Assembly: GCA_963663165.1 (NCBI GenBank)
Contig: OY760175.1
Location: 3,008,001-3,072,000 of the forward strand
DNA: 64,000 bases
Direction of reading: 5' to 3'
Source: an uncultured Desulfospira sp.
GTDB taxonomy: Bacteria > Desulfobacterota > Desulfobacteria > Desulfobacterales > Desulfobacteraceae
Position 1 is the first letter of the stretch. Each line of letters opens with the position of its first letter. The translations under genes were made by a program, and so were the position numbers. The notes below the pieces were generated by a model. The model saw only the letters and a program-made list of their open reading frames with translations. It did not search any database and was not told the origin of the DNA. This document shows positions 1 to 64,000 of this stretch, in pieces.

Positions 1-499
1 TGATTTTGGTTTCATGCTCAATGATGTAGATCAGCCGTTCAAGCACCTCGGGCAGGGCGCCGGAGGCTTCACCGGCATTGATCATGTTGCAGTAAAGTTC
101 GCTGAACACGTTGTCGTGTTTGGAAAATGCCCGGTAAAGGTTGGCCCCTTCCCGGACATCTTCCCTGATCTGGGAAATCACCTTTTGCAACCGCTTATTC
201 TCGGTCTGAAGTTCCATGGTGCTCATCACATCCATCAGCGGCACCCCGGCCTGGACCAGGGTTTTGAACTGCTTGGTAAACAGGATCATATCCCGGGGCT
301 TGACCGGGGTGAGCCGGTCCGAAAATTTTTCCATAAACCCGCCGCCGCCCAGGCCGCCATGGCCCTTTTCTTTGACGGTTTCCGGGATATACCCCCTGGC
401 AGACAGCATATCAAAGGCAAGGTCCCGGGACGGGGCCTCTATGTCTCCTTTGACCTGGGAGCCGTTTTCATTAATGGCTGTATAAGAAAAAAGCGTCAT
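1..499 (-). CDS. Type II secretion/type IV pilus inner-membrane platform protein (GspF/PilC/MshG family), 5' part only; runs off the window
   Basis: Not in the ORF track. Manual translation from ATG at 499: MTLFSYTAINENGSQVKGDIEAPSRDLAFDMLSARGYIP...DLILFTKQFKTLVQAGVPL...YCNMINAGEASG, typical of the PilC N-terminus. Lies directly downstream of the GspE/PilB ATPase. Confidence 0.9.
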   Translation of the reverse strand, partial: MTLFSYTAINENGSQVKGDIEAPSRDLAFDMLSARGYIPETVKEKGHGGLGGGGFMEKFSDRLTPVKPRDMILFTKQFKTLVQAGVPLMDVMSTMELQTENKRLQKVISQIREDVREGANLYRAFSKHDNVFSELYCNMINAGEASGALPEVLERLIYIIEHETKI

Positions 500-502
500 G
501 GC

Positions 503-2209
503 TTACATCATTACGGCGGAAGCCGCCTCCTCCGGGCTGGTTATGCCATTGGCCACCTTAATGGCGGCATCCTGTTTCAGGGTCTTAAGATGCCCTGAAG
601 CTTCACAGATCCGGGTGATCTCCTGGGCCGGTTTTCCGGACAGGATCATCTGCTGGACATCCTGGTTGATGTGCAGGACCTCATAGAGCCCGGTCCGGCC
701 GGAATATCCCGTATCCTTGCACTGAAGACACCCTTTTCCCCGGACAAAATCAACCCCCTGGGCCTGGTCAAGCTCCCAGAATTTACGGACCGGTTCGGGA
801 GGGGAGTAGGACTCCTTGCAATGGGGGCAGACCCGCCGGATCAGCCGCTGGGCAATGGCCACCAGCATGACCGAGGATACCAGGAAAGGCTCAATGCCCA
901 TGTCCACAAACCGGGTGACGGCCCCGGCCGCATCATTGGTATGCACGGTGCTGAGCACCATATGGCCGGTCAGGGCGGCCTGGACCGCAACCCCGGCGGT
1001 TTCGCCGTCCCGGATCTCACCGATCATGACCACGTCCGGGTCCTGGCGCAGGATGGCCCGAAGTCCCGAGGCAAACGTCATCCCGGCCTTTTTGTTGAGC
1101 TGGCCCTGGCGGACATGCTCCATCCGGTATTCCACGGGATCTTCAAGAGTGATGATGTTCACGTCCGGGGTATTGATGATCTTGAGCATGGAAAACAGCG
1201 AGGTGCTTTTCCCGGACCCGGTGGGGCCCGTGGCCAGGATCATGCCATAGGGCATTTTGATCATCTTTTCGATGAGCGCGATATCTTTGGGATCTACCCC
1301 AAGCTTGTCCAGAGAATAAATCCCGGCGCTGGTGTCCAGAAGGCGAAGCACCACGTTTTCCCCGTATACCGTGGGGATGGTGGACACACGGATATTGATC
1401 TCTTTGTCCTGGACAAAGATAGTGAACCGCCCGTCCTGGGGAATCCTTGACACTGAAATGTCCAGGGAGGCCAGAATTTTAAGACGGGAGACAATAGACA
1501 TGAACATGCCCTTGGGCGGGGCCGGTATATTGTGCAGTTTTCCGTCCACCCTGAACCGGATTTCCACGTAGGTCTTTTCCGGGCTTAAGTGGACATCCGA
1601 GGCGCCTTCTTTGACGGCCTGGGTTAGAATAGAGTTGACCAGACGGATGACCGGGGCTTCTTCGGCCATGTCCATGAGTGAGGAAATGGCATTCTGGCGC
1701 TGTTCCTCCATCTCGTCCTGAACATCCATCCCCTCCATTTCCTGGATGTTTTCCATCACCCCGTCGGAACCCGAATAGGTACCGTAAACCGAGGAAATCA
1801 GGATCCCGAGTTCCTGCTCCGTGCAGATCACTGGCTCGACTTCCGTGTCTGTATAGACCTCAATATGATCCAGGGCATTGATGTCCAGAGGGTCAGTCAT
1901 GGCCAGGAACAATACCGTGCCTTCGGTATGAATGGGAACGGCCTGGTATTTTCTGGCCGTATCCACATCAATAATATCGGCAAGGGCCGTGGTAACCGCA
2001 AATTCACTGGGGTCGTACCGTTTGATTTTAACCTGGTCGGAAATCAGCTCTACAATGGCTTTCTCACTGACGATGCCTTCTGAAATCAAGTGCTGCCCCA
2101 GGCGTTTGCCGCTTCCCCTCATGGCCTTCAACGCCTGTTCGAGCTGCGCCTTTTCCAGTATTCCGGCTTCAACGAGCATTTCACCCAGGCGCTTGCGTTT
2201 ATTTATCAT
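503..2209 (-). CDS. GspE/PilB/MshE-family assembly ATPase with N-terminal MshEN (c-di-GMP-binding) domain
   Basis: Walker A GPTGSGKST, Asp box TLEDPVE, LRQDPDVVMIGEIRD, His box HMVLSTVHTND, CxxC zinc motifs; tandem RLGxxLxxxG motifs at the N-terminus. Confidence 0.95.
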   Translation of the reverse strand: MINKRKRLGEMLVEAGILEKAQLEQALKAMRGSGKRLGQHLISEGIVSEKAIVELISDQVKIKRYDPSEFAVTTALADIIDVDTARKYQAVPIHTEGTVLFLAMTDPLDINALDHIEVYTDTEVEPVICTEQELGILISSVYGTYSGSDGVMENIQEMEGMDVQDEMEEQRQNAISSLMDMAEEAPVIRLVNSILTQAVKEGASDVHLSPEKTYVEIRFRVDGKLHNIPAPPKGMFMSIVSRLKILASLDISVSRIPQDGRFTIFVQDKEINIRVSTIPTVYGENVVLRLLDTSAGIYSLDKLGVDPKDIALIEKMIKMPYGMILATGPTGSGKSTSLFSMLKIINTPDVNIITLEDPVEYRMEHVRQGQLNKKAGMTFASGLRAILRQDPDVVMIGEIRDGETAGVAVQAALTGHMVLSTVHTNDAAGAVTRFVDMGIEPFLVSSVMLVAIAQRLIRRVCPHCKESYSPPEPVRKFWELDQAQGVDFVRGKGCLQCKDTGYSGRTGLYEVLHINQDVQQMILSGKPAQEITRICEASGHLKTLKQDAAIKVANGITSPEEAASAVMM

Positions 2210-2242
2210 TCATTTCCTCTCTTGCGCTTATAAATCCAATCG

Positions 2243-3910
2243 CTACAAAATTTTCCGGTCCTGAATCAGATCGGCAATATGGGTTTCCTTAAACATCCAG
2301 GCAGATGCCGGCTGATGAAATAAAAAGAACCGGGCGGTCCTGGCATCGGCAAACACCCGGTCCATGACCACATAAAACACAAACCCGGTAGAACGGTTCC
2401 ATGCCGGCAAAATCCGGGCATCCAGCCCCTCCTGGATGCACTGCCTTGTTTTATCATAGGCCTGGCCAAAATTTAGAAACCGGCCGGCCGAGAGACAGGC
2501 CTTATCCTTGGTCCACGGGTATGTGGATGTCCGGATCACCGGGAAATGGATATGCTGTCCTTTCATGACCCAATTGGGATTCTCAATTCCCGGGTTCTGT
2601 GCCAGTACCTGGTTGATAAAATCAAGGGAACATGATCCATAAATAGCTGTGATCATGGAATAAAGGGTTTCCTGCCCCCCAACGGTGACCGTGCCCAGCA
2701 GCAGCGGCATATCCGCTGCCGGGCCGATGTTTTCGATGGCGTTGGCCCCTGGTCCCGGCATGTGGGATTCCTCGGCCAGAATCGGCTCATGGACCGGGTT
2801 GACCGGCGGTGCCGTGGTGACCGGGGCCGCTTTGGGGACCGGGGCTCTGAGAATGGGTCTGATCACCGTGGCCGGGGCCGCCATGGCCTGCTGGACCGGC
2901 ATGTTTTGTTCTGCATGAAGCCCGGCCGCCACCGGTCCGGTGGCGCCTGACAGCCAGCCGAATAATCTATTGTCAAAAAGCATCCCGCTGTTGATGGCCA
3001 CCAGCAGGATCAGGACGGCTGCGGCCAGGGAAACTGCCGGCATCATGGAGACTTTGGTCTTCCGGTCATGGGGAAACACCTCAGCCCCGCAGTGATGGAC
3101 AAAATAAGAGCCGGCCACAGGCTGGTTCCGGATAATCATGGCCAGAATAACATCATGGCACAGGTTGATAATTTTCCGGGGATACCCCCTTGTGATCCGG
3201 TACACGGCCCAGAATCCGGAAAATGTAAACCGCGGCAGGTCACTGCTGTCAAAGTATTCGGGGGAGGCACTGCTGGAGATCCTGAACCGGATCAGGTTCC
3301 GGGTTTCGGCAAACCCCAAAGGAGAAAACGTGTACCGAAAGTTGATCCGGTCTACAAAGTTTTCCATATCCGCGACCATGGGATCAAACTCTTTCTGGGC
3401 AAAGATGACGATCTGTAACAATTTTTTGTCGTTGGTTTCGTAATTGAGCAGTTCCCTTAAAGTCTCCAGACAGGAGACGGGAAGCTTCTGGCCTTCATCT
3501 ATCAACAGCACCGTGGTCATATCTTTGTCCACCCCGTGGGAGAATAAGTCTGTTTTGATTTTCTCCTTAAGGGATAACGCATCATCTTCAAGCCGTTCTT
3601 CCGGATCGATTCCGGCAAAGTGGCGGTAAATACAGGCCAGGAATTCAAGCGGCGAAGCAAACCCGGGATCCAGGATTAAAAAATGGCGGATTTTCTTATC
3701 ATTGGAAATCTTACGGATCAACTGCCGGCATACGGTGGTTTTTCCCGTCCCCACATCCCCTGTGACCACATTGAGCCCCCGGCGCAGCCGAAGGGAAAGC
3801 TCAAGCTTCTGCAAAACGTGCCAGTGCTGCCTGGAGTGAAAAAACAACCCCGGGTCAGGGGAATTGGAAAAGGGTTCCTTTTCCAGGTGAAGGGTCCGGT
3901 AATAGGTCAT
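2243..3910 (-). CDS. ExeA/MshM-like AAA ATPase with one TM segment and a C-terminal LysM-like domain
   Basis: EPFSNSPDP N-terminus, GDVGTGKTT, LLIDEGQ, GYPRKIINLC; hydrophobic segment; TVGGQETLYSMITAIYG...NPGIENPNWVMKGQHIHFP resembles LysM. Confidence 0.88.
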   Translation of the reverse strand: MTYYRTLHLEKEPFSNSPDPGLFFHSRQHWHVLQKLELSLRLRRGLNVVTGDVGTGKTTVCRQLIRKISNDKKIRHFLILDPGFASPLEFLACIYRHFAGIDPEERLEDDALSLKEKIKTDLFSHGVDKDMTTVLLIDEGQKLPVSCLETLRELLNYETNDKKLLQIVIFAQKEFDPMVADMENFVDRINFRYTFSPLGFAETRNLIRFRISSSASPEYFDSSDLPRFTFSGFWAVYRITRGYPRKIINLCHDVILAMIIRNQPVAGSYFVHHCGAEVFPHDRKTKVSMMPAVSLAAAVLILLVAINSGMLFDNRLFGWLSGATGPVAAGLHAEQNMPVQQAMAAPATVIRPILRAPVPKAAPVTTAPPVNPVHEPILAEESHMPGPGANAIENIGPAADMPLLLGTVTVGGQETLYSMITAIYGSCSLDFINQVLAQNPGIENPNWVMKGQHIHFPVIRTSTYPWTKDKACLSAGRFLNFGQAYDKTRQCIQEGLDARILPAWNRSTGFVFYVVMDRVFADARTARFFLFHQPASAWMFKETHIADLIQDRKIL

Positions 3911-3916
3911 TTCGTC

Positions 3917-5629
3917 TTACTCAACTGTTTTTTCGGAAGCCGAAGCGGCGGCGGCTTCGTCGACTGTCCGGCCTTTCAAAATATGGGGCGTGATAAAAAT
4001 GAGCAGCTCCTCCATTTCCGAAGAATTGCCCTGGGTCTTAAACAGCCAGCCCAGGCCCGGTACATCCTTTAGGTAGGGCACCCCGGATTCGGATTCTTCG
4101 AGATTCTCTTTATTCAGCCCGCCGATGACCGTTGTCTGGCCGTCAAACAGGTTCACCATGGTTTCCGCATTTTTGGTGGTAATGGTGGGGTTGCCGTCCA
4201 CAGTGTTGGTAAAGTCCAGTTCATCCTTGTGGGTGAGGATCTCCAGCCGGACAATATTGTCATCAATGACATGGGGGGTCACTTCAAGGCTGATAACGGC
4301 TTTTCGCCACTCAATGCTGACCTCCCCGTCCTCAACGGTCTGAAAGGGCACGTCCTTGCCCGACTCAATACTGGCGGTATGGTGGTCCAGGGTGGTGATG
4401 GAGGGTTTGGACAAAATATTAACCTTGCCTTCCTGCTCCAAGGCGGTCAGTTCCGTATAAAGCATCCAGTCCCCGACTTTCTGGGTAAGCATACCAAAAG
4501 ACAGGCCGCCCGAACTTGCCGTCGCCTCGGCCGCATCCTGAAGAAAAGAGCTGACCATATTGAGTTCATTTTCCCCGGCATCATTCTCTTCCGTGGTAAA
4601 GGCCGATGTCCCGAGCATGCCCGTGGTACTCTTACTCCCGTCACTGTTGGTTCCGATGCCAAGTCCGCCCCACTGGACCCCAAGCTCTCTGGCCGTATCC
4701 GATGTGGCTTCCACAATGTGGGCCTCAATGAGTACCTGCCGGCTGGGCTGGTCGATTTTCCGGATCAACGGTAAAATTTTGTCCAGATCCGACCGGGTCG
4801 CATTAACGATGAGAGAGTTGGTATTTTTATCCTTTAAGATAGACCCCCGGAAATCTATTTCCGATCCGGATTCACCTTTTTTGCCGCTGCCCTCGGTAAC
4901 GGATTTTTTAAGGGCCGCTTCCTTTGAATTGGTCACCAGATACTTTTCTAAGTTTTCCCGCAGCTCGTCCAGATCGGAAAAGTTAATCTTGACCACCCGG
5001 GTCACCAGGGGCTCAAGCTGCTCCTGCTTTCTGGCGATTTCCTGCATGGCCAGCACATGTTCTTTTTTGCTTTTCTGGTATTTTTGCTTGGCCTCCATCA
5101 GGGCGATCTCCCGGTTCAGGTCTTCCACGGTCACGACCCTGAGAATGTCCCCGCTCCACTTATAGGTCAGGCCATAGGTCCCTAACAGCCCCAAAAATGC
5201 CTCGTCCCAGGGCACATTGACAATATTGATCTTGGCCTGGCCGGAAACGGTTTCATTGATGAGAATATTGACATCTGCGGCCCTGGCCAGGGTGCGCAGC
5301 AAAACCGCCACCGGGACATCATGCATTTTCATGGTCAGCCGCATTTTGGGCAGGGCCTTTTCCGGAACATCATCCGAATCAGACGCTTCAGGCGCATGTT
5401 GTTTTTCTTCCATCTGCCTGACGGTTTCCGCAATTTCCCTGTCTGCCTGCTCAATATAGGGGCGGGGGTCAGGGGTTGCCTTGGGCGAATTTTCGGCCAT
5501 AATCCGCCATCTTTCGAACCGGTCCGTTTTCTCGGCCTCCTTCTGGGTTGCCTGGCAGCCGGAATTGAAGGCCATGAAGATCAACGCTAAAAAGCCGATT
5601 TGGATGCATTTTTTCATTTTGTTTTCCAT
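3917..5629 (-). CDS. pilQ: PilQ/MshL-type secretin (possibly a lipoprotein)
   Basis: QVLIEAHIVE, ELGVQWG, ILSKPSITTLD, GQTTVIGGL, GVPYLKDVPGLGWLF, ELLIFITPHI; N-terminal NSGC lipobox-like motif. Confidence 0.93.
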   Translation of the reverse strand: MENKMKKCIQIGFLALIFMAFNSGCQATQKEAEKTDRFERWRIMAENSPKATPDPRPYIEQADREIAETVRQMEEKQHAPEASDSDDVPEKALPKMRLTMKMHDVPVAVLLRTLARAADVNILINETVSGQAKINIVNVPWDEAFLGLLGTYGLTYKWSGDILRVVTVEDLNREIALMEAKQKYQKSKKEHVLAMQEIARKQEQLEPLVTRVVKINFSDLDELRENLEKYLVTNSKEAALKKSVTEGSGKKGESGSEIDFRGSILKDKNTNSLIVNATRSDLDKILPLIRKIDQPSRQVLIEAHIVEATSDTARELGVQWGGLGIGTNSDGSKSTTGMLGTSAFTTEENDAGENELNMVSSFLQDAAEATASSGGLSFGMLTQKVGDWMLYTELTALEQEGKVNILSKPSITTLDHHTASIESGKDVPFQTVEDGEVSIEWRKAVISLEVTPHVIDDNIVRLEILTHKDELDFTNTVDGNPTITTKNAETMVNLFDGQTTVIGGLNKENLEESESGVPYLKDVPGLGWLFKTQGNSSEMEELLIFITPHILKGRTVDEAAAASASEKTVE

Positions 5630-5657
5630 TACCTGTATTGGTTTTAAGCCTCTTAAT

Positions 5658-6152
5658 TTACTCTTCTTGAAGATAAAGCGTGACCTTTTTACCGGTCTGG
5701 GTGACCAGCACCACCTTTAACGGGGTGATCTGGCTGACCTTGTACCCGGCATCCAGGATGAGTTCCCCGATGCTGTATTCCATTCCGTTAATGACCCCTA
5801 AAATGGTTTCCCCGACCTGGATAAACCCCGAGTAAATCAGGGCCGGCATGTCCTTTTCCTTTTCCCGGTCCTGATCGGCTGAATCGCCGGTGTACAGGAT
5901 AAACGGGTCACTCAGCCACATGCTTTCAGCCCTTGTTTTAATGTAAGCCAGGGCCTCTTTGCCTTTCCCGGCTTTTAATGCGGTCAGATTGGCATTGGCT
6001 TTCTGGGTAACGGCTTCAGCCTCGGTGGCAGCGGCGGCAATTTGCTGTTCAGCAGACCCTTGTTTGTCATTGCCCAGCACAAAGTAATCCAGCAGGCCGT
6101 AAAGGGCCAGCAGTCCTGCCAAAACGATGATGATGGTTTCTCTTTTATTCAT
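5658..6152 (-). CDS. PilP/MshK/GspB-like pilus accessory protein
   Basis: N-terminal TM, DPF motif, C-terminal YSGFI...GVING.EY.IGE beta domain; position between PilO-like and secretin genes. Confidence 0.6.
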   Translation of the reverse strand: MNKRETIIIVLAGLLALYGLLDYFVLGNDKQGSAEQQIAAAATEAEAVTQKANANLTALKAGKGKEALAYIKTRAESMWLSDPFILYTGDSADQDREKEKDMPALIYSGFIQVGETILGVINGMEYSIGELILDAGYKVSQITPLKVVLVTQTGKKVTLYLQEE

Positions 6153-6169
6153 TGGTCCGCGTCATTTTT

Positions 6170-6739
6170 TTAATTGGAATGGTTATCGGCTATGGCCACC
6201 TGAACCCGTATATTGCATTGCCGGATATTCTCCTGATTTGTCGTAATTTCCATATTCTCAACGATTTTAAAACAGGGCAGCCCGGCGATGTCGATCAGGC
6301 AGGGCCTGAACCGGGTAAGCTCCCCTTTAAAGGTCAGGTCCAGGGCAATCATGCTGGCCCCGATATTAAAAGACTCCGTGTCCAGCCGGTTTTCCGACAG
6401 GATCACCCCGTGTTTCCGGGCGATATCATTAAACACCTGGGACAGGCCCGATACCTGGCCCCTTGAAATGGCCTGGCGCTCGGGAAAGGGAAGGGCCGCC
6501 TCAAAGGCCTGGTCGGCCAGGACCTGGGCTGCCGCATATACCGGGAAAAACCGTTTCTGTTCTTCCAGGCGGATGGATTGTTTAACCCAGGCCTCATTGA
6601 TATTCCGGATACGCCGGTACTTGGGGTACAACAGCCCCAAGGCCACCGCCACAATGAGAAGGACTGACCCGATAATCAGCCAGACCGTCAGGGAAAACTT
6701 TTTCTTATTCCCCTTTTCTCCCTTTTGTTTTCCTGCCAT
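6170..6739 (-). CDS. PilO/MshJ-like bitopic pilus assembly protein
   Basis: Basic N-terminus, one TM, coiled coil, LTFKGE...F...L ferredoxin-like motif; synteny. Confidence 0.65.
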   Translation of the reverse strand: MAGKQKGEKGNKKKFSLTVWLIIGSVLLIVAVALGLLYPKYRRIRNINEAWVKQSIRLEEQKRFFPVYAAAQVLADQAFEAALPFPERQAISRGQVSGLSQVFNDIARKHGVILSENRLDTESFNIGASMIALDLTFKGELTRFRPCLIDIAGLPCFKIVENMEITTNQENIRQCNIRVQVAIADNHSN

Positions 6740-8524
6740 CTAAAGTATCTCCATGTCTGCAATGAACTTAAGCACATTGGTGTCCCCGCTGTATTCCACT
6801 TTTTTATCCTCAAGCACCACATTCCCGAACAAGGGGGAGTCTCCAAGGGCGATCACATATCCGGTCAGAGAAGATTCAAGGGCTGTAAACTCCGCATTCA
6901 CCACGCCATGAAGCCTGAAGTGCCGCTTTTTCTCCGACATCTTCCGGCTCTTTTTTCCATTGGTATTCCCGGCATTGTCCTCTTTTGACGAAATCAGGCC
7001 GGCATCCACAGAAACAATGGAAATATTCTCCGGCGTCAGGGAACACAATTCGCTGACCACGGCAAGGGACAGATAATCACTGGTATAAGAACGAATCATC
7101 TCCACCTTTTTTTGGGCCTGGTGGATTTTCAGGTCCAGCACCCGGGGGGTGACCTCGGTTTCATACTGGGCCAGCTGGGCTTGAACCTGGTTGAGTTTTC
7201 TGGTTTCCTGATTCTGCACCTGGCCAAGCCAGGCCCAGACACCGCCGCAAATCAACAGTCCGGAAAGCCCGGCGGCAACCACCAGCATGTTGATCTTTCT
7301 GGCCTTTGCGGCCAGCTCCTTTTCTTTATGGGTGTAAAGGAAATTCGGGGTATAGGCGTTATCAGACAGGGCAATGCCGACGGCCGGAATGACACCGTTC
7401 CTTTCTACGGCCCTGCCGGGCGGTTCCAGGCCCAATGGCGTGCCGGTGCTTTCCCAGGGGGTAAACAGGGCGGCCCGGTCAGGCATCATTTCGCCGGCAA
7501 AGGTTAAAAACGCCTGGCTGTCATCGGTCTCCCCGAAAAAATAGTACTTTGAAATGGGCTCATTGGCCAGGTAAACGTTGGAGCAATACTCACCGGTTCT
7601 CTGGATTTTGCCCACCAGCCGGCCGGCAGCCCCGGCCAGATCCTCATACCCGGGGTCATCCAGTCTTTTCCTTTCCGCCAGAAACCCGGGGACATCGGCC
7701 GCATCCTGGGCAAGGGCGGTTCCTTCAAAGGCTTCAACCAGGCTGTGGGAACCGGTTTTAATACTTCTGGCCACCAGGACACCTTCCTGGGACAGGCAGA
7801 AAATTTCAGACCGGTGCCGCCGGATATTCACCAGGACAACCGGGTTTTCACCGATGTCCGGCTGTCCGGTCAGAATGCAGTTCTGGAGGGCAAAGGGCGT
7901 GCCGGTCACACCGGCAAGGGAATACCCGGCCGATGAAAACAGCCTCTTTAGGTTTTGTATGGCGGCCCGGCTGCCGGCAAAGGCCACCACATTTTTCTTT
8001 TTGGCCCCGCTTTCGGTGATATCGGAAATCGCCTCATAATCAAACACTTCTTCAACAGGATCAAATTCGATTTCTTTTTTCAATGCCCACATGGCCGCAT
8101 TGGCAAGCTTTGATTCCGGCAGGTTGGGAACAACGATTTTTCTTAATTTAATGTCTTTTGTATCAATGGCGGCCCATATGGAAACGTTTTTATAGCCTTT
8201 TAAAAAGCCGGACAGGCCGGACCTGAGGAATGCGGGAAACCGGCTGTCCTTCATATCCATATTGCCGGGATAGGGCAGGTTTTCCCATTTGACCAGTTCC
8301 TTTACCCCGCCCCGTTTCTGTTCCCCGGTCAACGCCATTGAAAGGCAGTTGGCCCCAAACTGAACACCGGCACAAAGGTTAAACCGGACGTTATTTTTAA
8401 GGGAGGCCCCCCCTGAAGCATCCGGAGAAATGGAGACCGGTTCCTGTGCCGAAAGCGGCGGATTCTCACTCCGAATGGAGTCCAACAATTTTTCGGTTGA
8501 ATTTAAGTCATTTGAATCTGTCAC
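6740..8524 (-). CDS. PilM-PilN fusion (MshI/GspL-like) pilus assembly protein
   Basis: Actin-like cytoplasmic region (IKLRKIVVP, EIEFDPVEEVFDY, LVARSIKTG), PNFL linker, TM, then PilN-like periplasmic part (ELCSLTPENISI, FRLHG, SPLFGNV). GTG start. Confidence 0.75.
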   Translation of the reverse strand: MTDSNDLNSTEKLLDSIRSENPPLSAQEPVSISPDASGGASLKNNVRFNLCAGVQFGANCLSMALTGEQKRGGVKELVKWENLPYPGNMDMKDSRFPAFLRSGLSGFLKGYKNVSIWAAIDTKDIKLRKIVVPNLPESKLANAAMWALKKEIEFDPVEEVFDYEAISDITESGAKKKNVVAFAGSRAAIQNLKRLFSSAGYSLAGVTGTPFALQNCILTGQPDIGENPVVLVNIRRHRSEIFCLSQEGVLVARSIKTGSHSLVEAFEGTALAQDAADVPGFLAERKRLDDPGYEDLAGAAGRLVGKIQRTGEYCSNVYLANEPISKYYFFGETDDSQAFLTFAGEMMPDRAALFTPWESTGTPLGLEPPGRAVERNGVIPAVGIALSDNAYTPNFLYTHKEKELAAKARKINMLVVAAGLSGLLICGGVWAWLGQVQNQETRKLNQVQAQLAQYETEVTPRVLDLKIHQAQKKVEMIRSYTSDYLSLAVVSELCSLTPENISIVSVDAGLISSKEDNAGNTNGKKSRKMSEKKRHFRLHGVVNAEFTALESSLTGYVIALGDSPLFGNVVLEDKKVEYSGDTNVLKFIADMEIL

Positions 8525-9142
8525 AACAACCCCTTTAGGTATATGTCAATTCTGAGCACTTTTAACCTAAATGATGTCTAATTATCTGCCTTTAAATGCC
8601 AAAACGAAAGTGACGATATCCCAAAACGGATCCGGCCTTTCTATGTTCTAATTTCCAAACTTTCCCAAGACATTTTTTTCAACTTCTAGCGTGATGCCGG
8701 GCTCCTTTAGATACGGAAATAACAAGCATTATCCGTTGCTTTCACCCGGGCTTTAATTAAGCCTGTTTCACCGGTCTTGTCAATACCATTTCGGCCTTTG
8801 CAGGCAGATTATCCCCAATGGAGATGAATGAATAATTTTTTAAAAAAAGAAAACCTAAGTTGATCCTGCTGTAAAAGAACATCACCACCCATATAATGTA
8901 CTAAAAATACATAAAGATTTTTATTTTGACAACCCTTAAATGACATCCGGCCGCTTTTTCCTCTCATCCGGGCTGTTTTTTATCCATAAAAATTAAATAT
9001 GGACTTTCCAGGCTGATCCCGGGTATATTTTAACAGATTTCGCCATCGCCCTGATTATGACAGGATTAAAAACTTTTTTTACTTCAACGCAATTAAAGCA
9101 AAGAAAGTACTGTATATTTAAGGAACCTAGGAAAACAAATCA

Positions 9143-11215
9143 ATGCCGGAACAAGAAAATCACTTAGCGCCTTTCTTACAAAGCACCCCGACCATCCTGG
9201 CGGTGAATAATTCTAAAGTACTTTGCAAAGAAATTCAAAATGCTCTGGGCGAACAGGGGTTTAACGTCATTACAGCCGAGGACGGCGTTCAGGCCTTAGA
9301 AATGTTTGAACAGGGAAACGGTCCGGATATTGATATTATTCTCACGGAAAGGTCCCTGCCCCGGATGGACGGTATTACCTTTTGCCGGAAAGTAAAAATG
9401 GACCCGGATCTGTCGGCCATTCCGGTCATTTTCCTAACCTCTAAAACCCAACCGGAAATTCAATCCCTTATTTTTGAGGCCGGTGCCAGTGATTACATTG
9501 AAAAGCCCTTTATGCCCGATGTGCTGGCTGCCAGGATATACGTTCACCTTCAAAGCCGGGTATCCAAACGATACCTGAAAAACCAGATCCGCGAACAGAC
9601 CCTTATCCTGAAAAAAGCCAAAGAAGGGGCGGAAGAGGCCAACCAGGCCAAGTCCACTTTTCTGGCCAACATGAGCCACGAAATCCGGACCCCCATGAAC
9701 GGGATCATCGGGTATACCGACCTGCTGATGGAAACCGCCTTGTCATCCCAGCAGACCGAATACGCTGAAGCCATCCGGCAAAGTGCCGAGTCGCTGCTTT
9801 CCCTCATTAACGGAATCCTGGATTTTTCAAAAATCGAAGCCGGGAAAATGGAGATCGAGGCCATCGACATGGATCTTGGCCAGACCCTGGAACCGGTATG
9901 CAAGCTCATGGCGGCCCAGGCCAGCCGGAAAAATGTGGAATTTGTCCTGACGGTCAGGGAAAACGTCCCCAATTTCTTTAAAGGTGATCCCACCCGGCTT
10001 CAACAGATCCTCACCAACCTTTGCGGCAATGCCGTTAAATTTGTGGAAAAAGGAGAAATTCTTCTCGAAATCTCCTTAGCTGAATCATCAGGGGATGATC
10101 TCCTGCTCCGGTTTGAGGTCAGCGACACGGGCATCGGTATTGGCAAAAACCAAATCAAAAGACTGTTCCAGTCCTTTACCCAAGCCGACTCATCCACCAC
10201 CAGAAAATACGGGGGAACCGGTCTTGGGCTTACGATTTCCAAACAGCTCACCGAACTCATGGGCGGCGAAATCGGCGTGGAAAGCATCCCGGGGAAAGGC
10301 TCTAATTTCTGGTTTACGGCCAAATTTAAAAAATCGCCGGACAGCGACCGGTTTGACCCCAAAATCCCCCCTGAGTTCAAATCCCTTAAATGCCTGGTGG
10401 TAGACGATACCGACTCGGTAAGACGAAGCATGAGCCGGCTGCTCATCGCCTTGGGGTGCCGGGCAGACCATGCCCAGAACGCGACCATGGCCATGGAAAA
10501 AATCATGGATGCCCAGCTTGAATCCGATCCTTATGATACGGTTTTTATTGATCAGGACATGCCCGGGCAGGACGGCAAGGCCCTGGCCGCCATGCTCCCC
10601 AATACCGAAGGCCTCCAATTGCCCGGCCTGATTTTAATGGGATATGAATCCAACCGGCTGTCCGACACAGAGCTTGAAAGTTCCGGATTCAAGGCCTGTA
10701 TCTCCAAACCGGTCAACCGGTCCAACACCATGGAAGTCCTGGCCCATGCCCACGGGATTGCCTTTGAAAAGCCGGCCGTTACACTGCCCAAAGAGCCGTC
10801 ATCCCCGCCGCCTCCCCCTGCACCGCTGCCCAAAGGCCGGGGCCTGAACGTTCTTCTGGCAGAGGACAACAAGATGAACCAGCGGGTGGCCACCAACATG
10901 CTCAAAAAAATGGGGCATACGGTCACCCTGGCCCAGAACGGCAAAGAAGCGGTGGAGCTGTTTGCAGCATCAACCTTCCACCTGATTCTCATGGACGGGC
11001 AGATGCCGGTTTTAGACGGGCTTGAAGCCACACGGATGATCCGAAAATTAGAAGCCGAAAACAAGTCCCCGAGAATCCCCATTATCGCTTTGACCGCCAA
11101 TGCCATGGCCGGAGACCGGGAACGGTTCCTGGCGTCGGGAATGGATGATTATATCCCCAAACCGTTTAAACGCGAGGCCCTTTCAAAGGTTTTAGACCAA
11201 TTCCAACTTCAATGA
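9143..11215 (+). CDS. Cytoplasmic hybrid histidine kinase (pseudo-REC, HisKA, HATPase, REC, REC)
   Basis: [15 protein letters not shown]-box, N/G1/F/G2 boxes, two canonical C-terminal receiver domains, degenerate N-terminal receiver. Confidence 0.93.
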
Positions 11216-12957
11216 ACCTGATTCTTCCTTACTTTAAAAAAAACATTGATAAAATTCTTCTGGGAGTGGTCTGCATGATCCTGGTGGACGCCGCCCAGAT
11301 CCTGATTCCCCAGATTATCAAAAAAGCCGTGGACGCCCTTGCCCAGTCCCGGATGGACCCGTCCGCCCTCATGACCCAGTCCGCCATCATCTTTGCTTTG
11401 GCCATGGCCATGGCCCTGCTTCGGTATGTCTGGCGGGTCCTTCTCATGGGCAGTGCCAGGGATGTTGAAACCGGTTTGCGGGGCCAGTTGTTCAGCCATA
11501 TTCTAAAACTCCCCCCCCGCTTTTTTGACCAGACCCGGACCGGGGATATCATGTCCCATGCCACCTCGGATATCAACCATGTGCGCATGGCCTTTGGATT
11601 CGGTATTATTGTCCTGGTGGACACCATTCTTATGGGCGGGGCCACCATAGGGATTATGATCGCAACCCACCCCAAGCTTACGCTCCTTTCCATGCTCCCC
11701 ATGCCCTTTCTCATTTATTTTACCAAAATTCTGGGGCGAAAGATGCACGATTATCATAAGACCGCCCAGGAATCCCTGTCCATGCTTACGGAAATGGTCC
11801 GGGAAAGTTTTTTCGGAATCCGGGTGATCAAGGTGTTTAACTTTGAACCGGCAGCAGATAAAAAGCTGGCCCTTGCCGCCGGGGATTATTTTACGAAAAA
11901 TCTGAAACGGGCGGTTGTCACCGCGCTGTTAAAGCCGTTAATGGTCTTTTTTTTCAACCTCTCCACCCTGGCCATTATCGGTTACGGGGGCGTTCTGGTC
12001 ATGGAGCAGCAGCTTACCCCCGGGGAACTGGTGGCCTTTCTCCAGTACATAGGGCTTCTGGCCTGGCCGGCCATTGCCGTGGGCTGGATGATCAACCTGT
12101 ACCAGCGGGGCATGGCCTCTTTAAAACGGATCGGCACCCTTTTGGAAGCCCGCCCTGAAGCCCTGGATTCAGATGATCTGGTTCATGGCGTTGCCCTCAA
12201 AGGAGACATGGTGTTTGAAAACGCCTGTTTTGAATACACGGCGGCCGTTCCGGTCCTGTCGGACATCAGCCTTGCCGTAAAGCCGGGCATGCCCGTGGGC
12301 ATCACAGGCCCCCCGGGATCGGGAAAAACCAGCCTGGTTCAGCTCATTGCCGGGCTGTATCCTTTAACCAAGGGACGGCTTCTTATAGACGGCCGCAACA
12401 TTGGCGAATTTCAAACCAGTGACTTGAGAAGACAAATCAATTTCATGTCCCAGGAACCGTTTTTATTTTCCGGAACCCTGAAGGAAAACATTCTCATGGG
12501 CCGGGATATCAAAGGCCCTGACTTAGACCGGATTATCAATATCTGCGACCTTGCCCGGACCATTGACCGGATGCCGGACAAGCTGGATACCGTGGTGGGA
12601 GAACGGGGGGTGACCCTGTCCGGGGGGCAGAAACAGCGCCTGGCCCTGGCAAGGACCCTGGCAAGCCCTGCGCCCATTACCATTCTGGATGACCCCGTAA
12701 GCCAGCTCGATATTGATACAGCCCAAAGGGTTATGGCCGGCATCGCCGCAGAATTTAAAAAAATGAGCCCCTGCCCCAGCCTGATCATCATCTCCCACAG
12801 GCTTTCGGCCCTGGCAGAATGTGAACGGATTTTTATTCTCGATAACGGGCGGATTACGGACCAGGGAAGGCATGAGGACCTGATCCGGACCAGCCAGTAT
12901 TACCGGAAAACCTTCAACATCCAGCAGTTCGAAAAAGAGGCGGCCGCTCATGGATAA
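11212..12957 (+). CDS. ABC exporter, fused TMD-NBD (MdlA/YheI-like half)
   Basis: TM region, [16 protein letters not shown], non-canonical Walker B ILDD, SHR switch. Confidence 0.93.
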
Positions 12958-14755
12958 CACCGTCTTAGAAGAAAAAGAGGTCAAGCTGGCCAACACGGCC
13001 CTTGCCCGGGCCCTGTGGCCCTATATCCGGCCCTATGCCTGGATGCTGCTGATCTCCTCGTTTCTGGCCCTGGCCGTTACCGGTTTTGAACTGATCATTC
13101 CCCTGTTGATTCAAAAGGCCCTGGACGGATTTATTCTGCCGGCAGGCCCGGTCCCCGGCACCCGATTCTTTGGCATTGAATTTACGACATTCAAAGGCTT
13201 TGGCCTTCTTTTTTTCGGCCTGGTCCTGGCCGAGTTCGGCATCAGTTTTTTCCAGACCCTGTTCATGGAGTATACGGGCCAGAAAATCATTTTAAACCTG
13301 CGGTGCCGTCTTTTTTCCCATATGGCCCGGCTGCCCGTGGCCTACTTTGACAAAAACGCCAGCGGCCGGCTGGTGTCAAGGGTGGCTTCAGACATTGAAA
13401 ACATGAACGAAATGTTCACATCGGTCCTGATATTCATGGCCAAGGACATGGTTCTCATGGCCGGGGGCATAGCGGCCATGATTTATCTTGCCCCGGGGGC
13501 GGCCTTGCCCCTCATGGGGACGATTCCCATTATCCTGGCAGCGGCCATCCTCTTTTCAAGGGCGGCCCGGGGGGCTTTCAGGACCATCCGCCAGAAAATC
13601 GGGGAAATCAACCACCAGTTTTCAGAGGCCGTTACCGGCATTAAAGTGATCCAGACCATTCCGGCCGGGCCCGCCTTTATCAGGCGGTTCAACCGCCTCA
13701 ATCTGGCACATTTCAAGGCAGCTTTGTTCCAGATCAAGCTGTTTGCCCTGTTCATGCCCTTTATCGGATTCATGGCCACGGCCATGACGGCGGGCATGCT
13801 CTGGAAAGGCGGATTCTCCGTTATGGAAAACGCCCTGACCATTGGGGAGCTGACCGCCATTTTAACCTACATTAAAATATTTTTCCGTCCCCTAAGGGAG
13901 CTTGCCGAAAAGTTCAACCTGCTCCAGAACGCCCTGGCCTCGGCCGAGCGGATCGTTACAGTGTTAAATCAACGCCAGGCAAACAGTGCTGACCATATCC
14001 CCCAAAGGAAGATACCGGCCCCCATTACCGCCATCACCCGGATTGAATTTGACCATATCGGGTTTTCCTATAAAAAAGGAATACCGGTATTAAAGGACAT
14101 CTCCTTTTGTCTTGAGCAGGGAAAATCCATAGGAATCGCCGGCCGGACCGGGGCGGGGAAAAGCTCGATCATCAACCTGTTGACCGGATTTTACCCGCCC
14201 GATTCAGGCCAAATCCTCATCAACGGAACCGACCTTGGAAGGCTTGACATCGCAGCGGTCCGGGCCAGAACCGCCCTGGTCATGCAGGACCCCATCCTGT
14301 TTTCCGGAACCATCCGGGACAATATCCGCTCCTGGGGCACCGACCTTGGCGATACCCTTCTTGAATCCGCCCTGGAAAAGGCGGGATGCCGGTTTTTGTT
14401 TGAAAAATTTAAGGGCCTTGACACAGAACTCAAAGAAGGTGGCAATCCGCTTTCCAGCGGAGAAAAGCAGCTGGTCTGCATTGCCCGGGCATTTGCCTTT
14501 GACCCGGATCTGATTATCTTTGACGAGGCCACCTCTTATATGGATTCTGCTTCTGAGCAGGCCATTCACCAGGCCATGGAAAAACTGCTCTGCAACCGGA
14601 TGTCCATCCTCATCGCCCACCGCCTGTCCACCATCCGGAACTGCGACACCATCCTGCTGCTGTCCAAAGGCACCATCCGGGAACAGGGCTCCCACCAGAA
14701 GCTGGTGGGTCTTGGCGGGGAATACTTTCATCTGCTGCAAAAAGAGAATATATAG
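12950..14755 (+). CDS. ABC exporter, fused TMD-NBD (MdlB/YheH-like half)
   Basis: GRTGAGKSS, degenerate signature LSSGEKQ, IFDEATS, AHRLST; overlaps the preceding gene, so a heterodimer is likely. Confidence 0.93.
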   Translation: MDNTVLEEKEVKLANTALARALWPYIRPYAWMLLISSFLALAVTGFELIIPLLIQKALDGFILPAGPVPGTRFFGIEFTTFKGFGLLFFGLVLAEFGISFFQTLFMEYTGQKIILNLRCRLFSHMARLPVAYFDKNASGRLVSRVASDIENMNEMFTSVLIFMAKDMVLMAGGIAAMIYLAPGAALPLMGTIPIILAAAILFSRAARGAFRTIRQKIGEINHQFSEAVTGIKVIQTIPAGPAFIRRFNRLNLAHFKAALFQIKLFALFMPFIGFMATAMTAGMLWKGGFSVMENALTIGELTAILTYIKIFFRPLRELAEKFNLLQNALASAERIVTVLNQRQANSADHIPQRKIPAPITAITRIEFDHIGFSYKKGIPVLKDISFCLEQGKSIGIAGRTGAGKSSIINLLTGFYPPDSGQILINGTDLGRLDIAAVRARTALVMQDPILFSGTIRDNIRSWGTDLGDTLLESALEKAGCRFLFEKFKGLDTELKEGGNPLSSGEKQLVCIARAFAFDPDLIIFDEATSYMDSASEQAIHQAMEKLLCNRMSILIAHRLSTIRNCDTILLLSKGTIREQGSHQKLVGLGGEYFHLLQKENI

Positions 14756-14785
14756 ATGGACTGGGCCGTATGGAAATACATTGAC

Positions 14786-14963
14786 TAACGGCCACGGGCC
14801 GATTGGATTGTTAATCCGGTTCGGCCCACAACAAAGCATGAAAGAATTACAGCAGCTTGCAGATTCTTTCATATAACCGTCACGGACGGCTTGGATTATC
14901 CAACCAAGCACCGTCCACAACAAATATTGAAAGTCTTCTCAGGACGTTAGTGAGACTTTCATA
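14786..14963. repeat. Two tandem ~90-bp structured repeat units (family also at 38192-38594)
   Basis: Units 14786-14873 and 14874-14963: TAACsGyCACGGrC, hairpin, CCACAACAAA, TGAAAG...CTTTCATA hairpin. 14915-14966 is identical (52 bp) to 38456-38507. Confidence 0.9.
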
Positions 14964-14966
14964 TAA

Positions 14967-14999
14967 AAACAACCACCGGCTCAAAGCCGGTGGTTGTTT
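14967..14999. terminator. Perfect 15-bp-stem hairpin: bidirectional terminator or IS200/IS605-type end hairpin
   Basis: AAACAACCACCGGCT-CAA-AGCCGGTGGTTGTTT, downstream of the ABC operon. Confidence 0.55.
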
Positions 15000-15067
15000 A
15001 GTTCATATAAAGATTTTGACAACTCTGCGGCCCTGATAAAGATTCTGGACAAAACCGGGAGAGGATA

Positions 15068-15494
15068 CTATTTTCAGGATTATGATAATGACCAACCCCG
15101 GCAGGGTAACCGACCCCAACAGTATGGAAACAACCCTCACCTATGACGGCCGGAACCGGCTGCTGAACATGGTTACGGATGGAAAGACCGAGTCCAGAAC
15201 CTATACGGCAGCCGGGCTGGTCAAGACACTGACCGACGGGGCCGGCCGGACCCTTCAGTATGGTTACAACAGCAGCCACGGCCTGCCGGAAACGCTTGCA
15301 AATCCAACCGGGGAGTACGTATCCTATGCCTATGATATCAACTACAACCTGATCTCAAAAACCCTGAACAATGGCCAGGGAATCCGGACATGGTACCTGG
15401 GCCGGGATTATGGTGACCCTGCAAGCAACACGGATCTTTCAGCAGGGAAGCCCTGGAAAACCATTGTCCGCAACCAGGCTGACACGGAAGATCT
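15068..15494 (+). pseudogene. RHS/YD-repeat protein fragment
   Basis: VTDPNSMETTLTYDGRNRL, YTAAGLVKTLTDGAGRTLQYGY, SYAYDINYNL repeats. The 5' end (YFQDYDND) is in another frame; the 3' end runs into the transposase inverted repeat. No core C-terminus or toxin tip. Confidence 0.8.
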
Positions 15495-16320
15495 GGAAAA
15501 TGGGGTCAGAGTAAAATTAGGAAAATGGGGTCAGAGTAAAATTAAATATTGAATTATTTCATTACAATGATAAATTAAGCCCATGGCACGATTACAACGA
15601 ATAGCTCCAAAAAATATTCCAATTCATATCGTCAGAGGGGAAACAACCGACAGGTGTGTTTTGGGTCGGATGATAATCACGCGGCATATGTAGCGTGGTT
15701 AAAGGAATACTCAAAGAAATATAAAGTTGATGTGCATGCCTGGGCAATGATGAGCAACCACGTTCACCTGTTGTGCACTCCCCGGCAGGAAAAATCAATA
15801 AGCAGCATGATGCAGGCTTTGGGCCGCCGGTATGTTCGTTATTTTAATTATGAATACCAGCGAACCGGTACCCTTTGGGAAGGACGTTATAAATCATGCC
15901 TGATTGAATCGGAAACCTATCTTCTTACGGTCTATAGATATATTGAGCTTAATCCGGTGAGAGCCGGAATGGTTTTATCTCCAGGAGACTATCGCTGGTC
16001 CAGCTACCGAATTAATGCCTTGGGAAAAGCATCTGATTTGTGCGTACCCCACCCGGAGTATATGATGCTTGGAAGAAATTCCAGGGAACGTTGTGAAAAA
16101 TACAATTTATTATTTGAACACGATATTCATAAACAAGAAGTAGAGCTGATCAGAAAAGCTACCAATAAAGGCATGGTTGTGGGTAATGACCGATTCAGAA
16201 ACGAGATTGAGACATTGACGGGCAGAAGGGTCAGGGAAAAAAGGAGGGGCAGGCCCCCTGGATGGCGAAAGTCTGATATTTAATTTTACTCTGACCCCAT
16301 GACCCCGACCCCATGACCCC
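15495..16320 (+). mobile_element. Small element carrying a Y1/HUH (RAYT-like) transposase between 25-bp inverted repeats
   Basis: ATGGGGTCAGAGTAAAATTAAATAT (15525-15549) and its exact reverse complement (16276-16300). The left end has a 25-bp tandem duplication (15495-15519, 15520-15544); the right end has extra GACCCC stutters to 16320. Confidence 0.85.
15583..16283 (+). pseudogene. REP-associated tyrosine transposase-like (Y1_Tnp, IS200-related), one frameshift near the 5' end
   Basis: ATG 15583 gives MARLQRIAPKNIPIHIV; QRGNNRQVCF continues in another frame from 15633. HUH motif MSNHVHLL, GTLWEGRY, RYIELNPVRAG, YRWSSY, C-terminal RRGRPP. Confidence 0.85.
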
Positions 16321-16682
16321 AATTTTTTCTGTTCGTCCGTGTGAGTCCCTGTTTTTCTATCCTGTCCAAAATTGAGATTACTCTAAAGGACCGTTCGATT
16401 TCGATTTCGATTTCAACTATCCAGGCAGGAGGATAGATTAAAATTACAAACGATGAATAATTGGGATCAAAGCAAAATTAAACTTACCGGGAACGGATAC
16501 GGTATCTTGCTTTTAATCATGCCAGATTATCATTGCATGAACAAAACACGCGCGATATAACCCCACAGCAGGAATTGACATGACAGGGATCTGGGACATA
16601 CCGACCCGGGCGTCTTCCGATATGGAATGACAGATAAGACCCGTTGACCATAACATTAACTTAAAATAATACTCATAAATCC

Positions 16683-17414
16683 ATGGAATCAAAATCTTCG
16701 ATAGTCAAATTAGTGGTGGAAAAACATGCGGGATTCTTGCTGGGCCTGATTTTATTAGGACTGGCCCTGGTTTACTTTGGCGCACAGAATGGAAGCAATC
16801 TTCTCATTGCCGTCGGCGGCTCTTTATTTGGCGGCGGTGTCAGCAGCTTTATTGCAAAACTGGATGGGGATGAATTCCAAAACAAAACATTGGCCATTAT
16901 CACAGAATCACTGGATGCCAAACTCATATCTGAGGAATCAAAAATAAAAAAATACCGTCAAAAATGGCATTTTTATTACCGGACATCTGTAGAGAAACGG
17001 CATCAATGGCGCCATGTCCTGTGGGATTTCCAGGAGGTTAAAATAATCGGACAATTAACCGGTGTCGAACAAACCGTTGACCTTGATGGAGAAACGGTTG
17101 AATATATAATGGAAGGGGTGGTACGGGATAACCGGCTGGTTGTTTTTGACAAAGCCAAAGACAGCGATGAAATAGCCGCTGTGATTGTTATTCCATTTAT
17201 GGGCGACCGGTTTTACAAATTTCACCCCGGTCTGCAGATTCATAAAACATGGGACGGCGGCGACAGCATCAGTCCTGTTCTGATTTCGAAAACACCATTG
17301 TCGTTCTGCCCCCAGGACGGCATTATTGATGAAACATATGAAACAGAGCTTGATCAATTGTGGAAAGATAATATGCTGGCTCAAACAGATGTTTTTAAAG
17401 ATATTTTAAATTAA
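16683..17414 (+). CDS. Hypothetical protein: two N-terminal TM helices plus a beta-strand-rich soluble domain
   Basis: 243-aa ORF, visibly AT-richer than flanking genes; hydrophobic segments GFLLGLILLGLALVYFG and LLIAVGGSLFGGGVSSFI. Confidence 0.75.
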   Translation: MESKSSIVKLVVEKHAGFLLGLILLGLALVYFGAQNGSNLLIAVGGSLFGGGVSSFIAKLDGDEFQNKTLAIITESLDAKLISEESKIKKYRQKWHFYYRTSVEKRHQWRHVLWDFQEVKIIGQLTGVEQTVDLDGETVEYIMEGVVRDNRLVVFDKAKDSDEIAAVIVIPFMGDRFYKFHPGLQIHKTWDGGDSISPVLISKTPLSFCPQDGIIDETYETELDQLWKDNMLAQTDVFKDILN

Positions 17415-17487
17415 AAAACGGGGTGCCCCTTCACCCGGAAATATCCGGACGATGGGGGATTTGGGCCGGAAGCGAAAAGAGGATGGA

Positions 17488-19050
17488 ATGCCATTGTTAA
17501 AATCGCGCGTTATCTTGCGAAACATCATGCTGGCCGGCAATACGGCCGTTGGCCTGTATGGACTGGCCGTATTCTTTGCCATCAAAGAATTCGGGGTGGC
17601 CCTTGCCCCGGACAGGGTGGCCCCGAATTTGTTTCACATCCACCTGGTCTGTTTTGGCATGGTGTTCCTGGTTCAGGCGGGGGCAACCGTTTATTATGAG
17701 GCCCCGCTGCGGTTATTTTTATCCAGAGGGCAAAACATAGAAGACACGGATGACGGCGTTTTGCTGGTATGCCGGAAACGCATCTTAAACGAGCCTTTTT
17801 TCCTTTTGCTCCTGGATATGGGGGCATGGACTCTGGCGGCGTTGCTGCATGGCCTGTTCTTTTATTTTTACGGCGTGACCGTCACGTTCCTGATTCGCAT
17901 TTCCTGCCAGATTATCCTGATCGGCGTAGTCACAACGGCCATGGCCTTTTTCGTGCTGGAGTGGATTTTGACCGCCTGCCTGGTTCACACCTTTTTTCCC
18001 CGGGGCGGTCTGCACAAGACCCCCGGCACCTTCAGGATCAAAATCAGCACCCGCCTGATCGCCCTGTTTATCGGCATCAGCTTTATTCCTTTGACGGCTT
18101 TTTTCCTGATGAGCATGTCCACCCGGTCATCGCCGCTGCCGGCCGAAGCGCTGATTGATCTTTACCGCACGGCCATTGAGTACAACACGGCCGGATTCCT
18201 CCTGGAGGGGATTATCCTGGTCTGGCTGGTGGGAACCAGCCTCACCCGGCCTTTTTCGGACATCATCCGGCAGTTGTCCCGCATCAGCAGCGGGGAGTTT
18301 GCCGGCCGGATACCGGTTTCCACCAACGATGAAATCGGGTACACCTCAGAAATTATCAATGAGATGACCGAAGGGCTGATGGAGCGGGAGCTGATTAAAG
18401 ACGCCTTTGGCCGATACGTTTCTGAAGATATCCGGGATGCGGTCCTGTCCGGAAGCATTCCCCTGGACGGCGAACAAAAGGAGGTGACCGTCCTGTTTGC
18501 CGATCTGGCAAATTTTACCCCGCTGATCGAAAACCATGATCCCAAACAGTCCGTTGCCATGATGAACCGGTATTTTTCCCAAATGGAGCAGGCGGTGAAG
18601 GCTAACAACGGCCTGGTTCTCCAGTTTATCGGCGATGAAATTTATGCAGTCTTCGGGGCGCCGGTGGCAGATGAGAACCATCCCGCCAACGCCGTTAAGG
18701 CCGCCCTGGAAATGGAACATAACCTTGCCGCCTTAAACCGGCAGTTTGAGGCCGAAGGCCTGCCGGCATTCTCCCACCGCATAGGGCTTCATTCGGGCAG
18801 CGCCCTGGCGGCCAACATGGGAAGCCCGGACCGGATGTCCTACCTTTTGGTGGGCAATACCGTGAACATCGCCGCCCGGCTCCAGGAACTCAACAAAACC
18901 TTTGGCACCCGGATCATCATATCGGGAAAGATGTTTGAAAAACTGTTACCGGACGCGCGTGCCGCCATTAAGTCCGTTTCATTAGGACAAGCCCCTGTAA
19001 AAGGGATCAAAGACCCCATTGCGGTATATTCTATAACGGCCATACCCTAA
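17488..19050 (+). CDS. Membrane-bound class III nucleotide cyclase (multi-TM, HAMP, cyclase domain)
   Basis: VTVLFADL, FIGDE, RIGLHSG, GNTVNIAARLQ, VKG; HAMP (TNDEIG). Start set at ATG 17488 (AGAGGA upstream); the ORF is open from 17452. Confidence 0.9.
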   Translation: MPLLKSRVILRNIMLAGNTAVGLYGLAVFFAIKEFGVALAPDRVAPNLFHIHLVCFGMVFLVQAGATVYYEAPLRLFLSRGQNIEDTDDGVLLVCRKRILNEPFFLLLLDMGAWTLAALLHGLFFYFYGVTVTFLIRISCQIILIGVVTTAMAFFVLEWILTACLVHTFFPRGGLHKTPGTFRIKISTRLIALFIGISFIPLTAFFLMSMSTRSSPLPAEALIDLYRTAIEYNTAGFLLEGIILVWLVGTSLTRPFSDIIRQLSRISSGEFAGRIPVSTNDEIGYTSEIINEMTEGLMERELIKDAFGRYVSEDIRDAVLSGSIPLDGEQKEVTVLFADLANFTPLIENHDPKQSVAMMNRYFSQMEQAVKANNGLVLQFIGDEIYAVFGAPVADENHPANAVKAALEMEHNLAALNRQFEAEGLPAFSHRIGLHSGSALAANMGSPDRMSYLLVGNTVNIAARLQELNKTFGTRIIISGKMFEKLLPDARAAIKSVSLGQAPVKGIKDPIAVYSITAIP

Positions 19051-19296
19051 AGGGCAGAAATCGGGCCGCTTTGGTTATCCAGCCGGGAACCGCCCTTAAC
19101 GAATATTGTTAATTTCTTAAAAAAACATTATCCTGACCACCGTCAGGCATGATAGTCATAAATATCTGCATGGGCCGACAGCCCATTACCCGAAATGAAA
19201 GTCATGAAGGTCACGGAACCTGCGGCCCTAACAGCCTTTTGCCCCAAACCCCTTCAGCCTTTCACAAAAATATTCAAGCATGAAAGGAACCTTGCC

Positions 19297-22200
19297 ATGA
19301 AACCCTTCCAACTGCTTATCCTCATCCTTTTGGTCTGCCTGCTGCCGATGCCGGCATCTGCCGGTGAATTTGAAGCCCTGTTCGCAGGCCAGCAAACCGT
19401 GGATGGCGAAAATACCATTGCCGTTACGTTTTCCGATCCTGTGGACGGCAGGCAGAACCTGTCCGCCTTTCTGGGCATCAGAACAGAGGAGAACGAACCC
19501 GTTAAAGGGGCATGGGTCCTGACCGAAGATTCCCAGGTGGCCTATTTCTCAGGCATTGAACCAGACACGGCCTACAAAATCAGGGTCATGCCCGGGCTCA
19601 AATCCGAAACCGGCCATTCCCTGGGAAAGGAATACACCTACAAAATCAGGACCCGGGAGGCCGACCCCATGATCTCCTTTGGGTCCACGGGGTTTGTCCT
19701 GGCCTCGGAACTGACTTCCGGCCTGCCGGTGAACAGCCTGAATATCCCCCAGGCCGATATTGACTTTTTCAGGGTCAAACCCGGCAAAACCGCAAAGTTT
19801 CTGGACACCTTCCGGTCTTACAACCGGATCGGGTGCTATGACAGCAAAGACCTCAACCGGCTGGCCGATCTGGTGTATACGGGGCGGTGGCAGTTTGATA
19901 TCAAAAAGAACCTGCGCACCCAGGTCAACCTGCCCATCACCCATATCCAGGAGTTGAAACCCTGCGGGATTTACTTTGCGGTCCTGCGGGGGGCCGGCCA
20001 TTATGAATACGAACACAGTACGGCCTGGTTCACCATCTCGGACTTAGGGCTCCATGCCAGGGTGTACAGCCAGAGCCTGGTCTTCCATGCCCAGAGCCTT
20101 AAAACTGCGGATCCCCTGGCAACTGTCACGGTTAAGGGCGTTGATGAAAAGGGAAACCGTCTGTTCTCGGGCACCACGGATGACCAGGGGCGGCTGGCCA
20201 TCAAAGGCCGGTTTGACGGCCTTTCCCTGGTGACCGCATTCCGCGGTGACCATATTACCTTGCTGCCCATGAATGTCCCGGCCCTGGACCTGTCCGAATT
20301 TGCCATGGGAAAAGATGCATTCCGGCCGGTGGAGCTGTTTGTCTACGGCCCCAGGAATATTTACCGTCCCGGCGAAACCGTTGTCATGGACGGCATTTTA
20401 AGGGACCAGGACGGCGGTCCCACACTGGCGGTTCCCATCAAGGCAAAGGTGATACAGCCCGACGGCAAGATGATCCGGGAGTTTACCTGGAAGCCCGGGG
20501 CCGGCAACCATTTTTTCACCCGTTTTTCCCTGCCGGGAAACGCCCTGACCGGCAATTGGAAGGTTGAGTTTTCCAACGGCACCGGGGAACTGTCCCCATA
20601 CCTGTTTCTGGTGTCTGAATTTCTGCCCGAACGGATCAAGCTTGAACTTGAAGACAGCCAGGACAAAATCCTGTCCCCGAAATCGGATTTTAACATTAAA
20701 CTGCAGGGCGATTTCTTATACGGCGCCCCTGCCGCAGGAACCGAAGCCGATGCCATGATCCATGTCAAACCGGCCCGGGAACTGTTTAAAGACCAGTGGC
20801 CCGATGTGGAGTTCGGCAGTTTGAAAGACCTGATCAATACCTCCTACAGCACGGATCAGATCACCCTGGACGGCCAGGGACAGGGCACCATCTCCGTGGA
20901 AAAGGAATGGGCGGATGTCACCTCTCCCCACTGGGTCACCGCCAATGTCAGCCTGTACGATTCCGGGGGGCGGCCCGTTGTCCGGAACATTTCAAGACAG
21001 ATCTGGCCTGGGGACATGCTAACGGGGATCCGGAACCTCACCCCCTTAAAAGACGAAGCCCACCGGGTGCCCTATGATTCAACGGCCGAGTTTGAGGTGA
21101 TCCTGGTGGACAAACAAGGCACCCTTCAGCCGGCAAAAGGCCTGAAAGCAACCGTTATCCGGGAACACAGAGAATATTACTGGGAATACAAAAACGAAGA
21201 CTGGCACTGGGGATACACCAGCCAGCACTACCCCGTTGACCGGTTTTCTTTTGACATCGACCAGGACAGCAGGGGGAAGGTCAGCTTTCCGGTGCAGTGG
21301 GGGGGATACCGCCTGGAGATTTTAAACCCGGCCACGGGCCTGACCACAACCTATGCCGTCCGGGCCGGGTGGGACCCGGACCCGGAAGCCCGGGAAGGCA
21401 ATAACCGGCCGGACCGGGTGGACCTGATCCTGGACAAGCCCGCCTACTTGCCCGGGGACACGGCAAAGGTCACGGTAAAACCGCCCCGGGGCGGCAAAGG
21501 CTGGCTGTTTGTTGACGGGGACCAGAACCTGCTCACCCTTCCCATTGAGATCCCGGAACAGGGCAAAACGGTTGAATTTACCGTTGACCCGTCCTGGAAC
21601 CGGCATGACCTTTATGTGTCGGCCCTGATCATCCGGCAGGCGGAACCTGACGCCGGGGACAAGGCAGACAAACTGCCCAAGCGAAGCCTGGGACTGATCC
21701 CCCTGCCCCTTGACCGGAGTTCAAGACAGCTGGTTGTGGACATCAAGGCCCCGGACAAAATCGAACCCAACCAGACCGTTGAGGTCACGGTGAACCTTGG
21801 CAACACCAACGGCGAAAAAGCCCTGGTGACCCTGGCGGCCGTGGATGTGGGCATCCTTAACCTGACACAGTTTGAAACCCCTTGCGCCTTTGACTATTTT
21901 TTCAGGACAAGGACTTACGAGACAGAGCTGTTTGATATTTATCAGAAACTCATTGAACCCAATGACGGGGCCTATGGCCGCCACAGGTTCGGCGGGGACG
22001 CCCCAAGCCTTACCCGGGGCGGGGACCGGCCGTCCACGGATGTCCAGATTGTGGCCCTGCACTGCCAGGCCATGGAAACCGATGACCGGGGCAATGCAAG
22101 GTTTACCCTGGACCTTCCGGATTTTAACGGCACCCTGCGCCTCATGGCCGTGGCCCATACAGCCAACGGGTTCGGTTCCGGGGACAAGGAGATGATCCTG

Positions 22201-24204
22201 GCCTCGCCCTTAGTGGTTCAGGCCACCATGCCGCGGTTCCTTTCCACCGGCGACAAGGCCTTCCTCATGCTGGACCTGCACAACCTGACCGATACGGCCC
22301 AGCACCTGACCCTTAATGCTCAGATTTTCGGCCCGGTCTCCTTTGACGGCGAAACGATGTCCCAAACCATCGCCCTTGAACCATCCGGAAAATCCGTACG
22401 CCAACTGCCCATGACCGCCGGGACCCAGTCCGGCCGGGCAAATATTACATGCACCATAAAAGGAATCCAACACCAGGGCAAAACCCGGGACCTGACCAAA
22501 AAATGGTTTATAGAAACAAGGTCTCCCTATCCGCCCTTAACCCAAAGATGGGCCAGACAGCTGGCCCCGGGTGAAACCTTAGCGTTGGCTGACGCCGACC
22601 TGGAAGCCCTTGTTTCCGAAACCATCGGGGTCAAGGCCTGCCTGGACGCCCAGCCGCCCATCAACCTTTCCGACCACATTGCCAGCCTCATGGCATATCC
22701 TTACGGCTGCCTGGAACAGACCGTGTCCGGGCTGTTTGCCCATGTGCTGCTCTCAGGTGAACAGTTTGACCGGCTGGGCGTGGCCACCTCAGGCCCTGAG
22801 GAAACCACAAAGAAAATCAACCTGGGCATCCAGGGGCTCATGGAAAAACAGAAAAGCACGGGCGGATTCGGGCTGTGGGACAGCAACAGCCATGAAGAGG
22901 CCTGGCTGACCGCCTATACGGCCCATTTTCTGATCAACGCGGCCGATGCCGGATTCCAGGTGCCGGATACCGTTTTGGAAGACGCGGTCAAGCGGCTGGC
23001 CACCTACGTGCGCAAACCCCGCCGAATCCCGACCCCCTCCTGGGTAGACAGGAATGCCTTCAGGGCACAGGTCTGTGCCTATTCCGCCTTTGTCCTGGCC
23101 CGGGTCCAGGCCTTAGGGCTCGGGGATGCCAGAACGGTCCTGGCCTATGCCCAAAAATATGGGGGCACCCCCCTGGCCCTGGTCCAGGCCGGCGCTGCCC
23201 TGTCCCTGGCCGGGGATTTTCCCGGGGCGGCCAAGGCCTTTGACCTGGCCCTGAAAACCGACCGGGATACCCGAAACTATCACGGCGATTACGGTTCTGA
23301 AGTCCGGGACAGGGCTGCTGCCTATTATTATATTGCCACCTGGTCCCCCCAGTACGAGGACAAGGGCAGCTTTCTCATTGAACTGAACACGGCCATCCAA
23401 GACCGCCAATGGCTGTCCACCCAGGAGCGAAACGCCCTGGTCATGGCCGGCGCGGCAAGGCTCAACGCCACGGGGACACCCTGGCAGGCCGGTGTGACGG
23501 TCAGCGGCAAATCCGAAACCCGCAGCGGCGATCAGCCCGGCCAGGTCATTTTTACCCGGGGGACAGCGGCCAAAGGCTTTGCGGTTGAAAACAAGGGCAG
23601 CGATAACCTGTACGTGGACCTGGTCCTCACCGGATATCCCCGGACCGCACCAGCGCCTTCGGCATCCGTGGTCTGCATCTCCCGCAGGTTCCTGGATCCC
23701 CGGGGAAAGCCCATGGATATCACCCGGGTCCGGTCCGGGGACCGGATTATTGTGGAACTGTCCGTCAAAACGGATAAACGGCTGCCCCATGCCCTGGTGG
23801 TGGATATGGTGCCGGCGGGCATTGAACTGGAAGATCCCCATGTATCCGGCGCCTTTATCATTGACGGCATTGACGTGGACGGCGAACTCATAGAAGACTG
23901 GCATCACCAATACCACCGCTTCCATGACGAATACAGGGACGACCGGTTTGTGGCGGCCATGGATTTAAAACCCGGACAGGCCCGCCGCATTTTTTACGGG
24001 GCCCGGGTGGTCAGCCCGGGTCTGTTCAAGGTGCCGCCTTCCCTTGTGGAAGACATGTACCGGCCCTATATCCGGAGTGTCGGCAACACGGTGGATGAAA
24101 TGGAAGTGGTCAAGAGACAAGATACCGGAAACAAGAAACAAGACGTCGAGGACACGGCACCAGAAAACGGTGCGGCTGAGAAAACGGGCGGTGCTGATTC
24201 ATAG
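19297..24204 (+). CDS. Bacterial alpha-2-macroglobulin (YfhM family)
   Basis: YRPGE, EFLPER, RFGGD bait-region flank, thioester YPYGCLEQT, WLSTQE, EYRDDRFV, VEDMYRP. Start at ATG 19297 after AAAGGA gives a Sec signal peptide. Confidence 0.95.
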   Translation: MKPFQLLILILLVCLLPMPASAGEFEALFAGQQTVDGENTIAVTFSDPVDGRQNLSAFLGIRTEENEPVKGAWVLTEDSQVAYFSGIEPDTAYKIRVMPGLKSETGHSLGKEYTYKIRTREADPMISFGSTGFVLASELTSGLPVNSLNIPQADIDFFRVKPGKTAKFLDTFRSYNRIGCYDSKDLNRLADLVYTGRWQFDIKKNLRTQVNLPITHIQELKPCGIYFAVLRGAGHYEYEHSTAWFTISDLGLHARVYSQSLVFHAQSLKTADPLATVTVKGVDEKGNRLFSGTTDDQGRLAIKGRFDGLSLVTAFRGDHITLLPMNVPALDLSEFAMGKDAFRPVELFVYGPRNIYRPGETVVMDGILRDQDGGPTLAVPIKAKVIQPDGKMIREFTWKPGAGNHFFTRFSLPGNALTGNWKVEFSNGTGELSPYLFLVSEFLPERIKLELEDSQDKILSPKSDFNIKLQGDFLYGAPAAGTEADAMIHVKPARELFKDQWPDVEFGSLKDLINTSYSTDQITLDGQGQGTISVEKEWADVTSPHWVTANVSLYDSGGRPVVRNISRQIWPGDMLTGIRNLTPLKDEAHRVPYDSTAEFEVILVDKQGTLQPAKGLKATVIREHREYYWEYKNEDWHWGYTSQHYPVDRFSFDIDQDSRGKVSFPVQWGGYRLEILNPATGLTTTYAVRAGWDPDPEAREGNNRPDRVDLILDKPAYLPGDTAKVTVKPPRGGKGWLFVDGDQNLLTLPIEIPEQGKTVEFTVDPSWNRHDLYVSALIIRQAEPDAGDKADKLPKRSLGLIPLPLDRSSRQLVVDIKAPDKIEPNQTVEVTVNLGNTNGEKALVTLAAVDVGILNLTQFETPCAFDYFFRTRTYETELFDIYQKLIEPNDGAYGRHRFGGDAPSLTRGGDRPSTDVQIVALHCQAMETDDRGNARFTLDLPDFNGTLRLMAVAHTANGFGSGDKEMILASPLVVQATMPRFLSTGDKAFLMLDLHNLTDTAQHLTLNAQIFGPVSFDGETMSQTIALEPSGKSVRQLPMTAGTQSGRANITCTIKGIQHQGKTRDLTKKWFIETRSPYPPLTQRWARQLAPGETLALADADLEALVSETIGVKACLDAQPPINLSDHIASLMAYPYGCLEQTVSGLFAHVLLSGEQFDRLGVATSGPEETTKKINLGIQGLMEKQKSTGGFGLWDSNSHEEAWLTAYTAHFLINAADAGFQVPDTVLEDAVKRLATYVRKPRRIPTPSWVDRNAFRAQVCAYSAFVLARVQALGLGDARTVLAYAQKYGGTPLALVQAGAALSLAGDFPGAAKAFDLALKTDRDTRNYHGDYGSEVRDRAAAYYYIATWSPQYEDKGSFLIELNTAIQDRQWLSTQERNALVMAGAARLNATGTPWQAGVTVSGKSETRSGDQPGQVIFTRGTAAKGFAVENKGSDNLYVDLVLTGYPRTAPAPSASVVCISRRFLDPRGKPMDITRVRSGDRIIVELSVKTDKRLPHALVVDMVPAGIELEDPHVSGAFIIDGIDVDGELIEDWHHQYHRFHDEYRDDRFVAAMDLKPGQARRIFYGARVVSPGLFKVPPSLVEDMYRPYIRSVGNTVDEMEVVKRQDTGNKKQDVEDTAPENGAAEKTGGADS

Positions 24205-24205
24205 A

Positions 24206-26527
24206 ATGGGCCGGATCAAGGCCATTGGGTTTGGCCTTGGCCTGGTTCTCATCCTTGGGGGAATGGCCGGGGTGGTGCTGGATCGGCTGTTTCCCCTGGA
24301 TCTGTCGGGACGGCCTGTGGCCACCGTGGTGACGGACCGCAACGGCATGCCCCTGCGGATCTTTGCCGACCACCGGGGGATCTGGCGGTTTCCGGCCGTG
24401 CCGTCACAGGTATCGCCCCTCTACCTTGAGGCCCTGCTGGCTTATGAGGATCGGTATTTCTATTATCATCCCGGCGTCAACCCCCTTTCCATGGCCCGGG
24501 CCCTGGTCCAGAACCTGACCAGAGGACAGGTGGTCTCGGGGGGGTCCACCCTGACCATGCAGGTGGCCAGAATCCTGGACAACGATTTAAAAGACGGACA
24601 GGAACGGCTTTGGATAAAATTTATCCAGGTACTCAGGGCCTTCCAGTTGGAATGCCACTGCTCCAAGGATGAGATCCTGGGTCTTTATCTGACCCTGGCC
24701 CCTTTTGGTGCCAATATCGAGGGGGTCCGGGCGGCAGCCTTAACCTGGCTGGGCAAGGATGCCGATAACTTGAGCCACGCCGAAGCCGCCTTGCTGGCAG
24801 TCCTGCCCCAGGCCCCGTCCCGGTACCGGCCGGACCGGCATCCGGATCTCGCCCAAAAAGCCAGAAACAAAGTTCTGGAGCGGCTAAACCGCTTTGGTGT
24901 CTGGTCTGGCCAGGACATTGCCGCGGCCAGGCAGGAGCCGGTCCTGCCGTTCCGGTTTCCCAACCCGGTATCCGCCCCCCTGGCGGCCCGGCGGCTGAAA
25001 AACAAATTTCCGGTAAAACGGGTGATCCCCACCTTCCTGGATCAGGAATTTCAGCTTCATGTGGAAGATATTTTAAAAAACAGCATGGCGGCCATGCCCC
25101 CGAAACAGTCCGGGGCGGTTCTGGTGGTCAACCATAAAACCTTGGGAGTACGGGCCTATGCCGGATCCGCCGACTTTTTTGATACCCGTCGCCTGGGCCA
25201 TGTGGACATGGTCAGGGCCTTCAGGTCTCCCGGATCCACCCTTAAACCCTTTGTATACGGACTGGCCATAGACAAAGGAATTGTCCATTCCCACTCCCTG
25301 CTGCTGGATGTGCCAAGGTTCCAGAAAACCTATGACCCGGGAAATTTCACCCAGGGGTTTGCCGGCCCCGTCACCCTGGAAAGAGCCTTGCAGGATTCCT
25401 TGAACCTGCCGGCGGTCCAGGTGCTTGAAGTCCTGGGGCCGGAAATGTTTCACGGTATTTTGAAAAACGGCGGGGCCCGGTTCAGGTTTGCCGGAAGTCC
25501 CAACCTGTCCATGGCCTTAGGGGGGGTGGGCACATCCCTGGAATCCCTGGTGACCCTGTACACGGCCCTGGCCCGGGAGGGGATCTGCGGCAAACCAAGG
25601 CTGTGCCCCTCAGATCCAGTGGTTGAACGGTACTTGATGAGTCCCGGCACCGCCTGGATCATCCGGCGCATCCTGTCCCGCCCCCTGCCGGGACAGGAAC
25701 AGGCCTCAAGGCTTTCAGGCCGTTTTTCCCTGGCCTGGAAAACCGGGACCAGTTACGGGTTCAGAGATGCCTGGGCCTTGGGGCTCAAAGGCGATTATGT
25801 GGCCGGGGTCTGGGTGGGCCGGCCGGACGGGTCCCCGTCGCCGGGGCAGTACGGCGCGGTCACGGCCCTGCCCCTGCTTTCCCAGGTCATGGAAGGCCTT
25901 GATACCCCTTCGGCCCTGCCGGCCATGCCGGACTCGGTGACCAGGGAAACGGTCTGCTGGCCTTCCGGGCTTGCCGCCGACGCCATTGACGGCAGGGCCA
26001 AGGGGGCCTGTGCCAAAAAATTCAACGCCTGGATCCTGGACCATAAGATTCCGCCAACCCTTACCGGAGAGAATGGGATTGCCGGATCTCTTGTCAAAAC
26101 CATCTGGGTCAACGACAAAGGGGAGCGGGCAAGCCCGGTGTGCGGCGGGATTAAAAAAACAGCCGTGGCCTTCTGGCCCTGGCAGGCCGAGCCCTTTATC
26201 CCCAAGCAGTGGCGGAGGGAAGCCCTCATACCGGAAGATTCCGGGGCGTGTCCGGATTTAGCCCCCATGCGGTTGTCCGGGATAACAATCGTCTCCATCA
26301 CCGACCAGAGCGTGATCACCCGACAGCCCGGGGATCAGGGGCAGATCCGTCTGCCCCTCAGGGCCATGGGCGGCCAGGGAGAACGGCTCTGGTTTTTAAA
26401 CCGAAAACCCGTGGGCAGCCTTACGGCCATTGACATACCGCCCCCGGGCACCTACCAGCTTGCCGTGACGGACGAAACCGGCGCCTGTGATCAGGTCCGT
26501 TTCCGGGTGATCTGCCTGGGGCCTTGA
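24206..26527 (+). CDS. pbpC: Penicillin-binding protein 1C
   Basis: Transglycosylase EDRYFYYHPG, GGSTLTMQVAR; SxxK (STLK), SLN, KTGTS; canonical pairing with alpha-2-macroglobulin. Start uncertain (24191 or 24206). Confidence 0.93.
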   Translation: MGRIKAIGFGLGLVLILGGMAGVVLDRLFPLDLSGRPVATVVTDRNGMPLRIFADHRGIWRFPAVPSQVSPLYLEALLAYEDRYFYYHPGVNPLSMARALVQNLTRGQVVSGGSTLTMQVARILDNDLKDGQERLWIKFIQVLRAFQLECHCSKDEILGLYLTLAPFGANIEGVRAAALTWLGKDADNLSHAEAALLAVLPQAPSRYRPDRHPDLAQKARNKVLERLNRFGVWSGQDIAAARQEPVLPFRFPNPVSAPLAARRLKNKFPVKRVIPTFLDQEFQLHVEDILKNSMAAMPPKQSGAVLVVNHKTLGVRAYAGSADFFDTRRLGHVDMVRAFRSPGSTLKPFVYGLAIDKGIVHSHSLLLDVPRFQKTYDPGNFTQGFAGPVTLERALQDSLNLPAVQVLEVLGPEMFHGILKNGGARFRFAGSPNLSMALGGVGTSLESLVTLYTALAREGICGKPRLCPSDPVVERYLMSPGTAWIIRRILSRPLPGQEQASRLSGRFSLAWKTGTSYGFRDAWALGLKGDYVAGVWVGRPDGSPSPGQYGAVTALPLLSQVMEGLDTPSALPAMPDSVTRETVCWPSGLAADAIDGRAKGACAKKFNAWILDHKIPPTLTGENGIAGSLVKTIWVNDKGERASPVCGGIKKTAVAFWPWQAEPFIPKQWRREALIPEDSGACPDLAPMRLSGITIVSITDQSVITRQPGDQGQIRLPLRAMGGQGERLWFLNRKPVGSLTAIDIPPPGTYQLAVTDETGACDQVRFRVICLGP

Positions 26528-27010
26528 TCAGGACCCGGCAATGGGGGCCACAAATTGTGATTCCGAATCCCAGGGAAAAAGAATCCAGGTATCCTGGCCC
26601 ACTTCGGTGACATAGGCGTCCACCATGGGTTTTCCGGCAGGCTTGGCATATACGGTGGCAAAATAAGCTTTGGGCAGCATTTGCCGGACCACTTTGGCGG
26701 TTCCCCCGGTGTCCACCAGATCATCTATGATCAAGAGGTCCTCCCCGGTTCCCCGGATCTCCTTTAAAATGGTAATCTGTCCCTGGTCCTGCCAGTCATA
26801 GCTGGTGATACAGACCGTATCAATGGTGTGGATGTCCAGTTCCCGGGCAATCACGGCGGCCGGGACCAGCCCGCCCCGGGTGATGGCCACGATCCCCTTC
26901 CATTTCCGGTTCATGTCATGAAGCCGCCAGGACAAGGCCCTGGCATCCCTGTGAAGCTGGTCCCAGGAAATGGGATAACTTCTCTTATATCTGTCTGCTT
27001 TGCCGACCAT
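26528..27010 (-). CDS. gpt: Xanthine-guanine phosphoribosyltransferase
   Basis: [12 protein letters not shown] motif [28 protein letters not shown]. Confidence 0.95.
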
Positions 27011-27023
27011 AAGGTTGCCTTTT

Positions 27024-27100
27024 CTAGCTGTTAGCCGTTAGCTTTTAGCGGTTTTTCGATTTCCAGTCTCCCGCCTTCCGGTCTCCGGTTTCCCTTCCTT
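27024..27100 (-). repeat. Heptamer tandem repeats (GCTAAnA family, then GGArACC family) upstream of gpt
   Basis: CTAGCTG-TTAGCCG-TTAGCTT-TTAGCGG (27024-27051), then TTTCCAG-TCTCCCG-CCTTCCG-GTCTCCG-GTTTCCC. Confidence 0.75.
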
Positions 27101-27190
27101 CCGTTTGACTTTTTTCCAGGCTGTTTTAATGTATCTTTCATTAAAAAAAAAGGCTTAAAAAACAACGCCTCACGCCAAGGAACGAAACCA

Positions 27191-27373
27191 TTGGAAGAAA
27201 TCAACGGCAGGTGCCCTGCCTGCAAGGGAAAACTGTTCATTCGCCGGACCTGAACCCGGGTCTATCTTTGCTGCAGGTCCTGCGGCAAAAAATATCCCGA
27301 AGACAAATATAAAGGCCTCATGGACGAGTTTTTAGAAGAACAGCTGGCCAATGTGCCGGTGAACCGGCTCTGA
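27191..27373 (+). CDS. Small dual-CxxC selenoprotein candidate, 60 aa, in-frame UGA at codon 21
   Basis: AAGGA RBS (27177-27181), TTG start; MEEINGRCPACKGKLFIRRT-U-TRVYLCCRSCGKKYPEDKYKGLMDEFLEEQLANVPVNRL. TGA at 27251-27253 is followed by a SECIS-like hairpin. Confidence 0.82.
27251..27299 (+). promoter_or_regulatory. Bacterial SECIS-like stem-loop
   Basis: TTTGCTGCAG (27267-27276), GTC loop, CTGCGGCAAA (27280-27289): 10-bp stem with one GU pair, starting 13 nt after the UGA. The apex GCAGGUC resembles E. coli fdhF SECIS. Confidence 0.75.
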
Positions 27374-27383
27374 CCCGGATATT

Positions 27384-29750
27384 TCATACCCCATCCGGGT
27401 CTAACAGTTTAAGCACTTCTCCAAATTTGTATTTTTCTACCAGCGGTGTGATTTGATGTAACAATTGTGCGGCATGGTCATTCAGTTCATACTGGTTCAT
27501 CTCGTCGATAATGGGCTTGATCAGCTGGGGCCTGCGTTTTTTAACCGCCTCAACCAGCTGTGCGGTCAGGGCATCCTGCCGGGATGGGGAAATGGGGGAT
27601 TTATGATCCCGGTGTAATGCCGGGGTGTTTTTGCCCAGGCCGCTTTCTTTGATCTCATCGACCACCTGCTGCAAGGCGGTTTTGAAAGGGCCGAACTGAG
27701 TAAGGCAAAGCCCGTCTTCAAACAGAACGCTCTGCTCATGAAGGTCCCGGGCACCGATATTGGCGCTTAACCCTTTTATGGTGTGAACAATCCGTTTGGC
27801 CTTATTCCGGTCATGTTGAATATAACCGGGCAGTTTTTGGGCCATCCCGTCATAGTTTTCAGAGAAATCTTTCAGAATTTTCACATATAGATCCGCATCT
27901 CCGGCCATCCGGGCAAGACCTGCCCTGGTGTCAATGGATTTGAATTTTAGAAAGGCCGCCGGTGTTCGGGATTGAGAATCTCCTGATCCGTTTTCGAATG
28001 ACAGGTCGCACTTTTTGGGGATATGGGCCAGAATGGCCTCAAAAAGTTCCTCCGCATCAATGGGCTTGTTGATATGATCATTCATCCCAAACTGCTTGGA
28101 TTTTTCAATATCGCTTTTCATTGCATTGGCGCTGACGGCAATGATGGGAACCGTTGCGTCCGCATCTCTGATCTTCTTTGTGGCGGTATACCCATCCATG
28201 ACCGGCATTTGCAGATCCATGAGAATCATCTCGTATTGGTCCGGATCAGCGGTATAGATGTCAACGGCCTCTTTCCCATTGACGGCTTCGGTAATGATAA
28301 TCCCGCTGTTTTCCAGCATGCCCCGGATGATTTCACGGTTCAGGGCATTGTCTTCAACCAGCAGCACGCGGCTGCCTTTTCTGGTGGAAAGCTGTGTTTG
28401 CAAACAACGGGTTTCGGCCTTGTGTGACAGGGGCCGGACCATGCCGGAGCCAAAACAGCCGGCAATGATATCATACAGAACAGACGGATTCACCGGTTTT
28501 TGCAAATACACATCAAACCCGTATTCCCTGGCCGCCTGTTCTAAAATTTCCTTTTGGCAGGCCGACACCATGATAATGGCCGCCGGCATGGCCGGGCACT
28601 GGTCCTGAAGATCTCCCACCGCCTGAATCCCGTCCGTACCGGGCATATCCCAGTCCATTAAAATCAAATCATATGGATCTTCACAGCCGGTGAGCAGGGC
28701 CTTTGCTTCCTGGGTGTTGCCGGCCACATCGGCATGAATGGACACCTGGCAAAGCATGCCCTTTAAAATCACCTGCCATGACGGGGCACTGTCAACGATG
28801 AGAACCCGTTTGCCTTTAAACTGCTGAACCTGGGGGGTCATGGGCTCAATGTCTTTGAGCCTGATTTCAAAAATAAACCGGCTGCCCCTGCCGGCCTCGC
28901 TTTCCACCCAGATCCGGCCGTCCATCATTTCCACCAAATGTTTGCAGATGGACAGGCCAAGGCCGGTACCGCCATATTGCCGGGTGGTGCTGGTATCGGC
29001 CTGGCTAAAGGACTGAAACAGTCTGGCCTGCTGTTCTTGGGTCAGGCCGATGCCGGTATCGGTGACCTCAAACCGGTACCGGTCTTTGGCCAGTTTTTCA
29101 ACATACACCCCCACCTCACCTGTTTCCGTGAATTTGACGGCATTGTTCACCAGGTTGGTCAGGATCTGGGAAAGCCGCAACGGATCGCCGTGGAACACCA
29201 TGTTGGTGACATTGCCATAGGACACCACAAAATCCAGGTTCTTCTCAGAGGCTGTGGTTTCAATGAGCACGGTCACATCTTCAATAACCTTGTGAAGGTT
29301 AAAGTCGATCTCCTCTAAGTCCAGCCGCCCGGCTTCAATTTTTGAAAGATCCAGGATATCGTTGATAATGCCCAGCAGGGATCTGGCAGAAGAATCAATT
29401 TTGGAAATATAATTCTGCTGCCGGGATGTGGGGCTGGTCTGCTTTAACAGATAGGTCATGCCGGTGATGGCGTTCATGGGGGTCCGGATTTCATGGCTCA
29501 TATTGGCCAGGAACTCGCTTTTGGCCCGGGTGGATGCCGTGGCTTCGGCAATGGCCTTTTCAAGCTCCCGGGTCTTTCTGGCCACGGCATCCTCAAGCAG
29601 GATATTGCTTTCAAACAGGGAATAGGCGTTGCCGGCGGATTTGACGCTTTTTTTGACCCGGTCTTTGAGGGCATCAATGACTTTTTGTGACCGGTCTAAT
29701 TTTTCCTTTAGATCGGCCACCTCTTTGCGTAAATCGTCCTGGTCCGGCAT
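27384..29750 (-). CDS. Hybrid histidine kinase (coiled coil, HisKA, HATPase, REC, REC, HPt); NahK-like partner of FIST/NosP
   Basis: [14 protein letters not shown], two receiver domains, HPt VHTIKG; N-terminal [10 protein letters not shown]...[12 protein letters not shown] coiled coil like that of NosP-associated kinases. Confidence 0.92.
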
Positions 29751-29753
29751 GGG

Positions 29754-30890
29754 TTATGCCTCTCCTATCACCACGCCGGTCAGGGTCTGGTTAACGTGAA
29801 TGGCGTTAAACTGTTCCCCGAAACTGCTGAATCCCACAAATTTCAGCCGGGCCAGGGTGGCTTCAATTTTACCGGCCTTGCCGGTTTTAAACAGGTCGAT
29901 GCGGCGGCGCAGGCAGTCAAATCCAATGGTGCAGAAAACCGTTGAAAATTCTTTGGCCAGCGCTTTGCCGGCTTTCTCAAAGTGTTCCACAAACCCGAGC
30001 CCTTTGGCCACCACCAGCACCAGGCCGTTGTCAACGGCACAATAAAAGGTGAGGCCGCCGTCAGGGTTCACTTTCTGGATGGTCCGCACGTACCACTGGT
30101 CCCCGATTTCCACCATGAGCGGATAGGCGGCAAACACCTCCGGGTTTAACTGCAGGGTTTCAAGCCCGATGGTTCTGGCATACTCCTCGGCCGCGGGGCC
30201 GCCATTGATTTCCGACACGGTCCGGGTCATGGGATCGGCTTTGGTGATGATCAGATCTGTTTGGGACGGAATAAAATTCTGGAGCTTGAATGTTTTAAAT
30301 GCCGGCCTGGATTCGATCAGGATCAGGGCACCGGCCCCCGTGTAAAAATCGCCGTTGGCAAATATATGGGTTTCTTGAAATTCCGTACTGTTGCCGGCTG
30401 ATCCGCCCACTAAAGGAACCCCCTTTAGAACCGTACTGATATTGGCGGCCACGGCCTCTTCCATGGCGGAAAGGCCGTCCAGAAGGACCATGGCAAACAT
30501 CTTTTCAGGATTAAAATCATCGGATATTTCCAGCTCGTTACGAATACTGTCCCCCAATTTAAAGGCGGCTTCCGCATCAAAGCGTTCTATGGAAGGGATC
30601 AGGCGGGAATGAAAACAAAAATCAGACCTTGCAAAACTTGCCGCCACAATGCCGTTTTCCTGGTAACGGGTCCCGATTTCCCCGGCCGTGGTACACCCCA
30701 CCACCGGGCAGTCAAAGGCCTGCCGGAATTCAGCGGCCAGGGCGGCCGGATTATAATTGGCCGAGCAGAAAAAGACCACGCCCGCAGGATCATCCTGATA
30801 AAGCTGTTCTGAAAGGGATGCCACCGCAATGGCAGGGTCCGGCGCCACCACCTCGGCCCGCTTGATTTTGTCACTTTTTGCCCTGGGCAT
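29754..30890 (-). CDS. FIST_N/FIST_C protein (NosP-like), copy 2
   Basis: VGCTTAGEI, PLVGGSAG, VSEINGGPAAEEY, GFDC..RR, GFSSFGEQ, HVNQTLTGV. Confidence 0.92.
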   Translation of the reverse strand: MPRAKSDKIKRAEVVAPDPAIAVASLSEQLYQDDPAGVVFFCSANYNPAALAAEFRQAFDCPVVGCTTAGEIGTRYQENGIVAASFARSDFCFHSRLIPSIERFDAEAAFKLGDSIRNELEISDDFNPEKMFAMVLLDGLSAMEEAVAANISTVLKGVPLVGGSAGNSTEFQETHIFANGDFYTGAGALILIESRPAFKTFKLQNFIPSQTDLIITKADPMTRTVSEINGGPAAEEYARTIGLETLQLNPEVFAAYPLMVEIGDQWYVRTIQKVNPDGGLTFYCAVDNGLVLVVAKGLGFVEHFEKAGKALAKEFSTVFCTIGFDCLRRRIDLFKTGKAGKIEATLARLKFVGFSSFGEQFNAIHVNQTLTGVVIGEA

Positions 30891-30917
30891 ATTGGTTTTC
30901 CTTTGTTTTAAAAAGGC

Positions 30918-32057
30918 TTACTTTTCACCGATCACAACCCCGGTCAAGGTATGGTTGACATGAACGGCGTTGATCTGTTCCCCGTAGGTGCTGAACCCCA
31001 CAAATTTCATCTGGGCCAGTGCCGCTTCAACATCAGCGGCCTCCCCTTTTTTGTGCAGTTCCAGGCGGCGATGAAGGCAGTCAAACCCAATGGTACAAAA
31101 AATCGTCGAGAATTCGCGATTCAACTCTCTGGCCAGGGCCTCCAGATTTTCCACAAATCCGCCCCCTTTTCCCAAGGCCACCACCAGCCCGCTGTCAATG
31201 GCACAGGAAAAGGTCAGGCTGTTATCGGGATTTGCATCCATAATGGACCGGACATACCACTGGTCCCCGATCTCCAGCATCAGGGGGTTGTCGGCGAACA
31301 CCTCAAAGGACAAATCCTTGACGTCAAGCCCCAGGGTCCTGGCATACTCCAGGGCAGCCGGCCCGCCGTTGATCTCCGACACCATCCGGGTTTTGGGATC
31401 GGCCTCAGTGATGATCAGGTCAATGTCCGACGGAACAAAATCCTGGTGCTTAAAGATTTTAAAATCCTTCCGGGTTTCGATCAGGATCACCAGGCCTGCC
31501 CCGGTGTGAAACCGGCCATTGGCAAACACCCGGGTTTCTTTAAAAATCATGTTGTCCGCCGCAGACCCGCCCACCAGGGAGACACCGTTTAAGGCGGCGG
31601 TAATATGGGGGATCACAGTTTCCTCCATGAGCGAAAGGCCGTCAAACAGGCCCATGGCAAACATTTTGCCGGAATCAAAATCATTTGAGAATTCAAGTTG
31701 TTTGCGCATGGCATCTGCCTGGGCAAAAGCGGCTTTGGCGTCAAAATCACGAATGGGGGAAATTAAATGGGGGTGCAACCGGAAATCAGATCCGGCAAAA
31801 CTTAAGGCCACAATACTGTTTTCCTGGTAACAGGTTCCGATTTCTCCGGCCGTGGTACACCCAGCCACCGGACAGTCAAACCGGGCGTTGAATTCGGCGG
31901 CCAGGGCCTTTGGATCATAATATTCAGCAGAGCAGAAAAAGATCACACCGGCGGTCTCATCCTGGGAAAGCTGCTCTGCCAGGGATGCTACCGCGACAGC
32001 AGGATCCTTTGAATTTGCCTCTGCGCGCTTGATTTTTTCAAATCCGGCAACCGGCAT
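30918..32057 (-). CDS. FIST_N/FIST_C protein (NosP-like), copy 1
   Basis: AGCTTAGEI, LVGGSAAD, GFDCLHRR, GFSTYGEQ, HVNHTLTGV; collinear with copy 2. Confidence 0.92.
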   Translation of the reverse strand: MPVAGFEKIKRAEANSKDPAVAVASLAEQLSQDETAGVIFFCSAEYYDPKALAAEFNARFDCPVAGCTTAGEIGTCYQENSIVALSFAGSDFRLHPHLISPIRDFDAKAAFAQADAMRKQLEFSNDFDSGKMFAMGLFDGLSLMEETVIPHITAALNGVSLVGGSAADNMIFKETRVFANGRFHTGAGLVILIETRKDFKIFKHQDFVPSDIDLIITEADPKTRMVSEINGGPAALEYARTLGLDVKDLSFEVFADNPLMLEIGDQWYVRSIMDANPDNSLTFSCAIDSGLVVALGKGGGFVENLEALARELNREFSTIFCTIGFDCLHRRLELHKKGEAADVEAALAQMKFVGFSTYGEQINAVHVNHTLTGVVIGEK

Positions 32058-32364
32058 CGCGATTCTCCTTATGTCTAACCTTCGGGGTTGTTTGCCACCA
32101 CATCAGCACAGCGCAGGACATTAAACAGAATGAATTGATTTTTTCTATAATCAGTAGCATACAATGGATGGAATTGTCAAAAACCATCCCAGGGGGCAGC
32201 AAAAAAAACGGACGTTTACGATGCCATAATCATCCAGGATTCAATGAGTTACAATCACCGCAACCCTGTGGAGATATGGCGAAAAAGAGCCCTTGGAAAC
32301 CGGGAGGCAAAAGACCGGGAACGGGAAACCGGCGGCCGGATGTTGCGAATCCTTCGGGTTATAC

Positions 32365-32413
32365 GGTTGGAGCGGGCCATGCCCGCGATTCGCGGACATG
32401 GCCCGCTCCAACC
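32365..32413. repeat. REP-like inverted doublet
   Basis: GGTTGGAGCGGGCCATGCCCGCGA-T-TCGCGGACATGGCCCGCTCCAACC: 24-bp arms with one mismatch; each arm is itself palindromic. Confidence 0.85.
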
Positions 32414-32588
32414 AGGCGCTTGTTTTTGCTCTTTTGTTATGGTCATTTTTTTACTATTCTGTATCTGTTCATACTTTACGCCGGCTGTTATCCTTCCCGC
32501 AAATTAACACCTGATCGATGACCGTTAAAGGATGCTGAATTTTCATCCTTTATCCGTCATCCTTCAGCCTTTCAAGAAAGGAGGACAT

Positions 32589-33794
32589 ATGAACTATCAA
32601 TCCCTGCTGGCAGACAGAACAAAGCTCATGGAGGCAAACGCCATCCGGGAAATTCTCAAGGTGGTGGCAAAGCCCGGGATCATCTCCCTTGCCGGCGGTA
32701 TCCCGTCCCCGGAAAGCTTTCCCATGGACCTGTTCCATGATCTGGCGGGAAGGGTAATGGAAAAACACGGGGCCGCCGCCTTTCAATACGACCTGACCGA
32801 AGGCTTTCCCCCCTTAAGGGAACAGCTGTCCCAACTTCTGGCCCAACGGGGGATTGACGCAGGTCCTGAACAGGTCAATGTCACCTCCGGGTCCCAGGGC
32901 GTGCTGGATGCCGTGGGCAAACTGCTCATCTCCAAAGGGGATCAGGTGGCCGTGGAATCCCCCACCTATCTGGGGGCCATATCAGCCTTTAACCCCTACG
33001 AACCCGAGTATGTACCCCTTGAAACCGATGACTTCGGGCTGATCCCCGCGTCTTTAGAGCAGACGCTAAAAACCCAAAAGATCAAACTGATCTATCTGGT
33101 CCCGACCTTCCAGAACCCCACCGGCCGGACCCTGCCCCTGGAACGCCGGCAGAAAATAGCACGGATTATCCAGGAGCTTGGCGGCCTGCTCATCGAAGAT
33201 GACCCTTACTCATCCCTGCGGTATGAAGGTGATCCGGTTCCGGCCATCAAAACCCTTGCCCCGGACAACGTAATTTACGTATCCACCCTGTCCAAGGTGT
33301 TTGCCCCCGGGCTTCGCATCGGATTTTATGCGGCCCCTGAATTTCTTCGGCAATGGCTGGTTCTGGTCAAACAGGGGATCGACCTTCACACCTCCACCTT
33401 TAACCAGGCCCTGGCCGCCGAGTACCTTGACGGCGGACACCTGGAACGGCAGCTGCCAAAAATCATTGACCTTTACCAGCCCCGGCAAAAAGCCATGATC
33501 CGGGCACTTGAAACCTATATGCCCCAAGGGTTTACCTGTTCACCGTCCCAGGGCGGCATGTTTTTATGGGTCAGCGGTCCCAAGGGCTTTGACGCCATGG
33601 CCCTGTACCACAAGGCCGTGGAAAACGGAGTGGCCTTTGTGCCGGGCCGCTTCTTTTATACGGACCCGTCCCAGGGAATGGAGACCATGCGCCTTAACTA
33701 TACCATGGCCGAAGAACCGGTTATTGAAACGGCTGTAAAAAAGCTTGCTGATGCGGCCAAAGAAATCTTGCCGCCCCACAGGTTAACTGCCTGA
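32589..33794 (+). CDS. PLP-dependent class I aminotransferase (LysN/2-aminoadipate transaminase-like)
   Basis: ISLAGGIP, VPTFQNPTG, IEDDPY, STLSKVFAPGLRIG (PLP Lys), GGMFLWV, MRLNY. AGGAGG RBS before ATG 32589. Confidence 0.92.
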   Translation: MNYQSLLADRTKLMEANAIREILKVVAKPGIISLAGGIPSPESFPMDLFHDLAGRVMEKHGAAAFQYDLTEGFPPLREQLSQLLAQRGIDAGPEQVNVTSGSQGVLDAVGKLLISKGDQVAVESPTYLGAISAFNPYEPEYVPLETDDFGLIPASLEQTLKTQKIKLIYLVPTFQNPTGRTLPLERRQKIARIIQELGGLLIEDDPYSSLRYEGDPVPAIKTLAPDNVIYVSTLSKVFAPGLRIGFYAAPEFLRQWLVLVKQGIDLHTSTFNQALAAEYLDGGHLERQLPKIIDLYQPRQKAMIRALETYMPQGFTCSPSQGGMFLWVSGPKGFDAMALYHKAVENGVAFVPGRFFYTDPSQGMETMRLNYTMAEEPVIETAVKKLADAAKEILPPHRLTA

Positions 33795-33806
33795 TGCCAT
33801 AAGGGA

Positions 33807-34019
33807 TCAGGATTGTTCCTCCTTAAATTCAAGTATGTCCCCGGGCTGGCATTGAAGGAACCGGCAGATGGCGTCCAGGGTGGCCAGACGTACGCCTTTT
33901 ACCTTTCCTGTTTTGATTAAGGACAGGTTTTGTTCGGTTATCCCCACAAACTCTGCCAGTTCCCTGGACTTAACCTTGCGCTTGGCAAGCATGACATCAA
34001 GGTTGATAATAATCATCAT
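33807..34019 (-). CDS. XRE/Cro-family HTH regulator (YozG-like)
   Basis: LDVMLAKRK..ELAEFVGITEQNLSLIKTGKVKGVRLATLDAIC..LQCQPGDIL; canonical partner of DUF2975. Confidence 0.93.
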   Translation of the reverse strand: MMIIINLDVMLAKRKVKSRELAEFVGITEQNLSLIKTGKVKGVRLATLDAICRFLQCQPGDILEFKEEQS

Positions 34020-34030
34020 TGCATCCCCCC

Positions 34031-34567
34031 TTAAATGAACAACTCGTGGTCTTCTTTGATTTTGCGCGCTTCATCCATTACCCAGGTGATGGTCAGGATG
34101 GTTGCGCCCACGAACAGGGCACTGAAATCAGATCCCTCAAGGCCGAAAGTGACAATGCGCTGTCCCGGGGGATGGTGCAGGGTCAGGGCCATACTGATCA
34201 GGGAGTTGCTCAGGATATGGCAGGCCGTCCAGATGATCATGGCCCGGCCAAGGCGGTTGAAACAGTCAACATTGGCCTTGGCAAAAATAATTCCGTTTTC
34301 ATAAAGCCGGAACAATTTTCCGAGCACATGCAATCCGTATAGAAAAACCGAAAGGGGAATCAGGTCTGTGAAAAAGGCCAAAAGCCTGGCCGTTGCCAGC
34401 AGGTCTCCGGTAACCGGCACGGGAAAGTTGGCCATATTCGGCAAGTGCCGGACATGGTTGAAAAAACACCAGTAAAGAATGCATATAAGGGGCAGTGCAA
34501 AAACCAGGGCCGTGCATATGTATTTCAACCTGCGGCTTGCCCGTATAATCCGTTCTTTGTTATCCAT
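34031..34567 (-). CDS. DUF2975 (YoaS-like) membrane protein
   Basis: Four TM segments, LFRLYENGIIFAKANV, C-terminal WVMDEARKIKEDHELFI; upstream of the YozG-like gene. Confidence 0.88.
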   Translation of the reverse strand: MDNKERIIRASRRLKYICTALVFALPLICILYWCFFNHVRHLPNMANFPVPVTGDLLATARLLAFFTDLIPLSVFLYGLHVLGKLFRLYENGIIFAKANVDCFNRLGRAMIIWTACHILSNSLISMALTLHHPPGQRIVTFGLEGSDFSALFVGATILTITWVMDEARKIKEDHELFI

Positions 34568-34683
34568 TGATTTGTTTCCTCCAGTTGGATTAAATTTGCC
34601 TGGTTAAAAATATCGGTTTATAGTGGTCACTTACCTGAGTTTTTAACCGGAAAGGGAATGGGCGTCAAGAGAAAATTAAAATA

Positions 34684-34726
34684 AAACGATAAACAATATA
34701 TGTAATACATGAATTATTTATCGTTT
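34684..34726. promoter_or_regulatory. Inverted repeat, candidate operator of the XRE regulator
   Basis: AAACGATAAA (34684-34693) and TTTATCGTTT (34717-34726) in the divergent intergenic region, next to a minus-strand TTGACG at 34663-34668. Confidence 0.5.
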
Positions 34727-34882
34727 ATTCGGGAATAAACTGAAGACCAATCCTGGGCCGGACCATCTTTTGGTCCCCAATAACCACTTTGAATTTATGG
34801 ACTTTAACGAACAAAAATTTATTTCCATCCGGTCAACGCCCCGGAACCCGTTCCACTCAAGGCCTTTGGGGAGAAATTAAAC

Positions 34883-37800
34883 GTGGAGGTCCTGGAATCA
34901 AAACTGGCTGCCCCCCACCTGGGAATTCTTTTGCAGCGGCCGCGTCTGATTCAAAATTGGGAAAACCTGTCCGGTAAACGCCTGATTCTGGTCACAGCCG
35001 GGGCCGGATACGGGAAAACCACTCTGGCGGCACAGGCCCTGGCAGGCCCGTGTTCCCGGAACCGGGCCCCGGTCTGGTACCGCCTGGACCGGTTTGACCG
35101 GGACATCACCACCTTTACCAGATACCTGATTCAAGGCCTGGAAAAGGTGTTTCCCCAATTTAAACAAGCGCTTGCCCCGGACCTGCTTGAGTCCCCGGGC
35201 CGGCCCCAGGACCTTCTTCTAGGGATTGCAAAGACCCTGGAATCAAGGACATCCCGGGAAATTTTCATTGTTTTGGACGATTATCACCTTTTGGGCCCTG
35301 CCGGGGACAACCCGGTTAACGCACCCGGCTTTGCAGATGTCCATGCCTGTATGGATTTTCTTTTGGAACGGCTGCCCGCCCATGTCCGGTTTGTGCTCAT
35401 CTCCCGGACAGACCCGCCGTTGAAGCTGTCCACCCTGCGGGTCCGGGGCCAGATCCTGGAAATTCATGAATCAGACCTGGTGTTCACGGCCCATGAAACA
35501 ACGGCTTTGTATTCCCGGATTCATAACCAGGTCCCGGCCCCGGAGATCCTGTCCGCTTTTTATAGACAGACCGGGGGGTGGGCTGCCGGCCTGGTTCTGT
35601 TCGGGGCCGCCCTTACAAAAAAGGACGGCCTGCCGGCCTGGCAGGATGCCCTGAAATCCGACATGTCCAAAGCCCATATTTTTAATTTCCTGGAGGAGAA
35701 CCTGTTTGACATCCAGCCGCCTGACATGCAGCAGTTCATGGTACAAACGGCGCTTATGGATCCCATGGAAAAAAGTGTGTGCGACACCGTTTTGGGCATT
35801 GATGATTCAACGGTCCGTTTCCGTAGAATGATGGCCGCCCACCTTATGGTGTTCCCTGTCAGTGAAGAGGAAACCGTATTTTATTACCACCACCTGTTCC
35901 GTGATTTTCTTCTGGAAAAGCTTTATCAAACCCTTGGGGAACCCGACATCCGGCAGCTTCACCTTAACATTGCCGGCCACCTGGAAGCCAAAGGCAATTT
36001 CATGGCCCTGGTTCATTATATTGAGGCCCGGGCCTATGACGATGCCGTGCGCTTCATGGAAGCCTTTGAACTGGAATTCTTAATCCAGGGTAAAATTGAA
36101 TTTGTCCGGACCTGCCTTGAAAAAATCCCCGGGCACATCATTGAGAAAAACCCCAGGCTTTTGTTCATGGAGGCCAAGCAGTACTCTTATTTTGGCCGTT
36201 CAGATAAAGCCATTGCCTGTCTTACAGCGGCCTGCCGGATTCTCAGGGAAACCCGCTCCAACGACTTTGTGGTCAAGTGCATGGTGGACCTGGGGGCCCA
36301 GTATTATTACACCGGACATATCCCGGAAGCCCGGGACCTGATGCTCCAGGTGCTGGATTCCACCAAAACGGACCCGGGGACCTATATCCTGGCGGTTACG
36401 TATCTGTGCTTTTTTTGCGCTGTTTTAGGGGATATGCAAAAAGCGGAAACGGTTGAGGCAGATGCCAGGGCTGTTCTGGACGGTTTTCCGCAATTCGAGC
36501 AGACCGCTGCCCTGGCTGCCATGGATATATCCAAAATCTACCGTCTTTATATCAAAGGGGATTTTGATCAATCCAGGGAATTGAACCTGGACTTGATTGC
36601 CCGGTGTAAGCCGTCAGGGCTGGAAGCGTTTATGCCCCTGGCCTGCTACCATGCCTCTGCAATCGACTGCATGCTGGGGCGGCATGAAACAGGCCTTGCC
36701 TTTGCCAGAAAAGGCCTCAGGGCTGCAAAAAACATTCACCTCAGGGACAGCCAGAACGGCTGGCTATACATTGCCCGGGCTGAAAACCACCTGGGCCTTT
36801 TGCACCTGGATGCCGCACAAACCCATGCCGGTGAGGCACTGGCAATCTTCCGGCGGCCCGGAAACCGGTGGGGCATGGCCAATGCACTGGACCTCAGGGC
36901 CAAAATCAGCCTGGTCCGGGACGATATCCCCGGGGCCCATTCCGAAGTTTTCCGAGCCCTGGATATTATCAAGGGATATGGCCTGCCCATGACCGAAGCC
37001 ATTATTTCCAATACCCTGGCCCGGGTGTTCATGGCATCAAACGCCTTTGACAAAGCCCTGGCCTGTCTTTCCCGAGCCAGGAAACAGTTGAAACCGGCCC
37101 TTTATCATCTGTGCGTATCCTGGCTCCTGGATGCCCGCTGCTGCCAGGCCCTGGGCCGGAAGGAAGCGGCTGTGAAGGCTTTGAAAAAAGGCCTCGCCAT
37201 TGCCGGAATGAAAAATTTTGACCGCATTGTCCGGGCAGAGGCCAGAGACCTGATTCCCCTTATGGCCGGGATCCGGGCCGGGGCCATTTTTTGTGCCTTT
37301 CCCGGAACCCCTGGGGACCGGTTGGAACCTGAAGCCTGCCGGCCTGAAGGGAACATGAAGGGGCTTGAAATCCGGGTGCTGGGCCGGTTTAAGCTGATTG
37401 TGGAGGGCAGGGAAATTGACCGCAGCCAGTGGCCTGGTACCAAACCCCTGATCCTGTTCCAATACCTGGCGGCTCATCAATCCAAAGGCTTTATTTCCAA
37501 GGATGTGCTGGTGGAGATGCTCTGGCCGGACCAGGACCCGGACAAAACCGGTAAACGCTTCAACACCGCCATGAGCCAGCTGCGAAAACTTTTAGAACCC
37601 AATCTGGCACCGCGCTCACCTTCAACTTATATTCAGCGCAAAAATGATCTTTATGCCCTTTCTTTGGGGCCGAAGGGAAGTTTGGACCTGTCAGGATTCC
37701 AAAGCACGACTGAAAAATTTTTAGGCCTGGCAGACAAAAACCCGAAGGCTGTCCTTGCCTTTGGCAAAAAGACAGAAAGCCTTTACACAGGCCCGCTGCT

Positions 37801-38140
37801 TGATGACCTGCCCTATCAGGACTGGTGTATCAGGCTCAGGGATGAAATCAAACATCTTTACTTAAGGGCCTGCCGCAAGCTGATTAAGCTGTGCCGACAG
37901 CTTAAAGACCCGGATTCAGGCATCCGGTACGCACAAAATTTTCTTAAAGCCGATCCCTTTGATGAATCCATGTACCGGCACCTGATCCTTTTTTTCCTGG
38001 AAACCGGCCGGCATGGCAAGGCCCATGAAACCTTTCTTGCCTGCAAGGAAAGGATGAAGGAAATGGACTGTCCCTTAAGCCCCCAGACCCTGGATCTTAT
38101 GAAAAAAGCAGGCCCTCGCCTGACACAGCCCGGGGATTAA
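34883..38140 (+). CDS. Large MalT-like ATPase, TPR, wHTH and BTAD (SARP-type) transcriptional regulator
   Basis: SKL..P...LLQRPRL, AGAGYGKTT, IVLDDYH, TGGWAAGL, YYHHLFRDFL, TPR-like helices, IRVLGRF, LWPD, LYTGPLL, DPFDESMYRHLI. Confidence 0.9.
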   Translation: MEVLESKLAAPHLGILLQRPRLIQNWENLSGKRLILVTAGAGYGKTTLAAQALAGPCSRNRAPVWYRLDRFDRDITTFTRYLIQGLEKVFPQFKQALAPDLLESPGRPQDLLLGIAKTLESRTSREIFIVLDDYHLLGPAGDNPVNAPGFADVHACMDFLLERLPAHVRFVLISRTDPPLKLSTLRVRGQILEIHESDLVFTAHETTALYSRIHNQVPAPEILSAFYRQTGGWAAGLVLFGAALTKKDGLPAWQDALKSDMSKAHIFNFLEENLFDIQPPDMQQFMVQTALMDPMEKSVCDTVLGIDDSTVRFRRMMAAHLMVFPVSEEETVFYYHHLFRDFLLEKLYQTLGEPDIRQLHLNIAGHLEAKGNFMALVHYIEARAYDDAVRFMEAFELEFLIQGKIEFVRTCLEKIPGHIIEKNPRLLFMEAKQYSYFGRSDKAIACLTAACRILRETRSNDFVVKCMVDLGAQYYYTGHIPEARDLMLQVLDSTKTDPGTYILAVTYLCFFCAVLGDMQKAETVEADARAVLDGFPQFEQTAALAAMDISKIYRLYIKGDFDQSRELNLDLIARCKPSGLEAFMPLACYHASAIDCMLGRHETGLAFARKGLRAAKNIHLRDSQNGWLYIARAENHLGLLHLDAAQTHAGEALAIFRRPGNRWGMANALDLRAKISLVRDDIPGAHSEVFRALDIIKGYGLPMTEAIISNTLARVFMASNAFDKALACLSRARKQLKPALYHLCVSWLLDARCCQALGRKEAAVKALKKGLAIAGMKNFDRIVRAEARDLIPLMAGIRAGAIFCAFPGTPGDRLEPEACRPEGNMKGLEIRVLGRFKLIVEGREIDRSQWPGTKPLILFQYLAAHQSKGFISKDVLVEMLWPDQDPDKTGKRFNTAMSQLRKLLEPNLAPRSPSTYIQRKNDLYALSLGPKGSLDLSGFQSTTEKFLGLADKNPKAVLAFGKKTESLYTGPLLDDLPYQDWCIRLRDEIKHLYLRACRKLIKLCRQLKDPDSGIRYAQNFLKADPFDESMYRHLILFFLETGRHGKAHETFLACKERMKEMDCPLSPQTLDLMKKAGPRLTQPGD

Positions 38141-38191
38141 AATTTCCATCAAATGCAGAAAACCAGGTCAGACAAACTGTTTTTCCCCCAA

Positions 38192-38594
38192 TAACGGTCA
38201 CGGACCGTCTTGGATTATCCAACCAAGCATCGGTCCACAACAAACAATGAAAGTCTTTACAAGTAGTTAAGCTAAACTTTTATATAACGGCCACGGGCCA
38301 CAAGCCCACAACGAATAATGAAACTGAAGATACCAGCAACGGTAGACTATAAATTGGGCACCGCAGGTGCTTCGCCCTCTTATCTCTTGTTTCTTGTCTC
38401 CAGTTTCTTATAAAACGGCCACGGGCCGCTTTGGTTATCCAACCAAGAGCCGCCACCACAACAAATATTGAAAGTCTTCTCAGGACGTTAGTGAGACTTT
38501 CATATAACGGCCACGGGCCGCCTTGGTTATCCAACCAAGCACCGCCCACAACGAAAAATGAAAGTCTTTTCAGCTTGTTAGTGAGACTTTCATA
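38192..38594. repeat. Array of four structured repeat units (three ~90-93 bp, one short)
   Basis: Units at 38192-38284, 38285-~38323 (short), 38413-38504 and 38505-38594; same family as 14786-14963. Confidence 0.92.
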
Positions 38595-38595
38595 T

Positions 38596-38632
38596 AAAAT
38601 TTAGACAAAATTTAGACCCCCCATTGTATAAG
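38596..38632 (+). promoter_or_regulatory. 11-bp direct repeat next to a -10-like hexamer; candidate SARP/BTAD activator site
   Basis: AAAATTTAGAC twice (38596-38606, 38607-38617), then TATAAG at 38627-38632, about 50 bp upstream of the dsrP-like ATG. Confidence 0.55.
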
Positions 38633-38679
38633 GTGGCCGTTCTATCCTGGCATTAATCTTTTTTTGAAAGGAATGGTCC

Positions 38680-39846
38680 ATGCTTGAATTGGCATTAAAG
38701 GGAAACCGAAACTATTGGATATGGATGGGGTGTCTGGGTGCAGTCATGGCTGTGGGCGGCCTGTTTTATCTGGACCAGTTTAACCACGGTCTTATGGTCA
38801 CCGGCCAGAGCCGGGACGTGTCCTGGGGTTTTTATACGGCACAGATGACATTTTTGGTGGGGGTGGCGGCCGGCGGTATCATGCTGGTGCTTCCCTATTA
38901 CCTTCATGATTATAAAGCCTTTGGAAAAATCACCATCCTGGGGGAATTCCTGGCCGTGGCCGCCATTATCATGTGCCTTTCCTATTTGCTTGTACACCTG
39001 GGACAGCCCGCACGGGCCCTGAATATTTTTCTTCACCCCACGCCCTGGTCCATGCTGTTCTGGGACGGCAATGTTTTATCCGGTTATCTTTTACTCAATA
39101 TCATCATCGGCTGGAAGGTACTGGAGGCGGAGCGAAACGGGACACCGCCGCCAAAATGGATTAAGCCCTTGATCTACCTGTCCATTCCCATGGCGGTTTC
39201 CATCCATACCATGACCGCGTTCATTTACTGCGGCCTTCCCGGAAGGGGGTTCTGGCTTACGGCCGTCCTTGCTCCGCGGTTTCTGGCCTCTGCTTTTGCC
39301 TCAGGCCCTGCCCTGCTCATTCTTTTATGCCTGGTGATCCGGAATTTAAGTGATTTTAAGCCGGATAAAAAGGCGATTCAGTCCCTGGCTGTCATTGCGG
39401 CTTACGCCCTGGTGGCCAATCTGTTTTTCATGGTGTGCGAGGTCTTTGTGGTGTTTTATTCCAATATTCCGTCCCATAAGGCCCATTTTGTTTATCTTTA
39501 TGCCGGGCTCCACGGCAAATCAGGCCTGGTGCCCTGGATGTGGTCTTCAGTGGCGCTCATGGGCATGGCCGCATGCATCCTGCTCTTACCGGTCTTAAGA
39601 AAAAACGAAATCACCCTGGCGTTTGCCTGTACCGCTCTTTTTGCCGGCACCTGGATCGACAAGGGCATGGGAATGATTTCAGGCGGATTTGTGCCCTCGC
39701 CACTGCACCATGTCACGGAATACAGCCCCAGCCTCCATGAAGTGGCCGTCTCTGCGGGGATCACAGCCCTGGGGCTGTTTGTCCTGACCCTGCTGTATAA
39801 AATAGTGACCGGTGTGAAGGTGTACAATCAAAGCGGCCGCGCCTGA
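38680..39846 (+). CDS. dsrP: NrfD/PsrC-family membrane protein, DsrP-like (stand-alone)
   Basis: TG.SRDVSWGFY.AQ.TFLVGVAAG, LPYYLHDYKAFGKITILGEFLA, SMLFWD, AVSIHT.TAF, APRFLASAFASGPAL, WIDKG..GGFVPSP; about 10 TM segments. Confidence 0.85.
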   Translation: MLELALKGNRNYWIWMGCLGAVMAVGGLFYLDQFNHGLMVTGQSRDVSWGFYTAQMTFLVGVAAGGIMLVLPYYLHDYKAFGKITILGEFLAVAAIIMCLSYLLVHLGQPARALNIFLHPTPWSMLFWDGNVLSGYLLLNIIIGWKVLEAERNGTPPPKWIKPLIYLSIPMAVSIHTMTAFIYCGLPGRGFWLTAVLAPRFLASAFASGPALLILLCLVIRNLSDFKPDKKAIQSLAVIAAYALVANLFFMVCEVFVVFYSNIPSHKAHFVYLYAGLHGKSGLVPWMWSSVALMGMAACILLLPVLRKNEITLAFACTALFAGTWIDKGMGMISGGFVPSPLHHVTEYSPSLHEVAVSAGITALGLFVLTLLYKIVTGVKVYNQSGRA

Positions 39847-39857
39847 CAGGCGCCCAG

Positions 39858-39957
39858 TGAACCACTCGTGACCTTCTTTGATTTTGCGCACTTCATCCAT
39901 TCCCCGGGTGACGGCCGGGAGGGGAATCAGGCCCGTGACATACAGGCGGAACACCTT
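39858..39957 (-). pseudogene. Internally deleted remnant of a DUF2975 gene
   Basis: 39858-39920 matches 34036-34098 at 54/63 nt (hand alignment). Translation KVFRLYVTGLI-PLPAVTRGMDEVRKIKEGHEWF parallels KLFRLYENGII and ILTITWVMDEARKIKEDHELF. Confidence 0.75.
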
Positions 39958-41050
39958 ACAGGCCAAGCCGTTTTTTGGCGCCCCGGAACTGGTCATAGGT
40001 CAGTCCCAGTACCGATGCGGCCTGTTTCTGGTTGAACCGGCAGGATTCAAGGGCCCTGGTGAACCGATAAATCTCCAGAGACCGGACCGCCTCTTTCAGG
40101 GGCCGGTTCAACCATTGGTCCAGGGGGAAATCAGAATCTGATTCAGCCGGATTGGTTTCCCGTCCCTGGTCACCGGCCGCCGGAACAGACAGCAGGGAAG
40201 GTCCATCCCCCTCTCCTGCCAGGGCATAGGGGGATTCAAAAGGATCAAAGCTGATGTTGTCAATTTGAATCTTTCCGGATCCGAATTCATGGGGGGTTTT
40301 ATACACGGCCCGTTCAATAACGTTTTTCAATTCCCGGACATTTCCGGGCCAGGGGTAGGACTCAAGGGATTTGACCGCCTTGGGGGAGATGTCGGGGACA
40401 TCGTCCCATCCCAGTTCAAAGGCCATGCGGCCGGCAAAGTGATTGGCCAGTAACAGGATATCCTCTTTTCGGGCCCTCAGGGGGGGCACGTAAATCACCT
40501 CAAAGGAAAGCCGGTCCAGAAGATCCCGCTTAAAGGCGCCGGCCCGGGCCATCCCGGATAAATTCGCATTGGTGGCGGCAACGATCCTGACATCCACCTG
40601 AACGGGACGGGAAGACCCCACCCGTTCAAAGGCGCCGTACTCCACCACCCGGAGGATCTTTTCCTGGACATCCATGGGGATATTCCCCATCTCATCTAAA
40701 AAAAGCGTGCCTTCGGAAGCCTGCTCAAACCGGCCGGTCCGCCGGGTATCGGCCCCGGTAAAGGCCCCCTTTTCATACCCGAACAACTCGGCCCCGATCA
40801 GGGTGGGGGTCAAGGCCGCACAATTTAGGGTCACCAAAGGCTTTTGCCACCGTTTGGACAAAAAATGGATCCTTGCGGCAGCCAGTTCCTTTCCCGTCCC
40901 CCGTTCTCCCAAAATAAGCACCGGCCGGTCAATGGGCGCCACCCGGGACAGCTGCTCCTGGAACCGGATAAACGCCTCTGACTGCCCTAACGCCTGGGCC
41001 ATGGAGACCTCCGGGGAACCCCCGCCATCTGAATTACGGTAAACCATCAT
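39956..41050 (-). CDS. pspF: Phage shock protein operon activator (sigma54 EBP)
   Basis: GERGTGKEL, ELFGYEKGAFTGA, LFLDE, DLLDRLSF, WPGNVRELKN, C-terminal HTH LGLTYDQFR; no regulatory domain; divergent from pspA. Confidence 0.95.
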   Translation of the reverse strand: MMVYRNSDGGGSPEVSMAQALGQSEAFIRFQEQLSRVAPIDRPVLILGERGTGKELAAARIHFLSKRWQKPLVTLNCAALTPTLIGAELFGYEKGAFTGADTRRTGRFEQASEGTLFLDEMGNIPMDVQEKILRVVEYGAFERVGSSRPVQVDVRIVAATNANLSGMARAGAFKRDLLDRLSFEVIYVPPLRARKEDILLLANHFAGRMAFELGWDDVPDISPKAVKSLESYPWPGNVRELKNVIERAVYKTPHEFGSGKIQIDNISFDPFESPYALAGEGDGPSLLSVPAAGDQGRETNPAESDSDFPLDQWLNRPLKEAVRSLEIYRFTRALESCRFNQKQAASVLGLTYDQFRGAKKRLGL

Positions 41051-41061
41051 TCACACCCCAT

Positions 41062-41100
41062 TCTGGCTAAATTTGCCAGATTATAGTTAAATCCACCATA
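41062..41100. promoter_or_regulatory. Candidate PspF upstream activator sequences
   Basis: Palindrome TCTGGCTAAATTTGCCAGA and adjacent TAGTTAAATCCACCA, about 100 bp upstream of the sigma54 promoter and overlapping the pspF upstream region, as in enterobacterial psp loci. Confidence 0.6.
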
Positions 41101-41186
41101 TTTTTAAAAAACCTACCACATCCATATTTTAATGTCAAACCCAACAACTACTTGAAATCACAATGAAAAATAAAATCCTGCCCAAC

Positions 41187-41203
41187 CTGGCACACATCCT
41201 GCT
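41187..41203 (+). promoter_or_regulatory. Sigma54 (-24/-12) promoter of pspABC
   Basis: CTGGCACACATCCTGCT, GG-N10-GC spacing. Confidence 0.85.
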
Positions 41204-41283
41204 CTATAACCATTTAAACAGGCCGGAAAAAAATAACACAAAACACACCCGGCTGCCGGGCCATTACAGCCCGGACAGAAACA

Positions 41284-41318
41284 GGCTAATGGCTAACAGC
41301 TAAAGGCTAACAGCTAAA
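41284..41318 (+). repeat. Five rGCTAAn heptamers directly before the pspA RBS
   Basis: GGCTAAT-GGCTAAC-AGCTAAA-GGCTAAC-AGCTAAA. Confidence 0.85.
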
Positions 41319-41336
41319 ACAAAAGGAGAGTACCAA

Positions 41337-42020
41337 ATGGGAATTTTCACCAGATTCAAAGACATTGTCGCATCCAACATCAGCGCTATGCTGGACAAAG
41401 CCGAAGACCCTGAAAAACTGATCAAGCTCATGATCCGGGAAATGGAAGATACCTTAATTGAACTAAAGTCTTCCTGTGCCGGGACCATTGCCAGCCAGAA
41501 AAAAGTGGGACGGCTTCTGGAAGACTCCAGAGAAAAAGAGGCCTTCTGGACCCAAAAAGCCGACCTGGCCGTCACAAAGGGGCGGGACGACCTGGCCCGG
41601 CAGGCCCTGATTGAAAAACGGCGGTTCACCCAGAGAATCGAGGCCGTTGAAGAAGAACTCACCGAACTCGAATCCATTGCCGACCAGTACAGAGATGACA
41701 TTCAGGAGCTGGAAAACAAGCTCAAAACCGCCCGGGAAAAACAGCGGCTCCTGGTTCAGCGGCATATCCGGGCCACCAACAAAAAACAGGCCCAGCAGGA
41801 AATCCGCAGGGCGGACAGTGCTGAAATCATGCAGAAATTCGAAGAAATGGAAACCCATATCGAACGGATGGAGGCTGAGGCCGACCTGGTCAACTTCGGC
41901 CGGAAAAACAGCCTAGAGCAGGCCTTTGACACCCTTGAAGCCGATGATGAAATAGAAAAACAGCTCAAGGCATTAAAATCCTTAAAATCTGAAAAAATCA
42001 GTGATACAACCGATGTGTAA
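41337..42020 (+). CDS. pspA: Phage shock protein A
   Basis: MGIFTRFKDIVASNISAMLDKAEDPEKLIKLMIREMEDTLIE; coiled coil. Confidence 0.97.
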   Translation: MGIFTRFKDIVASNISAMLDKAEDPEKLIKLMIREMEDTLIELKSSCAGTIASQKKVGRLLEDSREKEAFWTQKADLAVTKGRDDLARQALIEKRRFTQRIEAVEEELTELESIADQYRDDIQELENKLKTAREKQRLLVQRHIRATNKKQAQQEIRRADSAEIMQKFEEMETHIERMEAEADLVNFGRKNSLEQAFDTLEADDEIEKQLKALKSLKSEKISDTTDV

Positions 42021-42113
42021 CCGGTGCAGACCGGCCAAGACAGACTTACAAAAAACAGCGAAAGCCAAGCGCTTTTACATTAACCGCCAACCGCCACAAA
42101 GGAGCCGTCAGCC

Positions 42114-42362
42114 ATGATGCATGGCGCAGTTATCATAGGAATGTGTATCGGAGGGGCCATCCTTATCCTGGTCACCTTAGGTTTGATTGTCATCGGCATT
42201 ATCCGGACCATCAAAACCGGGGGCCTTTTCAAAAAGGAAAAAGAGGCCCACACCGATGAAACCCGGATGATCCAGGAAATATTCAGGGGGCTTTCCAAAA
42301 TGGAAGAACGGGTGGAAGCCCTTGAAACCATCCTGATTGAACGAAAGAAAAAGGACATATAA
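42114..42362 (+). CDS. pspB: Phage shock protein B-like membrane protein
   Basis: One TM, MEERVEALETIL motif; between pspA and pspC. Confidence 0.85.
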   Translation: MMHGAVIIGMCIGGAILILVTLGLIVIGIIRTIKTGGLFKKEKEAHTDETRMIQEIFRGLSKMEERVEALETILIERKKKDI

Positions 42363-42364
42363 CC

Positions 42365-42808
42365 ATGAGGCACAATTTCAAACGACATGCTGGAACCGGC
42401 CGCTTCGGACGATCCTGGGGACACCGAGGGCCGGGAAGACTGTTCCGGCAAAAAAGCGAATTGTTCGGCCAGCCGGTTTACCGGTCCCGGCGTGGCATGC
42501 TTTTAGGGGTCTGCAAAGGCATTGCCGGACACTTTGGCCTTAACCTGGTCTGGCTCAGGATCATTGTATTTATATTGTTTTTGTTCACCGGATTCTGGCC
42601 GGCAGGGGTTCTTTACATCATTGCCGCAATTATCATGAACATGGAACCGGCAAGCCCCATCCAGGACGAGCAGGACAAGGAATTCTACCAGTCCTATACC
42701 CAGTCCAGGGACTCGGCCATCCAGCGCATCAAGCGAAAATTCGACAATATTGACCGGCGGATACAGCGAATGGAGGATACGGTCACGTCCAAGGAATTTG
42801 AGCTTTAG
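42365..42808 (+). CDS. pspC: Phage shock protein C
   Basis: YRSRRGMLLGVCKGIAGHFG, TM, RRIQRMEDTVTSKEF; Arg/Gly-rich N-terminal extension. Confidence 0.92.
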   Translation: MRHNFKRHAGTGRFGRSWGHRGPGRLFRQKSELFGQPVYRSRRGMLLGVCKGIAGHFGLNLVWLRIIVFILFLFTGFWPAGVLYIIAAIIMNMEPASPIQDEQDKEFYQSYTQSRDSAIQRIKRKFDNIDRRIQRMEDTVTSKEFEL

Positions 42809-42823
42809 TCCGGATATTCCGGG

Positions 42824-43441
42824 TTAGAAGATTCCCAGCAGCTCAAACCCGTCTTTAAACAACACCAGGGCCAGCAAACACAGGGCAAGCCCCAGTCCCT
42901 TTAAGGTAAACACATAGATCCGCCCTTTTAAAAACACCCGGGATCTTTCGGTGACCAGGGCAAGCCCTGTTTTTGACCCAACCAGCAGCAGATAAAAACT
43001 CCCCACAAAGGCCAGAGGGCCGGCAATCCCCGCCTCCATGGCCCGGGCCACCACCGGCCCCCCCACACTGATCCAGAACAGATAAGGGTGGGGGCTTAAA
43101 AAATTCACCAGGATCCCCTTGGCCAGGGAACGGTCTTTCCTGACCCCGGTTTTGACGGCGGTGCCCGAGGATTTGACCGATTTGATCCCCATGGAAAAAA
43201 TCACACAGCCGCCCACTAGGGAAATCATGCCCATGATGCTGTGAAAGCCGGAAAGCTTTGACAACAGGAATACCGACGCCAGAATAATGGGAAGATCTGT
43301 AACCACAGGTGCCAGGGCCACCCGGACACCGGCCCTGACACCATGTTCCAGGGTTTCGGAAACCACCAGGGTCAGAAGGGGGCCCGGCGCCATGCCCGCC
43401 GAAAACCCTAGCAGCGCGCCCATCCATAAATAGTGAATCAT
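42824..43441 (-). CDS. LysE-family translocator
   Basis: AGMAPGPLLTLV, KGILVNFLSPHPYLFW; multiple TM segments. Confidence 0.88.
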   Translation of the reverse strand: MIHYLWMGALLGFSAGMAPGPLLTLVVSETLEHGVRAGVRVALAPVVTDLPIILASVFLLSKLSGFHSIMGMISLVGGCVIFSMGIKSVKSSGTAVKTGVRKDRSLAKGILVNFLSPHPYLFWISVGGPVVARAMEAGIAGPLAFVGSFYLLLVGSKTGLALVTERSRVFLKGRIYVFTLKGLGLALCLLALVLFKDGFELLGIF

Positions 43442-43543
43442 AACCAGACTCTTTTCCTAAAATTCAAACAAGAGCGTTACTATAGACAGAAACCGCCTCT
43501 GGATCAAGATTTATTGCAGAAGGGGAATATGGTTAATTAAAAT

Positions 43544-43610
43544 GGACTTGGGATATGGGACTTGGGGATTGCAGCGTCCGTGGCCTGACCAAGTCCCATA
43601 TCCCAAGTCC
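43544..43610. repeat. Perfect 22-bp inverted repeat built from GGGAyTT-like heptamers
   Basis: GGACTTGGGATATGGGACTTGG (43544-43565) and CCAAGTCCCATATCCCAAGTCC (43589-43610). Confidence 0.88.
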
Positions 43611-43677
43611 CAATTCTAACTTCCTCCATCTAATAAAATTTCTGAATTCTTCGGCGGTATGAGGTGTCCTTGAAAGG

Positions 43678-43716
43678 AAAAAATACGGGCGACCCCGGTG
43701 CCCCGGGCCGCCCGTA
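43678..43716 (-). terminator. Rho-independent terminator of the dodecin gene
   Basis: GC-rich stem TACGGGCG/CGCCCGTA followed on the minus strand by T6, about 20 bp after the stop codon. Confidence 0.75.
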
Positions 43717-43737
43717 GGTGGAATGTGATGGGAACGG

Positions 43738-43947
43738 CTATTCCTGATACTTGAACGACAGCCTTAAGTTGGCCCTGAACTGGGCAGGTTTGCCGTCTTC
43801 AATTTTAATGTCCAGTTTCTGGACTTCGGCAATTCTCAGATCCCTTAGAGAACCGGATGCTTTTTCAATGGCCCTGTTGGCCGCATCCTCCCAGGATGTC
43901 GGACTTGATCCCACAAGGTCGATAATTTTGTAAACGCTTTCTGTCAT
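43738..43947 (-). CDS. Dodecin-family protein
   Basis: VYKIIDLVGSSPTSWEDAA..AI..AS.SLRDLR..EV...FRANLRLSF; GGAGG RBS. Confidence 0.92.
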   Translation of the reverse strand: MTESVYKIIDLVGSSPTSWEDAANRAIEKASGSLRDLRIAEVQKLDIKIEDGKPAQFRANLRLSFKYQE

Positions 43948-44230
43948 GATTCACCTCCCTGGATTAAAATTAAACAGACCAAAGGCCTGGTCTGGCCTCC
44001 TTGCACATAGCCAACAGCTAACGGCTGGCAGCTAATAGCCAAAAGCGGTGAACGTGGAATGGCAAAGTAGTAAAAAAACAAATCAATTGCGATATGGAAT
44101 GATTGATTATATAAAAATTAGATCAATTGTCAAAACCTTTTTCCCGGGTTCCGGCATGTTCAACTGACAGGTGCCGGGATTAAGGGCCACCGGTATTTTT
44201 TATTGACTGCTCAACAAAGGAGAATGGGAA

Positions 44231-45004
44231 ATGGAAGAAATCATTATTGAGAAAGCTCAAAACTATGTTGGAACCGTCACCCTGAACCGCCCTGAACAGA
44301 TGAACACCTTCAGCAGCCTCATGGCAGAGGAACTCAACCAGGCCCTGACCGAACTGGATGCCGACCCTGAAGTCCGGGTTATCCGGATCAAAGGCGCCGG
44401 CAAAGCCTTTTGCGCCGGCATTGATGTCAATGAGCTGGAAGGGAAAACCGCCATGGAATACCGGGAATGGATTGAAAAAATGGAGCGGCCCCTGATATCC
44501 ATTTCAAAACTGTCCACCCCGGTCATTGCCCAGCTCCACGGGGTGGCCGCCGCCAACGGCATGGGGGTAATCGCGGCATCGGACCTGGTCATTGCCGCAG
44601 ACAACGCCCGCATGGGACTGACCGCCATTAATGTGGGGCTCAACTGCGTGGGGCCCATTATTCCGGTGGCCCGGTGCGTGGGACGGAAAAAAGCCCTGGA
44701 ACTGCTGCTTTACGGAGAGCTGATCAAGGCTGAACAGGCCCTGAACCTGGGCTTGATCAACAAGATCGTCCCGGCCGATGAACTGGAAGACAAGGCCCTT
44801 GAATGGGCACAGGTTCTGGCCCAGAAGAGTCCCATCGCCGTTAAAATCGCAAAAACCGCCTTTTATCAGTCTGAAGACATGGACTACGACAGGCAATTCG
44901 CCTATATGAACGAAGCCTTTGCCCGGCTGTGCACCACCAGCGATGCCAAGGAAGGGGTCAAGGCTTTTTTTGAAAAACGAGCACCTGAATGGACACTGAC
45001 ATAA
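44231..45004 (+). CDS. Enoyl-CoA hydratase/isomerase (crotonase) family protein
   Basis: VTLNRPE, AFCAGID, PVIAQLHG, KALELLL.GE.I.A..AL..GLIN, EGVKAFFEKR.P. Confidence 0.92.
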   Translation: MEEIIIEKAQNYVGTVTLNRPEQMNTFSSLMAEELNQALTELDADPEVRVIRIKGAGKAFCAGIDVNELEGKTAMEYREWIEKMERPLISISKLSTPVIAQLHGVAAANGMGVIAASDLVIAADNARMGLTAINVGLNCVGPIIPVARCVGRKKALELLLYGELIKAEQALNLGLINKIVPADELEDKALEWAQVLAQKSPIAVKIAKTAFYQSEDMDYDRQFAYMNEAFARLCTTSDAKEGVKAFFEKRAPEWTLT

Positions 45005-45711
45005 CCCCTGGTTTTAAATTGACTCCCATTGCCGTTATCCACTCCTGCTTTAAGGAAAAATTCGGCATTCCCAGACAACCCAACCTGGTTCCGGAGGCCC
45101 CGGCCACCCTGGTATTTGAGCCTGAATTTAGAAGGCCCGAGACGGTCCGGGGCCTGGCCGGGTTTTCCCATATCTGGATTATTTTTTTGTTTCATCAGTC
45201 CCCTGCCGGGTCCTGGCGGACCATGGTCCGCCCGCCCCGGCTGGGCGGCAATAAAAAGGTGGGCATATTTGCCTCAAGATCCCCGTTCAGGCCCAACCCC
45301 GTGGGCATGTCCGCCGTTGCTTTAGATTCCATTGAACAGACCCCCAAGGGGCCTGTCCTCCATCTTAAAGGCGGTGATTTTCTGGACCAGACCCCTGTTC
45401 TGGATATCAAGCCTTATCTGCCCTATTCCGACAGCATCCCTGACGCTGCCCCGGGATTTGCCCCAAAGGCCCCGGACCCTGGATTGGAGATCAGGTTTTG
45501 CCAAAAGGCCCGGAAACAGTGCATAGAGATTGAAAGAAAAATTCCCCGGTTTACAGCCATTGTTACCCAGGTACTGGAAAACGACCCCCGGCCGGCCTAT
45601 ACCGCAGACAGAGGGGAAGGCCTTGAACAGGAGTTTGGGTTTTGCCTCTTTGATTACAACATTAAATGGCGGCAGAAAGGGCGCACCGCAACCGTGACAC
45701 AGATTACATGA
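44989..45711 (+). CDS. trmO: tRNA (N6-threonylcarbamoyladenosine37-N6)-methyltransferase TrmO (TsaA/YaeB)
   Basis: KFGIPRQP, GL.GFSHIWIIF.FH, VRPPRLGGN, FASRSPFRPNP, TPVLDIKPY, DPRPAY. Confidence 0.95.
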   Translation: MDTDITPGFKLTPIAVIHSCFKEKFGIPRQPNLVPEAPATLVFEPEFRRPETVRGLAGFSHIWIIFLFHQSPAGSWRTMVRPPRLGGNKKVGIFASRSPFRPNPVGMSAVALDSIEQTPKGPVLHLKGGDFLDQTPVLDIKPYLPYSDSIPDAAPGFAPKAPDPGLEIRFCQKARKQCIEIERKIPRFTAIVTQVLENDPRPAYTADRGEGLEQEFGFCLFDYNIKWRQKGRTATVTQIT

Positions 45712-45721
45712 CGTTCAAACA

Positions 45722-46846
45722 CTACCCGGATGCAAGGGCTTCGCGCTCCTCATCAAAGTCTGCAAACTCCAGGGCAATGGCGCGAAACTCGTCCGTAATC
45801 TCTAAAAACTTGTCCACCAGTATCGGATCAAAGTGGGTCCCCCGTCCCTCGACAATGATCTCCACGGCCTTGTCGTGGGGGATACTGGCCTTGTAAACCC
45901 GTTTACTGATCAGGGCGTCATACACGTCGGCAATGGCCATAATCCGCGCAGACAATGGGATATCCTCCCCGGACAACCCTTGCGGGTACCCTGAGCCGTC
46001 CCATTTTTCGTGGTGGCTGCCGGCGATCTCCTGGGCAATATGCAAAAAGCTGTTACTGCCCAGCTTTCGCTCTGCCTTTCGCAGGCTGTCCCGGCCATAT
46101 ATGGTGTGGGCTTTCATCAGCTCAAACTCTTCGGGGGTAAGCTTTCCCGGTTTGAGCATGATGGTGTCGGACACCCCGACTTTGCCGATATCGTGTACCG
46201 GGGCCGACAGGTAGAGAAGGTCAATGGTCCGGGGGTCCAGCCGGTCGGCAAACCGTGGGTCCTTGGCCGCCTGGACCGCCAGGGCCCGGACATAGTTTTT
46301 GGTCCGGGAGATATGGCCGCCGGTTTCCGGGTCACGGCATTCCGTAAGCGTGGCCATGCTTTCAATGGTCACCTCTTTGACCAGGGCCAGTTCATGGGTC
46401 CGTTCCTGGACCAGCTCCTCCAAGTGGTCATGGTGGCGCTTGAGGTCCAGGTGGTTTCTTACCCGGGCCCTGACGATCTCGGGAACAATGGGCTTGGTAA
46501 TGTAATCCACCGCCCCCATGGAGAACCCCTTGGCCTCCTGGCCCACCTCGGTCAGCGAGGTGACGAAAATTACCGGGATATGCGCCGTACCCGCATCGGC
46601 TTTGAGCAAACGGCAGACCTCGTATCCATCCATTTCAGGCATGACCACGTCCAGCAGGATAATATCGGGTTTGCGCTCCTTGCGGCAGGTTGCCAGGGCC
46701 TTTTCACCGCTCTTGGCCACAATAACGTTATAATCCCCTTTCAAGACTTCAATTATCGCGTGAAGATTCTCAGGAGCGTCGTCCACCGCTAAAACAACGG
46801 GTGTGGAAGATAGTGGAGATAATGATGACATGACGGTTTCCTTCAT
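45722..46846 (-). CDS. REC plus HD-GYP response regulator (c-di-GMP phosphodiesterase, RpfG-like)
   Basis: ILLDVVMP receiver; ETGGH, HDIGK, HHEKWDGSGYP, ADVYDAL, R.YK. Confidence 0.95.
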   Translation of the reverse strand: MKETVMSSLSPLSSTPVVLAVDDAPENLHAIIEVLKGDYNVIVAKSGEKALATCRKERKPDIILLDVVMPEMDGYEVCRLLKADAGTAHIPVIFVTSLTEVGQEAKGFSMGAVDYITKPIVPEIVRARVRNHLDLKRHHDHLEELVQERTHELALVKEVTIESMATLTECRDPETGGHISRTKNYVRALAVQAAKDPRFADRLDPRTIDLLYLSAPVHDIGKVGVSDTIMLKPGKLTPEEFELMKAHTIYGRDSLRKAERKLGSNSFLHIAQEIAGSHHEKWDGSGYPQGLSGEDIPLSARIMAIADVYDALISKRVYKASIPHDKAVEIIVEGRGTHFDPILVDKFLEITDEFRAIALEFADFDEEREALASG

Positions 46847-47015
46847 TTCGTTTACATGCCCATGGCCTGTATGTCTTGGCGTACAGCCTTAAAGCGGCAT
46901 TCTATACGGAATATTTCAAGGCATTGTTCATTTTTTTCGACGATACAGCCATCTTACAAATTGTTGCATTGATTATCAAATAAATTTTTTAAATATTATT
47001 AAATATTAAAGATAT

Positions 47016-50000
47016 CTATTCGGCTTCAAGCTGTGCTTTAACACGTTTTAACGCTTCAATGGCCTCGTCTGTATCAAAGTCCTCCAAAAGGCCGGCAATA
47101 TTTTTTATGTCAGCTTCATACCGGGTTGAGGCCAGCATGCCGCCAAGTTCTTCTGATTTGTCCATGGCCTCCGATATATTGGTGGTAATCAAATCTATGA
47201 TCTGATCAATCAAATCAGGGGCACCGGACAGGTCAGCTCCGGGCTGGACTGAAACAACCGCCTCAATGGCGTCCCCGAGGTCAGCCAGGGCACCCATCAC
47301 CTCATCCAGATCGGCCTGGACAATGTCCGTAAGGGGCTTGGTATCTGCCATCTCCTCCCGCAGGGCTTTTTCCAGGTCCCCGGATGATCCGGACAGCTTC
47401 CCGGCCCCCAGGTTGGCGGCCACGCCTTTAAGGGTATGGGAGAGACGGACCGCTTCCTCGCGGGTTCCTTCTTCCAGGGCCGCCAATATGTCCGAAACGG
47501 TGGCACCATAGTTGTCCCTGAACCGGCACAGCAGCTTTTTATAAAGTTTCTGGTTGCCGGCTACCGATGCCAGCCCATCCTGAATGGATATGCCGGAAAC
47601 GCCATCCATGGGCAGGCTGTCCGTTGGGGCGCCATGGGAGTCTTGGGATTTTCCGGCATCAACCCCTTCAGGCGATTTCCTTTCGCCGGGCTTGATCCAC
47701 TGGACCAGGGTCCGGTTCAACTGGTCCGGGTCAATGGGCTTGGTGATGTGGTCGTTCATACCGGCCTCCAGGCTCTTGTCCCGGTCACTGCTCATGGCGT
47801 GGGCCGTCATGGCCACTATGGGCAAGTCCGCAATTCCCTGGTCCCGGATGGCCTTTGCTGCGGTGAGCCCGTCCATCTCCGGCATCTGGATGTCCATGAA
47901 CACCAGATCGTAATCCTTGTCCTTTCCGCCGGCCAGGGCCGAAAGGGCTTGCAGGCCGTTGTCCGCCACATCCACAAAAAGACCGGCTGTTTCCAATAAC
48001 TCCACAGCGATCTGCTGATTGATTTCATTGTCTTCAGCCAGCAGGATCCGGGCCCCTGAAATCAGGTCCAGTCCGGGCACAGCCGCTTCTTTGGCCTTAT
48101 CTCTTTTTCCGATAATGCCCGGTTTCAGGCCCATGACCCCAAGAATGGTGTCCAGCAGCACAGAGACATTTACCGGCTTGACCAGAAAGGCATCGGCACC
48201 AGCCTCCATGGAATGGGCCATGACGTCTTCCCGGCTAAAGGCCGACACCATGATCACCGAGACCTTACGCTTTAATCTCGGGTCCGCTTTAATTTTCCGG
48301 ACCACTTCAGCGCCATCCATCCCGGGCATCTTGTAATCCATGAACACCAGGGGAAAAAGTTCGTCATCCGGGGTATTCTCAAGGATGCTCAACGCATGGG
48401 GCCCGGAGGTCGCTGTGGTGGTTTCCAGTGCCAGGGTTTCCAGCAGGGATTTAAGGATGAGCAAAGAGGCTTCGCTGTCATCTACCGCCAGCACACGCAG
48501 CCCTTTTAAATCAGCTGCCAGGATGGTGTAGTCTGCGGGTTTTTTTTCCGGAGCGGCCACAACCTCAAACCGGCAGGTGACCCAGAAGGTGCTCCCCGCC
48601 CCATATTCGCTTTCAAGGCCAACCCCGCCGCCCATGAGTTCAGCCAGCTTTCTGCAAATGGACAGACCCAAGCCGGTGCCCCCGTATTTGCGTGTTGTGG
48701 ATGTATCGGCCTGGGTAAAGGGCTGGAAGAGTTTTTCTTTTTGTTCATCGGTCAGGCCGATGCCGGTATCTTTCACACTGAACTTGATCAGCAGGCTGTT
48801 TCTTGACCGCTCAAGGATCTCGGATTTGACGATAATCTCTCCTTGTTCCGTGAATTTAACGGCATTGCTTACAAAATTCAACAGGATCTGGCCGAGCCGG
48901 AACGGATCACCCACCAGTTCCTTGGGGGTATCCATATCCTGGTCAATGATGAATTCCAGTTCCTTTTCCTGGGCTTTTTGCAAAATCACGGCGGAAAGGT
49001 TGTCAAACACCTGATCCATCTTAAAGTTAATGTTCTCGATATCCAGCTGGCCGGCCTCAATTTTGGAAAAGTCCAGAATATCGTTGATAAGCCCCAACAG
49101 GGCCTTGGCCGAACTGTCAATCTTGTATATATAATCCTCCTGCTTGGCGGTAAGGTCGGTTTTTAAAACCAGGTGGGTCATCCCGAGAATGGCGTTCATG
49201 GGGGTCCGGATCTCGTGGCTCATATTGGCAAGAAAACCGCTCTTGGCCTGATTGGCCGCTTCTGCTTCCTTCATGGCCCGGGACAACTGTTTGGTTCGCT
49301 CTCCCACCAGCTCCTCCAAGGAGTCCTGGTGTTTTTTGCGTTCCGTTATATCCATGATCGTGAACGTAAAGCCCTTTTCATGGTCCTGCTCGTCCAGGGG
49401 CACCAGGGTGATATATACATCCTTGAGGGTGCCGTCTTTGCTTTGAAAAACCGACTCAAGGGCGGCCCACCCCTTTTCCTCAAGCTGCGTGTAGGCAAGC
49501 TTTCCTGAGGTTTCAAACACCTCATCGCTGGGGTAGAAAACCCGGGTACTCCGGTCTAAGAGTTCCTCTAAGGGGCGGCCGGTGATCCGTGTAAGCTCCC
49601 GGTTGGCGTGGGTAATCACCCGGTCTTTCACCATACCGATGCCCACGCTCGACGCCCTGAGAATACTGTCCAGTTCCCCCTGCCGGCGGAGCAGTTCCTG
49701 TTCATAATTCTTACGTTCGGTGATGTCCATGATGGTAAAGGCATGGCCCTGGCTCATGTCTTTTTCATTCAGGGGAGCCATGCCGATATGAACGTTTTTA
49801 AAAGTTTTGTCCTTGCTTTGGAAAACAGATTCCAGTGACGCGGTGCCCTTTTCCTCGACCTGCTGATAGATGTTTTCACCCACAGCCAGAAATATCTCTT
49901 CGCTGGGATAAAAAATCCGGGTGCTCCGCCCGATGAGTTCCTCTGCGGAATAGCCGGTAATTCTGGTCAGTTCATCGTTGACATGGACCAGGACCCGGTC

Positions 50001-51515
50001 CCTTACCATGCCGATGCCCACCGTGGCTGCCCTGAGAATACCGTTTATTTCAGCCTGGCGATGAAGCAGTTCCCGTTCAGCGGCCTTACGTTCCGAGATG
50101 TCCATGATGGCACCGATAAACCCTTCGGAGAAATCATCCGGGTTCAGGGGGACCGCGTTCAGCAGGATGTTTTTCAGGGTCCCGTCCTTATGCTTGAAAA
50201 TGGTCTCAAGGGATACCTTCCCTTTTTCCTGTACCTGCTTAGAATATTCTTCGCCAACGGCATTAAAGATCTCTTCACTGGGATACAGCAGGCTTGTATT
50301 TTTTCCGGCAAGATCTTTTAACTTGTAACCGCAGATTCTTTCAAATTCGTCGCTGGTGTAGGTGATGGACCGGTCTTTCACGATGCTGATACCCACCGGC
50401 GAAGACTTGAGAACACCGTTTAACTCTGCCTGCTGGCGAATTAATTTTTGTTCAAAGGCCTTGCGCTCGGTAACGTCGATTCCGTCTGCAAAAATGAACA
50501 TGGGTTGATTTTTCTCGCCCAGAATGGGCTGGATAATGACCTCGGCATCAATCCGTCTGCCGTCATGGCTGGTGTGCACGGCGTCAAACACCGTGGTCCC
50601 CCCTTTCTGGGCCTTTTCAACAGCCTTCCGGACTATTTCCTGAGTCTGGGGCTGTCCCTGCCACCAGGCCGTTTCCCAGAAGGGCTGCCCCACAACCTCC
50701 TCCTGGGATACATTGACAAACTCCACCGCTGTCCGGTTGGCCCGGCGCACCCGGCCGTCCAGGCCAAGGATCCCCATAAATTCTCTGGACTGGTCAAATA
50801 TGCCCCGTAAGGTGGCCTCGCTGTTCCGGATCCTGCGGGCCGCCTGCAGTCCCTGCCGTATAGAAATAAATGCCAGCAGGGCAACCCCCGCGAGAATGGC
50901 CATACTGATTATTAAAAGGCCTTTTGCCTCATCTTTGGCTGCGACATTGATATCCTGAAGATAAACACCGGTGCCGATAATCCAGCCCCAGGGCTCAAAC
51001 CGTTTGACATAGGATATTTTGGGGACGATTTGACTGCCGGCACCAGCCAGCTGCCAACTGTAAGAGACAAAGGCACTGCCGGTGTTTTCACTTTTTTCCA
51101 CCATTTCCATGAACATCCGTTTGCCGGCCGGATCCTGATAGCCTGTCAGATCCCGGCCATTTAACAGGGGCATGAACGGGTGCATGATCATCCGGGGATG
51201 AAGATCGTTAACCCAGAAGTAGTCCTTATTGTCCGGACCATACCGGACAGAGGAAATAGCCGCCAGAACAATTTTCTGCGCCTCTTTTTGGGTCATGGTC
51301 CCATCTAATTCATGGCCATGGTAATACTGGGCCATATCCAGGATGATCCGGGTCATATTTTTGAGTGCGTATTTTCTTTCATCCAGCAACGTATTGTACA
51401 CACTGGGCAGGTGAACTCCGAAGATCGCCACCGAAAACAAAATAATGGAGGCCACCATCGGCAGGGCCGTCTTTATCCACAAGGGAGCGACCAGACGCTG
51501 GATTAAGGAACGCAT
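47016..51515 (-). CDS. Hybrid sensor kinase (TM, sCache_2, TM, four PAS, HisKA, HATPase, REC, REC, HPt)
   Basis: RYG..DYFWVND...[23 protein letters not shown]; four PAS domains ending D(V/I)(T/S)[17 protein letters not shown]. Start at 51515 after GGAGAG. Confidence 0.93.
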
Positions 51516-51817
51516 ATGAATACTCTCTCCTGTTTTTCGTTGGGGCACGGCAAACAGATTCGCCGCGTCATCTTCTTGCAGGCGGCGCAAAGGGTTACCC
51601 GATGGGACGCCGGCAGATTACCGGTTTCTAAATTAAAATGATAAAAAAAACGCCGTTTACCGGATACCTTGGGCCGGGCTCATTGAGATAGAAAGACAAC
51701 TGGCAGTCCGGACAGATTTTTTTGCTTGTTTAGTTACTCAATATAAAGACAGGGAGTAACTTTTGTCAAGAAAGTGTTTGATAATAGGGCAATAACCGTA
51801 ATCTGGACATATCCCCG

Positions 51818-53884
51818 TCACGTCGGTTCATATTCGCCTGGGTCGTCTGCCATCTGTATGGCGATTTCTTCAAACCGTTTCTCCAATGCGAGAAAAGCAT
51901 CCACCACTTCCGGGTCAAAATGGGTCCCCTTGCCTTCTATAATCGTTTTCCTGGCCATGGTGTGGTCAAAGGCGTCTTTGTAAACCCGCCGGGCCGTCAG
52001 GGCATCGTACACATCAGCCACTGCCATGATCCGGGCGGATAACGGAATTTCTTCGCCTTTAAGGCCCTGGTTGTAGCCGGACCCGTCCCATTTTTCATGA
52101 TGGGATAAAATAATCTCTTTGGAGACCTTCAGAAAAGAGGTCTCCTGGTCGGTACCGGACATCTTTTCGGCTTCCTCAATGGCATGCCAGCCGTGGTCCG
52201 TATGTTTCTGTATTTCCACAAATTCCGCTTGTGACAGTTTGCCCGGTTTTTTGAGGACCGCATCGGGCACACCGACCTTTCCGATGTCGTGCATGGGAGC
52301 GGATTTAAACATCAACTCAATGGTATGGTCATCCAGGACATGCCGGTACCGGGGCAGAAGGCTTAACCGTTTGGCCAGCAGTTTGACAAACAAGGCGGTC
52401 CTTCGAATGTGCAGGCCGGTTTCCTTGTCCCTTGTACCGGCCAAAGCCGTAATGCCCAAAAGGGTTAAATTCTGGGCAGCGGCCATGTCCCGGGTTCGCC
52501 TGAGCATTCTTTTTTCTTCTATCCGGAACCGAAGAACACTTAACAGGGAAAACACCACAAACAACGTCAAAAAAGGGTAGGTCATGGAAATATACAGGTG
52601 CATGTGGCGCAGAAAAAACAATCCCGAAAACCAGAAACCGGTCGCGGCAAGTGCCAGAAAAAGGTTACAGGGCCAGGGTTTAAAATAAGTGAGCATCAGG
52701 GTGCAGATAATCCCGGTAATAAGGATCAGCACCCATTCCACGCCTTTGACCCAGGGCGGGGCTGACAAAAGATTGCCGTTAAGGGCATTGTCCACTGCCG
52801 TGGCATGGATCCCCACCCCGAAAAAGTAAGGTGCCAGGGGCGTGGCATGGGTTTCCCCTAATCCGGAAGCCCAGGCGCCCAGAAACACAATCCGGTCTTT
52901 CATAATGGACGGATCAGCCTTCCCCTCCAGCAGGTCCCGGGCGGATATAACGGTAAAATCTGCGGCGTTTTTTCGAAAATGAAGCAGCAGATGCCCCTGG
53001 GGGGAAACCGGGATGGTCAGATGTTTAATGGACACGGAAGAAAGCCCTGCGGGCCCTGCTTTCAATACCACTTTATCCGTATTCATGGACAGCATAAGGG
53101 CGGCAAGGGAAAGGCTCGGATAAAACCGGCCCTGGTATCCGGCGATAAACGGGGTCCTGCGGATGATCCCGTCATTGTCGGACACGGAATTGACAAAGCC
53201 ATACCCCCGGGCGGCCTGAATAAACAGGGGCAGGGGCGCCAGGATCCCGTGCATGGCCGGAAACCACTGAAACAAATCAATTCCCGTCGTCGGGGTGACA
53301 AGAGAAACTTTTAAGGGCAGCAGCCCCGGGGGCAGGCCAATGGTCTTTTCTTTTAAAAGCTTGCAGGCCAGGACAAAAGGCCCCCTGCGCAACACCCGGG
53401 CTAAAATTTTATCGTTGTCCAGGCTGGGGTCAAGGGAATCGGTCAAAGAATGGGAAACAATGACGCCCCGGTCCTGCAGGATCTTAAATGCGGCAAGCAA
53501 AGAGGCCCTGTCCGGCTCGGACATCAGGATGTCCATGCCCACGGCACTGGGGGCTGCGCGGGCAATAGCCGAACACAGCCGGGCCAAAAGATCCCTGGGC
53601 CAGGGCCATTGCCCAAAGGCCTCAAGGCTTGGGTCATCAATGGTTACAATGACCGGCCGGGCCGGGCCCTGGTCCTCAAGAGCCCGGTGGCAGACATCAT
53701 AATATTTCTGGTCCAGAAAGGTGATAAACGCAGGACGGTACACAAAAAGGCCGATGAAAAACACCGTAATGGCACAGCCTGTTCTAAAAATAATTTTTCT
53801 GTCCCGTCCCCGGTATGGAACTATTTTGCCAAGGCCGGGGGACTTTTTCTGATTTGATCCTCTGATTTTCACTGAACGGCGCAC
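51818..53884 (-). CDS. CHASE2, 3TM, HD-GYP (GYN variant) phosphodiesterase
   Basis: IDDPSL..FGQWPWPR, GMDILMSEPD, DGIIRR, GVGIHAT; HDIGK, HHEKWDGSGYN. Confidence 0.92.
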   Translation of the reverse strand: MRRSVKIRGSNQKKSPGLGKIVPYRGRDRKIIFRTGCAITVFFIGLFVYRPAFITFLDQKYYDVCHRALEDQGPARPVIVTIDDPSLEAFGQWPWPRDLLARLCSAIARAAPSAVGMDILMSEPDRASLLAAFKILQDRGVIVSHSLTDSLDPSLDNDKILARVLRRGPFVLACKLLKEKTIGLPPGLLPLKVSLVTPTTGIDLFQWFPAMHGILAPLPLFIQAARGYGFVNSVSDNDGIIRRTPFIAGYQGRFYPSLSLAALMLSMNTDKVVLKAGPAGLSSVSIKHLTIPVSPQGHLLLHFRKNAADFTVISARDLLEGKADPSIMKDRIVFLGAWASGLGETHATPLAPYFFGVGIHATAVDNALNGNLLSAPPWVKGVEWVLILITGIICTLMLTYFKPWPCNLFLALAATGFWFSGLFFLRHMHLYISMTYPFLTLFVVFSLLSVLRFRIEEKRMLRRTRDMAAAQNLTLLGITALAGTRDKETGLHIRRTALFVKLLAKRLSLLPRYRHVLDDHTIELMFKSAPMHDIGKVGVPDAVLKKPGKLSQAEFVEIQKHTDHGWHAIEEAEKMSGTDQETSFLKVSKEIILSHHEKWDGSGYNQGLKGEEIPLSARIMAVADVYDALTARRVYKDAFDHTMARKTIIEGKGTHFDPEVVDAFLALEKRFEEIAIQMADDPGEYEPT

Positions 53885-53936
53885 CCTTTCCCCTGTGGGG
53901 CGGGATTCCCGGCCAGCAGGGGGCCGGGCCGCCCGG

Positions 53937-54569
53937 TTACCTTACAATCACTTCGACCCTCCGGTTTCTGGGTTCCGGAACATCATCCGGTGTGGGGACC
54001 AGTGGATTGCCTTCCCCATGGGAACTGGTGCGGACAAGCTGCTGGTCAACACCCTGATCCACTAACAGCCAGGTAACCTTTTCAGCCCGTTTAAGGGACA
54101 GGGCAATGTTGCTTTGTTCGTCGCCCACCCGGTCTGAATGACCGTCTACGCTGATGCTTTTAGAGTCCCGCTTCTCAATTTCAGCTATGATCTCGGGGAT
54201 GCGGGCAAGGGACTCATCGGTGAGGATGTCTGAGCCGGATTTGAACTGAAGAATAAATTTCTCCGGAAGCGCCGGTTCAATATGCAGCACCGGCGCAAAA
54301 ATATCTTGAATCTCCTCTTCAGGGACAGGCTCCGGCGCACCAGGGGCCTTCTCCTGGGTGACCGTCACACCGTATCCAGCCTGGTCCAGGGTTGCGGTGC
54401 CCTGGGCATTGGCAATTTGGACCTTTCCCACATGATCGTCATGGTCGGGCATCAGCACCACCCGGGTTCCTTTGGACGCACATCCGGCGGCAAAAAATCC
54501 CATTGCCGGAATCAGAACGGCCAGCAGTGCCGTTTTAAAATATCGGCCGGTTAAAATGGATGGTTTCAA
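53937..54569 (-). CDS. OmpA-family lipoprotein
   Basis: AAGC lipobox; GHSDRVG, N..LS.KRA, GEGNP, RNRRVEV. Confidence 0.92.
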   Translation of the reverse strand: MKPSILTGRYFKTALLAVLIPAMGFFAAGCASKGTRVVLMPDHDDHVGKVQIANAQGTATLDQAGYGVTVTQEKAPGAPEPVPEEEIQDIFAPVLHIEPALPEKFILQFKSGSDILTDESLARIPEIIAEIEKRDSKSISVDGHSDRVGDEQSNIALSLKRAEKVTWLLVDQGVDQQLVRTSSHGEGNPLVPTPDDVPEPRNRRVEVIVR

Positions 54570-55024
54570 TTGGTTACCTCCACCAGGAACCTTGTGCCCC
54601 TGACCCCAATGGTGCCGTCCGGGGTTTCGATTTTCACATGATCCGGGGCCAGCTTGGCAATAACGCCGGACAGAAACAAAAATGTCCCCTTGATCAGACG
54701 GGTTGTCATGGAATATTGATAAACGCTGGGATCAAAAACAAACTCATCCATGTTCATGGCACTGTCCGGCCCTAAACAGATGATGGTGTCATCTTGAAGA
54801 ATCAGGCTGGCAGAACTGTCCTTTGCAGACTGAATCCGGTCATGGGGATACACCCTGGTGCCGGCCTCGGCCTTAAGGCTTTCATTTTCCGGGCGCAGGA
54901 TCTCCACCTGCCCGGAAACAGACTTAAAGCTTCCGCAGGGGAGAAGTTCTCCTGCGATGCCGTATCCTGCACCGGTTAAGTAAACAAATAAACACACCAG
55001 GGTACCTCGTATCACTGCTTTCAT
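54566..55024 (-). CDS. Secreted FecR-domain protein
   Basis: Signal peptide, SVSGQV.I.R, D.I.S, L.DDT.I.LGPDS, TPDGTIGVRGT.F.V. Start at 55024 after GGAGG. Confidence 0.88.
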   Translation of the reverse strand: MKAVIRGTLVCLFVYLTGAGYGIAGELLPCGSFKSVSGQVEILRPENESLKAEAGTRVYPHDRIQSAKDSSASLILQDDTIICLGPDSAMNMDEFVFDPSVYQYSMTTRLIKGTFLFLSGVIAKLAPDHVKIETPDGTIGVRGTRFLVEVTN

Positions 55025-55271
55025 AAAACATAATCCTCCGTTAACATGCACGGGCGGTAACTCAAAAAGAATATGGTCTGTTTTTGAGAATCTAAGGGAA
55101 CATGCGGCAAAGCAACAGGGTCTGACCATATCCTTAACGCCCTTTTTACGCCCACACTTATATCAGCCTGGTCTGTTTAAAGCAAGAAAATGCCGGATAG
55201 CATCGGGATTCGCCTGTAACCTTGCACCGGTTGATGTTATCTTTCGAATGGGTTGTATGGCGTATAAAAAA

Positions 55272-55340
55272 CGGAGACCGGAAATCGCGGATTCTTAAGG
55301 GGTACGCATTCCGGTCTCCCGTCTCCGGTCTCCGGTTTCC
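55272..55340. repeat. Inverted arrangement of GGAGACC/GGAAACC heptamers
   Basis: GGAGACCGGAAATCGCGG ... CCGGTCTCCCGTCTCCGGTCTCCGGTTTCC; same family at 27060-27100 and 32294-32340. Confidence 0.7.
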
Positions 55341-55371
55341 TCCAATTACATAGCCTCGGGCATGCCCCGAA

Positions 55372-56166
55372 CTACTCCACCTGAAACCCTGCTGATTTTT
55401 CAGCCGAGATCCCTTCCATTTCCACTTTGATGGTAATGGTATAGGCCCCTTTTTCATCGTCGGCTTTGCACTTCCGGATAATGGTTACAGGCAGACCGTT
55501 CGGCAGAGTAAGGGTTTCAGCAGGCTTGGCCATAATCACCCTGCCCCCCTTTTCCACCGTATAGGTCATGAGAGCGGTTGCCATATCCCCCTGTTTCCGG
55601 TCTCTGGCAAAAAGGTCCAAAGACAGATCAAACAGGGCACCGGGTGCCATTCTTTCAGAGGAAATATTGAGGGCTGCAATGGACAGATCCGCCGCGCTCC
55701 CCGCTGACCCCTGGGGGGTGTCGTCAACGGTGGTGCTTTCCATGTAGCCGTAGACCTGTTTCCCCTCTTTTAACGGTGCGGTTTTTCCCCCGGTGGCCTG
55801 AGGGCCTGATCCGGGCAGCGGCATCACCCGGACGCCCCGGGTCACCTTGATGTTGTTTTGAATGACACCGATATCAACAAAAGCGCCTTCCTTTTTCCCT
55901 GCCATGGCCTGGTCAAAGTCCCGGGCGGACTGAATCTTGACGCGGTTCACCTTGACAATGATATTGCCGGGTTTAAGGCCTGACTTTTGGGCTGAGCTGT
56001 TTTCCTGAACCTGGACAATTTCTGCCCCGGGGCGGGACTTCGCATCTTTTACCTCAACGCCGATAAAGCCGCCGGCTGGTTGTGCAAACGGTTTCTGGGC
56101 AGCGCCTGAAGCAAAAAGAAATATCATTGTCACAGCAGCCAGCATCACACTTTTTTTTACACCCAC
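55372..56166 (-). CDS. Secreted PDZ-domain protein with a C-terminal Ig-like domain
   Basis: Signal peptide, GFIGV, GAEIVQV..NSSA.KSGLKPG.II..VN; GTG start at 56166 after AGGAGG. Confidence 0.78.
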   Translation of the reverse strand: MGVKKSVMLAAVTMIFLFASGAAQKPFAQPAGGFIGVEVKDAKSRPGAEIVQVQENSSAQKSGLKPGNIIVKVNRVKIQSARDFDQAMAGKKEGAFVDIGVIQNNIKVTRGVRVMPLPGSGPQATGGKTAPLKEGKQVYGYMESTTVDDTPQGSAGSAADLSIAALNISSERMAPGALFDLSLDLFARDRKQGDMATALMTYTVEKGGRVIMAKPAETLTLPNGLPVTIIRKCKADDEKGAYTITIKVEMEGISAEKSAGFQVE

Positions 56167-56203
56167 GATGTCCTCCTGTTGGTTTACGGATTTTGTAAAT
56201 TGT

Positions 56204-57883
56204 CTATTCATCTTCGGGTTTAACATACCAGTCCTCATTGCCGTATAACTTTTTCATACATTCGGTGCATAAGCCGTGGCTAAAAGATGCTTCCGAATAT
56301 TTTTGAAGGTATGCCTCCAGCGTGTTCCAATACCCCTGGTCGTCCCGGATCTTTTTGCAGGCCGAACAGATAGGGATCAACCCCTTTAAGGTTTTGACCT
56401 CAGACAATGCGGTCTGCAATTCTTCAATTAATATTTCTTTTTGAGCCTTGGCTGTTTTATGGGCCTCAACCTCTTTGACCAGCTCGGCTGTCCGCTCCCG
56501 GATCTGTTGATCCAGGATTTCGTTCTGCTTTGCCATCCGTAAGGTAAGGTTTTCATTTTCGGTGAACACCTGGTCAATGATATTAAACCATGTCTGCCAT
56601 ACGTTTGGGACTTGAATGCCAGACAGTGGCGCCTTGTTCCGGCTCCGGTTTATGATGTGATTGACAAAGGTCTTGGACGGCAGAATAAATTGTTTTTCCG
56701 TCAGGAAAAACACAATTACCACCAGGATCATGGAAAAGGCCAGGATCACCAGCGGCCCCCAGCCGACCAAATCCGAAAGCAGGGCCCAGAAAGGCCTTTG
56801 TTTTTCATAATAGATCATCTGCCACGGCGCCTGCTTTAAATGATCGCTGTAAATTTTATATCCCTTAACCCTTATAATTTCTTCATCGGGCAGTCCGGCC
56901 AAAGAAAAATCCGGGGCATTTAATGCCGGGGGCAGTACCTCTTTGAGCAGCTTGGTCCGGCTGTTTTGAGAAATGATGGCAACGGGGTGGGCTACCAGCT
57001 GCCGTTGGTCATTGGCCAGGCACAGGGTGCCTCGCGGGATGGTAAAATTCTTTACAATGGTATTTAAAAAATCAACGGTCAGGTCAATGGCAACGGTGCC
57101 AAGGAACCGGTCACGGTCATATACGGGGGCGGCACAGGTTGTCATCAGCCCTTTTCCGTATTCATCCGCATAAATCCGGGTCCAGAAGCCGGACCGGTCT
57201 TTATTGTTTTCCGGCAGGCCCAGGGTGTAAAATTCGTGGGTCAGCAGCGTATCTGAATATTTAAATTTTCGGGATGACACCCAGGGATAAATATTAATAA
57301 ACTGATGTTTTGACGTATAATAGACCCAGGCCACATTCTCCGATGTTTCAAATATGCCCTGAAACGCTGGATTCAGATTCAGGGCCATGTGAATTTCCCG
57401 GTAAAAGTCCGGGTCCTGGTTTTCCAGGGAACCGAGTCCGGACAGGTTTCCGGCCATTTTCTCGGATACAGGGGGGGCAAAATGATCCAGGGCGTAATAA
57501 TTCTGGGCCGGGACTGGTTTGAGCCCCCTAAACTCCAGGGGCTGGGTCAAGGCCCTGCCGCCTTCGGACTGCATGAGATCGGCCTGGGCCAGGACCCGCA
57601 TTTTTGTCACATTGCCGGTAACCGATGACAGCAGGCGGTCCAGATAGATGACCCTTTCGTGAAACTCTCTTGCAATCATGGCGTTTTCGTATTTTTCAGC
57701 CGATAAATAGCGCTGCCCGGTCATGAAAATCAGAATCACCACCAGGACAAAAAAGACCAGAAAAATCAAAATCGACTGGCGGCTGTGAAACCAGCTCACC
57801 TGATTTTCCATCAAGGATAAATCAGGTGAACCGGTTATCTCATGGTCTGTGGATGAAGATCTGGCCTTTTCTTCCAAATGCAT
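56204..57883 (-). CDS. dCache-domain membrane sensor with a C-terminal Cys/His (zinc-ribbon-like) output domain
   Basis: Two TM segments flanking WT..Y.D..GKGLM.T.A.PV..FLG.VAID; C-terminal LIPICSACKKIRDDQGYW...FSHGLCTEC. Confidence 0.85.
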   Translation of the reverse strand: MHLEEKARSSSTDHEITGSPDLSLMENQVSWFHSRQSILIFLVFFVLVVILIFMTGQRYLSAEKYENAMIAREFHERVIYLDRLLSSVTGNVTKMRVLAQADLMQSEGGRALTQPLEFRGLKPVPAQNYYALDHFAPPVSEKMAGNLSGLGSLENQDPDFYREIHMALNLNPAFQGIFETSENVAWVYYTSKHQFINIYPWVSSRKFKYSDTLLTHEFYTLGLPENNKDRSGFWTRIYADEYGKGLMTTCAAPVYDRDRFLGTVAIDLTVDFLNTIVKNFTIPRGTLCLANDQRQLVAHPVAIISQNSRTKLLKEVLPPALNAPDFSLAGLPDEEIIRVKGYKIYSDHLKQAPWQMIYYEKQRPFWALLSDLVGWGPLVILAFSMILVVIVFFLTEKQFILPSKTFVNHIINRSRNKAPLSGIQVPNVWQTWFNIIDQVFTENENLTLRMAKQNEILDQQIRERTAELVKEVEAHKTAKAQKEILIEELQTALSEVKTLKGLIPICSACKKIRDDQGYWNTLEAYLQKYSEASFSHGLCTECMKKLYGNEDWYVKPEDE

Positions 57884-57914
57884 TGTTTTCCCTTTTCCCC
57901 ACTTGGCCGTTCCA

Positions 57915-58708
57915 TCAAAATATGGATAAAATCATTCGGGTTCCCACCACATAAAGCAATGCTGCAAATATTTTTTTGAGTTTGTCAATGGGCAGGCTGT
58001 GGGCCAGTTTCGCCCCTAAGGGCGCGGTCATTACGCTGGCTGCCACAATGCCGGCCAGGGCTGTCAGATTCACATATCCCAGACAAAAAGAGGGCAGGTT
58101 GTCCATCCCCAGCCCGTTGACAATATACCCCAGGCTCCCGGCCACGGCAATGGGAAAGCCAATGGCGGAAGAGGTTCCAATGGCCTTGTGGACTTGGGTA
58201 TTGCACCAGGACAAGAAGGGAACCGAAAGGGTCCCCCCGCCAATGCCCACCAGGCTGGAAAAATCCCGATAACCGACCCGGCCCCGAATATACCGACTGT
58301 TCCCGGAATCTCCCGGGTGGGTTTGGGTTTAATTCCCATGATCATCTGGGTGGCCACATAATACAGGAAAATCCCAAAAAATCCCTTTAAAAAATTGGTG
58401 CTCAGCCGGGAGGCGATCCAGGCACCAAAAAAGGTGCCGGCCAGAATCCCGGGGGTGATGGCCAGAACCACGGGCCAGAGGACGGCCCCCCGTTTGTGAT
58501 GGGCCATCAAACTGGATACCGAGGTAAACAGGATAGACGCAAGGGAGGTGCCCAGCGCCAAATGAAGAATGTGTTCATGGGCAAGCCCCTGGGCTGTAAA
58601 GGCAAAGGTCAGCATCGGAACAATGACCAGTCCGCCGCCGATCCCTAAAAGTCCTGCCAGAACGCCGGCAACAGCGCCGACAACAAGATAAAGCAAAAAA
58701 AACGACAT
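57915..58708 (-). pseudogene. TauE/SafE (TSUP) family transporter with one frameshift
   Basis: Both GIGGG repeat halves are present but in different frames. The A5 run at 58259-58263 needs one more base to read GIFSSLVGIGGG. Confidence 0.85.
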
Positions 58709-58853
58709 AATTTAAAAAATCCTTTTTTTAAAGGAGATCAGTCCGAAGAGGGTTAGGCCAAAGGATCTTATAATATTGCACAATCGCAATTTCATCCTTC
58801 ATCCCTCATCCTTTCCCACCCCCTCCATAATGTTAAAATCCAACCGGCCATAG

Positions 58854-59522
58854 CTAAAGCCCTGAGTCTCTCTCAATATCCGCCATATGGTGTGCCATTT
58901 CCCGGAATGCGGCATCCGGGTCTTTGTTTTTTAATGCCCGGATAATGTTTTGATGGGCCGTCACAGAGGATGTCACCCGCTCAGGCGTCTGAAGCTCCCG
59001 GGACCGGCTTTCCACTAAAATTTCCTTTAAGGTGTCATAAACCGACCGTAAAACGCTGTTCCCGGTGGCCCGGACCAGGGCCGCGTGAAAAGCCTCGTCA
59101 AATACCACGGGATCCCCTCCCTGGGCCAGGGCATCTGTCTGCCGGTCCACCAGGGATTGAAGGTGCTCAATCTTATCCGGTGTAATCGTCCGGGCGGCCC
59201 GGGCGGCAATGGCAGGTTCTAAAAGCCCCCTGACCTCAAACACCTCGGCCAGGCGAAGCCGTTTTTGTTCCGCCATCTTACGAAGCTGCCCTTTTAATAT
59301 CTGAGCGGCATCTCCGGTAACAAATGAGCCTGCCCCCCGCCGGGAAACCAGAATACCCTTTTCCTTCAAGGAAAGAATGGCCTCTCGAACCGTATTCCTT
59401 GACACCTTGAACCGGTCTGCCAGGACCCGTTCCGGGGCCAGCCGGTCCCCGGCCCCTAAGGACCGTTCTTTGATGTCCTTGAGGATCTTTTCCTCAACCT
59501 GATGACTGACGGGATTGGCCAT
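58854..59522 (-). CDS. GntR/FadR-family transcriptional regulator
   Basis: GDRLAPERVLA..F.VSRNTVREA, RRGAGSFV, EVRGLLE, FDEAFH, ATGN; FCD domain. Confidence 0.95.
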   Translation of the reverse strand: MANPVSHQVEEKILKDIKERSLGAGDRLAPERVLADRFKVSRNTVREAILSLKEKGILVSRRGAGSFVTGDAAQILKGQLRKMAEQKRLRLAEVFEVRGLLEPAIAARAARTITPDKIEHLQSLVDRQTDALAQGGDPVVFDEAFHAALVRATGNSVLRSVYDTLKEILVESRSRELQTPERVTSSVTAHQNIIRALKNKDPDAAFREMAHHMADIERDSGL

Positions 59523-59543
59523 AATTCATCTCCTTTACCACAA

Positions 59544-59558
59544 ATTGGTCCAACCAAT
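59544..59558. promoter_or_regulatory. FadR-subfamily operator (PdhR/LldR-type box), autoregulatory position
   Basis: Perfect ATTGGT-N3-ACCAAT about 20 bp upstream of the regulator ATG. Confidence 0.8.
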
Positions 59559-59836
59559 ATCTCACCTACTTCGATAAAAAGCAAGAATAAAAATCCCACC
59601 GGATAAGATAAACAACTGTCCTGAAATGAAACATCAGGTTAAATACAAATAAGTTGACTTTAGACTTGCGGTACCGTCTATAGGCAATGAATTTCCTTGC
59701 TTTTGCTCGAATTTACAGTCCAAGTGGGAGTTATCAAAATAAGAATCAAATGCTTTCCAAACCAACTTTGGATTTGGCTGGGCCTTAATCAACCGGATGG
59801 GTTTAAGGGAAGCCATTTCAGTGCGCAGCACTGAAA

Positions 59837-59969
59837 CTCTGTGTTTCTCTGTGCCCCTCTGTGGTTAAATTTAAAGAATGGGCGAAGCCCACAATTTATA
59901 AAACCAGGAGGTTAAAGAAGAATAATTCAACCCCTTCGGGATTTCATAATTTTTAAACCACAGAGGGGC
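59837..59969. repeat. CTCTGTG 10-bp-period repeats with a 14-bp inverted partner
   Basis: CTCTGTG at 59837, 59847 and 59857; GCCCCTCTGTGGTT (59853-59866) inverted at 59956-59969. Confidence 0.75.
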
Positions 59970-60208
59970 TTCGGCTCCTTTCTTGCTTCCAGTCTCTTGT
60001 TTCTTGATTATACATCCTTATCATCGGAACAACCAACGCCTGCAAATAACCGATATGCGCTTATCCTAAAAAATTCCAAGTGAAAACTTTATTTATCCTT
60101 ATTGTTCTGTTATAAGAAAGGTTTGCTTTATTAAGCGGTTAAATAAAGCCGCGGCCTGGCAGCCGACAGGCTTTTGCCCTTAAATTTTTACGGATACGGG
60201 TTAACGCA

Positions 60209-61504
60209 ATGAAAATGTTTACATATCCGTCCAAAGAGGCGGAAAAACGGGTTCAGGAAACCATTGACCGGGGCCTTGGATTTTCCCGGGAAGACCATGA
60301 AAATGTTCTAAAGTACATTGAGGATGTCAAGGCACGGGGGGACCAGGCCTTAGTGGCATATACCAACCGGTTTGATTCCAAAACCGTGACCCTGGGCACG
60401 TTAAAGGTATCGGATCAGGAGTTTGAACAAGCCCTTGCCGGCCTTGAGCCTGAATTTTTAAAGGCCCTGGACCGGGCCGTGGACCAGTTGACCCGGTTCC
60501 ATGAGCAGCAAAAGGAAAAATCCTGGATTGACACCCCGAGAAACGGGGTTTGTCTGGGCCAGATGGTCCGGCCGGTGAATGCGGCCGGGGTATATGCCCC
60601 CGGTGCCAAAGGGGGGAAAACCCCCCTGGTTTCCTCTGTGCTCATGGGCGGGATTCCGGCCCGGGTGGCCGGGGTGAAATCCATTGTCCTGATGACCCCG
60701 CCCATGGAAAACGGCAAAATCAATCCCCATATCCTGGCTGCGGCCCGAAAAGTGGGGATCTCTTCGGTATTCAAGGCCGGCAGCGCCTGGGCCATTGCCG
60801 CCCTGGCCTACGGCACAGAGCAGGTCCCCAAGGTGGATGTGATTGTGGGCCCGGGCAACATTTACGTGACCCTGGCCAAAAAACTGGTGTCCGGAACCGT
60901 GGGCATTGACATGATCGCCGGTCCCAGTGAAATTCTGATCATTGCCGACAGGACCGCCAACCCTGAATTTGTGGCAGCCGACCTGCTCTCCCAGGCCGAG
61001 CATGATGTCATGGCTTCAGCCGTGCTGATCACCGATTCAAAAGAGGTGGCCGAACAGACCGTCAAGGCCCTCAAGGGGCAGCTGGACAAGCTTGGCAGAA
61101 AAGAGATTGCCCAAAAATCCATTGAGGATTACGGGTCTATCCTGCTGGTGCCGGATATTGAAACGGCCATCGGCCTTTCCAACCGCCTGGCCCCGGAACA
61201 TCTGGAACTTATGGTAAAAGATCCCTTTAACTACCTGGATCAGGTCCGGAATGCCGGTGCCCTGTTCCTGGGAACCCATACCCCGGAACCCATGGGAGAC
61301 TATATTGCCGGCCCCAACCATGTGCTGCCCACAGCCGGGACGGCCCGGTTTTCTTCAGCCCTGGGCGTGGCCCATTTTACCAAAAAAACCAGCCTGATTC
61401 ACTACTCGGAAAAGGCGCTTAAAGACGAGGCCGATGATGTCATCTGCCTGGCCGGCATTGAGGGGCTCGACGCCCATGCCAATGCCGTGAAGATCAGAAA
61501 ATAG
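60209..61504 (+). CDS. hisD: Histidinol dehydrogenase
   Basis: AIAALAYGTE, IVGPGNIYV, IDMIAGPSE, DLLSQAEHD, APEHLEL, GDYIAGPNHVLPT, EGLDAH. Confidence 0.97.
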   Translation: MKMFTYPSKEAEKRVQETIDRGLGFSREDHENVLKYIEDVKARGDQALVAYTNRFDSKTVTLGTLKVSDQEFEQALAGLEPEFLKALDRAVDQLTRFHEQQKEKSWIDTPRNGVCLGQMVRPVNAAGVYAPGAKGGKTPLVSSVLMGGIPARVAGVKSIVLMTPPMENGKINPHILAAARKVGISSVFKAGSAWAIAALAYGTEQVPKVDVIVGPGNIYVTLAKKLVSGTVGIDMIAGPSEILIIADRTANPEFVAADLLSQAEHDVMASAVLITDSKEVAEQTVKALKGQLDKLGRKEIAQKSIEDYGSILLVPDIETAIGLSNRLAPEHLELMVKDPFNYLDQVRNAGALFLGTHTPEPMGDYIAGPNHVLPTAGTARFSSALGVAHFTKKTSLIHYSEKALKDEADDVICLAGIEGLDAHANAVKIRK

Positions 61505-61550
61505 CACTGGCGTAAATTTAATATTAACCTGATAACATATAAATGATCCC

Positions 61551-62816
61551 ATGCAGACCATAAGAGGTTTTAGAGATATCCTGCCCGGCCAGATCGGCCT
61601 GTGGCAGAAGGTGGAAAAAGAAGCCGTATCCCTTTTTACGGCATTCGGCTATGAAGAGATCCGGATTCCGGTCATAGAGAAAACCCAGCTTTTTGCCCGG
61701 AGCATCGGAGAGGCCACGGACATCGTTGAAAAGGAAATGTACACCTTTGAAGACCGCAAAGGGGACAAGCTGACCCTAAGACCTGAGGCCACGGCCTCCA
61801 TCTGCCGGTCTTACATCCAGCACAAAATGCATGCCGCAGAACCGGTCAGGAAATTTTTCATGACCGGCCCCATGTTCCGGCGGGAAAGGCCCCAAAAGGG
61901 ACGATACCGGCAATTTTACCAGATTGACGCCGAGGTGTTCGGCGTTGAATCCGCCTATATTGATTCAGAGCTGATTTTTCTGCTCAACGAGCTATTCAGC
62001 CGGCTGGGCCTGACCGGACTTTCAGCCCACATCAACAGCCTGGGATGCCCGGAATGCCGTCCCCAATTCCAGAAGGCCCTGCTGGATTTTTTAGAAGACA
62101 AAAAAGAGGGTCTTTGCGACAATTGCCGGCGGCGGATGACCAAGAACCCCCTGCGGATACTGGACTGCAAGGTTGACACCTGCCGGCAGGCCCTTGAAGG
62201 GGCCCCGGCCACCATCGACCACCTGTGCCCTTCCTGTGAAGACCATTTTAAAATTGTCCGGGTTACCCTGGAAGCCCAGGGCGTGGATTTCCTGGTGGAC
62301 AAATCCCTGGTCAGGGGGCTGGATTATTATACCCGGACCGCCTGGGAGATCCAGACCACCAGCCTCGGTGCCCAGAGCGCCATTGCCGGCGGGGGGCGGT
62401 ATGACGGGCTTGTCAAGGAGCTGGGCGGCCCTGACACCCCGGCCATCGGGTTTGCCATCGGGTTTGACCGATTGGTAGAGGTCATGGAGCAGCTGGGCCA
62501 GGCACCGGAGCCGGCCCCACTGGACCTGTTTATCCTCCCCTTAGGGGACCAGGCCATGGAAAAGGCTTACCAATGGACATGCGATCTTAACCTTTCAGGG
62601 ATTTCCTGCCAGACCGATTACAGGGGCAAAAGCATGAAAAGCCTGATGAAGCGGGCCAATAAACTCAATGCCCGGTATGTGCTGATTGCCGGGGAAAATG
62701 AGCTTGCCCAGCACACATTAATTGTGAGAAATATGGAAACCAAAGAACAGTTCGAAGTTGCCATGGATAACCTGGTGCCGGAACTGAAAACCATCATAAC
62801 AACCACCAAAAGCTAA
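61551..62816 (+). CDS. hisS: Histidine-tRNA ligase
   Basis: KEMYTF, LRPEATAS, FRRERPQKGRYRQF, LVRGLDYY, GGGRYDGL. Confidence 0.98.
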   Translation: MQTIRGFRDILPGQIGLWQKVEKEAVSLFTAFGYEEIRIPVIEKTQLFARSIGEATDIVEKEMYTFEDRKGDKLTLRPEATASICRSYIQHKMHAAEPVRKFFMTGPMFRRERPQKGRYRQFYQIDAEVFGVESAYIDSELIFLLNELFSRLGLTGLSAHINSLGCPECRPQFQKALLDFLEDKKEGLCDNCRRRMTKNPLRILDCKVDTCRQALEGAPATIDHLCPSCEDHFKIVRVTLEAQGVDFLVDKSLVRGLDYYTRTAWEIQTTSLGAQSAIAGGGRYDGLVKELGGPDTPAIGFAIGFDRLVEVMEQLGQAPEPAPLDLFILPLGDQAMEKAYQWTCDLNLSGISCQTDYRGKSMKSLMKRANKLNARYVLIAGENELAQHTLIVRNMETKEQFEVAMDNLVPELKTIITTTKS

Positions 62817-62866
62817 CCGCTGAGTGCTAACAGCTAAAAGCTAATAGCTAAAGGCTAACTGCTTTC
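62811..62866 (+). repeat. Eight nGCTAAn heptamers between hisS and aspS
   Basis: AGCTAAC-CGCTGAG-TGCTAAC-AGCTAAA-AGCTAAT-AGCTAAA-GGCTAAC-TGCTTTC; the first unit supplies the hisS stop codon. Confidence 0.85.
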
Positions 62867-62885
62867 AACAAAAGGAAAAAACCAG

Positions 62886-64000
62886 GTGACGGATTTAATA
62901 GGAAAACGGACCCACTACTGCTCAGCGCTTCGGGAGAGCCATATTGGACAGGAAGTGGTTTTAATGGGATGGGTGCAGCACCGCCGGGATCACGGCGGCG
63001 TCATTTTTGTGGATTTAAGGGACCGGGCCGGCATCACCCAGGTGGTATTTAACCCGGTCATCTCAGCGGCGGTCCATGAGAAGGCCCAGGAAATCAGGAA
63101 TGAATATGTCATCGGGGTGAAAGGGAAAGTCGCGGCCAGACTTGAGGGCATGGTCAATCCCAATATGGAAACCGGTGCCATTGAAATTTTAGCTGATGAG
63201 CTTGAAGTCTTTTCACGGGCCAAAACCCCGGCCTTCCAGATTGAGGACCGGGTAGAGGCCTCGGAAACCATAAGGCTCCAGTACCGGCACCTGGACCTGC
63301 GGCGGCCCCAGCTTAAAAACAACATCCTGGCCCGGCACAAAGCCACCATGGCCGTGAGAAATTATCTGGACGCCAACGGGTTTATCGACATTGAAACCCC
63401 GTTTTTAACCAAATCCACCCCGGAAGGGGCAAGGGATTACCTGGTCCCCTCCCGGGTGAACCAGGGACAGTTTTACGCCCTTCCCCAAAGCCCCCAGCTG
63501 TTCAAACAGCTGCTCATGATTGCCGGGTTTGACCGGTACTACCAGATTGTCAAATGCTTCAGGGACGAGGACTTAAGAGCCGACCGGCAGCCGGAGTTCA
63601 CCCAGATCGACATGGAGCTTTCCTTTGTCACCGAAGAGCAGATCATGGAGATGGCCGAAGGGATGATCCGGACCGTATTCAAAACCGTCCTTGACCTGGA
63701 CCTTGACCCGTCTTTTCCCAGGCTCACCTATGACGAGGCCATGGAACGGTTTGGCCTGGACCGGCCCGATCTGAGGTTTGGCTTAGAGCTGTGCAATGTA
63801 TCGGACATTGTGGCCAAAACCGGATTCAAGGTATTTGCCAGTGTGGTGAAAAACAACGGCCTGGTCAAGGCCATCAATGCCAAGGGATGTGCCTCTTTTA
63901 CCCGAAGGGAAATTGATGAGCTCACGGAATTTGCCGCCGTTTACAAGGCAAAGGGGCTTGCCTGGATCAAGATTAAAGAGGACCAGTGGCAGTCCCCCAT
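62886..64000 (+). CDS. aspS: Aspartate-tRNA ligase, probably non-discriminating; 3' end outside the window
   Basis: Not in the ORF track. GTG 62886: [12 protein letters not shown]...[63 protein letters not shown]. Confidence 0.97.

Follow-up and report, generated by a model that had tools for sequence, protein, structure and literature searches.

The question raised by this locus is whether a short frame that runs through an in-frame TGA, between a divergent phosphoribosyltransferase gene and a convergent hybrid histidine kinase gene, encodes a selenoprotein, and what a protein of 60 residues carrying a single selenocysteine would do in such an organism. The window referred to throughout is the whole stretch of DNA that was analysed, 64,000 nucleotides from an uncultured Desulfospira sp., and positions are counted from its first letter.

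The locus and its reading frame

The features of the gene and of its transcript are as follows.

27191..27373, + strand: gene of the dual-CxxC small protein, very likely a selenoprotein (NF041197 / OS_HP3), 60 aa, TTG start and TGA stop, translated with TGA as U
27177..27181, + strand: ribosome-binding site AAGGA, separated from the start codon by 9 nt, from the sequence
27212..27223, + strand: first CxxC (C8-P-A-C11), predicted zinc ligands, invariant in 58 and in 120 aligned sequences
27251..27253, + strand: in-frame TGA, codon 21, very likely selenocysteine in an R-T-U motif, from the codon counts in homologues
27267..27289, + strand: bacterial SECIS hairpin with a 10-bp upper stem and the loop GUC, from the fold and its conservation in TGA genes
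27272..27283, + strand: second CxxC (C28-R-S-C31), predicted zinc ligands, invariant in the alignments, with codons that coincide with the SECIS stem
27320..27370, + strand: acidic helix and conserved C-terminal tail, residues 44-60, from a predicted helix at 46-54 (pLDDT about 57) and column counts
27371-27373, + strand: TGA stop codon of the selenoprotein gene, with 10 bp between it and the stop (27384) of the convergent hybrid histidine kinase

The ribosome-binding site, TTG start, CPAC, TGA at codon 21, CCRSC and acidic stretch named in the preliminary description are all present in the sequence, CCRSC being codons 27-31 and the acidic stretch residues 44-50 of the translation, and the 10-bp gap that it gave between the stop at 27371-27373 and the kinase stop at 27384 is there as well. 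A start codon is found at this position, 7 codons ahead of the first Cys, in many relatives, and the genome holds the NF041197 gene in single copy. Contigs from two studies cover codon 21 and are identical there, and a related strain has 8 differences in the frame (6 synonymous, 2 not) with none in the TGA or the hairpin. Because the contigs of the two studies agree and the related strain keeps both TGA and hairpin, an assembly error at codon 21 is excluded.

The upstream, divergent gene encodes a xanthine phosphoribosyltransferase (gpt; 251 bits against an NCBIfam cut-off of 138), and a scan of 26900-27600 for sigma-70 promoters found none. Two kinds of short array immediately precede the start codon of gpt. 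One is built of a seven-base unit ending TTAGC (27018-27053, with others of its kind in the window at 41285-41319 and 62826-62860), of which arrays of three or more units number 225 in the genome versus none in 2 Mb of shuffled sequence; the other follows at about 27060-27095 with a CCGGTCT-type unit that forms 39 arrays. On the other side of the gene, a 9-pair hairpin with z = -3.9 at 27372-27401 spans both convergent stops and overlaps the last codons of the kinase; with no U-run downstream, it is at most a candidate terminator. Within 27384-32057 (- strand), two tandem FIST-domain (NosP-like) genes come before the hybrid histidine kinase, the one that was scanned scoring 379 bits on NosP, below the cut-off of 450. 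Further off, at 19195-26527 (+ strand), a 1669-aa gene without any NCBIfam match to its protein is followed by penicillin-binding protein 1C (over its cut-off), which we take to be the usual bacterial alpha-2-macroglobulin arrangement.

Family membership

The read-through peptide scores 77.4 bits on NCBIfam NF041197, named 'dual CXXC motif small (seleno)protein', for which the cut-off is 40 (E = 6.5 × 10−22), with residues 8-60 aligned to positions 1-53 of the 53 in the profile, and it still scores 68 bits if the TGA is kept as a stop. By this profile match the gene is a member of a family that is already catalogued and not a new selenoprotein, and the suspicion voiced in the preliminary description that a dual-CxxC family had been annotated before was correct. 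OS_HP3 was reported in 2007 by Zhang and Gladyshev with a predicted SECIS (PMC1976440), and NF041197 appears in a 2026 review as hypothetical protein OS_HP3, with the motif RxU (PMC13188914). The supplements to deep-Sep contain OS_HP3 representatives with R-T-U between two CxxC (PMC12013277), the table of a 2022 review files OS_HP3 under 'Predicted' and not under 'Experimentally verified' (PMC9312934), and a term search of the BSepDB main text did not find the family terms (PMC13326102). Cys-form homologues from Desulfobacter carry the dual CXXC (seleno)protein name in RefSeq. The family has been a prediction since 2007, and our literature search, made without Haft and Tolstoy 2025, turned up listings at most, with no experiment, no function and no dsr link for NF041197.

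The present protein shares with NF041197 / OS_HP3 the R-T-U placed between two CxxC (C8xxC11, R19-T20-U21, C28xxC31), the size and the SECIS after the TGA. It differs at position 57, where it has Val and 41 of the 58 homologues have a C-terminal Cys, and in an extra Cys27 that occurs in 15 of the 58; both lie within the range of the family. Its 60 residues fit a stand-alone size of about 55-70. Longer library hits were considered as fusions and rejected on inspection, being start or stop miscalls or generic repeated zinc ribbons; the one hit to the family among longer proteins is a partial match from a single member, which is weak evidence against fusions.

Decoding of codon 21

We searched 301 genomes of the phylum and 61 relatives for NF041197. 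The cut-off is passed in 99 distinct genomes. The match contains one TGA in 81 of them; in the other 18 the frame is open, and all 18 open frames, when read, have Cys at the site. The codon itself was read in the 58 best-scoring loci, our own included, and is TGA in 41, TGC or TGT in 17 and anything else in 0; the other 40 TGA matches are counted as having a TGA in the match and not codon by codon. An alignment of the 58 exhibits conservation on both sides of the TGA. A pattern scan of the genomes that allowed TGR at the site gives at least 119 stretches, with TGA in 107 of the 107 family members among the matches listed, and the corresponding scan of metagenomes finds 0 family members among 31 TGG matches, this DNA scan sampling only the clade with the TGCAGGTC hairpin apex. 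The genome has what is needed for decoding, all over cut-off: selB (349 bits), selA (604), selD (366) and tRNA-Sec, selC (75.3), and its selD itself carries an in-frame TGA. On these comparative grounds we regard selenocysteine as very likely the reading of codon 21.

The rival reading denies the selenoprotein and takes the TGA for a genuine stop, for a Trp codon or for an error. It draws on the representative protein library, where the best 150 hits include 92 full-length proteins with 84 Cys, 6 Trp, 1 Arg and 1 Asn at the site, and where the 58 hits left uncounted (fragments, odd spacings and unrelated long proteins) have Trp at the site in four more. Three of the Trp proteins also read the stop position of the family as Trp, which suggests that they are gene calls made with TGA as W, and the six that were looked up are singletons; a gene-call artefact behind the library Trp proteins is suggested by the protein sequences from which we infer it. 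At the DNA level TGG is found in 0 of the 107 members among the genome matches listed and in no member among the 31 metagenome TGG matches. Trp or Arg at codon 21 was rejected, since the 58 of 58 loci have only TGA or Cys and the library Trp entries are probable artefacts of gene calling. A stop or an error is opposed by the conservation on either side of the TGA and by the same codon in the contigs of two studies. The rival reading can also point to one TGA-form genome that has no selA match, yet with all of this taken together we consider it exceedingly improbable. That genome (G139, locus L033) is 99% complete and its SECIS is missing the loop G; its gene is possibly decaying after loss of Sec use, or the selA gap is one of assembly.

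The selenoprotein interpretation of the preliminary description is supported by a site that holds only TGA or Cys with both flanks conserved in 58 loci, by a hairpin confined to the TGA genes and by the presence of selA, selB, selC and selD. It had named Trp, Arg or a variable residue at codon 21, a lack of conservation downstream and a lack of Sec machinery as outcomes that would speak against it, and at the DNA level we see none of these.

The SECIS hairpin

The upper stem pairs 27267-27276 with 27280-27289, making 10 pairs with one U-G, and begins 13 nt past the TGA, so the 10-bp stem of the preliminary description is recovered by the fold with its loop GUC. A lower stem of 4 bp pairs 27257-27260 with 27296-27299. 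The preliminary description likens the apex, GCAGGUC, to that of E. coli fdhF. For the 47 nt that follow the TGA, folding gives -20.7 kcal/mol with z = -3.97, and 1 of 200 shuffles does equally well, as do 20 of 1000 synonymous recodings. The full stem with a loop G in the SECIS register lies behind only 16 of the 259,577 TGA triplets of the genome. A published SECIS model asks for a loop of 3-9 nt with G in its first two positions, an upper stem of 4-16 bp, 16-37 nt from UGA to loop and an energy of -7.5 kcal/mol or lower (PMC13188914). Checked by hand, the hairpin fits, with a loop of 3 nt that starts with G, a stem of 10 bp, a distance of 23 nt and -13.5 kcal/mol for the upper hairpin.

Across the family the core of the hairpin, meaning four pairs and the loop G, is found in 38 of 41 TGA genes versus 0 of 17 Cys genes, and synonymous recoding would be expected to leave it in 8.2 of the 41. 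The codons of the second CxxC double as the SECIS apex. The Arg at U+8, which directly follows C28, is encoded by AGG in 28 of the 31 TGA genes that have it, whereas AGG makes up 26 of the 182 remaining Arg codons of these genes. Where the residue is Lys it is AAG in 7 of 7 TGA genes; held to AGG or AAG in the TGA forms, this residue is freed in the Cys forms and is mostly Pro. By established bacterial Sec decoding, SelB would almost certainly bind this hairpin and insert Sec at codon 21.

Conserved residues and predicted fold

In an alignment of 120 sequences, C8, C11, U/C21, C28 and C31 are invariant, and E49 and R59 are nearly so. The library members in that alignment were picked for Cys, so column 21 is invariant there by selection; the 58-locus set is unselected. 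Selenocysteine usually marks a catalytic or redox site, and the presence of an invariant Cys/Sec in addition to the four ligands suggests that the protein has a chemical role. Since this protein has Val57, an internal resolving cysteine is not required, and with Cys at 57 in 41 of 58 only, the family has no conserved resolving cysteine.

AlphaFold2 predicts strands at 3-7, 14-19, 24-28 and 34-36 and a helix at 46-54. Its confidence is middling, with a mean pLDDT of 63.5 from the smaller alignment and 67.4 from the other, pTM of 0.36 and 0.44, and pLDDT of 76-77 over residues 11-30. We picture a ribbon in which C8, C11, C28 and C31 probably bind one zinc and the turn joining strands 14-19 and 24-28 carries U21, at the tip of the hairpin, far from the metal and amid basic residues; the placing of U21 at the opposite end of the hairpin from both knuckles follows from the ribbon topology and would hold if that topology is right. 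The strand pattern and the Pfam zinc-ribbon models, which match many members of the family, lend predictive support to the earlier proposal of a zinc-ribbon scaffold that presents Sec between the CxxC pairs. Zn_ribbon_6 (PF07191) matches 47 of the 120 members at E = 0.01, and this protein itself has no PF07191 match. Structural neighbours are weak and largely zinc ribbons, the best at Z = 4.4 and 3.9; Foldseek gives no match at E = 0.001, and VIA finds no Z of 5 or more.

Two known proteins invite comparison. The second ribbon of the enterobacterial double zinc ribbon YfgJ (PDB ID: 2jne, 2jrp) aligns with residues 6-31 at E = 10−4 and has a Cys of its own exactly opposite U21. YfgJ differs in having two ribbons and no acidic helix, where this protein has one ribbon, and homology to YfgJ / PF07191 is no more than suggested. 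HypA consists of an N-terminal nickel-binding domain and an inserted zinc domain, about 110-140 aa in all. The zinc domain of Thermococcus HypA (PDB ID: 3a43) resembles our protein in a CxxC followed by an acidic helix, which align over residues 24-56 at E = 1.5 × 10−4, but the order of the knuckles is different, the nickel-binding domain is absent here, and nothing in the aligned part matches U21. The HypA chain in this comparison has 139 residues versus 60 here, and no HypA model is among the Pfam or NCBIfam matches of this protein.

Genomic distribution and neighbourhood

The marker dsrA is present in 155 of the 301 genomes of the phylum and in 53 of the 56 that pass the NF041197 cut-off. 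The family thus occurs in 3 of 146 dsrA-negative genomes, and these are 61-86% complete, one of them having a cut piece of dsrA beside dsrB. The converse does not hold, as 102 of the 155 dsrA genomes have no family match over the cut-off; among the relatives the family is missing in 12 of 56 dsrA-positive genomes, and one genome that is 98% complete (G340) has the family with no dsrA match. A fuller rescoring of 80 genomes (G001-G080) returns the same 15 with the main form. As selA is found in 74 of 80 sampled genomes, the dsrA association is not merely one of selenium use, and for the same reason a correlation with the Sec machinery across genomes is uninformative.

The genes flanking the family are argJ at 15 loci, truA at 14, a pyrE-type PRTase at 9, a membrane transporter at 7, gpt at 6 and others that are scattered. 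They are varied housekeeping genes with no common pathway, and say less about function than the distribution does. A scan of 58 flanking proteins, taken from 114 flanking frames of which the remainder are mostly repeats of clusters already seen, found no dsr gene, and in this genome dsrA lies more than 3 Mb from the selenoprotein gene.

The GxU paralogue

The weak NF041197 matches form a second subfamily with G-R/K-U, for which the published name is 'hypothetical protein DW', motif GxU (deep-Sep, PMC12013277). DW is like the main family in its CxxC-x9-U-x6-CxxC frame and in the register of the SECIS, and profile-profile comparison joins the two at a probability of 98% (E = 1.8 × 10−13, 52 columns). 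It differs in having G-R/K-U and not R-T-U, in being without the conserved C-terminal tail, and in its occurrence in dsr clusters. A search with the paralogue profile at E = 0.1 does not find it in this genome; it is present in 9 of 80 others, all of them with dsrA.

At 5 of the 20 loci fetched, the GxU paralogue is inside a dsr cluster, adjoining a gene pair of a TPR protein and a DVU0298-family protein; in two genomes dsrA is the next gene downstream of it, and in two it faces dsrP. The dsr-cluster loci of the paralogue are

L114-L118 (genomes G071, G259, G032, G230 and G106); also L065, L066, L068, L071 and L077

These five placements may share one ancestral event. Both the association of the family with dsrA and the placement of the paralogue in dsr clusters are confounded by kinship, kin not being independent observations. 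Elsewhere the paralogue is upstream of selD at 2 of the 20 loci, follows desulfoferrodoxin at one and precedes an HdrA-like gene at another. Two paralogues just upstream of selD, L074:1663-2175 (- strand) and L080:2028-2507 (+ strand), are lengthened at the C terminus by about 110 residues, which include a CLPCE motif.

Candidate functions

The reading that we favor, tentatively and at somewhat under an even chance, is that a zinc-held ribbon presents a single exposed selenol to a partner protein, with which it exchanges electrons or sulfur in an accessory role in sulfur-respiring cells. The selenol would cycle through a mixed selenosulfide or carry sulfur, and the acidic helix and tail would perhaps dock on a partner that belongs to dissimilatory sulfur metabolism or to its redox upkeep, steps to which we give the same guarded standing. 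A narrower version, which would make NF041197 and the GxU paralogue selenium-bearing accessories of dissimilatory sulfur metabolism, with the selenol passing or taking sulfur or resetting thiols in the Dsr pathway, is in our estimate rather doubtful.

Three other functions were weighed against the redox or sulfur-exchange reading. Selenolates bind soft metals strongly, and the protein might be a small chaperone or scavenger, comparable to the HypA zinc domain, that uses U21 to bind soft metals or metalloids (Ni, Cu, Hg, As) or to pass them on. The weak alignment of the second CxxC and helix with the archaeal HypA zinc domain (E = 1.5 × 10−4 to 2.8 × 10−4, residues 24-56) and the additional Cys at 27 (15 of 58) or 57 (41 of 58) in homologues are in line with this, but the match takes in only half of the zinc site, with the order changed, and leaves out the nickel-binding part altogether, and no hydrogenase-maturation or metal-efflux cluster occurs among the scanned flanks, so that we find a metal carrier unlikely. 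A sensor or regulator, in which oxidation of U21 or selenium-dependent read-through switches the binding of a zinc ribbon to nucleic acid or to a transcription or translation factor, would make use of the basic hairpin (R18, R19, R23), and it has as weak fold neighbours the zinc ribbons of RNA polymerase subunits, TFIIS, topoisomerase I and PriA, all with Z below 4.5. Such neighbours, however, come with any zinc ribbon, and none has a Z of 5 or more. The position of the GxU paralogue beside selD at 2 of 20 loci might hint at selenium sensing, but Cys forms are found in 18 genomes, 17 of which have selA, an ill fit for a selenium gauge, and we hold a sensor to be distinctly improbable.

Two CxxC can hold Fe or Zn, as in zinc-ribbon and rubredoxin knuckles, and the protein could on that basis be a rubredoxin-like one-electron carrier in which the four Cys hold Fe in place of Zn and U21 tunes or relays electrons. 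The hosts are anaerobes rich in such carriers, and of the paralogue loci one comes after desulfoferrodoxin and one before an HdrA-like gene. On the other hand, no rubredoxin family is among the top 25 of 94 Pfam matches listed for the 120 members, and the 16-residue spacing matches zinc ribbons, which leaves an iron carrier with little probability.

Significance

As a gene, this locus adds one more member to a catalogued family, and the matter of interest is its function. Gene callers that stop at the TGA miss the gene or mistranslate it, and this member is useful for fixing annotation. If the Dsr-accessory reading is true, it would explain both the near-confinement of the family to dsrA genomes and the presence of its paralogue inside dsr clusters.
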